Below are positions 1-64,000 of a stretch of 64,000 nucleotides of DNA, one piece after another. How positions within the stretch are numbered: position 1 is the first letter of the stretch; every line of letters begins with the position of its first letter. The stretch spans positions 38,663 to 102,662 of the forward strand of contig JAGAVG010000051.1 of NCBI GenBank assembly GCA_017942035.1, given 5' to 3'. Made by a program: the position numbers and the translations under genes. The notes under the pieces are model-generated. The model had not been told where the DNA came from. It did no database searches and was given only the letters and a program-made list of their open reading frames with translations. Origin of the DNA: a bacterium. Its GTDB lineage: Bacteria > Cyanobacteriota > Vampirovibrionia > Gastranaerophilales > Gastranaerophilaceae.

Positions 1-412
1 GAATTACAACGTCGACATTTTCATCGGCAAAATATTTAAACATGACAGCCGTTAAAATTTCAAATTCAGTAAGGTGAATATTGTTGTCGTCTGCAAGTTT
101 TACTGTTTCGAACACAAGCTGAGAAAATGTATTTTCCGAAATTTTTTCCCCGTTAATTTGGATCCTTTCAGTATATTTAAAAATATGCGGGCTGGTGTAA
201 AGGCCGACTTTCCTTCCGCTTGCATTGAGAATTGATGCAAGAATTGCGCAGGTAGAACCTTTCCCGTTAGTTCCAGCGACATGAATGCATTTGAGCTTAT
301 CTTGAGGATTTCCGTAAAGAGCAAGAATTTTTTCAATCCTTTCCAACCCTAGATTTATGTAAAATTTTCCTTGAGAAGTCAGTAGCTTAACACATTTGTC
401 GTATTCACACAT
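1..412 (-). CDS. folC: Folylpolyglutamate synthase / dihydrofolate synthase, N-terminal part. The gene runs off the window start.
   Basis: Minus-strand translation from the ATG at 412 gives MCEYDKCVKLL...CIHVAGTNGKGSTCA. This includes the Mur-ligase P-loop HVAGTNGKGS typical of FolC. The supplied ORF 100..336 is an overlapping wrong-frame artefact. Confidence 0.7.
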   Translation of the reverse strand, partial: MCEYDKCVKLLTSQGKFYINLGLERIEKILALYGNPQDKLKCIHVAGTNGKGSTCAILASILNASGRKVGLYTSPHIFKYTERIQINGEKISENTFSQLVFETVKLADDNNIHLTEFEILTAVMFKYFADENVDVVI

Positions 413-419
413 TTTAAAC

Positions 420-857
420 CTACATTTCTAAATTAAAAGTAACCGGCCCGTCGTTGATAAGCTCTACATCCATCATAGCCTGAAATTTCCCGGTTTCGAC
501 TTTAAGACTTGATTTTTTCATACATTCCACAAAGTAATTATAAAGTTCAAGCGCCTTATCTATAGGTGCTGAGTTGTCAAAAGATGGACGAGTACCTTTT
601 TTGCAGTTCCCACATAAAGTAAATTGTGAAACAATAAGAATTTCCCCTTTTATATCTGAGATTGAATAGTTCATTTTTTCATTTTCATCTTCAAAAATTC
701 TCAGTTTTAATATCTTTTCTGCGAGCTTTTCAGCGTTAAGTTTTTCATCCGCTTTTTCAACACCGAGGAAGATAAGAAGCCCTTGATTTATTGAAGAATA
801 TAAATGCTTGTCAATATGAACACTTGCTCTTTTTACGCGTTGAATTAATGCTTTCAT
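420..857 (-). CDS. dtd: D-aminoacyl-tRNA (D-tyrosyl-tRNA) deacylase.
   Basis: MKALIQRVKRASV...SQFTLCGN...NDGPVTF is the DTD family signature. Start chosen at the internal Met (857) that matches the canonical DTD N-terminus, not the ORF-track start at 887. Confidence 0.85.
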   Translation of the reverse strand: MKALIQRVKRASVHIDKHLYSSINQGLLIFLGVEKADEKLNAEKLAEKILKLRIFEDENEKMNYSISDIKGEILIVSQFTLCGNCKKGTRPSFDNSAPIDKALELYNYFVECMKKSSLKVETGKFQAMMDVELINDGPVTFNLEM

Positions 858-874
858 AAATTTATAATAACATA

Positions 875-1058
875 AAAAACGCACCAAACTTTATATTTTG
901 GTGCGTGTTTTTTATAGCCTTATTATACAATATTTTTAGACACTTTTCAAGTAGTGTTTTGTTGTTTTTTGTGAAATTTTTAAATTTTGAAAAGGTATGT
1001 TTTAGGGAGTTTCAGGTCGACTCGCACCAAAATATAAATTATGGTGCATGAATTTAAA
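875..1058 (+). repeat. Conserved pilin-upstream element, copy 1 (~185 bp). Left hairpin/terminator-like palindrome at 881-905 plus T-run; right palindrome at 1024-1047.
   Basis: Near-identical sequence recurs at 23748-23945 and 52840-53027. Each copy sits immediately 5' of a pilin-like gene. The left arm gcaccaaaNtttatattttggtgc has flanking A-run and T-run. The right arm is gcaccaaaatataaattatggtgc. Confidence 0.8.
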
Positions 1059-1087
1059 CGTCAGTTTATGGCTGGAAAGGAGACAGG

Positions 1088-2032
1088 ATGCTAGAATATA
1101 GAATTATGAAAGGAAGGAATTTGAAAGAGGATAATATGATAAAAAATAGTCATTGTAAGCCTGAAAAGATAACATGTCATGCTGAACGACAGATTGACCT
1201 CCGTGTTTCGGAATTTCATAATACTGAGACCCTGAAACGAGTTCAGGGTGACATGTTACAATCTCCTCGCTCCTTGTGGGAGAGGGTTAGGGTGAGGGGT
1301 CAAAATAGAGGAACAGTAAACAGTAGGGTAGACTTTAGTCTACCTGAAACAAATGGATTGCCACGCTCACTCCGTTCGCTCGCAATGACAAAGGCTTTCA
1401 CCCTAGCGGAAGTCCTCATCACTCTCGGGATAATCGGGGTTGTGGCGGCGATGACGCTGCCGGCAGTGATTCAAAACCATAGGAAACATATTGTTGAAAC
1501 AAGGTTAAAAAAATTTTACACAACAATAAATCAGGCTATTATGCTTTCGGAAGTTGACCATGGTGACAAAAGAGATTGGGATATCATGGATGTGGATACG
1601 CTATATAATGAATATATAAAAAAATACATTAAAAATATAAAGTCTGTGGATTATATGTGGGAAGACAGAAACTTAGAATATGTATATTTTACAGATGGAA
1701 GCGCTGTGTCACTAGATATGTATAACATAGACAATACTATTGGTATTCAATTTATATTTTATCCAGAGGCAAAATATATAGGAGCAAAGAATAATACTCC
1801 TGGCAAAACTTATTTTTTGTTTGCATTTTGGCCTAATGCGAAAACTTCCGGTTTTACGTTTCATTATAATAAAGGTGTCGAACCGTATAAAGCCTGGTGG
1901 AATGGAGACCCTGCAACTTTATCATCATCAATTTTTGGTTGTAACAATAGCGGCGGGAATAAATTCTACTGCACAGCATTAATTCAATACAATGGCTGGA
2001 AAATTCCGAAAGATTATCCATTTAGGTTTTAA
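1088..2032 (+). CDS. Type IV pilin-like / pseudopilin family protein (prepilin-type N-terminal cleavage/methylation motif), paralog 1. The start is ambiguous: 1088, 1136 or 1385.
   Basis: AFTLAEVLITLGIIGVVAAMTLP motif with Glu at +5 of Phe and a hydrophobic N-terminal helix. Alignment with the two other copies is given in finding 1. The ~100 codons upstream of MTKAF are open and stop-free. Confidence 0.75.
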   Translation: MLEYRIMKGRNLKEDNMIKNSHCKPEKITCHAERQIDLRVSEFHNTETLKRVQGDMLQSPRSLWERVRVRGQNRGTVNSRVDFSLPETNGLPRSLRSLAMTKAFTLAEVLITLGIIGVVAAMTLPAVIQNHRKHIVETRLKKFYTTINQAIMLSEVDHGDKRDWDIMDVDTLYNEYIKKYIKNIKSVDYMWEDRNLEYVYFTDGSAVSLDMYNIDNTIGIQFIFYPEAKYIGAKNNTPGKTYFLFAFWPNAKTSGFTFHYNKGVEPYKAWWNGDPATLSSSIFGCNNSGGNKFYCTALIQYNGWKIPKDYPFRF

Positions 2033-2108
2033 TAAGTTTACAAATTAGATTTTCATTGATAATTATAAAAACTTGATACGGCTTAATATTTATGCTATGA
2101 TAAATTCA

Positions 2109-2363
2109 GCCGTGCTCCACGGGGAATTGCAATCCCTTGACCCGAAGTTAAGGCGGGGTGCAGAGTCTGTTGTGAGGGTTCGGCGGGCAACTTTGATAGA
2201 TTTATTATTGTTGACGATTAAAATCGTTATGGCGTAAGCTGTCGAACCGTGTCAGGATGGAAACATAGCAGCACTAAGACAATCCTTGCGGGTGTGATTG
2301 TTTTAATAAGAGATAGTAGGTTTAAAGATTTTGTCCGTTGCATTCGATAGACAGTTGCACGGC
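2109..2363 (+). ncRNA. ffs: Signal recognition particle RNA, long (Bacillus-type, Alu-domain-containing) form.
   Basis: GC-rich structured island in an AT-rich spacer. The 5' end gccgtgc pairs with the 3' end gcacggc, followed by a T-run terminator. The domain IV-like motif gtcaggatggaaacatagcagcactaag matches the conserved SRP helix 8 (GNRA tetraloop and AGCAGCAC internal loop). Confidence 0.6.
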
Positions 2364-2394
2364 TTTTTTAACTCATATAGAAGGGTATTAATAT

Positions 2395-3237
2395 ATGAAT
2401 AACAAAAAGTTCATACTGAATGCTGATGGGTTTGGAATGTCTAAGGCTCGAAACAAAGCCATTTTGACCGGTTATAATTTGGGATTTTTATCAAGTGCAA
2501 GTATTTGCGCTAACGGAAAAGCTTTTAACGCTGCGGTTAATGAAGTTCTTCCCGAGTGCAGTAAGCTTGGTGTCGGGGTGCATTTAAATATTGTTAAGGG
2601 CAAGGCGCTTACAAAAAATAAAACACTTACTAATAAAAAAAACAGATTTAATAACAATTTTTTATCGCTTTGGATTAAGTCTTATAATTCTGAATTTTTG
2701 AAGGAAGTTGAAAAAGAGTTTCGTGCTCAAATTGAGATGGTGCAGCGTTATACAAAAATTGATCATATAAATTCTTATGCACATGTGCATTCAATACCTA
2801 ATATTTTTAAAATTGTTTTAAAACTGGCTCAAGAATATGAAATTCCTTTTATACGTACTGAATATGAAGAATTATATTTTGCTCCGGTTGGAATAAAACA
2901 TTTTACATTAACGTATCCGATTAATTTGCTTAAATTATCTGTGTTGAATTTGTTTGCAAAGAAAAATAAGCATTTTATGGCATCTTCAAGTGTAGTTACG
3001 AATGATTATTTGATAGGGATTGGGTACGCAGGAATTTTAGATTCAGAATGCATTGAGAGCGGACTGGGAGCATTAGAAGACGATTGTATAGCTGAAGCCG
3101 TTATATATCCGTGTCTTTATACTAATAATAAAAAAGACCGCTACTACCGTGAGTTTTCTATTTCAAGAAATAAGACGCTTGAAGATTCAATTAAAAGAAT
3201 GGGATTTGAAATCACAAATTATAAAAAATTATCGTAA
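2395..3237 (+). CDS. ChbG/YdjC-family carbohydrate deacetylase-like protein.
   Basis: N-terminus ILNADGFGMS...GVGVHLNIVKGK resembles the YdjC/ChbG family (LNADDFG...GVHL). Confidence 0.65.
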   Translation: MNNKKFILNADGFGMSKARNKAILTGYNLGFLSSASICANGKAFNAAVNEVLPECSKLGVGVHLNIVKGKALTKNKTLTNKKNRFNNNFLSLWIKSYNSEFLKEVEKEFRAQIEMVQRYTKIDHINSYAHVHSIPNIFKIVLKLAQEYEIPFIRTEYEELYFAPVGIKHFTLTYPINLLKLSVLNLFAKKNKHFMASSSVVTNDYLIGIGYAGILDSECIESGLGALEDDCIAEAVIYPCLYTNNKKDRYYREFSISRNKTLEDSIKRMGFEITNYKKLS

Positions 3238-4991
3238 TGAAAAAATATGTTTTTCTTTTTGTAATATCGGCTATATTCGTAATTTTTACGGTATTTAATG
3301 TACGGCAAAAAGAGTTTTATGATGTTTTGACAATAAAAGAGCCCGATGTTATCGGGGTTGATTTGAATCATAACGGCATTCAAGATGAGAATGAATTTGT
3401 CTGCGTTAGCGATGTTAAGACATATAGATACAATATAAACGATACAAATTCAATTAAGATGTGGTATCTGGCGGACGGTTTTGCTCATAAAATTCTGGAA
3501 TCGAAGCGTGTAAAGGTGAAACTTTCAAATGAGCGGACTCCTTTATGTACTTATGGCAGTATTGAAGTTGAAAACCAAAATTATAAAGACATACTTACTA
3601 AAGCTAATTTTAATTTGAATGATTATGATAAAAATAAGGCAAAAGAACAGTTAAAAGTTGCTGATAAGTTAAATCTTGTTATTTACAATCATAAAAGCGG
3701 AATTTATCATAAATTGACTTGTAAATACGGGCAGGTTGCGCATGATGTTAAAATTCTGCCGGAATCTTATCTTGATAAATCTGCCCGTCCTTGTAAATTT
3801 TGCCATGTTGTTCAGGAGAAGAAAAAATATACTCATAAAAAATTCAAAATTTTAAATACGACTTTTCCTTTGAGCATGACGGACGGGAACCTCAAATTAA
3901 TACTTTCTGATTTTACACGTAAGCTCAAACCTGATAATCGTTGTGACAGCATTATGTGCAAAACAGTGCTTGATGAAATAAATGCCTCAAAATCTTCAAT
4001 TGATATGGCCGTTTATGATTTTTCAAATAATGAAATCATTCTTTCCGCCCTAAAAAGAGCGCTTGCTCGCGGTGTAAAAATACGTGTGGTTTATGATATT
4101 ACAGCTAAAGGACTTTCTGAATATTCAAAAGATACATCTTTTTTGATTGAACTTATCGGCAGTGAAAATTGCCGCAGCGATAAGTTGAGCGATAATGTTC
4201 AAACTGCATTTTTAATGCATAACAAGTTTATGATTTTTGATGGAAAAACGGTTTTTACAGGTTCTATGAATTTTTCAACAACCGGAATTTCCGGATTTAA
4301 TAACAATAGTGTCCTTTTAATAAAGTCGCCTGATATTGCAAAACTTTACGAGAGTGAATTTAATCTGATGTTTTCAGGTAAATTCCATAAGCTGAAAAAT
4401 CATCAAACACAAAATAAAAACGATAAATTAAGAGTTTACTTTTCACCGCAGGATAAAACAATAATTTCTCAAATTATACCCCTGATAAATTCTGCAAAAA
4501 CATATATTTATATTCCGACATTTATATTGACGCATGAAGAGTTGACACAAAGTCTTATTGCGGCATACAGACGCGGAGTTGATGTTAGAATAATTGTTGA
4601 TGCGACAAGCATAAGATCAAGCAGGTCTAAAATAAAACTTCTTAGAGAAAATTTTATTCCTGTTAAAACAGAAAATTATGCGGGCAAAATGCACTCTAAA
4701 AGTGTAATTATTGACGATAAATATCTTGTAATCGGTTCAATGAACTTTTCAAAAAGCGGCGAAAATAAAAATGATGAAAATTGTGTGATTATTGAAAATC
4801 CCAAACTCGCAAAATTTTACAGGGAATATTTTGAGTATATTTGGACAAAAATTCCTGATAAATATTTGAAAATTAATCCTTCAGCGGAAGGGCCTTATTC
4901 TATAGGTTCTTGCGCAGACGGTGTTGACAATGATTTTGATGGAAAAATTGATTTAGAGGATGAAGGTTGCAGGCCTAAGGCGGCAAAATAA
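3237..4991 (+). CDS. Phospholipase D-family protein (two HKD motifs). It has an N-terminal membrane anchor and a Cys-rich MopE-like C-terminal tail.
   Basis: HNKFMIFDGKTVFTGSMNFS and HSKSVIIDDKYLVIGSMNFS are duplicated HxK(x4)D motifs. N-terminal hydrophobic segment. C-terminal CADGVDNDFDGKIDLEDEGC. Confidence 0.75.
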   Translation: MKKYVFLFVISAIFVIFTVFNVRQKEFYDVLTIKEPDVIGVDLNHNGIQDENEFVCVSDVKTYRYNINDTNSIKMWYLADGFAHKILESKRVKVKLSNERTPLCTYGSIEVENQNYKDILTKANFNLNDYDKNKAKEQLKVADKLNLVIYNHKSGIYHKLTCKYGQVAHDVKILPESYLDKSARPCKFCHVVQEKKKYTHKKFKILNTTFPLSMTDGNLKLILSDFTRKLKPDNRCDSIMCKTVLDEINASKSSIDMAVYDFSNNEIILSALKRALARGVKIRVVYDITAKGLSEYSKDTSFLIELIGSENCRSDKLSDNVQTAFLMHNKFMIFDGKTVFTGSMNFSTTGISGFNNNSVLLIKSPDIAKLYESEFNLMFSGKFHKLKNHQTQNKNDKLRVYFSPQDKTIISQIIPLINSAKTYIYIPTFILTHEELTQSLIAAYRRGVDVRIIVDATSIRSSRSKIKLLRENFIPVKTENYAGKMHSKSVIIDDKYLVIGSMNFSKSGENKNDENCVIIENPKLAKFYREYFEYIWTKIPDKYLKINPSAEGPYSIGSCADGVDNDFDGKIDLEDEGCRPKAAK

Positions 4992-5706
4992 TCTTTGCTT
5001 CAACTTTTTTCTGTTTGTTAAGAGAATCATTCAGGCTGTTTGCAAGTTCTGCCGCAGTGTTTGCGGTGTAAAATTTCCCGCTTGTGACAAGGGATGTACA
5101 TTCTAATTGCGCAAGATCCTCTTGATTTGCAATATTGAATGCAATTACGTCAATTGTTACATCTTTTCTGTATTTGATAAGTTCCATTACGTATTCACAC
5201 GGGCTTTCGTCACAGTTCTCGCCGCCGTCAGTTAAAAGAATAATATGTTTTTTCCCGCTAAACCCCATAAAATCGTTTGTGACTGCCTGTTTTAGCGAAA
5301 AAGTAATGGGGGTCATTCCGCGCGGTTTGACTCTTGAAAGTGTTGTGAGAAGATTTGCAGTGTTGTTTTTTTGTATAGGATTCATTAAAGTTGAAGCATG
5401 ACAGGCGTCAAACTGCGTAAAGCCCATACGATGCCCGTACACTCTTAACCCGATTGATGCATCCGGATTAAGAGCGGGCAAAATCTTTCTTATAGTTGAG
5501 AGCATCATATCTAATTTTGTTGCTCCTCCTAAAACTTCAGTCATACTGTTTGAAAAATCAAGAATAAATAACACTCGCTCCTGCGCTGCTGTGTCAACTT
5601 TTGAATAATTTTCAGGCTTGTAAACGTTGTAGTTGTCAGCTTGAGCGGACAACTTTATTGTGAGTATTATTAAAAATAAAAGAATTATAAGGTAATAATT
5701 TTTCAT
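4975..5706 (-). CDS. Secreted von Willebrand factor type A (VWA) domain protein.
   Basis: Signal peptide MKNYYLIILLFLIIL. VWA MIDAS-like region LFILDFSNSM...ILLTDGGENCDESPCE. Its 3' end overlaps the PLD gene convergently by 17 nt. Confidence 0.7.
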   Translation of the reverse strand: MKNYYLIILLFLIILTIKLSAQADNYNVYKPENYSKVDTAAQERVLFILDFSNSMTEVLGGATKLDMMLSTIRKILPALNPDASIGLRVYGHRMGFTQFDACHASTLMNPIQKNNTANLLTTLSRVKPRGMTPITFSLKQAVTNDFMGFSGKKHIILLTDGGENCDESPCEYVMELIKYRKDVTIDVIAFNIANQEDLAQLECTSLVTSGKFYTANTAAELANSLNDSLNKQKKVEAKIILPP

Positions 5707-5789
5707 ATTAATATGAAAATAAAATGTACTAAATTTTACAATTAGCCGGCTAGATGTTTTTTGTTGTAAAATGTTATTGAGGTGAAAAT

Positions 5790-6539
5790 ATGCCGCATTT
5801 TTTTATAAATTCAAATGATGTTACGGAAAATATTGCAAAAATTACTGACAGAGAAAACCTTAATCATATTGTAAAATCTCTGCGCACTAAAAACGGTGAA
5901 AAATTGCTTCTTATTGACGAAAACAAAATTCAGTATGAAACGATTATTCAAGATATTTCAAAAGATTTGATTGTCTCTAAAATAATTAAATCGTACCCTT
6001 CAAAAAGATTTTTGGATTTTGATTTGTATCTTGCTCAAAGTCCTTTGCGCTCGGATTCTCAAACTTTTATTATGGAGAAAGCAACTGAATTGGGTGTTAA
6101 AGGGGTTTATCCTGTTTATACAGATAATTGCGCTTTAAAAAAAGATGTTATAACAAAAAAAATAGAAAAATGGCAAAAAACAATGTTTGAAGCTTCAAAA
6201 CAATGTGAAAGAGCGTTTATTCCTAAATGCTTTGAACTTACAACGATACAAAGGCTTGTTGCTGATGAAAAATTTGACAAAATAATTGCTTTTTGCGAAA
6301 GAATAACGGATAAAACTCTGCGTGAATGTTTTATGGAAACTCCTTTGAAAAAATCCGAAAAAGTTCTCGTGATAATCGGCCCTGAAGGCGGCTTTTCAGA
6401 TAGAGAGTTTGAATTTTTTAAAAATTCTAATATTGAAATGCTTACTCTGGGCGATTTGATTTTAAAAGCTGAAACTGCTGTAATTGTTGGATTAGGAAAT
6501 ATAATTTATGAGTACACAAATCAAAACAAAAATATCTAA
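5790..6539 (+). CDS. rsmE: 16S rRNA (uracil1498-N3)-methyltransferase.
   Basis: C-terminal LVIIGPEGGFSDREFEFF...LTLGDLILKAETA is the RsmE signature. Confidence 0.75.
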   Translation: MPHFFINSNDVTENIAKITDRENLNHIVKSLRTKNGEKLLLIDENKIQYETIIQDISKDLIVSKIIKSYPSKRFLDFDLYLAQSPLRSDSQTFIMEKATELGVKGVYPVYTDNCALKKDVITKKIEKWQKTMFEASKQCERAFIPKCFELTTIQRLVADEKFDKIIAFCERITDKTLRECFMETPLKKSEKVLVIIGPEGGFSDREFEFFKNSNIEMLTLGDLILKAETAVIVGLGNIIYEYTNQNKNI

Positions 6540-7914
6540 TGACGAATATCTTAATAAAATAAAATCGCTGACGGATGCAGATATATACGTTGTCGGCGGG
6601 ACTGTCAGGGATTACCTGCTTGATAAAACGACTTACGATAGAGATTTAATCGTTGATGGTGAATCTACCGAATCTTTTGCAAAAAAAATAGCTGAAAATC
6701 TTGACGGAACTTTTATAACGCTCGATTCCGAAAACAATATTTACCGTGTAGTGTTAAAAGATAAGTTGAATTACTTCGATATTACAAATCCGGTAGAAAA
6801 TAATCTCACAAAAGACTTATTCAGGCGCGATTTGACAATAAATGCTATTGCTGTGAATATTAAAACACTTGAAGTAATTGATCTTTGCGGCGGTATTTCT
6901 GATATTAACAATAAAATTTTGCACGTAATATCAGAAGAAAATATAAAAGATGATCCTTTAAGAATATTGAGAACATATCGTTTTCAGGCTCTTTTAGGGT
7001 TTGAAATTGAACGCGATACGATTAATTTTATCTGTAATAATGTAAATCTAATAGCAAATCCGGCTGCTGAACGTATAAATTACGAACTTCTCAAACTTTT
7101 TAGCGGAAAATTTGCAGCTAAAACACTTGAAAATATGGATAAAACATGGCTGCTTGAACAAATTTTTCCGTTCGTAAAAGAGTTAAAACAGGTTCCGCCA
7201 AATTCTCACCATCACCTTGATTTATTCAATCATTCAATCGAAACCGTAAATCAAATTCAATTTTTATACGAAAATTCAAATCCTATAATTAAAGAACATT
7301 TAGATTCAGTTGATTTTGGAGGATGTTCAAGACTTGCACACCTTAAACTTGCCGGCTTTATGCACGATATCGGAAAATTTTCAACTTGGACTATTGAAGA
7401 AGATACCGGCCGCCACAGATTTATAAAACATGACGATGTCGGTTCAAAAATTGCCGCTAAATTTTTGAAAAATATGAAATTTTCGAATAAGCAGATAGAA
7501 TATATTTCTTCAATGATAAAAAATCATATTTACCCGTCGCAGGTTATGTGCGCGCCGGAGGTGAATGATAAAATTATGATGCGCTTTGTAAGAAAAATGG
7601 ACAAAAATTCAATTGATAACATTTACCTTGCAATGGCTGACCGATTATCAGCCCGCGGGCCGGAGATCTCTGAAGATATCGTTAATACAAATTTGAGAAA
7701 TCTCAATAAGCTTTTAGAATTTTATCTCGATAAAAAAGATTCTCTAAAACCATTACCAATTCTTCTCGATGGAAATGATGTTATGAAAATTTTAAATATA
7801 AAGCCTTCGCCTGAACTTGGAAAAATTATGAACATGCTTCATGAAGAACAGCTTAACGGTGAAATTTTAACCCGCGAAGATGCCGTTTTATATATAAAAT
7901 CTATAAAATTTTAA
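6508..7914 (+). CDS. cca: CCA-adding tRNA nucleotidyltransferase (polyA polymerase head domain plus HD domain).
   Basis: VVGGTVRDYLL and RRDLTINAIA head-domain motifs. HD motif HHLDLF...MHDIGK. Overlaps the rsmE 3' end. Confidence 0.75.
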   Translation: MSTQIKTKISNDEYLNKIKSLTDADIYVVGGTVRDYLLDKTTYDRDLIVDGESTESFAKKIAENLDGTFITLDSENNIYRVVLKDKLNYFDITNPVENNLTKDLFRRDLTINAIAVNIKTLEVIDLCGGISDINNKILHVISEENIKDDPLRILRTYRFQALLGFEIERDTINFICNNVNLIANPAAERINYELLKLFSGKFAAKTLENMDKTWLLEQIFPFVKELKQVPPNSHHHLDLFNHSIETVNQIQFLYENSNPIIKEHLDSVDFGGCSRLAHLKLAGFMHDIGKFSTWTIEEDTGRHRFIKHDDVGSKIAAKFLKNMKFSNKQIEYISSMIKNHIYPSQVMCAPEVNDKIMMRFVRKMDKNSIDNIYLAMADRLSARGPEISEDIVNTNLRNLNKLLEFYLDKKDSLKPLPILLDGNDVMKILNIKPSPELGKIMNMLHEEQLNGEILTREDAVLYIKSIKF

Positions 7915-8187
7915 GTTTTAATGGAAAATCTTTACAAAATTTTACAAAAAATTTTCTTAAAAAAATATATTATTTTTCTAATTTTTTACTATTTTTTTGT
8001 AAAATTTGCATAAAAATAATGAGAATTTTAATTATAATTTCATATTTTTATAAAAACATTTAAAAACTCATCTTAATATTAGCTTTACATTAAGTGTAAA
8101 TTAGGCAATTTTTTATATGCCCGGCTTTTAATATTAATATGTGATTGTTATAATAGTGTGTGTTGGATATACCAGACAATATAGTAT

Positions 8188-9888
8188 ATGATAGAAAAAG
8201 TTAGTTTAAGTAGTTATAAAAATCAATATACCCCGGCGTGTTGTGATGGAAAGAAAAAAGAAAATCCGTCGTTCAGCGGTGTGGGAGATCTTTTGATACG
8301 CGGTGTTCAGGCTTGCGAAAGAGAACCGATGGTTAACGTTACCGTTTTGGATTTGTCAACGGCCATTATTCCGCGAACTTTTTTTGAAACTTTTATAGGT
8401 TCTGAACAAAAAGACGAAAATGGAAATAAAAAAGAACGAAAACTTAACTTTATAGGAGGTTTTGAGGCTCTTAGAAGAGAAGGTTCCGGACTTTTAATCA
8501 ATTGTATTATTCCTAGCTTTATAGTAATGGGAGCCGCAAAACTCCTAGATAGACCGATAATGGGCGATTTTAACAAGTATTCACTTGTAAAATGCTGGGC
8601 TAACGGGGACGCTATTGATAAAATTGAAAAATACTATAAAGCCGCCGGCGGGGCTTCAAATAAAGAAAAAGTATTTAATACTTTGAAATCTATGATTAAT
8701 GACATGGAAGGCGTGGACGGCGATATCAGCAAGGGCGGCTTGAAGAAATTCAAGGATATTTTCTCAAAAGACAGCGATGCAGATAAGATATTGCACGATA
8801 TAACAGATAATATTCTAAAAGATAAACCGGATGGCAAAGCGATTAATAAATCTATAAATGAATTAATCGGCAAGACCGGAATTTCAGAGAATATAAGGTT
8901 TACCGGAGAACAAGGATTTTCTTCAAACAGCTTCAAATCTCTACTGGAAAGTTCCTCAAGAGTACTTCATGGTGTTGTGAAAGAAGATATAAAAGATTCA
9001 GAAAGACTTTCAAAATACTTTACAAAAGCTAAAAGGCTGGTAAATGCGAAAAGTATTGTCGGTCTTGGAATAATTATACCGCTTGCAATTGCGGCTCAGC
9101 CGATTAACAGATGGATTACGCATAAAATTTCCGGTAAAAAAGGTGCTCCTTTATATAATGATGATAAAGAACGCGTATTAACTCCGGAAGAAAAAGCAAA
9201 ATTAACTGCTCAAAAATGTTTTGCAGTGCCGTTAATGGCTGGAGTTGCCGGCTTATCAATGTTAATGGACAGGCCGTCATTGAAGATGTTCCAGTTTAAA
9301 AATATATTCCCGACAATGGATCAGGCAAGAATTATTTCTGCCGCAACATTCTCCAGCAGAATTGCCGCATCAGAAGATTCAAATGAGTTAAAAGAAAATA
9401 CAATTAGAGATATCGCAACATTCTCAAGTTTCTACTTCCTCGGTGACTATGCCGCAAAAGGTATTGCCACATTGCTGGAAAAACGTAATAAAGATATTAA
9501 ACTCATTAACAGGCTTAAAACTCCGGACAAGAATGCAAATGTATTCAAAAAATTCTGGAATTGGGCAAAGCATACAAATATTAAGTCAACCGACGAACTT
9601 AATGCAATTAAAGATACGGCATTAAAAAACAAGAGCAAAAATTTAAGAACAATATGTCAGCTAGGAAATATAGCATTTTCTCTGTTGTCACTTGGTATAT
9701 TTATTCCGCTTTATACAAGAACGCAAACGAACAAAAAAGAATTAGCAAAACGCAAAGCATTGAATGAACAAGCGAAAGCCGCCTTTACGGCGTCAAAAGA
9801 TGACGCATTACCCGCGAACGGACGATCACAAAGCCCGTCGTCGAGCGTTTTATCAGGTACATCTTTTGAAAAGTTTATGAAATCGTAA
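8188..9888 (+). CDS. Hypothetical polytopic membrane protein, paralog A of a tandem pair.
   Basis: No recognisable catalytic motif. Shares with the downstream ORF the VIPRT, GLGI..P.AI...QPIN, (F/L)PT(M/I)DQ and IASR motifs and a C-terminal KRKA..QAKA tail. Four or five predicted TM segments. Confidence 0.6.
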   Translation: MIEKVSLSSYKNQYTPACCDGKKKENPSFSGVGDLLIRGVQACEREPMVNVTVLDLSTAIIPRTFFETFIGSEQKDENGNKKERKLNFIGGFEALRREGSGLLINCIIPSFIVMGAAKLLDRPIMGDFNKYSLVKCWANGDAIDKIEKYYKAAGGASNKEKVFNTLKSMINDMEGVDGDISKGGLKKFKDIFSKDSDADKILHDITDNILKDKPDGKAINKSINELIGKTGISENIRFTGEQGFSSNSFKSLLESSSRVLHGVVKEDIKDSERLSKYFTKAKRLVNAKSIVGLGIIIPLAIAAQPINRWITHKISGKKGAPLYNDDKERVLTPEEKAKLTAQKCFAVPLMAGVAGLSMLMDRPSLKMFQFKNIFPTMDQARIISAATFSSRIAASEDSNELKENTIRDIATFSSFYFLGDYAAKGIATLLEKRNKDIKLINRLKTPDKNANVFKKFWNWAKHTNIKSTDELNAIKDTALKNKSKNLRTICQLGNIAFSLLSLGIFIPLYTRTQTNKKELAKRKALNEQAKAAFTASKDDALPANGRSQSPSSSVLSGTSFEKFMKS

Positions 9889-9901
9889 AGGAAAATCAGT
9901 T

Positions 9902-11563
9902 ATGGAAATAAATATCAATACCCCAAAATTTGAACAGCAAAACAAAAAGTATAATTATAATAATCAGCAGACATTTACAGGTTTGGCTGATAATACGACA
10001 GCGCTTTTAAGATTTCTTGATACAAATCAGGCAATCGGTGCAAACTGTGTCGATTTAGGCTCTATGGTAATTCCTAGAACCACGGTTGACTTTATTAACC
10101 GCGGTCCTGATGCCGGAACTGAAACTGCCCGAAGAGAATCAATGGGTACGATTAACCATTCTTCTGTTGGACTTTACGGTACTTTTGCCGGTTTAATGAT
10201 TGCGGCCGGACTTAACAACAAATACGGTATTAAAGCTCACAAGATTTTTGCCGACAACCACACAATTGACACTATTGCTCAAAGCTGGCACGATGCTCAA
10301 AAGGCTAGTGATCCGTTGAAAGAGCATGTAAAAACTTTTGTTAACAGTATTAGAGTTTTAAATACTGATACTGAAAAAACAACCGGACACATTTCTATTC
10401 CGGAAAAAGATAAACAGGAAATTATTGATGCACTTTATAATCAGTTGAAAAATTCTAAAGACCAGACTATAGACAAAGATTTTGCAAAATCAATGCATGC
10501 AATGATTACCGCATCAACCGGCGGAGAAAAAACAGTTTACTTATTGTCAAAAGATAATAAAGAAGCACAAAACACACTGAAAACGTTGATTTCTAATTTC
10601 TACAATACAACGAAAGCATTTTCTACAGGTAAAGCTGTTGAAGCGTTCAAAAATTCAGCTGATGTTAACGGCAATGAGCTTGTTAAAGCCTTGAAGAAAA
10701 TGAACATCACGCGTTCTGCTATCGGTTTAGGTATTGCAACAGCAATTGGTGTATCAACTCAGCCGATAAACATGTATTTGACGAAAAAGAAAACAGGTAA
10801 AGATGGTTTTGTCGGAGTTGAAGGCAGAGAAAAAGATAACTCTTCAGAATTTAAAATGATGAAAACTATCGGAGCCTTAATTTTTGCTGGCGGAGCTCTT
10901 GCAACAATTACAACTAATCCGAAGAAATTCTTAAGCAAAATTCAATTCCAGGGAATGCTCCCGACAATTGATCAGCTTAAACTCGTCTATGGTATGACAA
11001 TTGCTTCAAGACTTCTTGCAGCAAGGGATAAGGATGAACTTAGAGAATCAGCAGTAAAAGATTCATTAGGATTTTTGAACCTCTTGATTTTAGGAAGCCT
11101 TGTTACTAAGGGGGCCGCAAGAGGACTTGATAAAACTCTTGTTAACGAAACAGTTTCTAAAGGTAAGAGCTGGTTTGGAAAATTCGCAGATTCAAGCCTG
11201 AAAACAAGAGATGAAGTTCTTCTTCCTCTTCTTAAAAAGAACGGAATTAATGTTGTAAAAGATGGAAAAGCTGTTCCGTTTAAAGATTTAATGAAAGAAG
11301 TTTCAAAACTTAATCCGGATGAACAAAAGGCGATAAAGAAAAAACTACGTGCTCTTAATATAGCTCAAATTGTCGGATATTTGTATTCAGGACTTGTTTT
11401 GGGTGTTGGAATTCCGAAACTTAACATCTATATGACAAACAAATCAGAAGCAAAACGCAAAGCAAAACTTGCACAAGCTAAAGCTGACAATGCTAATCCG
11501 GTGTTCAGCAGTGAAAATCAAGATTTTCTTAAATCAAAATACAAATCTTTTATATCAGCATAA
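9902..11563 (+). CDS. Hypothetical polytopic membrane protein, paralog B of the tandem pair.
   Basis: Same motif order as 8188-9888. Separated from it by 13 nt and preceded by an SD-like aaggaaaa. Confidence 0.6.
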   Translation: MEININTPKFEQQNKKYNYNNQQTFTGLADNTTALLRFLDTNQAIGANCVDLGSMVIPRTTVDFINRGPDAGTETARRESMGTINHSSVGLYGTFAGLMIAAGLNNKYGIKAHKIFADNHTIDTIAQSWHDAQKASDPLKEHVKTFVNSIRVLNTDTEKTTGHISIPEKDKQEIIDALYNQLKNSKDQTIDKDFAKSMHAMITASTGGEKTVYLLSKDNKEAQNTLKTLISNFYNTTKAFSTGKAVEAFKNSADVNGNELVKALKKMNITRSAIGLGIATAIGVSTQPINMYLTKKKTGKDGFVGVEGREKDNSSEFKMMKTIGALIFAGGALATITTNPKKFLSKIQFQGMLPTIDQLKLVYGMTIASRLLAARDKDELRESAVKDSLGFLNLLILGSLVTKGAARGLDKTLVNETVSKGKSWFGKFADSSLKTRDEVLLPLLKKNGINVVKDGKAVPFKDLMKEVSKLNPDEQKAIKKKLRALNIAQIVGYLYSGLVLGVGIPKLNIYMTNKSEAKRKAKLAQAKADNANPVFSSENQDFLKSKYKSFISA

Positions 11564-12539
11564 ATATTAATGCGGATATTACCATCGCCGGTCCAAACGG
11601 AAGATACGTAAGATTTTCTTGATCTTGTTTCAGACCTTTTAGAATTCTGTAACACAAGAACAAACCAATAGCGGCAAGAATTATTGCACCTATTATGTAT
11701 AATATAATACCATCATTAAATAATCCTGCCTGTTGGAGTGCAAAAAATAAAACAGTGTATCCCGCAAAACAAATCAGCGAAATCAATGTAACTTTATCAT
11801 TGCTGTTAATTAATTTTTTTATGAAAATCGGCAAAGTGAAAATCATTTGAACAATTATACTTCCTAACAGTACTATAATTGTGCTTTTCCAGCCTAAAAA
11901 CGCTCCAAGACCAGCCGCAATATATGTATCACCTTCGCCGAAAGCTCTGGTTCCCGCAAAAACATATCCGGCTCTTGCAAGAATTTCCATTATTAAAACA
12001 CCTGTTATAATACCTAAAATCGAGGTAGTTAATGGGTTGTGCAAAAGCATTTCTTTGTTTAGCACAAAGGTGTCGTTAGTTATATTTAAATATAATGAAA
12101 TTCCGAAAATTAGAAGTGAATAAAAAATTCCAACGCCGATAAGCGAATAAGTATGAGCGTCAAATACAACTTTTTCTTTAATATCAGTGCCGGCAATTAC
12201 TATCAATAGCGCAGATACAATCCAGATAAAGATTGTGTCGATTGAAATTCCGAATTTAAGAAATTCAAAAACAAAAATCAATCCGGTTAAAAGTTCAATA
12301 ATCGGGTATTGAATGCTGATGCGCTCTTTACAAAATCCGCATTTACCGCCAAGTAAAATATATGAAAGTACCGGAATATTATGCCACCATTTTAATTTGT
12401 TTAAGCATTTAGGGCATTTTGAAGGCGGAAAAACAATTGATTCTTCCGATAGGCTCCTTAATATAACCACATTTAAAAAACTTCCGATACATAAGCCTAT
12501 AACAAATACAAATGCAATTAATGCATATATTATGCCCAT
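11550..12539 (-). CDS. pilD: Prepilin peptidase (A24 family, type IV prepilin leader peptidase / N-methyltransferase).
   Basis: N-terminal GSFLNVVI...CPKC...C..C Zn-finger box and multi-TM A24 peptidase body. Consistent with the pilin-like substrates in this window. Confidence 0.85.
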   Translation of the reverse strand: MGIIYALIAFVFVIGLCIGSFLNVVILRSLSEESIVFPPSKCPKCLNKLKWWHNIPVLSYILLGGKCGFCKERISIQYPIIELLTGLIFVFEFLKFGISIDTIFIWIVSALLIVIAGTDIKEKVVFDAHTYSLIGVGIFYSLLIFGISLYLNITNDTFVLNKEMLLHNPLTTSILGIITGVLIMEILARAGYVFAGTRAFGEGDTYIAAGLGAFLGWKSTIIVLLGSIIVQMIFTLPIFIKKLINSNDKVTLISLICFAGYTVLFFALQQAGLFNDGIILYIIGAIILAAIGLFLCYRILKGLKQDQENLTYLPFGPAMVISALIFMLI

Positions 12540-13336
12540 TATTCTTCCTCACTTCCGGTTTTTATGATGTCATACATTTTACTTAAAGCTTTTTTAATTC
12601 TTCTGGAAACCTGCATTTGTGAAATTCCCAGCTTTTCGGAAATTTCTCTTTGATTAAGGTCTGCAATGTAACTAAGCTCAATAATAATTCTCAAATCTTT
12701 TGGCAATTTATAAATTGCACTTGATAACATAATTTTATTTTCGTAAGATTTTAAAAATTCCTGATAATCACCGGCCGGAATTTTATCAAGGAGAGTTATC
12801 TCGTCATCTTCACCTGTTAAAACCTGATCGAGCGAAAGCGCAGTCTTTGTATATTCAGCCTCCATAACCTCATGAACTTTCTTCGGCGAAATATTTACGG
12901 CCGCGGCAATTTGTTCTGCTGTCGGATCCTCAATACCTTCTTCATTAAATTTTTTTACAGCATTTGTTATTTTGTAAACCAGTTCTTGAAGTTCGCGCGG
13001 AGCTTTTATGATAGAACCTTTATCCCTGAGATAATGCTTGATTTCACCTTTTATAAAATAAGACATGTATGTTTTAAATTTTGTATTTTTTTCTTTATCA
13101 AAGAAATCAATAGCCTTAATCAACCCGATTGATCCGACCTGAACAAGGTCTTCCGTTGAAATTCCAGATTGAACAGAAACCGTTCCGGCAATTTTTCTTA
13201 CAAGATACATACACTTTTCAACTATTTGCAGATGAAACATTCTCTTTTTCTTTTCATCCGGGCATGTTTTGTAAAGCTCAATCAAATCTTCTATATCAAT
13301 ATTATTTACATCAATATTTTCGGACGTGTTTGTCAT
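12539..13336 (-). CDS. RNA polymerase sigma factor, sigma-70 family group 3 (SigB/SigF/FliA-like).
   Basis: Region 2 DLVQVGSIGLIKAIDFFD and region 4 LNQREISEKLGISQMQVSRRIKKA match the SigB/SigF type. The stop/start is adjacent to pilD, suggesting an operon. Confidence 0.8.
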   Translation of the reverse strand: MTNTSENIDVNNIDIEDLIELYKTCPDEKKKRMFHLQIVEKCMYLVRKIAGTVSVQSGISTEDLVQVGSIGLIKAIDFFDKEKNTKFKTYMSYFIKGEIKHYLRDKGSIIKAPRELQELVYKITNAVKKFNEEGIEDPTAEQIAAAVNISPKKVHEVMEAEYTKTALSLDQVLTGEDDEITLLDKIPAGDYQEFLKSYENKIMLSSAIYKLPKDLRIIIELSYIADLNQREISEKLGISQMQVSRRIKKALSKMYDIIKTGSEEE

Positions 13337-13463
13337 ATTTGCTCCTGTTCTTCCATTATACCATGACTTTTTTATTGTGAAAATTGTTTAAATAATTTTA
13401 ATATTTTCGCAAAAATAAAGGGTTTATGTTAATATAAAAGAGTTAAGTTAATGGAGAGAAATT

Positions 13464-13745
13464 ATGATTACAATAAAAGATGTTGAGCATGTTGCAAAAC
13501 TCGCAAGATTAGAGCTGACGGAAGATGAAAAAGAATTATATACAAAACAGCTTGGCGACGTTTTAAAATATGTAGATCAGATGAATGAAGTTGATACCTC
13601 AGATGTAAAACCAATGGCTCAGGTTATAGATTTCGTAAATGTTATGAGAGAAGATGAAGTTATCCATGACATTTCAAAAGAAGAATTAATGAAGAATGCG
13701 CCGGAAGAAGAAAATGGCTTCTTCAGAGTTCCAAAAATTAATTAA
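13464..13745 (+). CDS. gatC: Asp/Glu-tRNA(Asn/Gln) amidotransferase subunit C.
   Basis: 93 aa, MITIKDVEHVAKLARLELTEDE is the GatC signature. Confidence 0.85.
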   Translation: MITIKDVEHVAKLARLELTEDEKELYTKQLGDVLKYVDQMNEVDTSDVKPMAQVIDFVNVMREDEVIHDISKEELMKNAPEEENGFFRVPKIN

Positions 13746-13810
13746 ATTGTGTGTAAGGCGGCCCTTAAATTTTCTAAGGGCCATGAATTATTATAAAAGG
13801 GGTTAGGGAC

Positions 13811-15415
13811 ATGACAAAATATATTTTTATAACAGGTGGTGTTGTAAGTTCATTAGGTAAAGGAATCATAGCTGCATCATTAGGAAGATTATTAAGAGCG
13901 AGAGGATTTTCTGTTACAAACCAGAAATTTGACCCGTATATTAACGTCGATCCGGGAACTATGAGCCCATTTCAGCATGGTGAAGTTTTTGTAACCGATG
14001 ACGGCGCAGAAACTGACCTTGACTTGGGGCATTACGAAAGATTTACGGGAACTAATCTGGGACAGATTAATAATGTAACCTCTGGAAGCGTTTACCAGAC
14101 TGTTATTAATAAAGAAAGAAGAGGGGATTACCTCGGCGGAACTGTTCAGGTAATTCCGCATATTACAAACGAAATTAAATCGAGAATTATAAAAGCACAA
14201 AAACAGTTCAAACCGGATTTTCAGATTATTGAAATCGGCGGAACCGTTGGTGATATTGAGAGTTTGCCGTTTGTTGAGGCTATAAGACAGTTTAAAACAG
14301 AGGCCGGAATCGGCAATTCGATTTCAATTCATTGTACGCTTTTGCCGTATCTGCCGACATCCGGTGAATTAAAAACAAAACCGTCACAGCATAGTGTTGG
14401 AGTATTGAGAAGTTACGGTATTCAGCCGGAAATCCTTGTTTGCCGTACAACAAAACCTATTCCAAAAACAGAAAAAGAAAAACTTGCGCTGTTTTGTTCC
14501 GTTCCTAAAGAAGCAGTTATTGAATGCCGCGATATGAAATCAATTTATGAAGTTCCGCTTGCACTAGAAGAACAGAATATGGCAAAAGTTGTGCTTGACA
14601 TGTTACGTGTTGAAGACAGACCGAAAGATTTGGCTTCCTGGTGCTCGCTTGTTGAACATATCAAAAATCCTAAAAAGTCTATAAAAGTTGCGATTGCCGG
14701 AAAATATACAAAACTTTCAGATGCTTATATTTCAGTTGTTGAATCTTTGAAACATGCCGGTTACGTGAATGATGTAGCGATAGAGATTAAATGGATAAAT
14801 TCTGAAGATTGCGTTGACGAGAAGAAATGCAAAGAATTGATGAAAGATATCAGCGCAGTTGTTGTTCCGGGCGGATTTGGAATTCGCGGAATTGAGGGTA
14901 AATTAAATGTTATAAAATATGCAAGAGAAAATAACGTTCCGTTTTTGGGCTTGTGTCTGGGAATGCAGTGTGCGGTAATTGAATACGCAAGAAATGTCGC
15001 CGGCTTGAAGGGCGCAAATTCTGCCGAGTTTGATGAAAACGCACCATATCCGGTTATTGACTTGATGCTTGAACAGAAAAACGTTCAGGGTTACGGCGGC
15101 ACAATGAGATTAGGTGCGTATGACTGCCATTTGAGAAAAGGTTCAAAGGCTCATAAAGCTTACGGAAGTTTAAAAATTTCAGAGCGTCACAGACATAGAT
15201 ATGAAGTAAACAATGAATTCATTTCAAGATTAGAAAATGCCGGTCTTGTGTTCTCCGGAATGTCACCGGACGGTATGTTGGCTGAAATTGTTGAATTGCC
15301 TAAGTTAGATTGGTTTGTAGCATCACAGTTCCATCCGGAATTCAAATCCCGTCCGGAAATGCCGCATCCGCTTTTCAAAGGCTTGATTGATGCTGCAATT
15401 GCACAACAAAAATAA
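13811..15415 (+). CDS. pyrG: CTP synthase.
   Basis: [20 protein letters not shown]-terminus, glutamine amidotransferase region GLCLGMQ, 534 aa. Confidence 0.95.
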
Positions 15416-15446
15416 TTTGTTTATATAACTGATAAAGGGAAAATTT

Positions 15447-16823
15447 ATGGAAAATAATTTGAAAAAATTTACAACTGCGCAGTTTTTGAATTTTTGTTTA
15501 GGATTTTTCGGTCTGCAATTTGCATGGCAGATGAGAATAATTTTATCCGGTCCCGTAACAGAAGGTTTGGGGGCTGATCCGTTGATTTACGGCTTAATCT
15601 GGCTTGCCGGCCCGTTTACCGGCATGGTTGTCCAGCCTTTGATTGGAACTTTGAGCGACAAAACAGTATCGCCGTTAGGTAGAAGAAGACCGTATCTTTT
15701 GGGCGGTGCACTTTTAGCTTCGATTGCGCTGTGGATTTTCCCTAATTCAGGAAATATAGTTCAAAATATTCAGAATATGACCGGAATTTCACTTCCGGCA
15801 GTTGCGGGACTTTTGCTTGCCGCAATTATGATTTGGGTAATTGATGCCTGTGTAAATATTGCGCAAGGCCCTTATAGAGCATTAGTGCCGGATATTGTTC
15901 CGCAAGAACAGCATTCGCTAGCAAATTCATACATAAGTCTTGCAATAGGTTTAGGATCTGTAATTGCCGCAGGTACAGCTCCGTTTTTAAAATGGGCATT
16001 TGATTATCAAATGTCTATTCCTGCTCAGTTTATTATGGCGGCTCTGGCGTTTTCACTCGGTATGATTTGGACTTGTATTACAATAAATGAACCTAAAATC
16101 GAAAAGCCGAAAGAAGATAAGGAAATTCAAGCTGTAGATAAAAAAAGTTTTATTGATTCTTTAAAGGAATTCTTTGCGCTATCGCCGGAAGTTTCAAAAA
16201 TATGTCTTATGCAGTTTTTCACCTGGATTGGTACAATGTGTATGATGATATTTTTCACACAGTACGCAGTGCACACTGTGTTTTCGGTTCCGGATTTGAC
16301 GAGTGCAAACGAGATGGTCAAAGAGTTTTATTCTCAAGGTTTGCTTGAAGGAACAAATTTTTCATCAGTTTGTTTTGCGATATTTAACTTAATTTGTTTT
16401 ATTGTTGCAATCCCGATTGGAATTTTGTCATCAAAATACGGCAACAAAAAAATTCATATTATATCTTTGTCAACAATGATTTTGGCGTATCTTGGAATGG
16501 CATTTTTCCCGAACACAAAAGTTGTAACCGCAATGATGGCAGTTGCCGGATTAGGCTGGGCAAGCACGCTTGCACTTCCATTTGCAATGCTTTCACAGTA
16601 CATAAAAAAAGGTACGGAAGGTTCAGTGATGGGAATTTTCAATATATTTATAGCTGGCCCTCAGGTTTTTGTCTGCACTCTTGTTGCCTGGATTATTAAC
16701 CAGTGTTCTTTTACGGTAGGGTCTGAATATGTAAATCATCACTGGGAATATGCGATGTTTATTGGGGCGTTGAGCTTACTTGCCGCAGTTATTACAGCAG
16801 GTACTGTTAAGGAAAAACAATAG
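15447..16823 (+). CDS. MFS transporter, GPH/sucrose-symporter-like.
   Basis: 12 TM segments with an RRRPYLLGG motif after TM2, typical of GPH/SLC45-like symporters. Its stop abuts the start of the next gene. Confidence 0.65.
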   Translation: MENNLKKFTTAQFLNFCLGFFGLQFAWQMRIILSGPVTEGLGADPLIYGLIWLAGPFTGMVVQPLIGTLSDKTVSPLGRRRPYLLGGALLASIALWIFPNSGNIVQNIQNMTGISLPAVAGLLLAAIMIWVIDACVNIAQGPYRALVPDIVPQEQHSLANSYISLAIGLGSVIAAGTAPFLKWAFDYQMSIPAQFIMAALAFSLGMIWTCITINEPKIEKPKEDKEIQAVDKKSFIDSLKEFFALSPEVSKICLMQFFTWIGTMCMMIFFTQYAVHTVFSVPDLTSANEMVKEFYSQGLLEGTNFSSVCFAIFNLICFIVAIPIGILSSKYGNKKIHIISLSTMILAYLGMAFFPNTKVVTAMMAVAGLGWASTLALPFAMLSQYIKKGTEGSVMGIFNIFIAGPQVFVCTLVAWIINQCSFTVGSEYVNHHWEYAMFIGALSLLAAVITAGTVKEKQ

Positions 16824-18224
16824 ATGCAAGGTAAAAAGAAAATTCTTTTAATCTATCCGCCGTCGCCTGTTTTAAACAGAGAAGACAGATGCCAGCAGCC
16901 AACTAAGGAATTAATTGTAATTCCACCGCTGCCGCCAACGGATTTGATGTATCTTGCGGCAATATCGGAACAGTGCGGATTCGATGCTCTCATTAGAGAT
17001 TACAGTCAAGGCGGAGATTTTGAAAAAGATTTGAGAGAATTTTCTCCGGATTATCTTCTTGTGAATGTTGCAATGCCGACGTTAGAGAATGATTTAAAGG
17101 CTCTGGATACCTCAAAAGAAATTTGTCCTCAGATTAAAACTATTGCCAAAGGTGCGACTTTTTTAACTTTAGCAAAAGATATTATGGGAAAATCAAGATC
17201 CCTTGATTTTGCAATAATTGGGGAGGCTGAATACACCCTTAAAGAAATTCTGGAAGGGAAAAATCCTTCTGAAATTTTAGGACTTTGTTATAAAAGCGGG
17301 AACGAAATTATTCAAAATGATCAGAGACCGTTTATTGAAAATTTGGACGAACTTCCTTTCCCGGCAAGACATCTTGTGGATAATTCAATTTACAGACGTC
17401 CTGATAACAACAAAGTTCAGGCAACCATAAAAGTTTCAAGAGGCTGTCCGTTCCATTGTTTCTTCTGTCTTGCGACGCCGACTGCCGGAAGCAAGGTTAG
17501 AAAAAGAAGTGCCGAAAATATAATCACTGAGATTAGGGAATGTGTTGAAAAATACGGGATAACTAATTTTCTTTTCTGGTCTGATATTTTTGACATTGAC
17601 AAAGATTGGACTATGAATTTGTGCCGAAAAATTATTGAAAGCGGTCTGAAAATTACATGGTCTGCCAACACAAGAGCCGATACTGCCGATTATGAGATGG
17701 CAAAATTGATGTATAAATCCGGCTGTCGCCTTGTTAGTATCGGGGTTGAAAGCGGCTCTCAATATATGCTTGATAAAATGGGCAAAAATATTACGCTTGA
17801 TGATGTGAGAAAAACGGTAAAATTGTTTAAAAAAGCCGGCATTAGAATTTACAACTACTTTGTAATCGGGCTTCCCTGGGAAACCGAAGAGACTGTCGAA
17901 GATACGATAAAATTTGCCATAGAATTAAACAGTGACTTTATAAGTTTTTACACGGCAACTCCGCTTCCGGGAAGTAAATTCTATGCGTATGCAAAAGAAA
18001 ATAACCTTTTTGACTGCAATACAAGTTTTGAAAGTGCATATTTTTATCCGTCTGTAAATACTCACCATCTAACTAAAGATAGAGTGTTTGAACTTCATAA
18101 AACAGCTCTAAAAAGGTTTTATCTGCGCCCAAAATACATATTAAAAATGCTTTTTAAGATAAGAAGTTTTGAAGAGGTTAAAAACTACTTCACCGCAGGA
18201 TTTAATATTTTACTAAGAAAATAA
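16824..18224 (+). CDS. B12-binding domain radical SAM protein (class B rSAM).
   Basis: N-terminal B12-binding-like domain, CPFHCFFC radical SAM cluster motif. The start codon directly follows the MFS stop codon. Confidence 0.75.
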   Translation: MQGKKKILLIYPPSPVLNREDRCQQPTKELIVIPPLPPTDLMYLAAISEQCGFDALIRDYSQGGDFEKDLREFSPDYLLVNVAMPTLENDLKALDTSKEICPQIKTIAKGATFLTLAKDIMGKSRSLDFAIIGEAEYTLKEILEGKNPSEILGLCYKSGNEIIQNDQRPFIENLDELPFPARHLVDNSIYRRPDNNKVQATIKVSRGCPFHCFFCLATPTAGSKVRKRSAENIITEIRECVEKYGITNFLFWSDIFDIDKDWTMNLCRKIIESGLKITWSANTRADTADYEMAKLMYKSGCRLVSIGVESGSQYMLDKMGKNITLDDVRKTVKLFKKAGIRIYNYFVIGLPWETEETVEDTIKFAIELNSDFISFYTATPLPGSKFYAYAKENNLFDCNTSFESAYFYPSVNTHHLTKDRVFELHKTALKRFYLRPKYILKMLFKIRSFEEVKNYFTAGFNILLRK

Positions 18225-18256
18225 GCACCTTTTATTTTAAAAAGTGCTTATTTTCT
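18224..18256. terminator. Bidirectional intrinsic terminator between convergent genes.
   Basis: Stem aagcaccttttattttaaaaagtgctt with flanking A/T runs. Confidence 0.6.
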
Positions 18257-18279
18257 ATAATATTTAAATTCCTTTCTGA

Positions 18280-19013
18280 TTATTTAAGAGAAAGAATAAA
18301 TCCGCCTTTTTCGGCATTTCTCAATTTGTCGCCTTCAATTTTTGCTCTAAGATTTTTGATGTATTTATATACATAATCTCTTGGAAGTTCAAGCAAAACC
18401 GCCAAATCTTTAGCGTAAACAATTTTGTCTTGATTAGCTGCAAAATGGTCATATACTTTTTGTTCTCTATCAGTTAAAGCCTTTTTGAAAACAACTCGAA
18501 CTTCTTCTCTTAAAGAGTCAATCGGTTCTGATTTTTCTTTTGAAGATGCTTTTTTGTTTAATTTTCAGCGACTTTATTTAATGTTTCTTTAACTTTTTTA
18601 TTAGAAACTTTTTTAGCCGGTTTCTTTGTTGAATTTGTCTTTTTCGGAGTTTCATTAACAACAGTTTTTTTCTCAGGTTCAATATTATCACTATTAGTTT
18701 TGTTGCTATTTTCCTGCGGACTGTCAGCAATTTCCAGTTTTAATTTTGAAGCGGAAAAAGGAGTGATAGAGATTTCTTTTTCCCTTTCAAAAGAGCGCTC
18801 AGCAATTGCACTTAAACGTTCTGAACGTGTACTATTCCAGTCTGTATCGGCAGAAACTGTCGGGTGTCCGTGAAATACTATGTCAATTAAGTCATTAGTT
18901 GGTTTATCTTGTTCAATTTTTTTTCCAAGTCTAGCCGCAAATTCCTCTAAAGTGATTTTTTCTAATGAGCTTCTCCATTGTTTAATCTCTTCTTTGCTCA
19001 AATATTCCGACAT
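18280..19013 (-). pseudogene. DNA-binding protein with a C-terminal sigma-70 region 4 / LuxR-like HTH. It is split by a frameshift in a 4-A homopolymer near 18556.
   Basis: ORF 18558-19013 ends ...KVAEN*. A second frame continues KLNKKASS...LTDREQKVYDHFAANQDKIVYAKDLAVLLELPRDYVYKYIKNLRAKIEG to 18280 with no start codon. Adding one A in gctgaaaatt restores a single frame. Confidence 0.5.
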
Positions 19014-19122
19014 TCATTAATCTCCTATAAAAAAATAATATATTTTCTACATTCTTTAATCTATCACAAACCATGCCAAATAATTCAAAATGTTTCACAA
19101 CGTAAATTTTTATTCAAAATGT

Positions 19123-19416
19123 TTACATTATTAACAAACGTATTGCATTTATTTTTTCTTCGTCAGTGACTTTTAAAAGCAATGTTTTGTCCTTTGATGT
19201 TTCGCCTTTCAAGATGGATATGGAAGATTTCGGGATTTTAAATGTTTTCGATAAAAATTCTATTAAAGCTTTATTAGCCTTGTTTTCAATCGGTTGTGCC
19301 GTAACTTTTATTTTCAAAATTTCATCGGTTTTTATTATTTCATTTTTTGATGAATTAGGTGAAATTCTTAATTTTAAAATTATTCCTTCATCAGTTTTCT
19401 TGAACATACATACCAT
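19123..19416 (-). CDS. DUF167 / YggU-family protein.
   Basis: 97 aa, ...ISPNSSKNEI...KIKVTAQPIENKANKALIEFLSKTFKIPKSSISILKGETSKDK matches UPF0235. Confidence 0.65.
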   Translation of the reverse strand: MVCMFKKTDEGIILKLRISPNSSKNEIIKTDEILKIKVTAQPIENKANKALIEFLSKTFKIPKSSISILKGETSKDKTLLLKVTDEEKINAIRLLIM

Positions 19417-19464
19417 CCTTATGATTGAAATTATACAAATAAACTTGAAAAAATCAATAAAAAT

Positions 19465-21714
19465 TTGTATTATGATTTTATTATGGCAGAAGAAAAATCA
19501 TTATTCGACGATATAAGAGCGAAATTAATAGAGCAAAATAAGACAGAAGAAGAGATTTCCAAAATAGAAGAGGCATATTTATTTGCCAAAAAGCTTCATG
19601 ATGGGCAATATCGAATATCTGAAGAGCCGTATATTATTCATCCGGTTGAAGTCGCGAAAATTCTTGTTAATTTAAAAGTTGATAACCATACGATTATGGC
19701 GGCTTTCTTGCACGATATTCTTGAAGACACCGATACCGAACCCGAAGAAATTCGTGAAAAATTCGGGGAGGATGTCTTAAATCTTGTTCAAGGGGTTACA
19801 AAACTCAGCAAGCTTAAATTTAAATCTAAAGAGGAACGCCAGGCTGAAAATTTCAGACGTCTTTTCATTGCAATGGCAAATGATATAAGAATTGTATTTC
19901 TAAAGCTCGCAGATAGATTACATAATATGCGCACCCTTAATTTTATGGCTGCCAATAAACAACAGAAAATTGCACGTGAAACTCTAGATATCTTTGCCCC
20001 GCTTGCAAATAGATTAGGTATCGGACGAATTAAAGCAGAGCTTGAAGATTTGTCTTTGAGATATCTTGAGCCCGATAAATACTATGAAATCGCCCAGCTT
20101 GTTTCTCAAACTAAAGCTGAAAGAGAGTCTACCGTTAACCTTTTAATAGAACAAATATCAAAAGATGTCGAAAAAAGCGGGATTAATGCACAAATTACAG
20201 GTCGTGCAAAACACTATTACAGTATTTACAGCAAAATGAAACGCCTTAATATCGCATTTCATGAGCTTTATGATATTACAGCCGTAAGAGTTATTGTTGA
20301 TACGGAAAAAGAATGTTATGAAGTTTTAGGGCTTATCCACTCCAGATTTAAGCCTATTCCCGGACGGTTTAAAGATTACATTGCAATGCCAAAGGGGAAT
20401 ATGTATCAATCCCTGCATACATCTGTAATCGGTCCGCGCTCAAAGCCTTTGGAAGTTCAAATCAGAACTTGGGAAATGCATGAAGTTGCAGAATATGGTG
20501 TTGCGGCGCATTGGAGATACAAAGAAAAAGGTTCTCAAAAAGCTGACAACCCTACAGATATGCAGTTTTCCTGGATGAGAAAACTCGTTGAATATGAAAA
20601 AGATATAACTTCGGCGCAGGATTATGTAAATTCCGTTAAGTTAGATTTATTTTCAGATCAGGTTTTTGCATTCACTCCAAACGGTGATGTATTAGACCTT
20701 CCGGTTAATGCGACTCCGGTTGACTTTGCCTATAGAATTCATTCAGATGTCGGTAACAGAACAACAGGGGCTTTAATCAACGGGCGTATTGCTCAGCTTG
20801 ATACAAAGCTTAAAAACGGTGATATTGTTGAAATTTTAACAAAAAAAACTCCAGCACCGCGGCTTGACTGGCTTAATTTTGTTGTAACAAAGCAGGCCTC
20901 TTCAAAAATAAAACAGTGGTTTAAAAAGAATAACAGAGAAGAACATATTGAAGTCGGCAGGACAAATCTTGAGCACGAACTTACAAAGGCTGTTTTTGAT
21001 GAATATATTAAATCAGGAGAGTTTGAACGTGTTGCAAAAATTATGAACTATCTTTCTGCGGAGGATTTGTTTGCGGCACTGGGTTATGGTGAAACTACTT
21101 TAAATAAAATTATAAATAAACTTAAAAAGCCTCAACCGCAAGATGAAGAGCTCCCGCAAAATTATCACTCACCGGCACAACATAAGCCGAAAAAGGACAT
21201 TCAAGGGCTGGAAGGACTTTTGTATTCAATTGCAAAATGCTGTTCCCCTATCCCGGGCGAGCCGATTGTGGGGGTTGTTACACGCTCAAAAGGTGTTTCT
21301 GTTCACAGAGTTGATTGTAAAACTCTCGAAACCGTTGAACCTGAAAGGTTAATGGATATCTCATGGTCTGGTGATAATAATTCAAACAAAACTTATTCTA
21401 CAACAATAAGAGTTGAAACCGCTGAAAAAATGGGACTTTTAAAAGATATTATCGCGGCCGTTTCGGATAACAATACAAATATTAATTACGCAAATGTTAA
21501 ATCTAAAACAAATAAAGTCGGAATTATCGAACTCGGACTTGAACTTGATAATGTTGAAACTTTGAAAAAAGTTATAACAAGCATCCAGAATATTCCGGAT
21601 GTTTTCAGTGTTAAGAGAATTCAAACCTCTTATTACTCTGCAAAATCAGGCAATCATAATAATTCAAAATCCAAAACTTCAGCAAAAAAATTACCGCGTC
21701 GCAGACCTAAATAA
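19465..21714 (+). CDS. rel: Bifunctional (p)ppGpp synthetase/hydrolase (RelA/SpoT homolog).
   Basis: HD hydrolase motif HDILEDT, synthetase domain, TGS and C-terminal ACT domain, 749 aa. The start may be the ATG at 19483 (MAEEKSLF). Confidence 0.9.
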   Translation: MYYDFIMAEEKSLFDDIRAKLIEQNKTEEEISKIEEAYLFAKKLHDGQYRISEEPYIIHPVEVAKILVNLKVDNHTIMAAFLHDILEDTDTEPEEIREKFGEDVLNLVQGVTKLSKLKFKSKEERQAENFRRLFIAMANDIRIVFLKLADRLHNMRTLNFMAANKQQKIARETLDIFAPLANRLGIGRIKAELEDLSLRYLEPDKYYEIAQLVSQTKAERESTVNLLIEQISKDVEKSGINAQITGRAKHYYSIYSKMKRLNIAFHELYDITAVRVIVDTEKECYEVLGLIHSRFKPIPGRFKDYIAMPKGNMYQSLHTSVIGPRSKPLEVQIRTWEMHEVAEYGVAAHWRYKEKGSQKADNPTDMQFSWMRKLVEYEKDITSAQDYVNSVKLDLFSDQVFAFTPNGDVLDLPVNATPVDFAYRIHSDVGNRTTGALINGRIAQLDTKLKNGDIVEILTKKTPAPRLDWLNFVVTKQASSKIKQWFKKNNREEHIEVGRTNLEHELTKAVFDEYIKSGEFERVAKIMNYLSAEDLFAALGYGETTLNKIINKLKKPQPQDEELPQNYHSPAQHKPKKDIQGLEGLLYSIAKCCSPIPGEPIVGVVTRSKGVSVHRVDCKTLETVEPERLMDISWSGDNNSNKTYSTTIRVETAEKMGLLKDIIAAVSDNNTNINYANVKSKTNKVGIIELGLELDNVETLKKVITSIQNIPDVFSVKRIQTSYYSAKSGNHNNSKSKTSAKKLPRRRPK

Positions 21715-21735
21715 TTTCTCATCCGGAATTAATAG

Positions 21736-22203
21736 TTAATACGGCTTATTCAAATCGTTGTAATGACCAAACCCCAAAACATCTTTGGCCAAACATATTC
21801 CGGCATAAATTCCGAGCCCGATTGCTGAACCTTTGGCTATAATACCTTTACCTAAAAGTGCACCCAAACCAAGAGTAAACGGAACAACTTCTGATACCAT
21901 GGTTGAAAGAGCACCTTTTACATAACCAATGCCGGAGTTAAAAAAGGATCTTATATTGTTATCAAGTTCAAGATGGTAAACTCCTTTTTTCGCATTAGAT
22001 ATAGTGGTACTTGGAGTTGAGAGATACTGAGTATTGTTAAATCTGTCATAACAAGCATCGGCATCTTTAGATTTTGCCTCAACATCAGCCCTTAGTTTAG
22101 CCATAACATGAGCATCATAGGCTACAATACCTAAAGCCGCAATTCCGGCTCCGCGGCATAAATATTTCCCGTAATTAGATTTTATATTCTGTATTAATGA
22201 CAT
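21736..22203 (-). CDS. Hypothetical glycine-rich protein with a C-terminal hydrophobic segment.
   Basis: No recognisable domain. Co-oriented with 22224-23138 and 22 nt downstream of it. Confidence 0.4.
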   Translation of the reverse strand: MSLIQNIKSNYGKYLCRGAGIAALGIVAYDAHVMAKLRADVEAKSKDADACYDRFNNTQYLSTPSTTISNAKKGVYHLELDNNIRSFFNSGIGYVKGALSTMVSEVVPFTLGLGALLGKGIIAKGSAIGLGIYAGICLAKDVLGFGHYNDLNKPY

Positions 22204-22223
22204 ATTCTAACCTTCATAAATTT

Positions 22224-23138
22224 TTATTGTCCGCTTTTTGATTCTGTCTTTGTTTCTGATTTTTTTGTTTCTTTTACTTCAAATTCCTTTTCTGCAGTCT
22301 GTCCCGACATTTTTAAGAGAATATTGCTTGCTTGAAGAGCATCTTGACCGTATCCGGTTGTTGCTGATTGCATATTTTTCAAAACTTGAACGGTGTAAGC
22401 ATCACCGGATGCAGATCTTGAATCAAGCGCCGCAAGAGCAAGAATTCTTATCTGCTGTGACGGGTCTTGAAGCATTTTATTTACGAGTGCATTGAGCGCT
22501 TTATCATCTTTTCTTGAATCATCTTCTTCAAGTCTTGCTATAACCTCTTTTGCACCCATTAATCGAACTTCTTTATCTTGACTGTTTAAATAATTTTCCA
22601 AATTACGTATATAATCGTCTGTCAAAACAACAATGTTTCTTTTTTCTGTCTTTTTGTTTGTCTCTGTTGATTGTGAACTATTTACACCGTTACTTTGTCC
22701 ATTCGCACCTAAACCGTTGTTATTTCCGTTAGAACCGTCTCCGGTACCTCCACAACCATTATTAGTGTTTGTATTGTTAATATTAATAGGTACTCCGTTA
22801 GGACCATACATTAAGCCGCCACCGTTTGCGCCATTCATACCGTTTTGACCTTGACCATAGTTCTGGGTATAATATCCGGCACCATAAGATGATGGGCCAG
22901 CCGGATATGAAGGGGCATTTACATTATAAGTTGGCGCCTGAGCTCCCGGAGTTGCTACTGAAGGGTTAAAAATCTGAATATTTACACCTGCATAATTTGG
23001 TGGTGCACTGTTTTGAACTGCCGGCGGTGTCTGCATCGGCCCGACATTGTTATTTATCTGCGGCTGAATATAACTGTTTGCCGGAGGATTTTGATAAGCG
23101 TTGTTTACGCCTGCAGGCTGTGTAATATTGTTTTGCAT
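22224..23138 (-). CDS. HEAT-repeat protein with an N-terminal ~180-aa N/Q/G/P-rich low-complexity region.
   Basis: C-terminal EVRLMGAKEVIARLEEDD...IRILALAALDSR is HEAT/PBS-lyase-like repeats. N-terminal PAGVNNAYQNPPANSYIQPQINNN...GNNNGLGANGQSNG. Confidence 0.55.
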   Translation of the reverse strand: MQNNITQPAGVNNAYQNPPANSYIQPQINNNVGPMQTPPAVQNSAPPNYAGVNIQIFNPSVATPGAQAPTYNVNAPSYPAGPSSYGAGYYTQNYGQGQNGMNGANGGGLMYGPNGVPININNTNTNNGCGGTGDGSNGNNNGLGANGQSNGVNSSQSTETNKKTEKRNIVVLTDDYIRNLENYLNSQDKEVRLMGAKEVIARLEEDDSRKDDKALNALVNKMLQDPSQQIRILALAALDSRSASGDAYTVQVLKNMQSATTGYGQDALQASNILLKMSGQTAEKEFEVKETKKSETKTESKSGQ

Positions 23139-23272
23139 GATTAATCTAACCTTCTTCTACTATTACTTATATATATAAAGTTTTTTTTTGTAATTTTATT
23201 GCTTATTTTTTACTAAAATTAAGAATTGTAACAATATTTTTTATTTTAAAGTATTGTATATATAATTAAATT

Positions 23273-23575
23273 ATGGGTAATGAATTGAATTCAGAAGAGT
23301 TGAATATATGCCGTCAGTGTGGTAAATGCAAAGTTTTTCCGAAAGATTATTGGGATGAAATTCCTGATTCAGACTGTGAACTTTTTGCTATTGCGTTTTT
23401 AAGAAGAGAAGATGCAATGCAAAAGGTCAGACGTGCAAAAGAAGAGCTTTTGGACATAAAAGTTTTAAAAAATAAAACGGGTGATTTTGAAAAGTTAAAG
23501 GGTTATGAAATATATGAAAAGCGCCTAAATTCAATAATAAAAAAATTTGAGCCTTATGGTGCGCAAAACTGGTAA
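23273..23575 (+). CDS. Hypothetical small protein (CxxC pair at the N-terminus).
   Basis: 100-aa ORF followed by two hairpins (23582-23615, 23630-23653). No homology recognised. Confidence 0.4.
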   Translation: MGNELNSEELNICRQCGKCKVFPKDYWDEIPDSDCELFAIAFLRREDAMQKVRRAKEELLDIKVLKNKTGDFEKLKGYEIYEKRLNSIIKKFEPYGAQNW

Positions 23576-23747
23576 AAAAAGCCCCCATTTATACTAAAAC
23601 CGAATAAATGAGGGTAATTTGAGCAATCAGAAGAGTTGAGGATTTACTCTTCTATAATAAAGCTCTATGAGTATTTAACATTACACTAAATAGCTAATTT
23701 TAAGAAATTATCTAATACTTTTGTCGAAAGTTTAACCAATAAATGCA

Positions 23748-23945
23748 AAAAAATACACCAAATTTTATATTTTGGTGCGAGTTTTTTATAGCCTTATTAT
23801 ACAATATTTTCCGGCACATTTCAAGTGGTCTTTTGTTGTTTTTTGTGGAATTTTTGAATTTTGAAAGGGTATGTTTTAGTGAGTTTCAGGCCTGCATGCA
23901 CCAAAATATAAATTATGGTGCATGAATTTAAAGGATAATTTAAGA
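23748..23945 (+). repeat. Conserved pilin-upstream element, copy 2.
   Basis: Roughly 90 percent identical by eye to copy 1 and copy 3. Left palindrome 23754-23779 plus T-run, right palindrome 23898-23921. Confidence 0.8.
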
Positions 23946-23964
23946 AAATACGGAGGATAAAAGT

Positions 23965-24786
23965 ATGATAAATGAGGAACAGAAGGCAAGAGGTCAAGAA
24001 GGCAAGCGAGTCACGTCATTAAATACCCTCTCCCGAATTTGTAAGTTCGCATACTGCTCACTAACAAATTCAACCCTCTCACAAAGAGAGAGGGTATGTA
24101 GTAAAACTGCGTTTACGTTGGCGGAGGTTCTTATCACTCTCGGGATAATCGGTGTTGTGGCGGCGATGACATTGCCAGCGGTCATTGCTAATCATCAGAG
24201 TTCCGTATTACAACAACGGTTCAAAAAGGCTTACTCTTCTATGTCTCAGGTGTTTCAAAGGGTTGCGTTTGAAGATTATGGTGGAAATATGAATATAGAA
24301 TATACTCAATTTGGTGATATAATTGAAGCTTGCAATGAACGTATAATTAAATCATCGGTTTGTCTGTATGGACAAAATAATTGCGATACTACAATTTTTC
24401 CTTTTAAAAATTATGAGCATCCGGCTAATATAGGAAATTTTTTAGTCTCCAATTACGGTATAACTCAGTATGCAAACTTTATAAATGATGGGGTTCTTGC
24501 TCTTAATGATGGTACTTTTGTCATTTTTGATAATGGAGATCTTAGTGGAAAAACCTTAATTACAATAGACACAAACGGATGGAGAAACAAGCCGAACAAA
24601 GGCGGGGTTGATTTTTTTATGTTTGAATTAAAATCTAATGGTGCTTTAGTTCCGGTTGAAGATATTACACCTCCCTATGGAATTTCACCATTACAAAGAA
24701 ATACAAATTGTCTGTCAAATCCGGATGTCACTTGCACTTACGAGGCATTGAGTAATCCGGATTATTTCAAGAAAGTTAAAAAATAA
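23965..24786 (+). CDS. Type IV pilin-like / pseudopilin family protein, paralog 2, with a ~45-aa N-terminal extension.
   Basis: SKTAFTLAEVLITLGIIGVVAAMTLPAVI. The C-terminal IDTNGWRNKPNKGGVDFFMFEL motif is shared with paralog 3 (VDTNGLKRPNVLGRDVFDFYV). SD ggagga 9 nt before the ATG. Confidence 0.75.
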   Translation: MINEEQKARGQEGKRVTSLNTLSRICKFAYCSLTNSTLSQRERVCSKTAFTLAEVLITLGIIGVVAAMTLPAVIANHQSSVLQQRFKKAYSSMSQVFQRVAFEDYGGNMNIEYTQFGDIIEACNERIIKSSVCLYGQNNCDTTIFPFKNYEHPANIGNFLVSNYGITQYANFINDGVLALNDGTFVIFDNGDLSGKTLITIDTNGWRNKPNKGGVDFFMFELKSNGALVPVEDITPPYGISPLQRNTNCLSNPDVTCTYEALSNPDYFKKVKK

Positions 24787-24824
24787 AATCTAAGTTCGTA
24801 TTTTATTTAACACAAATACTTAAT

Positions 24825-25775
24825 TTACAGTATACATGCCAGCACCATCAGGATAAGAGTGCCTATTTGGACTGCGGTTGCCATATTTTGAGTGAATTTA
24901 TTTGAATCGTATTTTTTTGAAGATTTTTGAGCGTTGAAAGCGCTTGAAATTCTATTCATTCTTATATCTTGCGGATCAGAGTCAAAAGTTGTTCCAAACA
25001 TGCTTGATTCAAGTCTTGCAAGTCGATTTTGAGTCGGGTCTGATGGATAAGTTTGTTTAAATAGAGCTTTTTCTACAGCATTTAAACTGGTGTTTTTTGA
25101 AGAATATCCCCCAGCAACAGGAGCGGCACCACCGATTTTGGGAGATGTATTCCTTCGATTATCGTAGAAATCGAATTCATCTGGATCAGGGAAAGACATC
25201 GAGGACATTCCGGAATTATCGGAGAGTGTTAATTCATCATCATTAAAAAAGTCAGGAGTTTTACTTGCGATTGAGGAATTAATGTCGATTTTACTTCTTA
25301 ATCTGTCAACACGAGTATTCAAATCGTCGTTAAAAGTTTTTCCGAAAGTTTTTTGTTCAAGCTTTGCGAGTCTGCCGTTAACATCGTTAGTTTTAAATTC
25401 CTGATTAAAAATTTTCTTTTCCATAGCATTAATTACAGGATAATCAATGTTAGAGCCCGGTGCAATTTTTTCATCAACGGCAAGTTTGTCATCGTCTTCC
25501 ATAAAAGTATCTTTTACCGGCGGAATTTCCTGTCCGATTAAATCTGATGCCATATCCTTTTTCAAACGGGCAATTTTTTGTGCGTTTGTTTGTTTTGTAG
25601 GTGCTCCGTAAACTGTTTGTTCAATTCGGTTCAACCTGCTTGTTTCATCTTGATTTTGATAGGTGAAACCATAGAGAAATTTTTCTACATTGTCAATCAT
25701 TGATGCAGAAAAGCAAATCTGCTGAATAAATATAAATGCTGTGAATATTAATAACAAATATTTTTTCATAACCAC
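24825..25775 (-). CDS. Hypothetical secreted/membrane-anchored protein with four RLxxLE...FG..F repeats.
   Basis: Signal peptide MVMKKYLLLIFTAFIFIQQICFS. Repeats RLNRIEQTVYG, RLAKLEQKTFGKTF, RVDRLRSKI, RLARLESSMFGTTF. C-terminal hydrophobic IGTLILMVLACIL. Confidence 0.5.
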   Translation of the reverse strand: MVMKKYLLLIFTAFIFIQQICFSASMIDNVEKFLYGFTYQNQDETSRLNRIEQTVYGAPTKQTNAQKIARLKKDMASDLIGQEIPPVKDTFMEDDDKLAVDEKIAPGSNIDYPVINAMEKKIFNQEFKTNDVNGRLAKLEQKTFGKTFNDDLNTRVDRLRSKIDINSSIASKTPDFFNDDELTLSDNSGMSSMSFPDPDEFDFYDNRRNTSPKIGGAAPVAGGYSSKNTSLNAVEKALFKQTYPSDPTQNRLARLESSMFGTTFDSDPQDIRMNRISSAFNAQKSSKKYDSNKFTQNMATAVQIGTLILMVLACIL

Positions 25776-25952
25776 TCCTTAAAAAACAGAATAAGGGGGG
25801 ATAAAAATAAAAACTATTCATCATACCTGCAATATTGCAGGAAAGGTTTTTCGTAAAAAATATGTAGAACTTTTGTGTAATAAAAAAAATATTATGATAC
25901 TAAAGTCTTAGTGAGCTTGCATATAAATATTTCTTTTGTTAGAATAATTTGA

Positions 25953-27080
25953 ATGGAAGAGTTAGAGACAAAACGTATTATAGGCTTGATGTCCGGAACC
26001 TCATGCGACAGCATTGATGCTGGTTTGTGCGAAGTTTATCCGGATTTATCATGTAAACTTATCCGCGGAATTAACTATAAATATCCGCCGCATATCCGTG
26101 CAAAAATTTTTCAAATTTTTAGAGGAGAAGCCTCAATCAAAGACATTTGCCAGATGAATTTTGCGATAGGAAAATGTTTTGCTGATGCGTGTAAAATTTT
26201 GATAGAAGAGTTTGGCAAACCTGATTTAATATCTAGTCATGGTCAAACAATTTTCCATGCGCCGCAAAACGAAAAACTCGACGGAATTTCATTAAAAAGT
26301 ACACTCCAAATCGGAGAAAGCTCTGTTATCTCAAAAGAAACCGGCTGCCCTGTTGTGTCTAATTTTAGAGAATCTGATATTGCCGCAGGCGGTGAAGGTG
26401 CTCCATTGGTTTGTTTTGCCGATGAAAAATGGTTTAAACCTTTAAAGAAAAATGTTCTTGTACAAAATATCGGCGGAATTTCAAACGTTACGGTTATTTC
26501 CGGAGAGCATACAACATTTGGCTTTGACACCGGTCCCGGAAATATGATAATAGATTACTGCACTCAAAAGTTTTTCAGCAAACCTTACGATGAAGATGGA
26601 AAACTTGCCCGCGAAGGAATTGTGTCAGATAGCTGGCTGGATATTTTGATGCAGGATGAATATTATTTGAAAAATCCGCCTAAAACTACCGGAAGAGAAT
26701 ATTTTTCGCCGCGTTATATCGAAAATGCTCTTAAGCTTGCTCCGGAGAATCCGAAAGATATAATCGCAACGGTCACAGCTCTGACAGCGAAAACAATTGT
26801 GAAAGCTTACGAAAGTTTTATTTTTCCAGAAATTGATATTGATGAGGTTATAATAGGCGGCGGAGGGGCTTATAACCCTGAATTGATGAAATTTATCAGG
26901 TATTATCTTCCAAAACATATTGAGCTTAAAACTCATGAAGATTACGGAATTTCAAATAATTTTAAAGAAGTGATGGCGTTTGCACTTTTAGGTTATTGTA
27001 CATACTATTCAATCCCAAACAATCTCCCTGAATGTACCGGCGCGAATTACCGAACTGTACTAGGTAAACTGACCTATTAA
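25953..27080 (+). CDS. anmK: Anhydro-N-acetylmuramic acid kinase.
   Basis: IGLMSGTSCDSIDAGLCEV N-terminus and 375-aa length are typical of AnmK. Confidence 0.85.
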   Translation: MEELETKRIIGLMSGTSCDSIDAGLCEVYPDLSCKLIRGINYKYPPHIRAKIFQIFRGEASIKDICQMNFAIGKCFADACKILIEEFGKPDLISSHGQTIFHAPQNEKLDGISLKSTLQIGESSVISKETGCPVVSNFRESDIAAGGEGAPLVCFADEKWFKPLKKNVLVQNIGGISNVTVISGEHTTFGFDTGPGNMIIDYCTQKFFSKPYDEDGKLAREGIVSDSWLDILMQDEYYLKNPPKTTGREYFSPRYIENALKLAPENPKDIIATVTALTAKTIVKAYESFIFPEIDIDEVIIGGGGAYNPELMKFIRYYLPKHIELKTHEDYGISNNFKEVMAFALLGYCTYYSIPNNLPECTGANYRTVLGKLTY

Positions 27081-27190
27081 CAAGAGACATTTAGAGAGTA
27101 TTATTAACTTATATTAAGCAAATTTAAATAATATAGCAAATTATATTATCTTTTGACTTAATATTAATACAAAACAAAAAGGAGAAAAAA

Positions 27191-27445
27191 ATGATTTCAA
27201 ATGTAAATTTCACAGGACGTGAAGGTATGCTTTATCAGACAATGAAACCTAGCATTCAACGTAATACAAGTTATGTATCACCATACAGCGAAATTAGGAA
27301 TTTATTTACTAATATAAAACTTGCTGACAAACCAAAAGAAACAGACAATGCTGCAGCAGCAGCAAGCTATGTTATCTCACACGGCACTCCAAAAAGTGCA
27401 ATTGTTGGTATTAACGTTGACACTATTGTTGACACTATTGTTTAA
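27191..27445 (+). CDS. Hypothetical small protein.
   Basis: 84-aa ORF with a strong SD aaaaggagaaaaaa. Ends in a 12-nt tandem repeat encoding VDTIVDTIV. Confidence 0.35.
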   Translation: MISNVNFTGREGMLYQTMKPSIQRNTSYVSPYSEIRNLFTNIKLADKPKETDNAAAAASYVISHGTPKSAIVGINVDTIVDTIV

Positions 27446-27448
27446 TTT

Positions 27449-28252
27449 TTAAATTAATTTTTTTATAGCAGAAGGAATATACCTGATCAAATCGGAAGCT
27501 AAAACTCCGTATTCGGTCAGGTCATTTCTTGCAATATCAGCGGCAAGTCCGTGAAGATAAACCGCTAGTTTGCAAGCCTCAAAAATATCCATCTTTTGAG
27601 CCAAAAGTCCTGCAATTATGCCGGTCAAGACATCTCCGCTCCCTGATTTTGCAAGGGCACTGTTTCCGGTAATATTTTTGTAAGTTCTGCATTCAACCGA
27701 TGAAACTATTGTCTCGTTAGTCTTTAAAACGGCCGTACAATTGAATTTTTTCGACAATTCTTTTGCGTAAAACTCAGTGTTGGTTATAATTTTTTCTATT
27801 TCGACACCTAAAAGTCTTGACGCCTCTTTCGGATGAGGGGTAATGATTAAATTTTCAGGCAGTTTCGGCTTTTTCAGGCCTGATAAAATATTTAGTCCGT
27901 CAGCGTCTAAAACTACAGGTACTTGAACTTTCGAGGATAAAACTTTTTTCACTATATTTTTAGCCTCTAATGAGGTCGAAAGTCCGCACCCGATTTCGAT
28001 TGTATCAGCTTCTTTAATTTTTTCGGAAAGTTCCTCCAGCGGAGAGAGCACAACCTCAGGCGCCTGAACTGTTACCGCATCCAGAACTTCGTCACAAGAG
28101 CATAAAACGACATATCCGCATCCGATTTTCAGGGCCGAAACGCTTGATAAATAAGCTGCCCCTCTATAATAACGCGAACCAGATATATTCAAAACTTTAC
28201 CAAACGTGCCTTTGTGCGAATTTTCTTTTCTCGGTGGAAGTCTAAATGCCAT
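27449..28252 (-). CDS. nnrD: ADP-dependent NAD(P)H-hydrate dehydratase (YjeF C-terminal domain).
   Basis: HKGTFGKVLNISGSRYYRGAAYLS...GSGDVLTGIIAGLLAQ carbohydrate-kinase-like motif. Confidence 0.8.
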   Translation of the reverse strand: MAFRLPPRKENSHKGTFGKVLNISGSRYYRGAAYLSSVSALKIGCGYVVLCSCDEVLDAVTVQAPEVVLSPLEELSEKIKEADTIEIGCGLSTSLEAKNIVKKVLSSKVQVPVVLDADGLNILSGLKKPKLPENLIITPHPKEASRLLGVEIEKIITNTEFYAKELSKKFNCTAVLKTNETIVSSVECRTYKNITGNSALAKSGSGDVLTGIIAGLLAQKMDIFEACKLAVYLHGLAADIARNDLTEYGVLASDLIRYIPSAIKKLI

Positions 28253-28691
28253 TTTGTCTTATAACCTCGTATGCAACGATTGCAACCGAGTTTGAAAGAT
28301 TTAGGCTTCTTTGTCCTTCTTTCATCGGGATGGTTAAAGCGTTTTCATCCTTAACGTATTTATCTGGAAGTCCGCGGCTTTCAGGGCCAAAGACAATAAA
28401 GTCGCCATCTTTAAACTCAACTGTTGTATAAACTCGTTTTGTTTTTGTTGTCAGATAATAAAAGTTAGCACCTTTATTCGTCTCTAACAATTCCTCCATT
28501 GTCTCAATTCTTTCGTAGTCAACACTATCCCAGTAGTCTAATCCTGCGCGTTTCATGTACTTATCGGAAAGCGAAAATCCTAATTTGCCGACAAGATACA
28601 ATTTAGCTCCGGAGCAGGCGCAAAGTCGTGCAATGTTTCCGGTATTTTGCGGGATTTCAGGTTCGTAAAGGACAATGTTTAACCTTGCCAT
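28242..28691 (-). CDS. trmL: tRNA (cytidine/uridine-2'-O)-methyltransferase, SpoU/TrmL type.
   Basis: MARLNIVLYEPEIPQNTGNIARLCA is the TrmL signature, 149 aa. Confidence 0.8.
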   Translation of the reverse strand: MARLNIVLYEPEIPQNTGNIARLCACSGAKLYLVGKLGFSLSDKYMKRAGLDYWDSVDYERIETMEELLETNKGANFYYLTTKTKRVYTTVEFKDGDFIVFGPESRGLPDKYVKDENALTIPMKEGQRSLNLSNSVAIVAYEVIRQNGI

Positions 28692-28693
28692 AA

Positions 28694-29311
28694 CTATTCC
28701 TTGTCACCTTCATCAGCTTTATCTTCAAAAAGATATTTAGCCTCTATCACAACCGGAATTCCTCTTACAACACAGAATACAATTGCAAAAACTGCGCACC
28801 AGAAGCCGATTTCGCCAACCATTTTTGCATTAGGAAGGGTTGGAATTCTTGCCGCGATAATCAACACAAATGCCGCAACTTTAGCAACAGCATAGCTAAT
28901 TCTCATAAACCTTGACCCGCAGATGAATTTTGCAACCTTAGATTTTTGCATTGTGTTTTCGCCAAATGCAGTGTAACCTTTTTCCATTGCGGCACTTCTG
29001 ATTGTATCAGTGATAAATCCGCGAGTTATGGCTATTAGCGGAAATAGTATTGATAACCAGCCCATTACTGCGAATAATATCCAGTATGAATTTTCTACAA
29101 TTCTGTCTCCCATAATATCTAAAAGTGCACCGAGTTTTGATTCTTCATGGAATTTTCTTGCGACATATCCGTCAACGCCATCAAGCGCAAATGCAAATAT
29201 AGTGAAGATTAATGCGGCAACGTAAGCTGAAACACTGCCCGGACAGCTGACTATCAAAAAGATAGCGCAGAACATTACGAAAATTCTGAATATTGATATA
29301 AAATTTGCCAT
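28694..29311 (-). CDS. CDP-alcohol phosphatidyltransferase family protein.
   Basis: DGVDGYVARK...G..LD...D motif, multi-TM. Confidence 0.7.
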   Translation of the reverse strand: MANFISIFRIFVMFCAIFLIVSCPGSVSAYVAALIFTIFAFALDGVDGYVARKFHEESKLGALLDIMGDRIVENSYWILFAVMGWLSILFPLIAITRGFITDTIRSAAMEKGYTAFGENTMQKSKVAKFICGSRFMRISYAVAKVAAFVLIIAARIPTLPNAKMVGEIGFWCAVFAIVFCVVRGIPVVIEAKYLFEDKADEGDKE

Positions 29312-29325
29312 TAGTTTTCTCTCCT

Positions 29326-30324
29326 TTATTTCTTCAATCTTGACAATGCAAAGTCTACTTTATCAAGATTTTTAACTCTGTCTCCCAACATGATTTTTTC
29401 AGCTTCTTCAAGAATTGAAGTAACCATTAAGCCGTTATCTCCGTCTGAACGAGCTTTTTTACCTGTTTCACAACAGCTTATAAAGTGCTGGCATTCAAGT
29501 TTTAGCGGCTCGATTTCCAAATAATCAAGTTTTATATTTTGAGTTGCATCTTTGATAAAATTATCAAAAACTACAAGCTTATTTTCAGGAACTGTATCGT
29601 CAAGAATTGCAGTAGCTTTAGTTCCGCGAACGAGTAGCTGAACGTGTTTTCTCGGAGTAATCCAGCTGTCTGAAATCTGACCTGTTACACCATCTTCAAA
29701 TTCGATTGTGATATGAGTAATATCCATAATTTCGTTTCTGTCAGAAGAACATCCGACAGCAGAAATAACACGTTTTGGCTCTTTCCCGATAACATAACTC
29801 ATCATAGAAACGTCATGAGGCGCCAAATCCCACATTACACTACGGTCATTTTTGAAGTAGTTAACATTTAACCTGTCACTTTGCGCATAAACAATATCGC
29901 CTAAAGCACCTTCTTCAACAAGCATTTTCAACCTGTTTACAGCAGGATGATACAAAAGAAGATGTCCAACCATCAAAACGAGATTTTTTGCCTGTGCAAG
30001 TTCCATTAAGTCTTTTGCCTCCTGTGCTACTGTTGAAATAGGTTTTTCAACGTAAACATTTTTTCCGGCTTCAAGCATTGCTTTTACTATTTTGTAATGT
30101 GTATGGCTTGGTGTGACAACAGCAACAGATGTAATTTCAGGGTCGTTTAAAACATCTTTAAAATCTGTTGTTACTTTTACTCCCGGATACTGTTCCGTAA
30201 CTTTTTTCAAGTTCTCTTCATCCATGTCGCAGACGATATCAAGAACATTCAAATTATAAAAATTGCGGACTATATTTCGTCCCCAAACACCACAGCCTAT
30301 TACAGCAATTTTTTGTTCGCTCAT
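29326..30324 (-). CDS. Gfo/Idh/MocA-family NAD(P)-dependent oxidoreductase.
   Basis: N-terminal Rossmann IAVIGCGVWGRN, family-typical length. Confidence 0.8.
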   Translation of the reverse strand: MSEQKIAVIGCGVWGRNIVRNFYNLNVLDIVCDMDEENLKKVTEQYPGVKVTTDFKDVLNDPEITSVAVVTPSHTHYKIVKAMLEAGKNVYVEKPISTVAQEAKDLMELAQAKNLVLMVGHLLLYHPAVNRLKMLVEEGALGDIVYAQSDRLNVNYFKNDRSVMWDLAPHDVSMMSYVIGKEPKRVISAVGCSSDRNEIMDITHITIEFEDGVTGQISDSWITPRKHVQLLVRGTKATAILDDTVPENKLVVFDNFIKDATQNIKLDYLEIEPLKLECQHFISCCETGKKARSDGDNGLMVTSILEEAEKIMLGDRVKNLDKVDFALSRLKK

Positions 30325-30486
30325 TTCTACTTCCTTAAATCTAATAACATACTATATTTATATCATACGACCATAACTTTTTTTTGCAAATATTTAAAGA
30401 TTTATTAAAAAAACGTTACATCCTATGATATTTTTTGCGGTATAATAGTCATATCAGATGTTATTATATGAAGAGGAAGATAAATT

Positions 30487-32967
30487 ATGTTAGTATCATT
30501 AAACTGGTTGAATGAATTTGTAGACTTGTCAGATGTTGATGAAAAACAAATTGCTCATGAACTTACAATGAGCGGATTAGAAGTGGAAGAAATAATTGAA
30601 GTAAAGGCGCAATTTACAAATATTGTAACTGCCAAAATAGAAAAAATAGATAATCATCCAAATTCCGACAGGCTTCATTTAGTAACAATTAATAATGGAA
30701 AAGGCTTAAAAACGGTTGTTTGCGGAGCCCAAAATATTAAAGAGGGTCAAATAATTCCGTATGCAAGCGTCGGAAGCAATGTTCTTGACCGTAAAACCGG
30801 TGAAATGTTTACTTTAACACCTGCTGTTATCAGAGGGGTTGCATCTGAAGGCATGCTCTGCTCTGATGATGAATTAGGAGTTGCCGATAGAAATTATCAG
30901 GAAGAAGACGGCATTTTGATCTTGAACAGAATATTCCCTGATATAAAAATCGGTGAAGATGTTGAGGAAGTCCTAGGTTTTGAAAAAGATATTGTTTTCA
31001 ATATTGCTCCGACCGCAAATAGAGGGGATGAAATGTCCGTTATCGGTGTAGCAAGAGAGTTAAGCGCAATATTCAACAAGCCATTGGATTTTTCACCATT
31101 AACTTCTACAAAAGACCTTTCGACAAACTCTTTTAAGGTCGAAATTCTTGATGATACTGTTTGTAAATACTATTCTCTCGGAATTTTGAAAGATATAACA
31201 ATAAAACAGTCTCCGGATTGGATGAAAAAACGTCTTTTGGCCTCCGGAATTCGTTCGATTAATAACGTTGTTGATATTACAAATTATGTTCTTCTTGAAT
31301 ACGGCACACCTTTGCATGCCTTTGATTTGAATAAACTTGACGGATACCTTTGTGTAAGAAGAGCTAATGAAGGAGAAAAATTAACTACACTTGACGGTGT
31401 AGAAAGAGAATTGTCACACGATACCGTTGTTATCTCAACAAAAGAAAAACCGGTATGCTTAGGCGGAGTTTTTGGCGGTGAAAATTCAGAAATTGACGAA
31501 AATTCAAAAGCAATAGCGCTTGAAGCCGCATATTTTCCTCCTGCAGCGATAAGAAGATCATCAAGAAGTGTCGGTTATAGAAGTGAGGCTTCTGCAAGAT
31601 ACGAAAGAGGAATAGATATAGAAGCAGTAAAGCCTGCCCTGATGCGTGCAATGCAATTACTGGTTGAACTTGCTGATGCTAAAATTGAAGGAGCTGTAGC
31701 ATGCGGATGCAACAAACTTGATGAGATTGATATTACACTGAGATATGCTCAAATAAAAAGAATTTTAGGCTGTGAAATTGCTCCGGAAAAATGTGAAGAA
31801 ATACTTGAAAGACTAGGTTTCAAAAAACTTGGCGGTAATAATGCTGCTGCTAAATTTTTAGTACCATCTTTCAGAGCGGCCGATGTTTATAGAGAAATCG
31901 ATCTGATAGAAGAAATTGCAAGAATTAACGGATACGATAAAATTACACCAACTCTTCCTGAAAAAAATGCCACTGCAGTAATTTCAACGGAAGAAAAAGT
32001 GTTTAAAAAGGTTCATGACCTGATGAGAGCGTCCGGACTTAACGAGATTGTTACAAGTTCTCTTATCGGCAAACCTTTGTTAGACAGATTTAAAATCGGT
32101 TATGATGAAGAACATGCCGCATGTGTTCTCAATTCTGCAAGCGAAGAAAGCACAATGCTCCGTCAATCACTCGCACCGAGCCTTTTGAATTGCTTAAAGT
32201 ATAACAACGACAACGGACAGAAGGTCTTCTGGGCTTATGAGATTGGAAAAACTTATAAAATCGTAGCTCCTGCTGATGAAAAATCTTCCGGAGTAAGAGA
32301 AACTAACGTTTTAGGCGGAATTTTAACCGGCGAAATCGAAAATTCAAAGTGGCAGGTTAAAACTGAAACCGATTTCTATACCGTAAAAGGTATTGTTGAA
32401 AAGTTATTCCAAGAACTTGGAGTTGAAAAACGTATAAAGTTAGTTCCGTTTGAAAATTCTGAATTGAAAGATACTCATTCAATTCTTCACCCATATAGAA
32501 GCGCCGCTATTGCTGTTTTAGGCAAAAAACCGCTGACTATCGGATATATCGGACAAATTCATCCGACATTGAAATCTAAAATGAAATTAAATCAAGATGC
32601 GTTTATTTTTAAAGTTGACCTTGATGAGATAATAGCAATCGTAAAAGAAACAACGCCAAGATTTAAAAAACTGGCGCAGTTCCCTGAGGTTAGGAGGGAT
32701 TTGGCTTTCGTAATAGGTGAAAATGTTTCTTATGACGAAATTCAAAAAGTTATAAAGGGTTCTGTTCAGCAGAATTTGTTTAAGGGTGTTGAAGTTTTCG
32801 ACGTATATCAGGGCGATAACATTGAAAAAGGTTATAAGAGTCTCGCTTTCAGAATAAAAATGCAGGATGATAACGCAACTTTGACAGATGAAGTTATAGA
32901 CTCTCAAATGAATTCAGTCAGAGCAAAACTTCAAAAAACTTACGCTGATATTACTTTCAGAGAATAA
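30487..32967 (+). CDS. pheT: Phenylalanine--tRNA ligase beta subunit.
   Basis: MLVSLNWLNEFVDL N-terminus, tRNA-binding domain, B3/4 and B5 domains, 826 aa. Confidence 0.95.
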   Translation: MLVSLNWLNEFVDLSDVDEKQIAHELTMSGLEVEEIIEVKAQFTNIVTAKIEKIDNHPNSDRLHLVTINNGKGLKTVVCGAQNIKEGQIIPYASVGSNVLDRKTGEMFTLTPAVIRGVASEGMLCSDDELGVADRNYQEEDGILILNRIFPDIKIGEDVEEVLGFEKDIVFNIAPTANRGDEMSVIGVARELSAIFNKPLDFSPLTSTKDLSTNSFKVEILDDTVCKYYSLGILKDITIKQSPDWMKKRLLASGIRSINNVVDITNYVLLEYGTPLHAFDLNKLDGYLCVRRANEGEKLTTLDGVERELSHDTVVISTKEKPVCLGGVFGGENSEIDENSKAIALEAAYFPPAAIRRSSRSVGYRSEASARYERGIDIEAVKPALMRAMQLLVELADAKIEGAVACGCNKLDEIDITLRYAQIKRILGCEIAPEKCEEILERLGFKKLGGNNAAAKFLVPSFRAADVYREIDLIEEIARINGYDKITPTLPEKNATAVISTEEKVFKKVHDLMRASGLNEIVTSSLIGKPLLDRFKIGYDEEHAACVLNSASEESTMLRQSLAPSLLNCLKYNNDNGQKVFWAYEIGKTYKIVAPADEKSSGVRETNVLGGILTGEIENSKWQVKTETDFYTVKGIVEKLFQELGVEKRIKLVPFENSELKDTHSILHPYRSAAIAVLGKKPLTIGYIGQIHPTLKSKMKLNQDAFIFKVDLDEIIAIVKETTPRFKKLAQFPEVRRDLAFVIGENVSYDEIQKVIKGSVQQNLFKGVEVFDVYQGDNIEKGYKSLAFRIKMQDDNATLTDEVIDSQMNSVRAKLQKTYADITFRE

Positions 32968-32986
32968 AAAAGGGAAATTATACATT

Positions 32987-33649
32987 ATGAAAAAACTTTT
33001 GTCGTTAATTTTAGTATTATTCGGACTTTTTTTAAGCCCGCTGAAAAGTTTTGCAATTGATGTAATACCTCGATATGTAAACCTTAATCCGACAAGGACA
33101 ATCGGATTTTATCAGGTGTCAAACGGAATAACTCTTCACAAAGAGGCGGATGAAAAATCTCCGGTTGTTCATAGTTTTACCTGGTCCAAGGATAAAATTT
33201 TTCCGGAAAATACTAAGTTTGAAGATTTGTTCATTTTGTATATTTCACAACGTGACCTTGCGCTGATGAATGTTGTCGATGAGACTGAAGATTGGGTTCA
33301 GGTAATCTACAACAATTCTACTGGTTCAAAGGGATGGATTAAAAAAGATGATCCTTACCGCTTTATGAGTTGGATAAACTTTATGAATATGTATGGTAAA
33401 AAATACGGGTTGTATGAACTTCAAGGTGCGCCGAATTATATTAATGATATTAAAAGTGCACCGGCTGACAATGCCCAAAGTTTGGGAACTCTTAACCATC
33501 CGGAAAAAATTAATTTAAATGTAATAAGAGGAAATTTTGCACTTGTTAATGTTTATGACCTTGATAGAACTCCTAAAACTGGATTCATCAGATGGAGGTC
33601 AGATGAGGGTGTAATTTATTTCTTCCCTGATATAAAATACAGTAAGTAG
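32987..33649 (+). CDS. Hypothetical secreted protein.
   Basis: Signal peptide MKKLLSLILVLFGLFLSPLKSFA. No domain recognised. Confidence 0.5.
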   Translation: MKKLLSLILVLFGLFLSPLKSFAIDVIPRYVNLNPTRTIGFYQVSNGITLHKEADEKSPVVHSFTWSKDKIFPENTKFEDLFILYISQRDLALMNVVDETEDWVQVIYNNSTGSKGWIKKDDPYRFMSWINFMNMYGKKYGLYELQGAPNYINDIKSAPADNAQSLGTLNHPEKINLNVIRGNFALVNVYDLDRTPKTGFIRWRSDEGVIYFFPDIKYSK

Positions 33650-33665
33650 TGTTTTCAGGAAATAT

Positions 33666-34547
33666 TTGATGAGTTTTGATAGTGAATACAAACAGATTTT
33701 GTCTCTGGCAGAAGACGATATAAGAAGAGTTAACGAAGAAATTCTTAACACTATTTCTGTGGCTGCACCTTTAAATGAAGAGCTGCTTGAATTTCTAAAA
33801 GCTCCGTCAAAAAGAATTCGCCCGCTTCTTGCATTCTTATATTTGAGAAGTGCAAATATAAAAATAACTGACCGGCATTATTCACTTTTGAGCGCTATAG
33901 AACTTATTCATAATGCCTCTCTTATTCATGATGATATAATTGATGAATGCGGTACTAGAAGGGGCCGCACGGCTATTCATAAGAGCTTCGGGAATAAACT
34001 TGCTGTAATCTCAGGCGATTATATTCTTGCTAATGCAATGCAAAAGGTTGCGGATTTGAATTCGCCAAAGATTTTAAAATCTTTTTCTGAAACAATGAAA
34101 AATATGTGTATCGGAGAAATTAATCAGCAGTTTAACCTTTTTAAAATTCCGACCATCGAGCAATATATAGAAAAATCAACAGAAAAAACCGCAAACCTTT
34201 TTAAGACAACTATTGAAACTTCACTTATATTGAGCGAAAAGGAGACATTTGAAGGAGAAAATTTTGGTCTGAATTTTGGAATTGCGTTTCAAATCAGAGA
34301 TGATATTCTGAATGTGGTTTCTTGTGAAAAATTCGGCAAACCTGTGAACAATGATGTTGAATGCGGAATTTATAACGCTCCGGTTATTCTTGCCGGCGGA
34401 AAAGAAAATATTATGGGCGGTGTTGAAAAAACTTATATTTTATTAAATAATTATATTGATAAGTCGAAAAAATATCTTTCAAGTTTGGAGGATAGTGTGT
34501 ATAAAGAGGCTTTGATAAAACTTACCGGGGAATTAGTAAATGTCTAA
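33666..34547 (+). CDS. Polyprenyl diphosphate synthase (trans-isoprenyl transferase family).
   Basis: First Asp-rich motif LIHDDIIDE and second motif IRDDILN. Confidence 0.8.
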   Translation: MMSFDSEYKQILSLAEDDIRRVNEEILNTISVAAPLNEELLEFLKAPSKRIRPLLAFLYLRSANIKITDRHYSLLSAIELIHNASLIHDDIIDECGTRRGRTAIHKSFGNKLAVISGDYILANAMQKVADLNSPKILKSFSETMKNMCIGEINQQFNLFKIPTIEQYIEKSTEKTANLFKTTIETSLILSEKETFEGENFGLNFGIAFQIRDDILNVVSCEKFGKPVNNDVECGIYNAPVILAGGKENIMGGVEKTYILLNNYIDKSKKYLSSLEDSVYKEALIKLTGELVNV

Positions 34548-35472
34548 ATATATCAGTGAAAATTTAACAAAAGATGATGTTATTGATGCTTTAAAAATAA
34601 TTTTATCTAAAGATGAAACTTCTGAAAAAAAAGAAAAAAAGACTTTTTCTGAAAAGATTTTGAATATAAAAAATGAAACACTAAAGTGTTTCAATGATAT
34701 TGTTACGCTGAAATTTATTGCGGATTTTGCGAAAGATACAAAAAATGATTGCGAAGAATGCGTATGTTTTTTCAAAAATTTTGTGACCTTTAAGTTTTTG
34801 AGAGACTTTTTGAACGATTTGGAACGCGAACCGCTAGATAAAGCAAAACTCATAAAATTCGGCAAAAAGTTGAAACAAATATTAAAAGAAGTGATTGATA
34901 CCATTGTATTTGTTCTGGTTATGGTTATTTTGATAAGATTTTTTATCTGCGAATTGAGATGGATTCCGTCTGGGTCAATGAAACCGACCCTAATTGAAGG
35001 TGACAGAATTGTTGTTGAACGTTTTTCACGCTTCAATTCAGTACCTAAAAGAGGCGATATAATGGTGTTTTATCCGCCTTTTGAAAAAATAGAAAATACC
35101 CCCGGAAAACTTTTAGCTCGTCTTGTCGGATTATTCTGTAAAGATACGGCTTACATAAAACGAGTAATCGGAGTCCCGGGCGATAAGATAGAAATAAAAG
35201 CGGATAGTGAAGGAAAATACACCGTTTATGTTAATGATAAAGCGCAAAATGAACCGTATATATTAAGCCCATACGATTACCCGCCTTGCTCACAACAGGA
35301 TGTGAATTGTGGCCCAATGGTCATTCCGGAACATAAATACTTTATGATGGGAGATAACCGCGGTGGCTCTTGGGATAGCCGTTATTGGGGATTTGTACCG
35401 GAAGATAGATTTATCGGACGCGCAGTATTTTTGTTCTGGCCGTTTACAAGGGTAAAAAGTCTTTCTAATTAG
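34540..35472 (+). CDS. lepB: Signal peptidase I with a ~110-aa N-terminal K/E-rich extension containing an internal repeat.
   Basis: IPSGSMKPTL Ser box, GDNRGGSWDSRYWGFVPE box. Internal repeat LKFIADFAKD / FKFLRDFLND in the extension. Confidence 0.8.
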   Translation: MSKYISENLTKDDVIDALKIILSKDETSEKKEKKTFSEKILNIKNETLKCFNDIVTLKFIADFAKDTKNDCEECVCFFKNFVTFKFLRDFLNDLEREPLDKAKLIKFGKKLKQILKEVIDTIVFVLVMVILIRFFICELRWIPSGSMKPTLIEGDRIVVERFSRFNSVPKRGDIMVFYPPFEKIENTPGKLLARLVGLFCKDTAYIKRVIGVPGDKIEIKADSEGKYTVYVNDKAQNEPYILSPYDYPPCSQQDVNCGPMVIPEHKYFMMGDNRGGSWDSRYWGFVPEDRFIGRAVFLFWPFTRVKSLSN

Positions 35473-36463
35473 ATTTTTTAATATTTTTAAGTTCCGGAAG
35501 TGAAATATTAAATTTCAACAGCCAGAAAATTCCGAGAATTGCCAGAATTAAAATTAAAATCGTTTGATGAACAGCCGCACATGCAAGCGCAGTCGATTTT
35601 GTAATGCTTGAATTTAAACTTAACGCAATTATATATGCGTATTGATATGGCCCTAAAAATACGGATGTCGAAGGGATTACTGTAGAAAGAGAAGTTAAAG
35701 AGGTTACAAACAATGCCGCAGTCATTCCAAGCGGAAGGTTCAGACTAACCATTACTTCATAAGCTATGATAGCCTCAATAATCCAAATAATTAAGCTCAA
35801 AACAAACGACGTAAAAAGACATTTACCGCAAGAAAAAACTTCAAATCCGGAAATAAAAGAATTTGTATAATCCTTTATTTTTCCAACGAAATCCGCAGCC
35901 TTTTCAGAGAAATTTTTACTGAAAAAATTCTCAATATGCGTAAAAATCATATCGGTTTTGTTATATTTAAACATTAAAAACACAAAAATAAACCCGAAAA
36001 GAAATAAACTCCCCGTAAAATATGCAATATTCATAAGAAATTCTGAACTTCTATACATAAAAAGCGCAGTAAGTAAAAGGATTAAGACAGCAATTCCGTC
36101 CATAATTCTTTCAAAAATTACCGAGCCGAAAATTTTCATTTTTTGTTCGGACTTGATTTCTCCGAGATAGCAGGCTCTATATAAATCCCCCGCTCTTGCA
36201 GGCAAAAATGTATTCAGCATGCTTCCGACCGTAAAAACTTGCATAAGCTGAAAAGAGGAATACTTTTTGTCATTTAATAAAAGATTTTTCCACCTGATTC
36301 CGCGCAGGTATAAGCTTGAAATATATAACGGAACAATATAGATAAGATATTTTACATTGAAATTTTTCAAGGTTGAAAACAGCTCGGCAAAATTGATTTT
36401 GTAAAAAATCAAACAGAGCAATAGTAAAGTAACGCCAAAAGCTATCCACCTCTTCTTTTTCAT
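35465..36463 (-). CDS. Lysylphosphatidylglycerol-synthase TM-region-like (UPF0104 flippase-like) membrane protein.
   Basis: 8 TM segments. N-terminus KKKRWIAFGVTLLLLCLIFYKINF resembles TIGR00374. Confidence 0.55.
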   Translation of the reverse strand: MKKKRWIAFGVTLLLLCLIFYKINFAELFSTLKNFNVKYLIYIVPLYISSLYLRGIRWKNLLLNDKKYSSFQLMQVFTVGSMLNTFLPARAGDLYRACYLGEIKSEQKMKIFGSVIFERIMDGIAVLILLLTALFMYRSSEFLMNIAYFTGSLFLFGFIFVFLMFKYNKTDMIFTHIENFFSKNFSEKAADFVGKIKDYTNSFISGFEVFSCGKCLFTSFVLSLIIWIIEAIIAYEVMVSLNLPLGMTAALFVTSLTSLSTVIPSTSVFLGPYQYAYIIALSLNSSITKSTALACAAVHQTILILILAILGIFWLLKFNISLPELKNIKKSN

Positions 36464-36489
36464 AGTGTTATCATACCATAAATCAGGGA

Positions 36490-38775
36490 TTAATCAATAT
36501 TAACCGGTTCTCTTTGAATTTTATCAATAGCTTCTCTAGCGGTAAATACCAAACTTTCCGGAACATTGTCAATCGTGGTAAATTGTCTTAAGACATCAAC
36601 AACACGCTTGAATGCCCTGACGATATCACCTTCACCCATTTCGATTTGTTCGGTAATCGTTTCCCATTCAGCCCCCTCAACCCAGAGTTCTATGAGGGAT
36701 GAAAAATACGGGTTAATATAACACGGTGCATCAACTAGGTATTCGTTTTGCAGCTTTTCGACTTTTCGCCTAATATTTCTAATCAAATTCAAAGTTTTGC
36801 GAACAGGTGTAGAGAATGGTAAATAAGGGATGTCAATTCTCAAATCCTCGGTTGTGATTGCGCAAATAACACCGGCAAGCTGGGAAGGTGTCAGATTTTC
36901 CAGTACATTCGAGAATATAATTTCAGCAAGGTAAAACTCGTTTTCCGAGCGAATTTGAGAGGTCGTAATACCTTTCGCTGTCGGATAATCGTTTACAAGA
37001 TAGCCGGCTTGAGAAAGTACTGCCCTGTGTGAAAGAAATTTATTCCAGAAAATATCCCTCTGGCGCTCGATTTCTTTTTCCAATTCTCTTTGTTTCCTGT
37101 TTATCCTTGAAACGACCTCGATATTTTTCGAGTGTTTTTTATAAAGCCTGCAAAAATCACAAGGCATTTTCTGCATTTTATGTAAAAGCTGCTTATTTTC
37201 GTTACCAAATTGCACAATCTCGGCAGAAAGCGGACGGTTTTTCGCTCTTTCCTGCTTGCATATTTTTTTGTAAGTCTGCCTGTTTTGAACGTAAATCGCG
37301 CGAACCTTGTCATATTCCTTTAAATCAGCATCTCCGAGTTTTGAAGGGCATACAAAATCACGTTCGGCAAGCTCTTTTTTGAAATTTTCCTGCTGTTTTA
37401 ATAGCGGGGTCAGCCTTGAACCGGAAGAAAAATACCCGAAAGATTTCATAACAAGCTCTTGCGCCTCTTCAATGCTAAAGCGTTGCAGAAGGTTTAACAC
37501 CATTGAATAACTCGGAGAAAATCTGCTTTCTAGAGGATTCGCGTCACTGAGCACAAGTTCCGCAACCTCTTCCGGTGACTGGAAAGGGGTTCCGACAACC
37601 GTAACGTAGCCGACTTCGTCCATTCCGCGCCTTCCGGCACGTCCTGACATCTGCAAAAATTCACTGGCCGTAAGCATTCTGTGACCGGAATCCGTTCTTT
37701 TACTCGTTGAACTGATAACCGTCGAACGCGCTGGCATGTTTATTCCTGCCGCAAGGGTTTCCGTTGCAAACACAACTTTTATCAGCCCCTGCTGAAACAA
37801 TTTTTCAACAAGACTTTTCCACCCCGGCAAAAGTCCGGCATGGTGCGAAGCAACACCGCAATATAAATAATCAAGATGTTTGTTGTTGTATAAATGCGGA
37901 TTTTCTGCGATATAATCATCAACAAACTGCCTGATTCTCGCCTGTTCTTCTTTTGTTATAAGTTCCAGTGAGGCGCATTTTTCCATCTGTTCATCACATT
38001 TTTTTCGCGAAAACGTGAAATATATAGCCGGCAGCATGTCATTTTGTTGAAGATTTCTTACAATATCTTTCACATGACTTTTTTGAGTGCTTTTTTTGCG
38101 GCCAAACTGGCGTTTTTCAGGCTTGATTTTTTTATTTAGCTGACCTGACGGAGTTAACAGCGGCAACAATTTATCCGGCTGAGAACTGTCAAAATAGAAA
38201 AATTTCAATGGCACCGGTCTAAAATCTGTATCAACAAGCTCAGTTTTAGAATGGACGGTGTTAATCCAAGCAGTGAGTTCATCAGCGTTTGCAACAGTTG
38301 CCGATAGCGCGATGATTTGAATATTTGTCGGGCAATAGATGATACTTTCTTCCCAAACCGTCCCGCGCTGTTCGTCATTCATATAGTGAACTTCATCCAG
38401 CACAACATATTTTACTTCTTTTAAATTATCCGCAACCGCTCCGAAATTCGTGCCGTAAAGCATATTTCGAAAAACTTCCGTTGTCATAACAACAATCTGC
38501 GCACCTCTGTTAATCGATGTATCACCGGTTAACAGTCCGACTTTATCCGAACCATATTTTTCACCAAAATCGTAATATTTCTGATTTGAAAGGGCTTTTA
38601 GAGGAGTTGTATAAAATATTCTTGAACCTTCTTCAAGCGCTCTATGAATTGCGTGCTGTGCGATTACGGTTTTTCCGGCTCCTGTTGGAGCGCACACAAC
38701 AACGCTTTCACCCTTATCTATATGCTCGCAGGCATCTTTTTGAAAATCGTCCAGTTCAAAAGGAAAATTATACAT
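36490..38775 (-). CDS. Ski2-like DEAD/DEAH (DEVH) box helicase.
   Basis: Walker A CAPTGAGKT, DEVH, SAT, HHAGL motifs. 761 aa with a C-terminal extension. Confidence 0.8.
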   Translation of the reverse strand: MYNFPFELDDFQKDACEHIDKGESVVVCAPTGAGKTVIAQHAIHRALEEGSRIFYTTPLKALSNQKYYDFGEKYGSDKVGLLTGDTSINRGAQIVVMTTEVFRNMLYGTNFGAVADNLKEVKYVVLDEVHYMNDEQRGTVWEESIIYCPTNIQIIALSATVANADELTAWINTVHSKTELVDTDFRPVPLKFFYFDSSQPDKLLPLLTPSGQLNKKIKPEKRQFGRKKSTQKSHVKDIVRNLQQNDMLPAIYFTFSRKKCDEQMEKCASLELITKEEQARIRQFVDDYIAENPHLYNNKHLDYLYCGVASHHAGLLPGWKSLVEKLFQQGLIKVVFATETLAAGINMPARSTVISSTSKRTDSGHRMLTASEFLQMSGRAGRRGMDEVGYVTVVGTPFQSPEEVAELVLSDANPLESRFSPSYSMVLNLLQRFSIEEAQELVMKSFGYFSSGSRLTPLLKQQENFKKELAERDFVCPSKLGDADLKEYDKVRAIYVQNRQTYKKICKQERAKNRPLSAEIVQFGNENKQLLHKMQKMPCDFCRLYKKHSKNIEVVSRINRKQRELEKEIERQRDIFWNKFLSHRAVLSQAGYLVNDYPTAKGITTSQIRSENEFYLAEIIFSNVLENLTPSQLAGVICAITTEDLRIDIPYLPFSTPVRKTLNLIRNIRRKVEKLQNEYLVDAPCYINPYFSSLIELWVEGAEWETITEQIEMGEGDIVRAFKRVVDVLRQFTTIDNVPESLVFTAREAIDKIQREPVNID

Positions 38776-38879
38776 TTTTAACTCCAGTCTATACAGTCTA
38801 TATTTTTATTATGCCCTAAAATAAGATATTTGTAAAATATGTAAAAACTTGTTATAATAAGACACAAAGGAGAAAATTT

Positions 38880-39389
38880 ATGGCAGATAAAATAATAATA
38901 TTTTCAGGCAAACAATTTTCGGGAAAAGATACCGCAGCAAAGATTATGCTTGATAAATTACCGCAGTATAGAAGATGTGCGATGGGCGATATAATAAAGC
39001 TTACATACGGAAAAGAAAAAGGCTTGACGTATGAGCAAATCGAGGCGAATAAATCTGTTTACCGTCAGGATTTGATTGATTTAGGCAACTGGGGAAGAAG
39101 CCAAAGCCCTGATTACTGGCTAAAAAAGATTATTGAGCAGGACGGAAATATTATTGTAACAGATGTAAGGGTTCCGCATGAATATGAAGTTTTTAAATCT
39201 GCCGGTGCTATTACAATAAGAGTTGAGGCCTCAAGAGAAGTTCGAGCCAAAAGAGGAAATCTTATCGGCGAAACTGATATTACGGAAGTCGGGCTGGATG
39301 ATATCAAAGACTGGGATTACGTAATCAATAACAACGGAAGTTATGAAGATTTAAAGCGCCAAGTGCTTGAAATTATTAAGTATTGCTAA
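38880..39389 (+). CDS. P-loop NTPase, dNMP-kinase-like.
   Basis: Walker A GKQFSGKDT at the N-terminus, 169 aa. Confidence 0.5.
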   Translation: MADKIIIFSGKQFSGKDTAAKIMLDKLPQYRRCAMGDIIKLTYGKEKGLTYEQIEANKSVYRQDLIDLGNWGRSQSPDYWLKKIIEQDGNIIVTDVRVPHEYEVFKSAGAITIRVEASREVRAKRGNLIGETDITEVGLDDIKDWDYVINNNGSYEDLKRQVLEIIKYC

Positions 39390-39415
39390 TCGTGGAGGGG
39401 GCGATTTTTCAATGA

Positions 39416-39709
39416 TTAATCAGGAATTTTCTTTGGAAAGCCTTCAATTTTTACCAAATTTTGATTAAGGTCATGTTTACATCTCTTTATAAAAATTTTG
39501 ATTTTCATTAATTGCCGTTGCGTATGTTTAAACAAAATCATTTTTTGAGATACAATTTCGGCGGGAGCCGATAAAAGTTCAACACCGGAAAGTAAGCCGG
39601 ATTTAGTCATTGCGGAGGCTGTATCTTTAGCATCTGCGGCTAAATTTGCAATCCCTTTTTTGTTAATTACAATTCTTGCACCAAAACTCGGATTGTTATT
39701 TACTTGCAT
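39416..39709 (-). CDS. Small hypothetical protein, tandem paralog 1 (MQVNNNPSFGARIVINK...KKIPD).
   Basis: SD aaaggaaa. N-terminal 18 aa and C-terminal IPD are shared, with nucleotide identity, with 39733-40419. Confidence 0.5.
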   Translation of the reverse strand: MQVNNNPSFGARIVINKKGIANLAADAKDTASAMTKSGLLSGVELLSAPAEIVSQKMILFKHTQRQLMKIKIFIKRCKHDLNQNLVKIEGFPKKIPD

Positions 39710-39732
39710 TGTTAATTTTCCTTTCGGTGTTA

Positions 39733-40419
39733 TTAATCAGGAATTATTTTAACTACATCTTTTGCGGTTTTCTTTAGCAAATCAATGCCTACTCCACTGG
39801 TTATGCTGCCTGTAGAAGCTGTAGGAAGCATCGCAACGTGTAAAGCTTCACTTAAACCTCCATTATCATGTACGTTCCAATACTCGGCTTTCACTACATC
39901 TTCCGGTCTCGCGATAACATCATAACCGGATAGCGCAGATTGGCGGCAAGAGTTATTAGCCATATAATCCAGAACATTTTGCGGAAGATATTGAGACCCC
40001 AATGATGGAGCGTAAACTGCCTGATCCATCACTGATCCGGCAACACTTCCGGTTGAAGCAATTCCTGTTGAACATACACTTGACCCTAATCCTGCTCCAA
40101 CAGTGTGTACATTTTGAATTTCATTAGATTCCAATCTTGGCAAACCTTCAGATTCTACCAGGTTGCATACCGGTCTGGATACAAAATCTTCAGACATTGC
40201 ACTCGCTTCGTTAAAAGATTTGCTTGTTAACTCAAATGGATCCTTACCTTTTAACGCCGCAGATGGGCAAGATGCCGTTTCAACACCGCTCATAGATGTT
40301 GCACTCATACTTTTAGATATAATATTTGAGCCGTCACGAACATTTTCAGCTAAATTCCTAAAATCTCTTTTGTTAATTACAATTCTAGCTCCAAAACTCG
40401 GGGTATTATTTACTTGCAT
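39733..40419 (-). CDS. Small hypothetical protein, tandem paralog 2 (MQVNNTPSFGARIVINK...KIIPD). Start placed at the internal Met, not the ORF-track start at 40551.
   Basis: SD ggaaagg precedes the ATG at 40419. The region upstream of that start is nucleotide-similar to the upstream region of paralog 1. Confidence 0.5.
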   Translation of the reverse strand: MQVNNTPSFGARIVINKRDFRNLAENVRDGSNIISKSMSATSMSGVETASCPSAALKGKDPFELTSKSFNEASAMSEDFVSRPVCNLVESEGLPRLESNEIQNVHTVGAGLGSSVCSTGIASTGSVAGSVMDQAVYAPSLGSQYLPQNVLDYMANNSCRQSALSGYDVIARPEDVVKAEYWNVHDNGGLSEALHVAMLPTASTGSITSGVGIDLLKKTAKDVVKIIPD

Positions 40420-40540
40420 GTTTAACTTTCCTTTCCATTTTTTATAATATTTCAAAAAACAGACAGAAAAAAAATTGCTAGTATGTAATGAAATGTTAAG
40501 AAGTAAAATGATAGACTTACAAATTCGGGAAAGAAGATAA

Positions 40541-40614
40541 AACCATGTCATCCTGAACTTGTTTCAGGATCTCTGTATTATGAGATTCCGAAACAAGTTC
40601 GGAATGACATGGTT
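40541..40614. repeat. Composite inverted repeat: 11-bp outer stem enclosing two local palindromes (cctgaaN5ttcagg and ccgaaN5ttcgg).
   Basis: The arm aaccatgtcatcctgaacttgtttcagga and the reverse complement of tccgaaacaagttcggaatgacatggtt match at about 25 of 28 positions. Confidence 0.6.
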
Positions 40615-40692
40615 ATTACGTAAATTCATAGTGTCTCAGTATCTTAGTGCCTTTTATTTAATCGGATTGCCGTAATGACGAATTTCTCAATT

Positions 40693-40716
40693 AAAAAGGG
40701 GCTGTTCCCAACCCCT
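40693..40716 (-). terminator. Intrinsic terminator for the gene at 40766-41689.
   Basis: On the minus strand: ggggttgggaacagcccc hairpin followed by TTTTT. Confidence 0.5.
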
Positions 40717-40765
40717 CAGGCACACTTCACAATGCCTTTTCTACACTACACACTATTTATTATGC

Positions 40766-41689
40766 TTAATCTTTATTTGCTGTAAACACTGCGGCCAACA
40801 AGCCAACACCGGCACCGATTAGACCTGCAATGAACGGCTTGCTCTTGCATCCGATTTTGAAGGTTTTCATTAATGTGTTAGCTGATACTGCAACACCTGC
40901 GCCCAAAACCGTACCGCCTAAAATGTTACCGCCTATCTTTTTAGCGTTTTCGCTTCTGCCAACCGGTTGTCCGGTAAGTTCTGCGATGTTTTGCTCGGCC
41001 GTTTTCTTATCGGCAATTCCAAGAGTTAATGTCTGCAAGAACCCTTGATAGAATGAGCTGTTGCCGTATTTTCTTATATCATCTGTTATTGTTGAACCAA
41101 ATTGTCTTTGATAAAGCATTGCGGCTCTGTTTTTAATCTGCTGCGGATCGCTGTCGCCATATAGCGCACCAACTGCGGAATAATAATGTTCCAGTGATTC
41201 TCTTATTTGCTGCTGCTCATTTGCCTTAATCTTTTCATTAAGATGTTCAGCCGCAATATTAACACCTTCTTCCGGAGAATTCAGGCTCATTTCAGCGTTT
41301 CGCATTTTTTGACGATTTTTGAGCTGGTAATTAATCATGAAGTCCTGATTTTTATCCATATAGTCAAAATAAGCTTCCTGATAGCCGCCCATTCCGCCGA
41401 ATGGTACCATTGTACCCATACCCATCGGCATTGTTCCCATTCCGGAAGTTGCGATGTCGCCGGTTACTGATCCGCCTGATAGTGCTGACCCGTCCATTCC
41501 GCCACCGAAAATGCTTCCGTTCATACTCATCGGGTTTATTCCCATTCCAGCCTGCCATCCCATCATTTGCGGATATTCAGACATTCCTGTCAAGTCATTC
41601 AGCATTACTGATGTCGCATAACTGTTATATAATCCGCCCGGGAAAAATCCTAAGCCGTTTATTCCAGCCGCATTTGCACTGCTTGTCAT
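40766..41689 (-). CDS. Hypothetical tail-anchored protein with a G/M-rich low-complexity N-terminal region.
   Basis: MGWQAGMGINPMSMNGSIFGGGMDG...GMGTMPMGMGTMVPFGGMGGY, then a Q/K/E helical region. C-terminal TM segment FIAGLIGAGVGLLAAVF. Confidence 0.5.
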   Translation of the reverse strand: MTSSANAAGINGLGFFPGGLYNSYATSVMLNDLTGMSEYPQMMGWQAGMGINPMSMNGSIFGGGMDGSALSGGSVTGDIATSGMGTMPMGMGTMVPFGGMGGYQEAYFDYMDKNQDFMINYQLKNRQKMRNAEMSLNSPEEGVNIAAEHLNEKIKANEQQQIRESLEHYYSAVGALYGDSDPQQIKNRAAMLYQRQFGSTITDDIRKYGNSSFYQGFLQTLTLGIADKKTAEQNIAELTGQPVGRSENAKKIGGNILGGTVLGAGVAVSANTLMKTFKIGCKSKPFIAGLIGAGVGLLAAVFTANKD

Positions 41690-41870
41690 AACCTAACCTC
41701 CAAATTAAATTTTCTAACCTACCTTACTTATATAAACAATTTTTATCTTCTAAAATTGCGTATTTTAAAAATTATAGCTTTACAAAAGTTAATATTTGTC
41801 GAAAATGTAAAATTGTAACGCATTTGACTGAGGGGTAAAAATATAGTAATATCGGTGATAGAGGATAATT

Positions 41871-42980
41871 ATGCTAAAGAAGATTTTGTCATTTTTAATA
41901 TTTATAATATTTTGTGCCGGCCTTGCATTTGCATTGTTCAAGTATCCTGAATTTTTCAAGCGTCAGGTGAATAAGGTTCAGGGAGTGTATTATATTTATC
42001 AGGGTGACAGGCAGTACCGCAAATGGAACCTTCAAAGGGCGATAAGATATTACCAAAACGGGCTGAGGCTTTACCCTTCTCATTACACGGCCTGGACAAA
42101 TTTAGGGAATATATATATTGCTTATGAGGACTACTATTCCGCGACGGATGCTTACGAGGAGGCAATAAAATATAATCCGAAATATGTTGTTGCAAGGATG
42201 AATTATGGAATTGTTTCAACAGAAAAACTCGGCGATTTTGATGGTGCAATTGAACAATACAACGCAATTTTAGATACTAAACGCAGATTGCTTTCAATTC
42301 CGTTTATTTATAACAACAGAAGAAGTACAAAGGCAAACAAAGGGCTTGCCTACTACAATCGAGGTGTAGCATATAAACAAAAATCGCTCTATACAAGCGA
42401 TACGGATTGGGAATTAAAGCGTCAATATTTAAAAGATGCGCTAGAGTCTTATATTTCCGCCTCAAAAATTCTCAAAAAAGATTATGATACAAGATACAAT
42501 CTGGCGCTGGCACAGCATTTGCTGGGAGATTACCATGATGCCGGCTTGAATTATTGCAGGGCAATTGAGCTTGCTCCTATGAATTATGATGCCCATTACA
42601 ATCTCGCTATACTTTTAAAACATTTGAGATACTATAAAGAATCGCTCAATGAACTTGAAAAAGCCACGAATTTGATTACAAACAGTGAAGGTGCGACTAA
42701 TCGCCAGCGTTATATTTTTGATGTTATGAATGATGTGACAAAGATTGTTCTTGCCCAGTCTGAAAACAGTTTAGTAGAAAATCTTGACGGAACACCGGCA
42801 CAAGCCGACGGTTCCGAATTAACCATGGTTGGCGGCAAACTTGTAAAAGCGGAGGATTTAGATAAAGCAATGCTGAAAAACTTCCGCACCTGTCAGGCAA
42901 GAAAAATATTTAAAGAAGATATCACGGAAGATTACGATTCGCTGGATTTGGACAGTCACGCACCGGTTAGACTGCCGTAA
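41871..42980 (+). CDS. TPR-repeat protein with an N-terminal membrane anchor.
   Basis: Several W/Y-x-x-LG-x-Y and A-x-x-YN-x-A TPR-like units. Confidence 0.7.
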   Translation: MLKKILSFLIFIIFCAGLAFALFKYPEFFKRQVNKVQGVYYIYQGDRQYRKWNLQRAIRYYQNGLRLYPSHYTAWTNLGNIYIAYEDYYSATDAYEEAIKYNPKYVVARMNYGIVSTEKLGDFDGAIEQYNAILDTKRRLLSIPFIYNNRRSTKANKGLAYYNRGVAYKQKSLYTSDTDWELKRQYLKDALESYISASKILKKDYDTRYNLALAQHLLGDYHDAGLNYCRAIELAPMNYDAHYNLAILLKHLRYYKESLNELEKATNLITNSEGATNRQRYIFDVMNDVTKIVLAQSENSLVENLDGTPAQADGSELTMVGGKLVKAEDLDKAMLKNFRTCQARKIFKEDITEDYDSLDLDSHAPVRLP

Positions 42981-42985
42981 AAAAC

Positions 42986-43018
42986 AAGCCGGCAAAAGGT
43001 ATGCCAGCTTATTTTTTT
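42986..43018. terminator. Bidirectional intrinsic terminator.
   Basis: aagccggcaaaaggtatgccagctt hairpin flanked by aaaaa and ttttttt. Confidence 0.6.
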
Positions 43019-43039
43019 ATTATTCCTACACATTTATCC

Positions 43040-43882
43040 TTACCCCTTTACGGCGCCTTCATTTTCACCTGAAATGAAATATCTTTGCATAGCTAGGAAA
43101 AAGATTAAAATCGGGATGGTTGCAAGGATTGAACCGGCCGCAATAAAGCGCCAGTTTGACGAGAACATTCCCTGTAAATTGTTAACTCCAACCGGAAGAG
43201 TGTACATGCTTTCTTTGGTTAAAACAATGCTCGGCCACAAAAATTCGCCCCAGGAACCGATAAATGTAAAGATTGCAAGCACTGCAAGCGACGGTTTTAC
43301 CATCGGTATAAGCACTTTTGTAAACACCTGCCAAACATTGCATCCATCCACAATCGCGGCCTCTTCCATTTCTTTCGGAATTCCTAAAAATGCCTGACGC
43401 ATTAGAAAAATTCCAAACGCACTCACTGCAAATGGCAATATCAGCCCCATAAATCCTGAAAAATCGGAAATGTTATCCGTCAAATTAAGTTTTAATGTAA
43501 TTATATAAACCGGCAGCATAATCGCTTGAAACGGAATCATAATCGTTGCCAGAATTGCGAAAAATGCTGTTTTTTTGCCTTTAAAATTCATTCTAGCAAG
43601 CGGGTATCCTGCCATTGCGGAAAGTATCAGGTTTAAAAATACGGTTCCGCCTGCAACAACCATACTATTAATAAAATACCTTATAAAATCAACCTGTTTC
43701 CACACACCGGTATAATTTGCCCAGGTGAAATCCGAAGGTATAATTTTCGGCGGATATGCAAAAATATTCTCATTTACGCCTTTCAATGACGTCGAAATCA
43801 GCCATATAAAAGGAAATATCGAAAGAAGCGATACAAATATTAAAATTGAATGCGTTGTAATTTTTTCTATTAATTTTTTCAT
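43040..43882 (-). CDS. Carbohydrate ABC transporter permease (MalG/AraQ-like).
   Basis: 6 TM segments. EAA loop EAAIVDGCNVWQVFTKVLIPMVKP. Confidence 0.8.
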   Translation of the reverse strand: MKKLIEKITTHSILIFVSLLSIFPFIWLISTSLKGVNENIFAYPPKIIPSDFTWANYTGVWKQVDFIRYFINSMVVAGGTVFLNLILSAMAGYPLARMNFKGKKTAFFAILATIMIPFQAIMLPVYIITLKLNLTDNISDFSGFMGLILPFAVSAFGIFLMRQAFLGIPKEMEEAAIVDGCNVWQVFTKVLIPMVKPSLAVLAIFTFIGSWGEFLWPSIVLTKESMYTLPVGVNNLQGMFSSNWRFIAAGSILATIPILIFFLAMQRYFISGENEGAVKG

Positions 43883-44751
43883 ATTTGATATTTGTTCCTT
43901 TCAAAACAGAAAATATTTATAAGCGAAAATATCATTACGATTACAAGCAAAACAACCGCCATAGCTGACGCGTAACCTAAATCCAGATTTTCAAACGCTC
44001 TTTCGTAAATATAATACACAATGGTTTTGCTGGAATTCAGCGGGCCTCCTTTAGTCATAACGTAAATTTCAGCGAAAACTTTCATTGCTGATATCGCGGA
44101 AATCGTTGAGACAAGAGCGATTGTCGGCATAATATGCGGAATTGTAACTGTTAAATGTTTGGTTAAGAAATTCGCTCCGTCGATGTCGCAAGCTTCATAA
44201 AGTTCTTTTGGCACACTCATCAACGCCGCAAGATAAATTATCATATAATACCCGATACCCTTCCAAATAGTAACGAGAATAACCGAATATATCGCCCATT
44301 TCGGGTCTGTAAGCCAGCCAATTGCATTAAAACCTAAAGAGGTTACTACATAGTTCAAAATGCCTTCCTGAGCATAAAGCCACTTAAAAGCAATTGCCGC
44401 AACAACAATGGATACGATTACCGGAAGATAAATAAGTATTTTGTATAAAGTTACACCGCGGATTTTTTGATTGATTAACACCGCAAGAAAAAGCGGAAAT
44501 ATTACAAGCACCGGAACTGCGGCAAATAAATATATAAATGTGTTTAAAAGAACTTTATAAAACACCGGACTTTGAAAAAGCTTTGTGTAATTTTCTATCC
44601 CGACAAAGTTTGGCATATAAATATTTGTTGAATAATCCTGAAAACTTAGAATTATTGTCTGAAAAAACGGAATAAAAAAGAATATTACAAGCAGTACAAA
44701 CGCCGGCAATAAAAACAAATAAGGTGCATATTTACCATAATACTTAAACAT
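43879..44751 (-). CDS. Carbohydrate ABC transporter permease (MalF/AraP-like).
   Basis: EAA loop EACDIDGANFLTKHLTVTIP. Overlaps the downstream permease by 4 nt. Confidence 0.8.
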   Translation of the reverse strand: MFKYYGKYAPYLFLLPAFVLLVIFFFIPFFQTIILSFQDYSTNIYMPNFVGIENYTKLFQSPVFYKVLLNTFIYLFAAVPVLVIFPLFLAVLINQKIRGVTLYKILIYLPVIVSIVVAAIAFKWLYAQEGILNYVVTSLGFNAIGWLTDPKWAIYSVILVTIWKGIGYYMIIYLAALMSVPKELYEACDIDGANFLTKHLTVTIPHIMPTIALVSTISAISAMKVFAEIYVMTKGGPLNSSKTIVYYIYERAFENLDLGYASAMAVVLLVIVMIFSLINIFCFERNKYQI

Positions 44752-44865
44752 AAAGCCATTATAATAAAGAATACAATATTTGGCAATGTTTGTTATTATT
44801 TCAATCCTTTATATTATTTATAAGGTTTATGTAAAACTTTTGTAAGGATTTAAAAATTTGATTTT

Positions 44866-44889
44866 TTCAATGCTATAATATACGGTATA
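44866..44889 (+). promoter_or_regulatory. Candidate sigma-70 promoter with an extended -10 (tgctataat) upstream of glmS.
   Basis: TGnTATAAT at 44881-44889. The -35 is not well defined. Confidence 0.3.
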
Positions 44890-44920
44890 GTTGATTAATT
44901 ATTAATGGAGAGATTATATA

Positions 44921-46765
44921 ATGTGTGGAATAGTAGGATATGTAGGATTAAAACCGGTTGCAGATATTCTTGTTGACGGTTTGGAACAGTTGGAATACAG
45001 AGGGTATGATTCTTCAGGGATTGCCGTGAAAACTGACAGTAAGATTGCAGTATACAAAGCCGAAGGTAAGCTTCAAAATCTAAAAGATGTTTTAAGAGCT
45101 CATACTTCTGAAATTACTACTGCAACAATGGGTATTGGTCATATTCGCTGGGCAACCCATGGGGCGCCGACTGTTGTTAATGCTCATCCGCACACTTGTA
45201 ACTGCGGTAGTCTCGTTATTGTACACAACGGAATTATTGAAAATTACAAAGAATTAAAAGAAAAAATGGAAAAATTAGGTTGTGTTTTCAAGTCTCAAAC
45301 TGATACAGAAACCGTAGCTCATTTAATTGCGCATAAATACGCTCAGACTAAAGATTTAACTAAAGCCGTAAGCCTTGCCGCTCAAGAAATAGAAGGGGCT
45401 TATGCTTTATGTGTGATGCATAATGATTTGAAAAATACTCTTGTCGTAACAAAAAGAAATGCACCGCTTGTTATCGGGGTTGGAGAAGGCGAATATTTTG
45501 TCGCTTCTGACGTTCCGGCAATTATTAAACATACTAAAAAAGCGATTTATTTAAATGATAATCAGATTGCAACTTTAACTCCTGATAGTTTAAAACTTAT
45601 CAATTCTAATGGTGAAGAGTTGTCTCCAAAGGTTGAAGTTCTTCCATGGGAGCCGGTTGCATTGAGCAAAATGGGTTATAAACATTTTATGCTCAAAGAA
45701 ATTCACGAACAGCCTGACGTTATCAGAAATATCCTTTTTGGAAAACTTCATACACCGGCAGAGCCTATTATTCTGGATGAAGTTAAATTAACTCAAAAAG
45801 ATTTGAAAGACCTTAACAGAATTCAGATTGTCGCCTGCGGAACATCTTTGCATGCCGCTATGGTCGGAAAATATTTGATAGAACAGTTTTGTAATATTCC
45901 GGTTGATGTTGAAGCGTCAAGCGAGTATATTTACCGCCATACAGTAACCGATGAACACACTCTTGTTGTCGGTGTTTCTCAATCCGGCGAGACTGCTGAT
46001 ACAATCACGGCGATTAAACAATCTCAAGCAAGAGGTTCGCATATTTTGATTATTACAAACCGTCCGGATTCAGCTATGGCAAGACTTGCGGACAGTTTAA
46101 TACCTGTTAATGCCGGTATTGAAGTTTCAGTTGCGGCGACAAAATCTTATATTGCTCAGTTGATTTCATTCTATCTTCTGGCTTTGTATCTTGCGGAAGC
46201 TAAAGGCAGTCTTGATAAATCCGCGCTTGAAAGTTTTAAGGCAGAAATGATGCTTTTGCCGCAAAAAGTTGAACAGGTTCTTGGAACAACTGATGATATT
46301 CAAAGATGCGCACGAGTTTATTCAAGCACGAAAGATTTTATCTATATAGCAAGAGGTATAAATTACCCGACCGCGCTTGAAGGTGCCCTGAAATTGAAAG
46401 AGATAAGTTATATCAATGCAACAGGTTATCCGGCTGGAGAATTGAAACATGGCCCGATTGCAATGCTTGATGAGACCATGCCTGTATTATCAATATTGAT
46501 GAACGGATCAGTTTACGAAAAACTTTTATCAAATAGTGAAGAGGCTAAAGCTCGTAATGCGAGAATGATTGCGCTGACAAATTCAAAAGATAAAAAAGTA
46601 GAAGAATTGTTTGATAATATAATAAGGGTTCCGGATGTTCAGGAACTGTTTTCTCCGGTAATCGCAATGATTCCGCTGCAACTTTTGGCTTATTATATCG
46701 CAGAGTTCTTAGGTAAGGATGTCGATCAGCCGCGAAACCTTGCAAAATCAGTAACAGTGGAATAA
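44921..46765 (+). CDS. glmS: Glutamine--fructose-6-phosphate aminotransferase.
   Basis: MCGIVGYVG N-terminal nucleophile, two SIS domains, C-terminal KSVTVE, 614 aa. Confidence 0.95.
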   Translation: MCGIVGYVGLKPVADILVDGLEQLEYRGYDSSGIAVKTDSKIAVYKAEGKLQNLKDVLRAHTSEITTATMGIGHIRWATHGAPTVVNAHPHTCNCGSLVIVHNGIIENYKELKEKMEKLGCVFKSQTDTETVAHLIAHKYAQTKDLTKAVSLAAQEIEGAYALCVMHNDLKNTLVVTKRNAPLVIGVGEGEYFVASDVPAIIKHTKKAIYLNDNQIATLTPDSLKLINSNGEELSPKVEVLPWEPVALSKMGYKHFMLKEIHEQPDVIRNILFGKLHTPAEPIILDEVKLTQKDLKDLNRIQIVACGTSLHAAMVGKYLIEQFCNIPVDVEASSEYIYRHTVTDEHTLVVGVSQSGETADTITAIKQSQARGSHILIITNRPDSAMARLADSLIPVNAGIEVSVAATKSYIAQLISFYLLALYLAEAKGSLDKSALESFKAEMMLLPQKVEQVLGTTDDIQRCARVYSSTKDFIYIARGINYPTALEGALKLKEISYINATGYPAGELKHGPIAMLDETMPVLSILMNGSVYEKLLSNSEEAKARNARMIALTNSKDKKVEELFDNIIRVPDVQELFSPVIAMIPLQLLAYYIAEFLGKDVDQPRNLAKSVTVE

Positions 46766-46766
46766 A

Positions 46767-46925
46767 AATGATTAAATCAGACATTGTAAAAATAAAGAAA
46801 GTTGATAATTTCGATAATTTATATATTGAAACCGAACTCGAAAAGTGTTTTAAATCTATTATTCGCTGGGCGATTACCGAAGTTGATTTCCAAAATCTAA
46901 CCGTCAGCGTTTCTTATGAGGCTTA
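46767..46925 (+). CDS. Small 52-aa ORF translationally coupled to the glmS stop (gaataaaaatg).
   Basis: MIKSDIVKIKKVDNFDNLYIETELEKCFKSIIRWAITEVDFQNLTVSVSYEA. Absent from the ORF track because it is shorter than 60 aa. Confidence 0.3.
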
Positions 46926-47140
46926 AAACGAATCGAGATTTAGTGATTATTCAGTTGGAGATTTTATAAACTGGTTTATAAATAAATATACTAATTAACA
47001 CATCTTCACACATAATTTGCTTTTAAAAGTTGTCTGGTGTACACTTTTTATTAATGTGCCGGGTCGGAATTAAAAACCTTACCGGTAGGGTTGACGGTGA
47101 TAAGGTTCGCCGGGCCTGAATACAAATTAAGGAGAAAAAG

Positions 47141-48415
47141 ATGACACCAAAAAACTTTTTATTCACTTCAGAATCTGTTACTGAAGGACACCCCGACAAA
47201 GTTTGCGATCAGATTTCTGATGCAATCCTGGATGAATTTTTGACAAAGTATCCGCAGTCACGTGTTGCCGCTGAAACTACTGTTACTACCGGCATGGCGC
47301 TTGTTTGCGGTGAAATTACATCAGACTGCTATGTTGATATTCCGTCTGTTGTTAGAAATACTATCAAAAATATTGGTTATGACGAAAAATCAGGCGGTGG
47401 TTTTGATTACAAAAACTGTGCAGTATTAACAAGTATTGACGAACAGTCTACTGATATTGCTGGCGGAGTTAACAAAGCTTACGAAACCAGATCTGATAAT
47501 GCTGATACTTCTGTTTCCGAAACTGAAAATATCGGAGCAGGCGATCAGGGTATTATGTTCGGTTACGCTTGTAACGAAACCCCTGAACTTATGCCGTTGC
47601 CTATCAGTTTGGCTCACAAACTTTCATATAGACTCGCTCAGGTTAGAAAACAGGGTATTTTAAACTACCTCAGACCGGATGGAAAATCTCAGGTTACCGT
47701 TGAATATGTTGACGGCAAACCTGCTAAAATCCACACCGTTCTTCTTTCAACCCAGCATGATTCTGAAATCAACGGCGTTTCTGACAATTCAAAAGTTCAA
47801 GAAATTATCAGAAATGATTTGAAAAAATACGTTATTGATTATGTATTTGAAAACGAAGAAATCAAACTTTCTTCTGACACAAAAATCTTAATCAACCCTT
47901 CTGGACGTTTCGTAATCGGAGGCCCTCAGGGTGATGCAGGTTTAACAGGACGTAAGATTATTGTTGACACTTACGGCGGATATTCTCGTCACGGCGGCGG
48001 AGCTTTCTCCGGAAAAGATCCGACAAAAGTTGACAGATCAGCAGCTTACGCATCCCGTTACGTTGCAAAAAACATCGTTGCCGCTGGATTGGCTGAAAAA
48101 TGCGAAATCGAACTTGCTTACGCAATCGGTGTTGCAGAACCTATCTCAATTCTTGTGGATACTTTCGGAACAGGTAAAATTTCTGATGATGAAATTTCTA
48201 AACTTGTTTCTAAGAATTTTGACCTTAGACCGGCTGGTATTCTTGCCGCATTCGATTTGAGAAATCTTCCAGCTAAAAACGGCGGTAAGTTCTACCAAAA
48301 ATTAGCTGCTTATGGTCACATGGGAAGAACTGATTTTGACGTTCCTTGGGAACATGTTGATAAAGCTGAAACCTTGAAGGCTCAAGCTTGCTCTTGCGGC
48401 TGTGCTTGTCATTAA
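47141..48415 (+). CDS. metK: S-adenosylmethionine synthetase with an unusual Cys-rich C-terminal tail.
   Basis: [16 protein letters not shown] and [19 protein letters not shown] motifs. Tail [11 protein letters not shown]. Confidence 0.95.
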
Positions 48416-48442
48416 GCTGATAAAAATATCTAATAATATAAA

Positions 48443-48473
48443 ATCCGGAAGTTTATTGCTCTCCGGATTTTTT
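48443..48473 (+). terminator. Intrinsic terminator after metK.
   Basis: atccggaagtttattgctctccggat followed by ttttt. Confidence 0.6.
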
Positions 48474-48564
48474 AATTATGCTAATTACTCCTCTTTATAG
48501 TATTGTTTTTATTTTATTTGTTTGTTAGCATAGTTGATATAATAGATTAATAAGGGTATAAAAT

Positions 48565-48909
48565 ATGAACTTAAGAAATGAACGAGTTAGAAAAGAATTG
48601 ATGCGCGACATATCTGAAATTTTGCAAAGAGAAATCAGAGGGCTTGCCGGTGTCGTATCGGTTGTGGACATTGAGGTTTCGCATGATAATTCTTTTGCGA
48701 AAGTTATCTATAGCGTTTTAGGCTCGGAAGAGCAAATCGAAAAAACTAAAGAAGTTATCGAAAAAAATACGCCGAAAATCAGATTTGAAGTCGGCAAACG
48801 TATAAGACTCAGACTTACTCCGGAATTAAGGTTTGTTTATACCGATTCTTTAGAAAAAGGTTCAAGAGTAAGCGAAATTATTGACAAGATTTCACGCGGT
48901 GAATTATAA
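48565..48909 (+). CDS. rbfA: Ribosome-binding factor A.
   Basis: RVRKELMRDISEILQREIRG...VVDIEVSHDNSFAKVIYSV. Confidence 0.85.
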   Translation: MNLRNERVRKELMRDISEILQREIRGLAGVVSVVDIEVSHDNSFAKVIYSVLGSEEQIEKTKEVIEKNTPKIRFEVGKRIRLRLTPELRFVYTDSLEKGSRVSEIIDKISRGEL

Positions 48910-48944
48910 ATCCGGCGTAGGATTGTAATAGTAGAGGGAGTATT

Positions 48945-50012
48945 TTGAATTTATCAAAACTTTTTGATGTTGGAAGAAATTTGTACGCATATCCGTCGTA
49001 TCTAAAAAACGACGGTCTTGCGCCTATACCTTTAAGATATTTTTTCGAACTGACTTACCGCTGTAACTTGCAGTGTCCGTATTGTTATGTGGGTGATGAC
49101 AGAAAAAAAGATGAACTTTCAACACAAGAATGGATGAATGTTATTGAGCAAATCCCTTTCTATTCCTTCGTAACCCTTGTGGGGGGCGAGCCCCTAATAA
49201 GAACAGATTTTATTGATATTTTGATGGCGACATCCAAAAAGGTTAAAGGAAAATTCAACGTTGTTTCAAACGGAATTTTGATTAACGATGAAATTATAGA
49301 TGCGTTTATCAAATCAAAAATGATGCTTTTGTCAGTGTCGCTGGACGGTTACGGTAAAAATCATGATATTAACCGCAACAAAGAGGGAATTTTTGATAAA
49401 ATAACTTCAAACTTTGAAAAAATGAATTCCCGCTCAAAACGTCCGATGGTCGATATTAAAACAATTGTGTTGGAAAATAATCTTGACGATTTACCAAAAC
49501 TTTACAAATATTGCGATGAAATGAATTTTAATTTCTTATCAATTTCATTTTTGAGAAATAATAATTTAAAACAGAATTCGGTGCTTTTTGATGAATTTGT
49601 GCCGGAATTCAACGGAAATTATCCGATAGAAAAATATTTTGACATGGAGCATTTCAAAGAGGTTTACAGAGAACTTGAAGCCTTAAAGAAAAAGTCTAAA
49701 GTCCAGATAAGGTTTTCACCAAAGTTTGAGTATGCAAAAAATCCGCTTGAAAAAATTGAAGAATTTTTTAACACACCTTCTGATAAGCCGGCATCAGAGA
49801 TTTATAAACCCTGCCTTTACCCCTATTCAAATATGATGATTAACCCTCAGGGAGATGTTTATCCGTGTCTTTCGATGAAAATCGGAAATGTCAGAGATAT
49901 GAAGATTAAAGAAGTTTTCAATCTTCCGAAATACAGATGTTTTAGAAAAAATCTTAATGTTTCAAAAGCCTTCGGCGCCTGTCAAATGTGCTGTGAATTA
50001 GAAGTAAAATAG
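48945..50012 (+). CDS. Radical SAM protein with a SPASM/twitch-like Cys-rich C-terminal domain (TTG start).
   Basis: CNLQCPYCY cluster motif. C-terminal CLYPYSNMMINPQGDVYPC...FGACQMCCE. SD gagggag. Confidence 0.75.
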   Translation: MNLSKLFDVGRNLYAYPSYLKNDGLAPIPLRYFFELTYRCNLQCPYCYVGDDRKKDELSTQEWMNVIEQIPFYSFVTLVGGEPLIRTDFIDILMATSKKVKGKFNVVSNGILINDEIIDAFIKSKMMLLSVSLDGYGKNHDINRNKEGIFDKITSNFEKMNSRSKRPMVDIKTIVLENNLDDLPKLYKYCDEMNFNFLSISFLRNNNLKQNSVLFDEFVPEFNGNYPIEKYFDMEHFKEVYRELEALKKKSKVQIRFSPKFEYAKNPLEKIEEFFNTPSDKPASEIYKPCLYPYSNMMINPQGDVYPCLSMKIGNVRDMKIKEVFNLPKYRCFRKNLNVSKAFGACQMCCELEVK

Positions 50013-50081
50013 TTTTTAGCTTGACAGATTTATAAAAAAAGTATAAACTTGAGATGTTATATATCTGGAGGATTGTTTGTT

Positions 50082-51494
50082 ATGGCGAATTGTTCAAAAT
50101 GCGGTTCCGAACTTAGTACCATCGATTATTGCGGTATAAGTTTCGGCATTTGTAAAAAATGCGGAGTTGTTGAAATTACTCAGCAAAATTTTGATCTTAT
50201 TTCAAAAAAAATTGATAATGATATAGTGCCGGTTGATTTGTTTGCAGTTGAGCCGGTAACAGCAAAAGAAGAACTTCGAGCTTGTTCAAAATGCGGTGCT
50301 CAGATGGAAAAAATACTGTTTAATGATGTAATAATTGACCGATGCCCGCAATGTAAACTTTTGATATTTGATAATGGAGAGCTTTCGAAATATTATTCAA
50401 AATTATCTAAAGTTCCGATGGAAATTATGAGCAATGCAATGTTTATTAAAACTTATTGTTCTAACACCAATTGTTCAACTCAGAAACAAAATGCAATACC
50501 GTCAAAACAAGAAAAAGTATTAAACAGAGAAGGAGAAACCGTTATGCAAATTCAAAGTAAAGAAAAAGAAATAATTTACCATCCGTATGACGGCTTTTTT
50601 GTTGCTATTCTCCTTTTTATAGGTGCATTACTAAATGTGGCTGTGTTTTTCAGCTCCGTTGTATATCCGGTACTGTTCGGAATTTCTGCGGTAATGCTGA
50701 TAGGACTGCTTTGTCTTTTACCCGGATTTATTATTGTTAAACCGCAGGAAGCCTATATTTTAACACTCTTTGGTAAATATGTCGGAACAATTAAGGAAGC
50801 CGGATTTTTCTGGAAAAATCCTTTCATTTCCGCAAATTTGCTTGGCATTTCTAAAATTTCATTGAAAGCTCGCACGCTTGATAATGGGAAACAAAAGATT
50901 AACGATGAAGACGGAAACCCTATAGATGTCGGAATTATGGTTACATGGGAAGTTCAAGATACAGCTATGGCAGTGTTTAATGTTGATAATTATACATCTT
51001 TTTTATCAGCACAATGTGACAGCGTGTTAAGAAGAATAATCAGACAGTACCCTTATGATGCTCCGGAAGATTCAGGAAAAGAAACCTTACGTGGAGATAG
51101 TGTTGAAATTTCCGAAAAGTTAAAAGTAGAAATTCAAAAAGCAGTTGTTCCGGCAGGTTTGCATATTATTGATGCACGAATTACTCACCTTGCATATTCC
51201 TCCGAAATCGCTGCAGCAATGCTCCAAAGACAACAAGCAAATGCAATTATTGCCGCAAAAAGTGCAATCGTCAACGGTGCAGTCGATATGGTTGAGATGG
51301 CTTTGGATAAATTATCAAACTCTGATAAATTGAAACTCGACGATGATGCAAAAGCCCAAATGGTTAATAATCTGTTGGTTGTATTGTGTGGAAACAAAGA
51401 AAGTACACCGGTTATTCAACTTAATCAGGACCGTCCTTCCGGCGGCAGCCCTGATATTGATATTAATAAAATAATGAACAAATTAATCCATTAA
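50082..51494 (+). CDS. Protein with two N-terminal Zn-ribbon (CxxC...CxxC) modules, TM segments and a C-terminal SPFH/band-7 domain.
   Basis: CSKCGSEL...CKKCG and CSKCGAQM...CPQCK. SPFH-like region including AYSSEIAAAMLQRQQANAIIAAK. SD ggagga before the ATG at 50082. Confidence 0.7.
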   Translation: MANCSKCGSELSTIDYCGISFGICKKCGVVEITQQNFDLISKKIDNDIVPVDLFAVEPVTAKEELRACSKCGAQMEKILFNDVIIDRCPQCKLLIFDNGELSKYYSKLSKVPMEIMSNAMFIKTYCSNTNCSTQKQNAIPSKQEKVLNREGETVMQIQSKEKEIIYHPYDGFFVAILLFIGALLNVAVFFSSVVYPVLFGISAVMLIGLLCLLPGFIIVKPQEAYILTLFGKYVGTIKEAGFFWKNPFISANLLGISKISLKARTLDNGKQKINDEDGNPIDVGIMVTWEVQDTAMAVFNVDNYTSFLSAQCDSVLRRIIRQYPYDAPEDSGKETLRGDSVEISEKLKVEIQKAVVPAGLHIIDARITHLAYSSEIAAAMLQRQQANAIIAAKSAIVNGAVDMVEMALDKLSNSDKLKLDDDAKAQMVNNLLVVLCGNKESTPVIQLNQDRPSGGSPDIDINKIMNKLIH

Positions 51495-51512
51495 TCCAAA
51501 ATTTAACAATGA

Positions 51513-51539
51513 AAAAGACCGGTTTGAGGCCGGTCTTTT
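51513..51539. terminator. Perfect bidirectional intrinsic terminator.
   Basis: aaaagaccggtttgaggccggtctttt. Confidence 0.7.
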
Positions 51540-51584
51540 GGTTTAATTTAATTGGGGAATTTAGGGAATGTTATTATGAAAAAA

Positions 51585-52682
51585 TTATGATTTATTTCCG
51601 CCGAAAGCCCAGTTGAGAACAAGGCCTGCACCTGCAGCAATCAAGCCCCATTTTCCGGCTTCGCGCCATTTGAAGTTTTTAAGTCCTTTTGAGAATGCTT
51701 CCGGTGCCTCTTTTTTGAATGCCTTTGCATCTTTATCCCATTGAGCGAGAAGATTTCCGTTCAAGACATTTCTCTGGGTTTTAACTGCATTTTCTGCCGC
51801 TGTGATTTGTGTTTCTAGAGCTGTTTTCATTGTGGCTTTTGTTTTACCTTTTGCAAGTTTCTTTGCTTCTTTGGCAATTTTTGCCTCTTCGGTTTCTGTA
51901 ATTCCGAAAGTTGTCGGATTTTCTTTAATCAATTTTTCAATATCAGCGGCTTTTGCACTATCTTCAAGCCCTTCAACCAAAGCTTTTGCACCTTTTTTGT
52001 TTGACAATACTTCTTCCAGTTTTGCAAAATCTTTATCTGCAACCGCCTTCTGTATTTGTTTTATAATTTTTTCCTTGTCTTTTTCCATTGCTTTTGAAAC
52101 ATTATTTTCTAAGAATGTTGTAAGTGCCTTAAGACTGAAATTCCCTTTTTTTGTTTTAAATCCGGCATCTGCCAACGCTTTCTTTTCCGCTGCCGCAAGC
52201 GTTTCATTTTTATTGAATTTTTCTAACGCTTTTGCCGCATCTTCTGAAAGCTCCTTGCCGCCGCTTATTTTTGTAGCTTTTTTATATTGAGCTTTTGTAT
52301 ATTCCAAAACTTTTTCATTGTATAATGCGACTTTTTCTTTTGCTACAGCCTCTGTATTTGCACCTTTAATGAGCCTGTCTTTGAAAACATTTTCTTTTTC
52401 AAACGGGTTAGCAAAATAATATCCGGCACCTGCAGCACCAGCAGTGCCTAACGTTGTTAAAATCAAACCATTATTATTTGATTTTTGGAAAGTGTCAGCC
52501 TGTAATCCACCTTGAAAAGACAACCCCGGAGTTGTTTGAGTTGTATCGGCTCCAGTTACTGCCGGTGTGTTTTGAGAAACAGCCTGAGCATTGTTTAAAG
52601 CCTTAAAATATTGCTGAGCCATAAAATCATCGTTCAAGCCGTAACCATAACTTGATAATCCTAAACTACTGTTCATTGCCAT
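51585..52682 (-). CDS. Hypothetical tail-anchored protein: S/G/T-rich N-terminus, long K/A/E-rich helical region, C-terminal TM segment.
   Basis: Architecture parallels 40766-41689. C-terminal WGLIAAGAGLVLNWAFGGNKS. Confidence 0.5.
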   Translation of the reverse strand: MAMNSSLGLSSYGYGLNDDFMAQQYFKALNNAQAVSQNTPAVTGADTTQTTPGLSFQGGLQADTFQKSNNNGLILTTLGTAGAAGAGYYFANPFEKENVFKDRLIKGANTEAVAKEKVALYNEKVLEYTKAQYKKATKISGGKELSEDAAKALEKFNKNETLAAAEKKALADAGFKTKKGNFSLKALTTFLENNVSKAMEKDKEKIIKQIQKAVADKDFAKLEEVLSNKKGAKALVEGLEDSAKAADIEKLIKENPTTFGITETEEAKIAKEAKKLAKGKTKATMKTALETQITAAENAVKTQRNVLNGNLLAQWDKDAKAFKKEAPEAFSKGLKNFKWREAGKWGLIAAGAGLVLNWAFGGNKS

Positions 52683-52839
52683 AACCTTTTACCCCTTATT
52701 AAATTAATTGTAAATAACCCTTTACCTTTATAATTTAATAAACAATTTTCTGTTTCAAAAATTGCCTTTTTGTTAAGTTTTGTTAAACAATCGGCGTAAA
52801 AGAGCATAAAATAAGATGTTTTGTAAAAAAAATAATGCA

Positions 52840-53027
52840 CCAAATTTTATATTTTGGTGCGAGTTTTTTATAGCCTTATTATACAATATTTTCCACCAAT
52901 TTTCAAGTGGTCATTTGTCGTTTCTTGTGAAATTTTTAAATTTTGAAAAGGGTATGTTTTAGTGAATTTCAGGCCTATTCGCATCAAAATATAAATTATG
53001 GTGCATGAATTTAAAGGATAATTTAAT
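52840..53027 (+). repeat. Conserved pilin-upstream element, copy 3.
   Basis: Left palindrome 52847-52861 plus T-run, right palindrome 52981-53004 (one G-U wobble). Near-identical to copy 2. Confidence 0.8.
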
Positions 53028-53047
53028 AACAATAGGAGGTTGAAAGT

Positions 53048-53692
53048 ATGATAAATAACGACAAGAGGTATGCGTTTACGTTGGCGGAGGTTTTGATTAC
53101 TCTCGGGATAATCGGGATTGTGGCGGCGATGACGCTGCCGACGCTGATTAACAAGATAAACAACAAGCATCTTGAGGTTGCTTTCAAAAAGACTTACAGT
53201 GAGCTCTCGCAAGTTGTTCAAAAAATTGCGGCTGACAATGGCGGCACTCTTGAGGGAACTCTGGAAGATAACTCACATCAATCTGTTCAAAGATTACTTA
53301 TGAAATACATGAAGCATGTCAAAATTTGTGACATAAATCCAAGTAACCCACATAATTGTTTTGCTAAGTACACATATCGTGACGGAACGCCAATATATTC
53401 TACCGAAGTATGGGATGGTACCATGATATTGCCTAGCGGAGCAATACTTTCTATTAATTCTGTTAATTCAAATTGTGAAAGTCGAAGCGAATTAAAATAT
53501 CCAATCGGCTGTTTTAGGCTGAGGGTTGATACAAATGGATTGAAAAGGCCAAATGTATTAGGAAGAGATGTCTTTGATTTTTACGTAACAAAGGACAGGT
53601 TAATTCCTCGCGGAGCTCCGGAAACAGGGGCTTATGGCAGTTCTTCCGACTGGGCTCGCGCATACTATGTTTTACAGCATGGTATAGATTAG
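53048..53692 (+). CDS. Type IV pilin-like / pseudopilin family protein, paralog 3 (short 9-aa leader).
   Basis: MINNDKRYAFTLAEVLITLGIIGIVAAMTLPTLI. SD aggaggt. Confidence 0.8.
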   Translation: MINNDKRYAFTLAEVLITLGIIGIVAAMTLPTLINKINNKHLEVAFKKTYSELSQVVQKIAADNGGTLEGTLEDNSHQSVQRLLMKYMKHVKICDINPSNPHNCFAKYTYRDGTPIYSTEVWDGTMILPSGAILSINSVNSNCESRSELKYPIGCFRLRVDTNGLKRPNVLGRDVFDFYVTKDRLIPRGAPETGAYGSSSDWARAYYVLQHGID

Positions 53693-53726
53693 TGATAATT
53701 TAAGTTTTTACATGTCAAATAAAAAA

Positions 53727-53754
53727 ATACCGTCAATATTGGCGGTATTTTTTA
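53727..53754. terminator. Bidirectional intrinsic terminator.
   Basis: ataccgtcaatattggcggtat flanked by aaaaaaa and tttttt. Confidence 0.6.
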
Positions 53755-53780
53755 TCCCAAATCCGATAACCTTTCCTGCG

Positions 53781-53969
53781 CTATTCCAGCAAGTTTTCCA
53801 ACAACGCTGCATTTTGACCTGCTGTTGTTGATTCTCTAACTTTCTGTTTGTAAATGTAAGTTCTGAGTGCTTCTCGTATCAGTTCGCTTCTTGATCTGTT
53901 TTCTCCGTCTGCAACCTGATCAATCTTGTTCAAAAATTCTTCCGGCATTGAAATTAATACTCGAGCCAT
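53781..53969 (-). CDS. Ribbon-helix-helix (CopG/Arc/MetJ-like) DNA-binding protein with no adjacent partner.
   Basis: 62 aa, MARVLISMPEEFLNKIDQVADGENRSRSELIREALRTYI is a typical RHH beta-strand plus two helices. Confidence 0.65.
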   Translation of the reverse strand: MARVLISMPEEFLNKIDQVADGENRSRSELIREALRTYIYKQKVRESTTAGQNAALLENLLE

Positions 53970-54219
53970 GTATACTCCTTTTCTCTTTCTGATATAATTT
54001 TCTCGTATACTTTAATAAAAACTTTTTAATATAAAAAAGTGCTATTTTTTAAATAAAAAATATATATTATTTTGTCTAAAATGTCTAAACTCTTTATTTG
54101 CAAGGATTTTTAGGTTTACAAAACTTAATAATTTCAAGTTAAATATCTTAATTTTATCACTTTACATAACAGTTATTTTAAGATATTATAGGGGAAATAG
54201 TATCCGGTGGAGAAAAGTA

Positions 54220-54930
54220 ATGAAGTATAAGAGAATTTTATTAAAGATAAGCGGGGAAGCGCTTTTAGGGGAACAGCAGTTTGGGATTGATCAAAATCCG
54301 GTCAAAAAGATTGCAATGGAAATTAAAAAAGCTCGTGATTTAGGAGCTGAAATTGCGGTCGTTGTCGGAGGCGGAAATATTTTCCGCGGGATGAAGAATT
54401 CGGCAAAACTTGGTATGGATCAAGCATCTGGGGATTATGTCGGAATGCTTGCCACTGTAATGAACGCTATTGCCTTGCAAAGTGCACTTAATCAAATTGA
54501 GGTGCCTTGCAGGGTTCAAAGTGCAATTGCAATGAACCAGATTGCAGAACCTTATATAAGACATAGGGCAATAAGACATTTAGAAAAAGGCCGTGTGGTT
54601 ATATTTGCGGCAGGAACTGGAAATCCGTTTTTTACAACTGATACGGCAGCGGCTTTAAGAGCATCTGAGATTAACGCTGAAGCGATGCTTATGGCTAAAA
54701 ATGGCGTAGATGGGGTTTATAATGATGATCCGAGGGTTAATCCTGATGCGAAAAAACTCGAGGATATTACTTATGACGATATAATTAAGCATGACTTAAA
54801 AGTTATGGATACATCAGCCTGCACGTTGTGTAAGCAAAACAGAATTCCGATTATAGTTTTCGATTTTGATGCGGAAAACGGGATTATTGATATCCTTCAA
54901 GATAAAAAAATTGGTACATCTATAAAATAA
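54220..54930 (+). CDS. pyrH: UMP kinase.
   Basis: [12 protein letters not shown]...[10 protein letters not shown]. Confidence 0.95.
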
Positions 54931-54951
54931 TAAATAAAGAAAGAGGTTAAA

Positions 54952-55518
54952 ATGGCAGAATCACTAGAAGAATTATTTTTATTCGGTGAAGAAAAAATGG
55001 AAAAAGCGATTGCTCAATTAAAAAGAGAGTTCGGGCAAATTCGCTCAGGTAGAGCTAATCCGTTAATCTTAGATAAAGTTGTTGTTGATTATTACGGTGC
55101 TCCAACACCTTTAAGACAGATGTCTCAGGTTTCTGTTCAGGATGGTACAACTCTTGTTATAACACCTTATGACAAATCAATTTTGAAAGAGATTGAAAAA
55201 GCTATTATTAAAGCTGAAATCGGCATAACTCCAAATAGTGACGGAATTTGTATAAGACTTGCTTTCCCACCGTTGACAGAAGAAAGAAGAAAAGAAATCG
55301 TAAAAGATGTTAAAAAAATGGGTGAAGAGGCTAAAGTAGCAATTAGAAATATTCGCCGCGATATGACTGACGATTTGAAGAAACTTGAAAAAAGCGAAAA
55401 TCTTCCTGAAGATACAGTAAAAGATAATCAGGATAAGATTCAGAAATTGACTGATAAATATACAGGAATAACCGATTCGGCTGTTTCCGAAAAAGAAAAA
55501 GAGGTTTTAACAGTATAA
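54952..55518 (+). CDS. frr: Ribosome recycling factor.
   Basis: 188 aa, ...FGQIRSGRANPLILDKV... Confidence 0.95.
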   Translation: MAESLEELFLFGEEKMEKAIAQLKREFGQIRSGRANPLILDKVVVDYYGAPTPLRQMSQVSVQDGTTLVITPYDKSILKEIEKAIIKAEIGITPNSDGICIRLAFPPLTEERRKEIVKDVKKMGEEAKVAIRNIRRDMTDDLKKLEKSENLPEDTVKDNQDKIQKLTDKYTGITDSAVSEKEKEVLTV

Positions 55519-56391
55519 ATGGATGTAATTAAAGGCTTGAATAAAAACGCAACCAGAATGCTCACCGGATTTATTATGGGTACAATTGCGGTGTCGTGTA
55601 TTGTATATGGCGGTGCTGCTCTTCTCGGTTTGCTTTTGGTTATTATATTTTCGGCATCAAGAGAATATGTAAAAATTCTTGAACATAAAGGTTTTTATCC
55701 GAGCCTTAAAGTCATCCTTTTATCAGAAGCTTTTTTAGCGGCTATAGCATATTTTCAGAGGTTTGATCTGGTTGCAGTTGCCCTTACGTTTTGTACACTT
55801 ATTACATTTATGTGGGTGCTGTTTAAGGGCAGACAGCCTTATATTGCAAATGCGGCAACAACAGTTTTCGGATTTGTTTATTGCGGTTGGTTTCCGCTTC
55901 ATTTAATGTTTTTGAGAGATTTGAGCAATGATGAATATTCAAGCGGTCTCGGGTTTGTGATAATGATGTTTGCGGCAGTATTGCTGACCGATACTGGGTG
56001 CTATTATGCAGGGAGACATCTTGGCAAACATAAACTTGCACCTGTAGTAAGCCCAAATAAAACTATTGAAGGTTCAATCGGCGGAGCTATTGCCGCAATA
56101 ATCGGATGTTTGATTATCGGTTATTTTGTGGGTTTGAACTGGTACAGCTCTGTAATAATCGGTTTGATTTGCACTATATTCGGGCAGATTGGCGATTTAT
56201 GCGAAAGCTTAATAAAACGTGATGCGGGTGTTAAGGATTCCGGAGATTCTTTGCCTGGTCATGGCGGTTTTCTGGATAGAACAGACAGTTATATTTTTAC
56301 GATACCTGTGATGTTTTACTTTTGCAAATTTTTTATTTTTACGGACGAATATATTAATCAGATTTTGAACTTGTTTAGAGGAATATTTTAA
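55519..56391 (+). CDS. cdsA: Phosphatidate cytidylyltransferase.
   Basis: C-terminal SLIKRDAGVKDSGDSLPGHGGFLDRTDS signature. Confidence 0.85.
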   Translation: MDVIKGLNKNATRMLTGFIMGTIAVSCIVYGGAALLGLLLVIIFSASREYVKILEHKGFYPSLKVILLSEAFLAAIAYFQRFDLVAVALTFCTLITFMWVLFKGRQPYIANAATTVFGFVYCGWFPLHLMFLRDLSNDEYSSGLGFVIMMFAAVLLTDTGCYYAGRHLGKHKLAPVVSPNKTIEGSIGGAIAAIIGCLIIGYFVGLNWYSSVIIGLICTIFGQIGDLCESLIKRDAGVKDSGDSLPGHGGFLDRTDSYIFTIPVMFYFCKFFIFTDEYINQILNLFRGIF

Positions 56392-57083
56392 TGAAGGCAT
56401 TAGAAAAAATTTTCGGGATAAAAATTGACAACCCGCAAAATTTTAAAAGGGCACTGACTCATCCTTCTTATACTCAAGAAAATAACTTGGATTTTGTAGA
56501 ATGCTATGAAAGACTTGAGTTTTTGGGGGATGCGGTGCTGAAACTTTCGGTTTCTGACATTTTATTTGAAAAATTCCCGGACTTTCCGGAAGGTGAAATG
56601 TCTAAAATCCGTTCTATTGTTGTTTCTGATGCTACATTGTTTAACCTTGCGCAAAAAATCGGCTTGCCTGAACTTTTAATAATCGGTAAACATGAAGAGA
56701 AACAGGGCTGCCGCAAGCTTGAATCAATTTGTGCGTGTGCATTTGAGGCAATTTTAGGTGCTTATTATCTTGATGGAAAATTTCTTGAGGTAAAAGATTT
56801 TATTAAAAAAAATCTCAATCCGTATATTGAAGATGTTCACAAAAATGGTGCAAAATACAATGCAAAGGCAATTTTGCAGGAGTATACACAAGGTTTGACT
56901 AAAGAAACTCCGAAATATATTGTTGTAGAAGAATTAGGGCCTGAGCACAACAAAATATTTGTTATTGATGTGTCGTATCAGGATAAAATTCTTGCACGCG
57001 GTGAGGGTAAAACAAAAAAAGAAGCGGAACAGCACGCCGCATACGAGGCTTGCAAAGTTTTAGGGGTAATTGAAAATGTCTGA
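56391..57083 (+). CDS. rnc: Ribonuclease III.
   Basis: ERLEFLGDAVL catalytic motif, C-terminal dsRBD. Confidence 0.9.
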   Translation: MKALEKIFGIKIDNPQNFKRALTHPSYTQENNLDFVECYERLEFLGDAVLKLSVSDILFEKFPDFPEGEMSKIRSIVVSDATLFNLAQKIGLPELLIIGKHEEKQGCRKLESICACAFEAILGAYYLDGKFLEVKDFIKKNLNPYIEDVHKNGAKYNAKAILQEYTQGLTKETPKYIVVEELGPEHNKIFVIDVSYQDKILARGEGKTKKEAEQHAAYEACKVLGVIENV

Positions 57084-57723
57084 AATCATAATTTCGCCAT
57101 CTATTCTGTCTGCGGATTTTGCAAATCTCGAAAGAGATATCAAAAAAGTTGAACTTGCAGGCGCTGATTGGCTTCATATAGATGTTATGGACGGACATTT
57201 TGTTCCGAATATAACAATTGGAATTCCGGTTGTGAAATCCATTAAAAAGGTTTCAAATATACCGCTGGATGTGCATTTAATGATTGAAAATCCTGCGAAA
57301 TATGCAGAAAGTTTCATTCAGGCTGGTGCTGATATTTTAACTTTTCACTATGAAGCAATGAAGTCAGAAAATGAAATTCTACAACTTATTGAACTGATAA
57401 AATCGCTGAATTGTAAAGCCGGAATGTCGATAAAGCCTAAAACTCAGCCTGAAAAAATTCTGCCGTATCTGAAAGAATTGGATTTATTGCTTGTTATGAC
57501 AGTGGAACCCGGTTTTGGCGGGCAAAAGTTCATGCCGGATTGCGCTGAAAAAATTCCTCTGATAAAAAAACACAGCGATGAAAATTTAATAATTCAGGTT
57601 GATGGCGGAATAAACGAACAGACGGCAAAAATTTGCAAGGATGATGGTGCAAGTTCGCTCGTTGCAGGCAATTACATTTATAAATCTGAAAATGTTCAAG
57701 CCGCGATTTCTTCATTAAGATAA
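57070..57723 (+). CDS. rpe: Ribulose-phosphate 3-epimerase.
   Basis: ISPSILSADFANL...HIDVMDGHFVPN. Overlaps the rnc 3' end by 14 nt. Confidence 0.9.
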   Translation: MKMSEIIISPSILSADFANLERDIKKVELAGADWLHIDVMDGHFVPNITIGIPVVKSIKKVSNIPLDVHLMIENPAKYAESFIQAGADILTFHYEAMKSENEILQLIELIKSLNCKAGMSIKPKTQPEKILPYLKELDLLLVMTVEPGFGGQKFMPDCAEKIPLIKKHSDENLIIQVDGGINEQTAKICKDDGASSLVAGNYIYKSENVQAAISSLR

Positions 57724-57725
57724 AT

Positions 57726-58763
57726 TTATACTTCGCCGCGGCGTTCTTTTCGCTTGATTATTTCCAGTATATCCGTTGTAATGTCTTTATCCGAAAGTGC
57801 CGGATCCTTTATTTCATCCTCTTTTTTGTCATCATCCTTTTTATCGTCAGTTTTATTCTCTGTCACATTTTCTGTTGGCTTTTTATCACTTTCTTTCGCG
57901 TCGTCAATTTTATTATCTTGGTCTTCTGCTTTGTTTCCGGTATTTTCACCCAATCCGCCGGCCTCAGAAACATCTGACATATAAGAGCGCACGATCTGAC
58001 CGAAACTTCCGATATTAGCATCAACTCCGGAAGAAGCCTCAAGCCCCGAAGAGCCAACATTAATCGCATTTGTTCCCTGCGCAATTATATTTTTAACTTT
58101 TGATACATCCGGGGCATCTACATTTGCTAATTCAGCATTTGCAACCTCTGTTGTCTGCTCTCCGATTGAAATCGCATTCATTGCGCTTGTGCTAAATGCA
58201 GAAATATTTCCCTGCATAGTATCAATTTGAGCCGAATATCCGCCGATAGTACCTTGAGCAGCCTTGCCGGCTGAGGCTAGTTCTTCATTTAACGACGCAA
58301 TCTTTGAATTGTCGCCATTTTGAACTGCTCCCGCTCTTTCCCGCATAAGAGCATTGATTTTACCCATTGCGGTTGAATATTCATTTTGCGCCTGACTGTA
58401 AGCTTCCGCCGCATTAGCGCTCCAATCCTCAATTTCAGACATTAAACTTTCAACTTCATCTGCCGCTAAATCGCTTTGTTCACCCAATGCCAGAGCTTCA
58501 TCCAAACCTCTACTGCCGCTGGATTTATCACCATTCACATTAGTTTCGTCAGGATTAAGTGTTGTTTCCGCCCCGGATTGCGACATCTCGTATGTAACAT
58601 TATCCGGTGCATTCGCAACTTTCGCCATTTCTTCTACCCATCTTTTTATTTCAGATGGCATATCCTCGGTTATCCCCTCGGACTGATATTGCTGAACTTC
58701 CCTGAGTGTAAGCTTATACCAGTCTATTTTCTTAGGCTCTATTCCATTTATTGCATCAACCAT
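57726..58763 (-). CDS. Hypothetical acidic protein with a D/K/E-rich low-complexity C-terminus.
   Basis: 345 aa, helical N-terminal region, S/G/A-rich middle, tail KTDDKKDDDKKEDEIKD. No domain recognised. Confidence 0.5.
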   Translation of the reverse strand: MVDAINGIEPKKIDWYKLTLREVQQYQSEGITEDMPSEIKRWVEEMAKVANAPDNVTYEMSQSGAETTLNPDETNVNGDKSSGSRGLDEALALGEQSDLAADEVESLMSEIEDWSANAAEAYSQAQNEYSTAMGKINALMRERAGAVQNGDNSKIASLNEELASAGKAAQGTIGGYSAQIDTMQGNISAFSTSAMNAISIGEQTTEVANAELANVDAPDVSKVKNIIAQGTNAINVGSSGLEASSGVDANIGSFGQIVRSYMSDVSEAGGLGENTGNKAEDQDNKIDDAKESDKKPTENVTENKTDDKKDDDKKEDEIKDPALSDKDITTDILEIIKRKERRGEV

Positions 58764-58936
58764 TTTTAGCTCCTTTTTTGTTTATCTCTATTTATTATCG
58801 GAATTTTTAACGAAACCTTTATTGTTTATTAAGTTATGTAACAATTTTTATATAAAATGAATATAAAAAGTCAATAATTTTTTAAAGAAATTTTTTATAT
58901 ATATACGAAGAGCAAATAAAGAAGAAGAGAGGCAAA

Positions 58937-59110
58937 AATGGCACAGTTATTATTATTCAATACAGTTTCAGAAACATATAAAAAAACAGCAGAAGCGCTT
59001 GATAATGTAAAGTTGACAGATAAAGTAGTAATTCGCAAAACACTTACAGAAATGATGAAACAGTCTTTCTTCCACGGTGCAAACAGATACGGTTATAACT
59101 TTATCGCATA
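58937..59110 (+). CDS. Small 57-aa ORF with its own SD and terminator.
   Basis: MAQLLLFNTVSETYKKTAEALDNVKLTDKVVIRKTLTEMMKQSFFHGANRYGYNFIA. SD agaggc. Followed by hairpin 59187-59210 plus T-run. Confidence 0.3.
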
Positions 59111-59215
59111 AAAACCAACAGCTATCGTTGGAAACAGGAAAAAGGAAAAAGAATAAGGCTCAAAGGAATTAAGGAATAGGATTTGCAAGGCTGATGATAA
59201 TGTCAGCCTTTTTGA

Positions 59216-60121
59216 TTATATATGAATAAGTTGTATTACAAATCCGCAAATAACGCTTATAACATACAAAATCGCAATAATTTTAAGGGTATCTTTGTAA
59301 TTTTCTTTGTTTTTTAAAAGTACTAAAATTCCCAATCCTGCATTAGACAAAAGCCCAGCCATTGCCGCGCCGAAAGATATCGACCCGTTGAATAACAGTA
59401 TAGTGAGCGCAATTGAAATTGCACAGTTCGGAATCAGTCCAAACATAGCGGTAAAAATAGGAGCATAGATGGATATTTTCGAAAATAAATCATGCCAGAT
59501 TTTATTATCGGAAATTAATGCCATGAATAAATTGATTATAATAGATATAAAAAGAATAAATAGAGATATGTGCAAAGTGTGGATAAGCGGGTGATATATA
59601 AGGTCACGCTTGCGTTTTTTGGTAATTTCATGTCCGCAGCATCCGGAAGGTTCTTCAATATCTAATTTTTTGAAAACATATTTATCATCTTTGAGTATAA
59701 AATCAACCAGATATCCAAATAAAATTGCAGTAATAAGTTTTACACAAATAAGCGGAATAAGGAAATGAATTTTGTCAGGTCTGGCAAGAATCAAAGGGAT
59801 TGCCTCATCGGAAGTCGCCAGAAACACTGCGATTAAAGTTCCTTTTGTAATAAATCTCTTTATATAAAGCGTACTTGCTATTACCGAAAAACCACACTGC
59901 GGAAAGATTGCAAGGAGACTTCCGATAAAAGTTGAGGCCTTTTCTGATTTACGAACCAGATTATTAAGCTCGTCAGCTTTGAAAAATTCAATAAGTTCAA
60001 TTATCAAAAAGACAAAAAACAAAAACGGCACGAGATGAATAGTATCTAAAACCGCATCAGCACACCAATCCGGAAGGTTCAAAGCTTCAATTAAATTGTC
60101 AATCCCTTCAAATATAAACAT
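59216..60121 (-). CDS. Hypothetical polytopic membrane protein (putative permease).
   Basis: About 8 TM segments, conserved-looking SDEAIPLILA and NCAISIALTILLF segments. Family not confidently assigned. Confidence 0.5.
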   Translation of the reverse strand: MFIFEGIDNLIEALNLPDWCADAVLDTIHLVPFLFFVFLIIELIEFFKADELNNLVRKSEKASTFIGSLLAIFPQCGFSVIASTLYIKRFITKGTLIAVFLATSDEAIPLILARPDKIHFLIPLICVKLITAILFGYLVDFILKDDKYVFKKLDIEEPSGCCGHEITKKRKRDLIYHPLIHTLHISLFILFISIIINLFMALISDNKIWHDLFSKISIYAPIFTAMFGLIPNCAISIALTILLFNGSISFGAAMAGLLSNAGLGILVLLKNKENYKDTLKIIAILYVISVICGFVIQLIHI

Positions 60122-60125
60122 ATCA

Positions 60126-60716
60126 TTAATCTAATATAACAAAATCTTCCCAATATTCCTTACTGGAGTAATAAGACTCAAAATCTGCTTTATCTTCCGC
60201 CCACTCTTTATTGAGCCTAGCTTCTTTTGCGGCATCTTCAGCTCTAAAAAGTTCTACATCTCTTTTCGCATCTTGCAGCATCAACTTTTGATTTTCTTTA
60301 CGAATATGTGAAAATGTTGTCTTTTCATATTCATCAACAAGCTGCTGTAAATTTTTGGCTTTTTCTTTTTTTAACTTAAGTTCAGCATTCTTATTGTAAT
60401 GCTCATCAAAATAACTTGACAATGCCGTTTTGATTTTACGCCCTGAAGTTTCATTACTTAGAGTTGCTGAATTAGTAGGCTTTACAGGCTTTTGTAGAAC
60501 AACATTTATCCCTTCTTCTGACTGAATAACGTCAAGTTTAGAACTATGCGGCAAAATTTTTCTTTGTATTTTAATATCACCAGTTTTGTGCATTAAAGGA
60601 TTTTCAGAAACAATACGGCGTGCAAATTTATTATTTACAAAATCATGAAAATTTACTCCATTAATAAATGCTTGCGGCATGAAGTTAAACTTCGAAAATT
60701 GAACTGGTCTTAACAT
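60126..60716 (-). CDS. Hypothetical K/E-rich coiled-coil protein.
   Basis: 196-aa ORF immediately downstream of, and co-oriented with, the membrane protein gene. Confidence 0.45.
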   Translation of the reverse strand: MLRPVQFSKFNFMPQAFINGVNFHDFVNNKFARRIVSENPLMHKTGDIKIQRKILPHSSKLDVIQSEEGINVVLQKPVKPTNSATLSNETSGRKIKTALSSYFDEHYNKNAELKLKKEKAKNLQQLVDEYEKTTFSHIRKENQKLMLQDAKRDVELFRAEDAAKEARLNKEWAEDKADFESYYSSKEYWEDFVILD

Positions 60717-60812
60717 ATAAATATCTCCTCTAAAAACTAAAATTACAAATCCTTCTACGGGTTAATTTTATCATAAATAAAAAGAAAAACAATTGTTTAA
60801 AGTAATTTGATA

Positions 60813-61964
60813 TTAAGACTTTATACTTTCAGCTATAACGAAAGCGTTTGACCAGCAGTTTTGCAGATTAAACCCTCCGCAAAAACCGTCAATATCAAGA
60901 ACTTCGCCTCCAAAATACAGATTTTTAATTTTTCTGCTTTCAAATGTTGCCGGATTAATTTCGTCAAGTGCAACTCCGCCTGAGGTAACTACTTCTCCGT
61001 CTTTTTGAGTCGCAATTACATTAATTTGAAAATTTTCTAATGAATTTATTATTAAATCACGTGTTTTACCGTTTATGTTACAGCATTTTGTTTCAGAATT
61101 TATGTTCAAAAATCCCAGTAAATAGCCGGCAAAAGAGCGCGGAACGAAGTCGGATAACAGATTTATTATAAATTTGTGTGGATTTTCATTTAAAAGATTT
61201 TGAAAATTTTCAAGATTTATTATATTTAAATTTATTTTGTAAGGAAAAGTATCGCGCGCTTTTATGGATGATATTTTATAAATAAGCGGGCCGGAAACTC
61301 CTTGATGAGTGAACAATACATCTCCGCAAACATAATCTTTAGAAATTTTTGTACTGACATTTTTTAGAACAACCCCGCTTATTGACGCAAAATTTTCTTT
61401 GGTTTTGAGCGCAACAAGAGCAGGTTTCGGCTCTACGATTTTTATACCAAGATATTCTGCAATATTATAACCGCAATGTCCGCCGGTTGTCACGATTATT
61501 TTGTCAAATTTGTAACTTCCTTCCGTTGTTACAATTTCTAAAGGCTCTTTATTATTTATCCTCAAAACCTTTTCGTGCTTAAATTCGGTTTTATTAAGAT
61601 ATTTCAAAAATTTATCTCTGACCTCGCCGGCATCATTAGAGACCGGAAAAATTCTATTATCCTCTTGAATATAATATTTTATCCCTATATTTTCAAAAAA
61701 GTTCAGTGTATCAGCAGTAGAAAATTTTGAAAATACAGAATACAAGAATTTTTCACCGCGCGGATAATTTTTAGCAAGCTCTTTAAAATCGAATTCCGCA
61801 TGCGCAAAATTACAGCGGCCGCCTCCCGTTGGTAAAATTGTTCTTAGTGGAGTTCCGAAGTCAAAGACTGTAACCTTAAAATTATCTTGCAGAAATGCGG
61901 CACACATGCACCCGCAAGGCCCGCCGCCAACTATTGCAATTTTATATGTCGATTCTTGTGCCAT
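60813..61964 (-). CDS. HI0933/BaiN-family FAD-dependent oxidoreductase (aminoacetone-oxidase-family flavoprotein).
   Basis: IAIVGGGPCGCMCAA dinucleotide-binding motif, 383 aa. Confidence 0.8.
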   Translation of the reverse strand: MAQESTYKIAIVGGGPCGCMCAAFLQDNFKVTVFDFGTPLRTILPTGGGRCNFAHAEFDFKELAKNYPRGEKFLYSVFSKFSTADTLNFFENIGIKYYIQEDNRIFPVSNDAGEVRDKFLKYLNKTEFKHEKVLRINNKEPLEIVTTEGSYKFDKIIVTTGGHCGYNIAEYLGIKIVEPKPALVALKTKENFASISGVVLKNVSTKISKDYVCGDVLFTHQGVSGPLIYKISSIKARDTFPYKINLNIINLENFQNLLNENPHKFIINLLSDFVPRSFAGYLLGFLNINSETKCCNINGKTRDLIINSLENFQINVIATQKDGEVVTSGGVALDEINPATFESRKIKNLYFGGEVLDIDGFCGGFNLQNCWSNAFVIAESIKS

Positions 61965-62448
61965 ATAAAAACACCATTTCGGGATTTTCTAAATCATTAT
62001 GCAAATCAATTATAGATTTGTGCAGTTCGGGATGAATAAATTCGGCATTCAATTCAATCATCGGAACAAGATTAAATGCTCTCAAATGGACAAATTTGTG
62101 CGGAATAATCAATCCTTCTTCATGGACAATCTCTTTTCCAAAAAATAATATATCAATGTCAATAGTTCTATCTTCATATTGTTGCGTTGTTGTACGCACT
62201 CTGCCAAGCTGATTTTCAATCCTATGGCATACTTCAAGTAAGGCAAAAGGCGTAAGGGTTGTTTTTACTTCAACAACAGCATTAACAAACCAGCTTTTAG
62301 AATTCATATTCCAAGGTTCAGACTCATAAAAAGCCGAGGTTCTGATAATGTCTACCCCCTCACTGGCTCCGAGTAAACTCGTTGCCTGCTGGATATATCC
62401 TATCCTATCACCTTTATTTGATCCTAAACTTAAATAAACTATTGCCAT
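61942..62448 (-). CDS. folK: 2-amino-4-hydroxy-6-hydroxymethyldihydropteridine pyrophosphokinase.
   Basis: AIVYLSLGSNKGDR...YESEPW signature. Confidence 0.85.
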   Translation of the reverse strand: MAIVYLSLGSNKGDRIGYIQQATSLLGASEGVDIIRTSAFYESEPWNMNSKSWFVNAVVEVKTTLTPFALLEVCHRIENQLGRVRTTTQQYEDRTIDIDILFFGKEIVHEEGLIIPHKFVHLRAFNLVPMIELNAEFIHPELHKSIIDLHNDLENPEMVFLYGTRIDI

Positions 62449-62532
62449 ATCGTAATTTTAATTATTTTACAAATTTATGTCAATAGTAATTTAGAACTAT
62501 GACGATATTTTTGTTTATTATATAATTCAATT

Positions 62533-63771
62533 ATGATTATATATGAAATCTTAGTAACAATATTATTTTTTATTCTTTTGCCGTTTTATTACATAATAAG
62601 AGCATGTAACGGAAAATTTTTGTATGGCTGGAAAGAGAAAATGGGGATTTTTAACCCTCCAAAGTTTGACAGTAAAGTCATAATGTACCATGGCGTTTCA
62701 GTCGGAGAAGTTATTGCGCTTGAAAACCTTATAAAAAAAACGAAAGAAACTTTCCCTGATTATAAAATAGTAGTGACAACCGGCACAAAAACAGGTCAGG
62801 ATATTGCTCATAAAAAATACAAAGATATTGCAGATTATATAACATATTTTCCGTTTGATGTTCCTATTTTTGTCAAATCTTTTTTGAAAAAAATTAATCC
62901 TGATGTTGTTTTAATCGCCGAAACCGAAATCTGGCCGGTGTTTGCGCGCCAATGTAAAAAGATGAATATTCCGCTTTATATTATTAACGGAAGAATTTCT
63001 GACTCGACATTCAAATTATATAAAGCTTTTACTCCATTTTTTAAACATATTTTCAAATATTACACCGGTATTTATACGCAAAGTAAAATTGACGAAGAAA
63101 AACTTCTTTCTCTCGGCTCCGGAAATGATAAAACAGAAGTTATGAAAAATCTTAAATTTGATGTAAAACGGGTTGAGTCAAATTTTGACCTTAATATCGG
63201 TTCAAATAGAGTAATCATAGCCGGAAGCACCCATAAAGGTGAAGATGAAATCATTTTTAATGCCTTTAAGCATCTAAAATCTGAGTTTTCGGACATTAAA
63301 CTTATTATTGCACCGCGGCATTTGACAAGAATTGATGAAGTATCTGCTCTTGCCGAAAAAACAGGCTATACCTTCGGCTATCGTTCAAAAGACGATAAAC
63401 TTGATAAAAACGACATTCTTATCCTGGATACCCTTGGCGAGTTAAGTAAAATTTATTCAATATGTGATTTCGCGTTTATTGGCGGAAGTTTTAACAAAAC
63501 TGGAGGCCACAATCCCCTTGAAGCCGCTGTCTACAGCAAACCGACTATAACAGGACCTTCAATTCACAATTTCCGTGATATTTACTGGATTTTAGACAGA
63601 GAAAAAGCCGGAAAGATTGTAAAAACACCGTCAGAACTTGAAGATTATATGAAAAAACTTCTCTCAGATAAAGATTTTTATAACCAAACATGCCAAAATT
63701 GCGAGTTCGTTTTCAGTGATCAACAAGGTGCTTTGGATTTTGTAATACAAAAACTTAAAGAAATATTATAA
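62533..63771 (+). CDS. waaA: 3-deoxy-D-manno-octulosonic acid (Kdo) transferase.
   Basis: N-terminal membrane anchor, HGVSVGEV motif, GT-B fold length (412 aa). Confidence 0.85.
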   Translation: MIIYEILVTILFFILLPFYYIIRACNGKFLYGWKEKMGIFNPPKFDSKVIMYHGVSVGEVIALENLIKKTKETFPDYKIVVTTGTKTGQDIAHKKYKDIADYITYFPFDVPIFVKSFLKKINPDVVLIAETEIWPVFARQCKKMNIPLYIINGRISDSTFKLYKAFTPFFKHIFKYYTGIYTQSKIDEEKLLSLGSGNDKTEVMKNLKFDVKRVESNFDLNIGSNRVIIAGSTHKGEDEIIFNAFKHLKSEFSDIKLIIAPRHLTRIDEVSALAEKTGYTFGYRSKDDKLDKNDILILDTLGELSKIYSICDFAFIGGSFNKTGGHNPLEAAVYSKPTITGPSIHNFRDIYWILDREKAGKIVKTPSELEDYMKKLLSDKDFYNQTCQNCEFVFSDQQGALDFVIQKLKEIL

Positions 63772-63795
63772 GGCCAAAGTCCTTATACACCAACG

Positions 63796-63826
63796 AAAAG
63801 CGGACGATTGTAAATCGTTCGCTTTT
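63796..63826 (+). terminator. Intrinsic terminator after waaA.
   Basis: aaaagcggacgattgtaaatcgttcgctttt. Confidence 0.55.
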
Positions 63827-63930
63827 GTAATATGTAACGAAATGTTAACAAAAAGAAGGAAAAGATTAAAGATTTAGAGAAGTAATGCCGATAAAAAAAG
63901 TACAAGGAAACGAAAACGAAAGGGAACGCT

Positions 63931-64000
63931 ATGGGTATGGCCGCATCGCAGGCAAGATTCTTAAGCTTGACTGCAAGAAAAAACAATACCGAATATGAAG
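63931..64000 (+). CDS. 5' end of an ORF running off the window (MGMAASQARFLSLTARKNNTEYE...).
   Basis: ATG preceded by aaagggaac SD-like sequence. Only 23 codons are visible. Confidence 0.3.
   Translation, partial: MGMAASQARFLSLTARKNNTEYE

Follow-up and report, generated by a model that had tools for sequence, protein, structure and literature searches.

What are the long, GC-rich stretches that precede the prepilin motif in two of three pilin-like genes of a Gastranaerophilales-type genome, and are they translated? The stretch of DNA analysed here, 64,000 nucleotides in length and referred to as the window, carries three such paralogs (par1, par2 and par3). The initial annotation saw in these stretches the marks of a small inserted element and proposed two readings of their expression. 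Either the genes are translated from their distal starts and yield unusually long prepilin leaders, or par1 begins at an internal ATG at 1385, behind a long structured 5′ leader.

Three pilin-like paralogs and their leaders

The genes, the leader of par1, the upstream blocks and the prepilin peptidase gene are as follows:

874-1068, plus strand: conserved upstream block of par1, with a bidirectional terminator-like hairpin (879-906) and an inverted second copy of it (~1020-1047)
1088-2032, plus strand: par1, pilin-like gene, 314 aa in the public annotation, mature domain DUF6613
1088-1396, plus strand: stop-free leader-coding segment of par1, 103 codons (from ATG 1088) or 87 (from ATG 1136)
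within 1136-1384, plus strand: segment encoding par1 leader peptides such as SLWERVR and VDFSLPETNGLPR
1397-1480, plus strand: conserved prepilin N-terminus of par1 (FTLAEVLITLGIIGVVAAMTLP..), predicted cleavage directly before the F at 1397
11550-12539, minus strand: prepilin peptidase gene, A24_N_bact (PF06750, 1.1e-33) and Peptidase_A24 (PF01478, 1.6e-8)
23748-23942, plus strand: upstream block of par2
23965-24786, plus strand: par2, pilin-like gene, 273 aa
52830-53024, plus strand: upstream block of par3
53048-53692, plus strand: par3, pilin-like gene without insert, 9-aa leader

All three proteins match TIGR02532 (18.6, 18.8 and 21.5 bits, with a cut-off of 16.3), and PF07963 matches too; the N-terminal motif for cleavage and methylation leads into a hydrophobic helix some 20 residues long. 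Glutamate occupies position +5 (F1-T2-L3-A4-E5), and the −1 residue is alanine, not the glycine described as critical in prepilins (PMC4471445). Across the family, this position is Ala in 185 and Gly in 49 of 234 relatives. The mature domains of par1 and par2 are full-length. That of par1 covers positions 2-199 of the 200 in DUF6613, and the AF2 model of the par1 protein, with a pLDDT of 38-53 for residues 1-100 and mostly >90 beyond, displays a long N-terminal helix (106-158) and then a beta-sheet; fold searches did not place the DUF6613 domain securely among solved pilins. The window also holds a dedicated A24 prepilin peptidase gene (11550-12539), whose product is the enzyme expected to remove the leaders.

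The par3 leader has 9 codons (MINNDKRYA|FTLAEV), as first annotated. In par2, 49 codons separate ATG 23965 from the F codon at 24112, close to the earlier figure of about 45, and the par1 leader has either 87 codons (from ATG 1136) or 103 (from ATG 1088), in agreement with the 86 to 100 claimed. ATG 1136 is the start that the paralogs share (ATGATAAA), whereas the better Shine-Dalgarno (SD) sequence, AAGGAG, precedes ATG 1088. The feature originally drawn at 1088-1384 keeps its start, and its end moves to 1396, next to the F codon at 1397. In par2, the SD-preceded ATG 23965 is the only in-frame ATG, GTG or TTG ahead of the motif. The greater GC content ascribed to the inserts is also found (0.44-0.46 vs 0.357 for the window). 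The par1 leader peptide is hydrophilic, with a net charge of +7 or +8; overall, the leaders range from +5 to +8 and have no hydrophobic stretch. Characterized prepilin leaders comprise 6-26 residues, or about 15-30 in type IVb (PMC4471445, a 2015 review). As a short hydrophilic leader, only that of par3 (9 aa) fits, while par1 (87-103 aa) and par2 (49 aa) fall outside; their disposable leader peptides would be 2-4 times longer than the 6-26 residues of that review.

The shared start region noted at first is real, but more is shared: a near-identical upstream block of ~195 nt and an N-terminal coding block of ~87 nt. The upstream block also precedes relatives in L008, L010, L012, L014 and L016 (L008, L010 with its loci A and B, L011-L014 and L016 are labels of related contigs or loci, fetched through protein look-ups together with their flanks). 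All eight blocks adjoining pilin genes share one orientation, none being oppositely oriented. The two hairpins of the par1 block enclose a sigma70-like site, conserved and read on the minus strand (950 to 922). On the plus strand, no sigma70-like promoter was found upstream of any of the three paralogs, which was counted against expression; this absence does not, however, single out the invaded genes, because the short-leader par3 has the same promoter-less block. A 22-mer of the upstream block had no match in a genome scan; a scan with the par3 protein gave one locus, the peptides used being non-conserved, and viral contigs yielded three loci only.

Repeat modules inside and outside the leaders

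Each of the inserts of par1 and par2 is a mosaic and not a single element; at least five repeat modules, GC-rich and self-complementary, contribute to them. The inserts and an intergenic cluster of the window comprise:

1149-1389, plus strand: par1 composite repeat insert, with inverted arms GTCATTGTAAGC (1149-1160) and GCTCGCAATGAC (1378-1389)
1170-1258, plus strand: M2, a long hairpin (arms 1170-1187 and 1241-1258) enclosing a ccctgaa..ttcaggg hairpin
1263-1299, plus strand: M3, a BoxC/PIT/TMECO-type triplex repeat, CTCCTCGCTCC ttgt GGGAGAGGG tta GGGTGAGGG
1308-1316, plus strand: M1 fragment GAGGAACAG in par1, common to par2
1322-1389, plus strand: M5, a hairpin (1327-1334/1337-1344) plus ggattgcc..gctcgcaatgac, encoding SRVDFSLP..LAMT
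23974-24013, plus strand: M1, a purine-rich repeat (GAGGAACAGAAGGCAAGAGGTCAAGAAGGCAAG..) in par2
24020-24100, plus strand: M4, a triplex-like Py-Py-Pu repeat in par2, ACCCTCTC .. ACCCTCTC acaaa GAGAGAGGGT
40515-40662, no strand assigned: intergenic cluster made of an M4 fragment, a double M2 palindrome and an arm module, with stops in all six frames

Their earlier description as a small inserted element was right in spirit but too simple, since several dispersed modules are involved, which also occur between genes, in both orientations, and nested. The 12-nt arms of the par1 insert are 83% complementary, and arms like these recur, along with several of its modules, in an intergenic cluster at about L008 15099-15240. 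Further M2 copies are located at 40544-40595 of the window, L008 15123-15287 and L014 9939-10003, and M5 supplies the internal ATG 1385 of par1. Intergenic, reversed copies of M1 are present at L010 2287-2318, L010 2369-2402 and L012 7074-7099. Within M4, a 37-nt hairpin (24035-24071) separates the first two blocks; this module has a copy 98.6% identical in the L010-A leader and another, intergenic and 93% identical, at L008 17528-17597. The hairpins quoted in the initial annotation are present at 1229-1236/1242-1249 (par1) and 24073-24080/24088-24095 (par2), and the RNA folds with z-scores of −4.5 (par1) and −2.2 (par2). As for the short motifs said to be common to the inserts, GAGGAACAG does occur just twice in the window (1308 and 23974), once per insert, whereas GGGAGAGGGT is found at 1278 but on the opposite strand in par2 (24025).

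Two simpler descriptions were rejected. The duplicated ACCCTCTC of par2 is not a target-site duplication, its unit being a triplex-type Py-Py-Pu repeat, and a single MITE per gene does not fit homologous leaders that differ module by module. Rfam returned nothing above threshold in 800-1480, its sole match in the window being SRP RNA. No G or C run of at least 7 exists anywhere in the window, so par1 and par2 have no poly-G/C tract.

M3 resembles a repeat described elsewhere. The BoxC/PIT/TMECO consensus reads CCCTCNCCC N3-6 GGGNGAGGG N3 GGGNGAGGG (PMC4666352), and 1263-1299 of par1 conforms to it exactly in blocks 2 and 3 and the TTA loop, with two mismatches in block 1, a block that is intact in the BoxC copies of L010-A and L016. 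M3 shares 88% identity with E. coli copies over 49 nt, and the matching repeat was found in 5365 of 5426 E. coli genomes, with a median of 14 sites in each. Plasmid records of Klebsiella, Sinorhizobium, Aeromonas and Azospirillum match as well; in phage and plasmid searches with the modules, the BoxC module was the only one to match. By these matches, M3 is a copy of the cross-phylum BoxC/TMECO intrastrand triplex repeat, a family reported to be widespread and to be abundant in cyanobacteria (Holder et al. 2015, PMC4666352). The motif is reported to be always intergenic in E. coli K-12 (PMC4666352); here, BoxC is found inside the par1 ORF and in the leaders of L010-A, L010-B and L016, with an intergenic copy at L008 17360-17516.

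Outside the leaders, clusters of modules lie at L008 15090-15390 and 17335-17600, L010 2287-2446, L012 7031-7308 and 40515-40662 of the window, and lone matches occur between genes at L013 18943-18978 and L011 4011-4029. Orientation varies, M3 being forward in par1 and L010-A and reversed in L010-B, and one stretch of 98 nt is common, at 96%, to the L010-A leader and intergenic L008. As with MITE-type elements, there are multiple dispersed copies and presence/absence polymorphism of modules. The 114-nt element of L008 has 8-nt terminal inverted repeats (read directly), and a direct repeat TC(A/G)TTACATA..CCCTC flanks the 54-nt BoxC unit; across modules, no consistent rule of target-site duplication emerges. 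An exhaustive search of the par1 leader against proteins gave five matches, namely pilin-family leaders and one unrelated repeat protein, which indicates, with a search insensitive for short modules, that the modules are uncommon inside other called proteins. Scanning with Pfam detected no transposase (DDE or IS200/IS605 TnpA) and no REP-associated tyrosine transposase (RAYT) among 30 of the 56 window ORFs of at least 130 aa. By their distribution, the modules are dispersed repeats, part of a repeat population that this Gastranaerophilales-type genome carries.

The reading frame through the repeats

Such a long stop-free run had been considered unlikely by chance, and it is: 1136-1396 of par1 was open in 23 of 5000 dinucleotide-preserving shuffles, the figure for the par2 insert being 246 of 5000. 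The other five frames of par1 1136-1396 carry 2-13 stops. In the five leader clusters, no stop interrupts the pilin frame, while 24 of the 25 other frames contain 1-12 (the −1 frame of L008 is the lone exception); these clusters are not fully independent tests, because modules are shared and copyable as units, and three of the leaders studied were reached by way of protein calls, a route biased towards open frames. Of the four intergenic clusters, three are interrupted by stops in each of the six frames.

Stops in the homologous leaders of relatives, proposed at the outset as evidence against translation, were sought in 11 module-bearing leaders. Nine are open from an SD-preceded ATG upstream of the modules, and the other two consist of a poly-G frameshift and an apparently 5′-truncated, frameshifted gene. 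Gains and losses of modules between homologous leaders measure 39, 54, 114 and 171 nt, all multiples of three. L016 (just upstream of M4) and L010-A have the 54-nt BoxC unit, which par2 lacks; M2 is 39 nt longer in par1 than in L010-A (within 1182-1225); the 114-nt element sits inside M5 of L008, and par1 and L008 differ by 171 nt. In the M5 of L010-A, a −1 deletion is followed by a +1 about 28 nt later, and in L014(−) a −1 is paired with a −11. With an open frame, no other start in par2, indels in multiples of three and compensated frameshifts, we infer, short of proof, that the long leaders are translated, as first suggested; their cleavage and the way the modules move are likewise inferred.

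Among the 234 relatives, which were found via their mature domains, 84 have called leaders of more than 30 aa. Leader content differs between close paralogs, and L008 holds a chimera in which a par1-type 5′ end and M5 are joined to a par2-type body (90% identical, 681 nt). Paralogs therefore appear to recombine.

Explanations and known systems

The explanation we favour, with moderate confidence, is that structured selfish repeats are tolerated in a pilin coding segment that is cleaved off, are translated from the SD-ATG and are shuffled by recombination between paralogs. Lying between the start codon and A|FTLAEV, the repeat clusters would occupy the sole pilin coding stretch whose product is discarded, and would be tolerated there because the peptide is discarded. 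A copy would persist in the leader only if the reading frame were kept open. Translation therefore most likely begins at the conserved SD-ATG and runs on through the repeats. The resulting leaders, 49 residues long in par2 and 87-103 in par1, would be hydrophilic, net-positive and unstructured, would stay cytoplasmic and would be removed by the A24 peptidase. The ~195-nt upstream and ~87-nt N-terminal blocks may act as homology arms, so that leader cassettes would be exchanged and reshuffled between paralogs. The repeats would need no function of their own, their possible side effects being strong mRNA or DNA structure, lower expression and local instability.

Alternatively, the insert-bearing paralogs might be silent or decaying, with relaxed selection letting repeats accumulate and an open frame left over from cassette copying. 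In 4 of 11 long-leader relatives (L008, L010-A, L013 and L014(+)), the mature domain is indeed truncated or frameshifted, and heavily invaded copies may be decaying; in addition, no forward promoter was detected, and composite segments have been copied as units, such as the 98 nt (96%) found in the L010-A leader and between genes in L008. In par1 and par2, however, the mature domains are complete, that of par1 with its nearly entire DUF6613 match and high-confidence model; compensating and exclusively 3n indels point to ongoing frame selection, and par3 shares the promoter-less block. Silence or decay is in our opinion unlikely.

Slightly less likely is a leader that is a selected hot spot of variation, in which repeats or homopolymers drive on/off switching or cassette exchange, possibly with an invertible promoter block as an added switch. 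TMECO repeats have been linked to local genome instability (PMC4666352). A relative in L011 has an SD-ATG and then a G9 tract, its 185-codon open leader being one base out of frame; GGG is found in 19 and PPP in 4 of the 84 long leaders; close paralogs differ in leader content, and inverted repeats of the upstream block surround a conserved outward-facing promoter. Yet par1 and par2 have no G or C run of at least 7, the eight pilin-adjacent blocks are all oriented alike, the ORFs scanned in the vicinity included no recombinase, and selfish repeats could just as well cause instability as a side effect. The same low likelihood attaches to the idea that in gut Melainabacteria the leader-coding segment and the upstream block constitute a multi-gene variation system. 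Triplex and hairpin repeats and poly-G tracts would make the leader a programmed site of instability and recombination, an invertible promoter would switch on individual paralogs, and out of many pilin-like genes the cell would express and reshuffle one or a few at a time.

The least likely, by a small margin, is an untranslated, structured 5′ leader affecting mRNA stability or translation, with par1 starting just before the motif, at ATG 1385 (MTKA|FTLAEV) or at GTG 1292 behind the SD-like purine block of BoxC. ATG 1385 would yield a leader like the canonical MKKA/MTRA of the family, the par1 fold is strong (z = −4.5), and the M5 copies of several relatives, which stop 4-5 codons short of the cleavage site, supply the same ATG, but this internal start, possible for par1 only, has no SD (strong SDs mark the real starts of the family), falls within the 1378-1389 stem and fails for par2, L010-A and 69 of the 84 long-leader relatives, which have no proximal Met (15 of 84 have one 3-15 residues before the cleavage site), and an untranslated leader would need neither 3n indels, nor compensated frameshifts, nor openness in a single frame.

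Tolerated selfish repeats, the reading favoured here, have counterparts in other bacteria. Rickettsia palindromic elements (RPEs) are short palindromes lying in frame within genes and read through, and the same families also occur between genes; BOX elements of pneumococcus are mentioned as well (review PMC10969869). By description, not by sequence, the present repeats are like RPEs and intragenic MITEs, being palindromic, in frame and of families that are also intergenic. RPEs are however single units of ~150 bp in many unrelated genes, whereas here modules of 35-115 nt and of several kinds form nested mosaics, and in coding DNA they were seen only in the cleaved leaders of a single gene family.

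M3 has the layout of BoxC/PIT/TMECO, i.e. a pyrimidine block, a purine block and a mirror purine block, but unlike BoxC of E. coli K-12 it lies inside an ORF, occurs in either orientation and has a degenerate first block in par1. The BIMEs and REP clusters of enterobacteria and the BOX elements of pneumococcus are also mosaics of short palindromic modules, variable in order and orientation and mainly extragenic; the inserts described here differ in lying in coding DNA, and no RAYT or mobilising enzyme was found among the ORFs scanned. With class III signal peptides, the leaders have in common a hydrophilic positive stretch, FTLxE, a hydrophobic helix and an A24 peptidase gene, but they are 49 and 87-103 aa long, have Ala at −1 and are made of repeat DNA, not of a conserved propeptide. 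In Neisseria, the poly-G tract of pilC and the CTCTT repeats of opa are phase-variable repeats in leader-coding regions. Here too, unstable DNA would lie in the leader-coding part of surface-structure genes, and the L011 relative has its G9; par1 and par2, in contrast, lack a simple-sequence tract.

Production and processing of the long precursors would mean that prepilin peptidases accept leaders several-fold beyond the textbook range and of arbitrary, repeat-encoded sequence. This would be of use for pilin prediction tools and for the annotation of gene starts; more than one third of the 234 relatives are annotated with leaders >30 aa. This would be the second clear setting, after Rickettsia, for selfish palindromic DNA inside coding sequence, and BoxC/TMECO copies within ORFs, in both orientations, offer natural material on whether such motifs cause local instability.

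Long leaders of the pilin-like genes

The window comes from a Gastranaerophilales-type metagenome assembly (non-photosynthetic cyanobacterial, "Melainabacteria"). Its proteins are found again on ENA contigs of sample ERZ28654807, and relatives that carry a name are Candidatus Gastranaerophilales or Gastranaerophilaceae. The genes of interest and their neighbors are as follows.

1088-2032, pilin-like gene par1
2110-2362 (+), bacterial large SRP RNA (RF01854, 81 bits), just 3' of par1
11550-12539 (-), A24 prepilin peptidase gene
12539-13336 (-), sigma-70 family factor gene, directly adjoining the peptidase gene
23965-24786, pilin-like gene par2
53048-53692, pilin-like gene par3

The three pilin-like genes all encode a prepilin N-terminal domain (TIGR02532 score above the cut-off), and par1 also has the full DUF6613 domain. 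They share a near-identical upstream block of ~195 nt and a coding block of ~87 nt, whose product is AFTLAEVLITLGIIG(V/I)VAAMTLP. As prepilins, par1 and par2 have the motif, Glu5 and a peptidase, but depart from the type in leader length and in Gly-1; evidence for a pilin fold is weak.

Counted from the start codon to the F of A|FTLAEV, the leader has 9 codons in par3 and 49 in par2. That of par1 has 87 if translation begins at the shared ATGATAAA (1136) and 103 if it begins at ATG 1088, which follows a better SD sequence. The long stop-free stretches that the initial annotation saw in frame ahead of the motif in par1 and par2 are confirmed by composition-preserving shuffles (n = 5000 per segment): par1 1136-1396 (261 nt) stays open in frame in 23/5000 and has 2-13 stops in its five remaining frames, while par2 23965-24111 stays open in 246/5000 and has 1-6 stops in the other five. 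The inserts are indeed richer in GC (44-46% vs. 35.7% for the window), the hairpins quoted for them are present, and folding is stronger than in shuffles (z = -4.5 for par1, -2.2 for par2). The 9-10-mers said to be common to both inserts also exist, although in par2 one 10-mer is on the reverse strand.

Among 234 relatives collected via their mature domains alone, called leaders range from 4 aa (MKKA|FTLAEV) to 160 aa and exceed 30 aa in 84. At residue -1 of the predicted cleavage site, 185 have Ala and 49 have Gly: Ala is the family norm, though unusual for class III signal peptides, where Gly is canonical. The long leaders are patchworks of recurrent repeat-encoded peptides (e.g., CHAELVSASH/MLKQVQHD, PxGERVRVRG, RLRNKCAMT, KRTYSLINLFSYSL); GGG occurs in 19 of the 84 and PPP in four. 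The par1 leader, used as query in an exhaustive search, found par1 again, three more pilin-family leaders and one unrelated repeat protein.

Two further arrangements are seen at related loci (contigs designated L008 to L016). At L011 235-800, a G9 tract and then a stop follow a strong SD-ATG, after which the +1 frame is open for 185 codons to FTLAEV; this looks like a slipped-strand phase switch. In one class of relatives, the prepilin motif is duplicated around a short insert, e.g., AFTLAE-GATHVAHWNNSRKIA-FTLAEV (L011 ~727-800; L012 5889-5965, in triple copy; many family proteins), hinting that the motif itself is a site of unequal recombination or insertion.

Composition of the inserts

Each insert had been taken for one small element, a view that related loci overturn by resolving the inserts into at least five modules. 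Judged by these comparisons, they are mosaics.

M1, 23974-24013 (par2), with a fragment at 1308-1316 (par1): purine-rich repeat
M2, 1170-1258 (par1): long hairpin with a second hairpin nested inside
M3, 1263-1299 (par1): BoxC-type triplex repeat
M4, 24020-24100 (par2): triplex-like Py-Py-Pu unit, one loop of which contains a 37-nt hairpin
M5, 1322-1389 (par1): hairpin plus ggattgcc...gctcgcaatgac

Inverted arms (1149-1160 and 1378-1389) enclose the par1 set. Modules also lie outside pilin genes, in multi-module clusters (window 40515-40662; L008 15090-15390 and 17335-17600; L010 2287-2446; L012 7031-7308) or as single intergenic matches (L013 18943-18978; L011 4011-4029). M3 is forward in par1 and in L010-A, a pilin-like gene on L010, and reversed in another, L010-B, where it encodes NPSPQPSPTRGEG. 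A 114-nt element splits the M5 of the L008 leader, and its reverse complement splits M3 in one of that contig's intergenic clusters. The L010-A leader shares a 98-nt M3-M4 segment, at 96% identity, with intergenic DNA of L008. Occurrence in both orientations, nesting and copying as units thus mark the modules as dispersed, mobile-looking repeats. No transposase was found among the 30 window ORFs scanned.

M3 is identifiable as the BoxC/PIT/TMECO "intrastrand triplex" motif, whose consensus is CCCTCNCCC N3-6 GGGNGAGGG N3 GGGNGAGGG; in par1, block 1 has two mismatches, and blocks 2 and 3 are exact, as is the loop. This repeat is described as highly conserved, abundant in enterobacteria and cyanobacteria, intergenic without exception in E. 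coli K-12, and associated with local genomic instability (PMC4666352). Of 5426 complete E. coli genomes, 5365 have M3-matching repeats (median 14 places per genome; 88% identity over 49 nt), one copy lying between fepB and entS; plasmid records from Klebsiella, Sinorhizobium, Aeromonas and Azospirillum also match M3. Searches of the phage, plasmid and E. coli collections found nothing for M1, M2, M4 or M5.

The closest parallel is offered by intragenic MITEs, the Rickettsia palindromic elements among them; these enter genes in frame and are translated along with them (PMC10969869). The present inserts differ in being multi-module mosaics, in which they resemble BIME or BOX clusters, in having the cleaved leader as the sole coding location seen, and in that one module is the BoxC/TMECO repeat.

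The L008 intergenic clusters (15045-15420, 17300-17640) are themselves large palindromes with long inverted arms, ggcactaagatactaagacg... / ...cgtcttagtatcttagtgcc, which appear translated as LVPQYLSALVP in the leaders of other family members. In the window, cluster 40515-40662 lies just upstream of two tandem paralogous ORFs (39416-39709 and 39733-40420, both (-), both starting MQVNN(N/T)PSFGARIVINK, without family assignment), and artificially lengthens the longer ORF call.

Probable translation of the inserts

That the inserts are translated, as initially proposed, is backed by independent lines that agree, albeit indirectly. Five leader clusters have no stop in the pilin frame and 1-12 stops in 24 of their 25 other frames, counts to be read knowing that three of the leaders studied came from protein calls, which favors open frames, and that the clusters, having modules in common and being copyable as units, are not fully independent tests. 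Of four intergenic clusters built of these modules, three are interrupted by stops in every one of the six frames. Module-level indels between homologous leaders have lengths divisible by three: a 54-nt BoxC unit, which L016 and L010-A have, with a direct repeat at its flanks, and par2 lacks; 39 nt within M2; the 114-nt element inside M5; and 171 nt between the par1 and L008 leaders. Where frameshifts occur, they are compensated, the frame being altered briefly and then restored (in the M5 of L010-A, a -1 deletion and ~28 nt later a +1 insertion; in L014 (-), -1 combined with -11).

The mature domain is truncated in 4 of 11 long-leader genes, and the L008 paralog is cut into two ORFs by a CAG-to-TAG change at ~10610; decay of the insert-bearing genes, to be weighed against these restored frames, is nonetheless unlikely. 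That the leader is untranslated and the start internal is likewise unlikely: past its ATG at 23965, par2 offers no further in-frame ATG, GTG or TTG ahead of the motif, and a Met lies 3-15 residues before the cleavage site in only 15 of the 84 relatives with called leaders above 30 aa. Eight genes have the homologous SD-ATG in the frame of FTLAEV, with leaders of 9, 18, 49, 57, 67, 69, 87 and 115 codons.

The leader peptides are hydrophilic, have a net charge of +5 to +8 and are predicted to be unstructured, which would suit a cytoplasmic extension; prepilin leaders normally remain on the cytoplasmic side, where they are cut by the peptidase (PMC4471445). The inserts are dispersed structured repeats lying in frame in prepilin leaders, and we consider it probable that they are translated and then discarded.

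Probable leader exchange, and the upstream block

A fourth paralog, at 10001-10933 of L008 (from the same sample), joins a par1-type 5' region and M5 to a par2-type mature region (90% identity to par2 over 681 nt), with unrelated leader segments in between. Among the proteins whose mature domains are closest to that of par2 (62-77% identity), three different leaders occur, one of them the par2 leader plus a BoxC unit. From this chimera and these varied leaders, the upstream block and the N-terminal coding block would probably be homology arms for the exchange of leader cassettes. Such variety might also reflect a leader selected as a variation hot spot, a quite unlikely reading beside that of translated and discarded repeats.

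The upstream block has copies at 874-1068, 23748-23942 and 52830-53024, and in L008, L010, L012, L014 and L016, always in the same orientation where it adjoins a pilin gene. Two mutually inverted hairpin repeats of 24-28 nt flank ~115 nt holding its sole strong sigma70-like site (TTGAAA-17-TATAAT, 11/12 matches; hexamers invariant, spacer variable), which is on the minus strand and points, opposite to the pilin gene, into a bidirectional terminator. A search for plus-strand sigma70-like promoters ahead of par1, par2 and par3 found none. The block might be an invertible promoter caught OFF, or might specify a small divergent transcript. An extra copy at the end of contig L010 (13032-13206) stands head-to-head next to a gene of trypsin-like type, with no pilin gene in sight; the assembly could have broken off there at a repeat or inverted structure.
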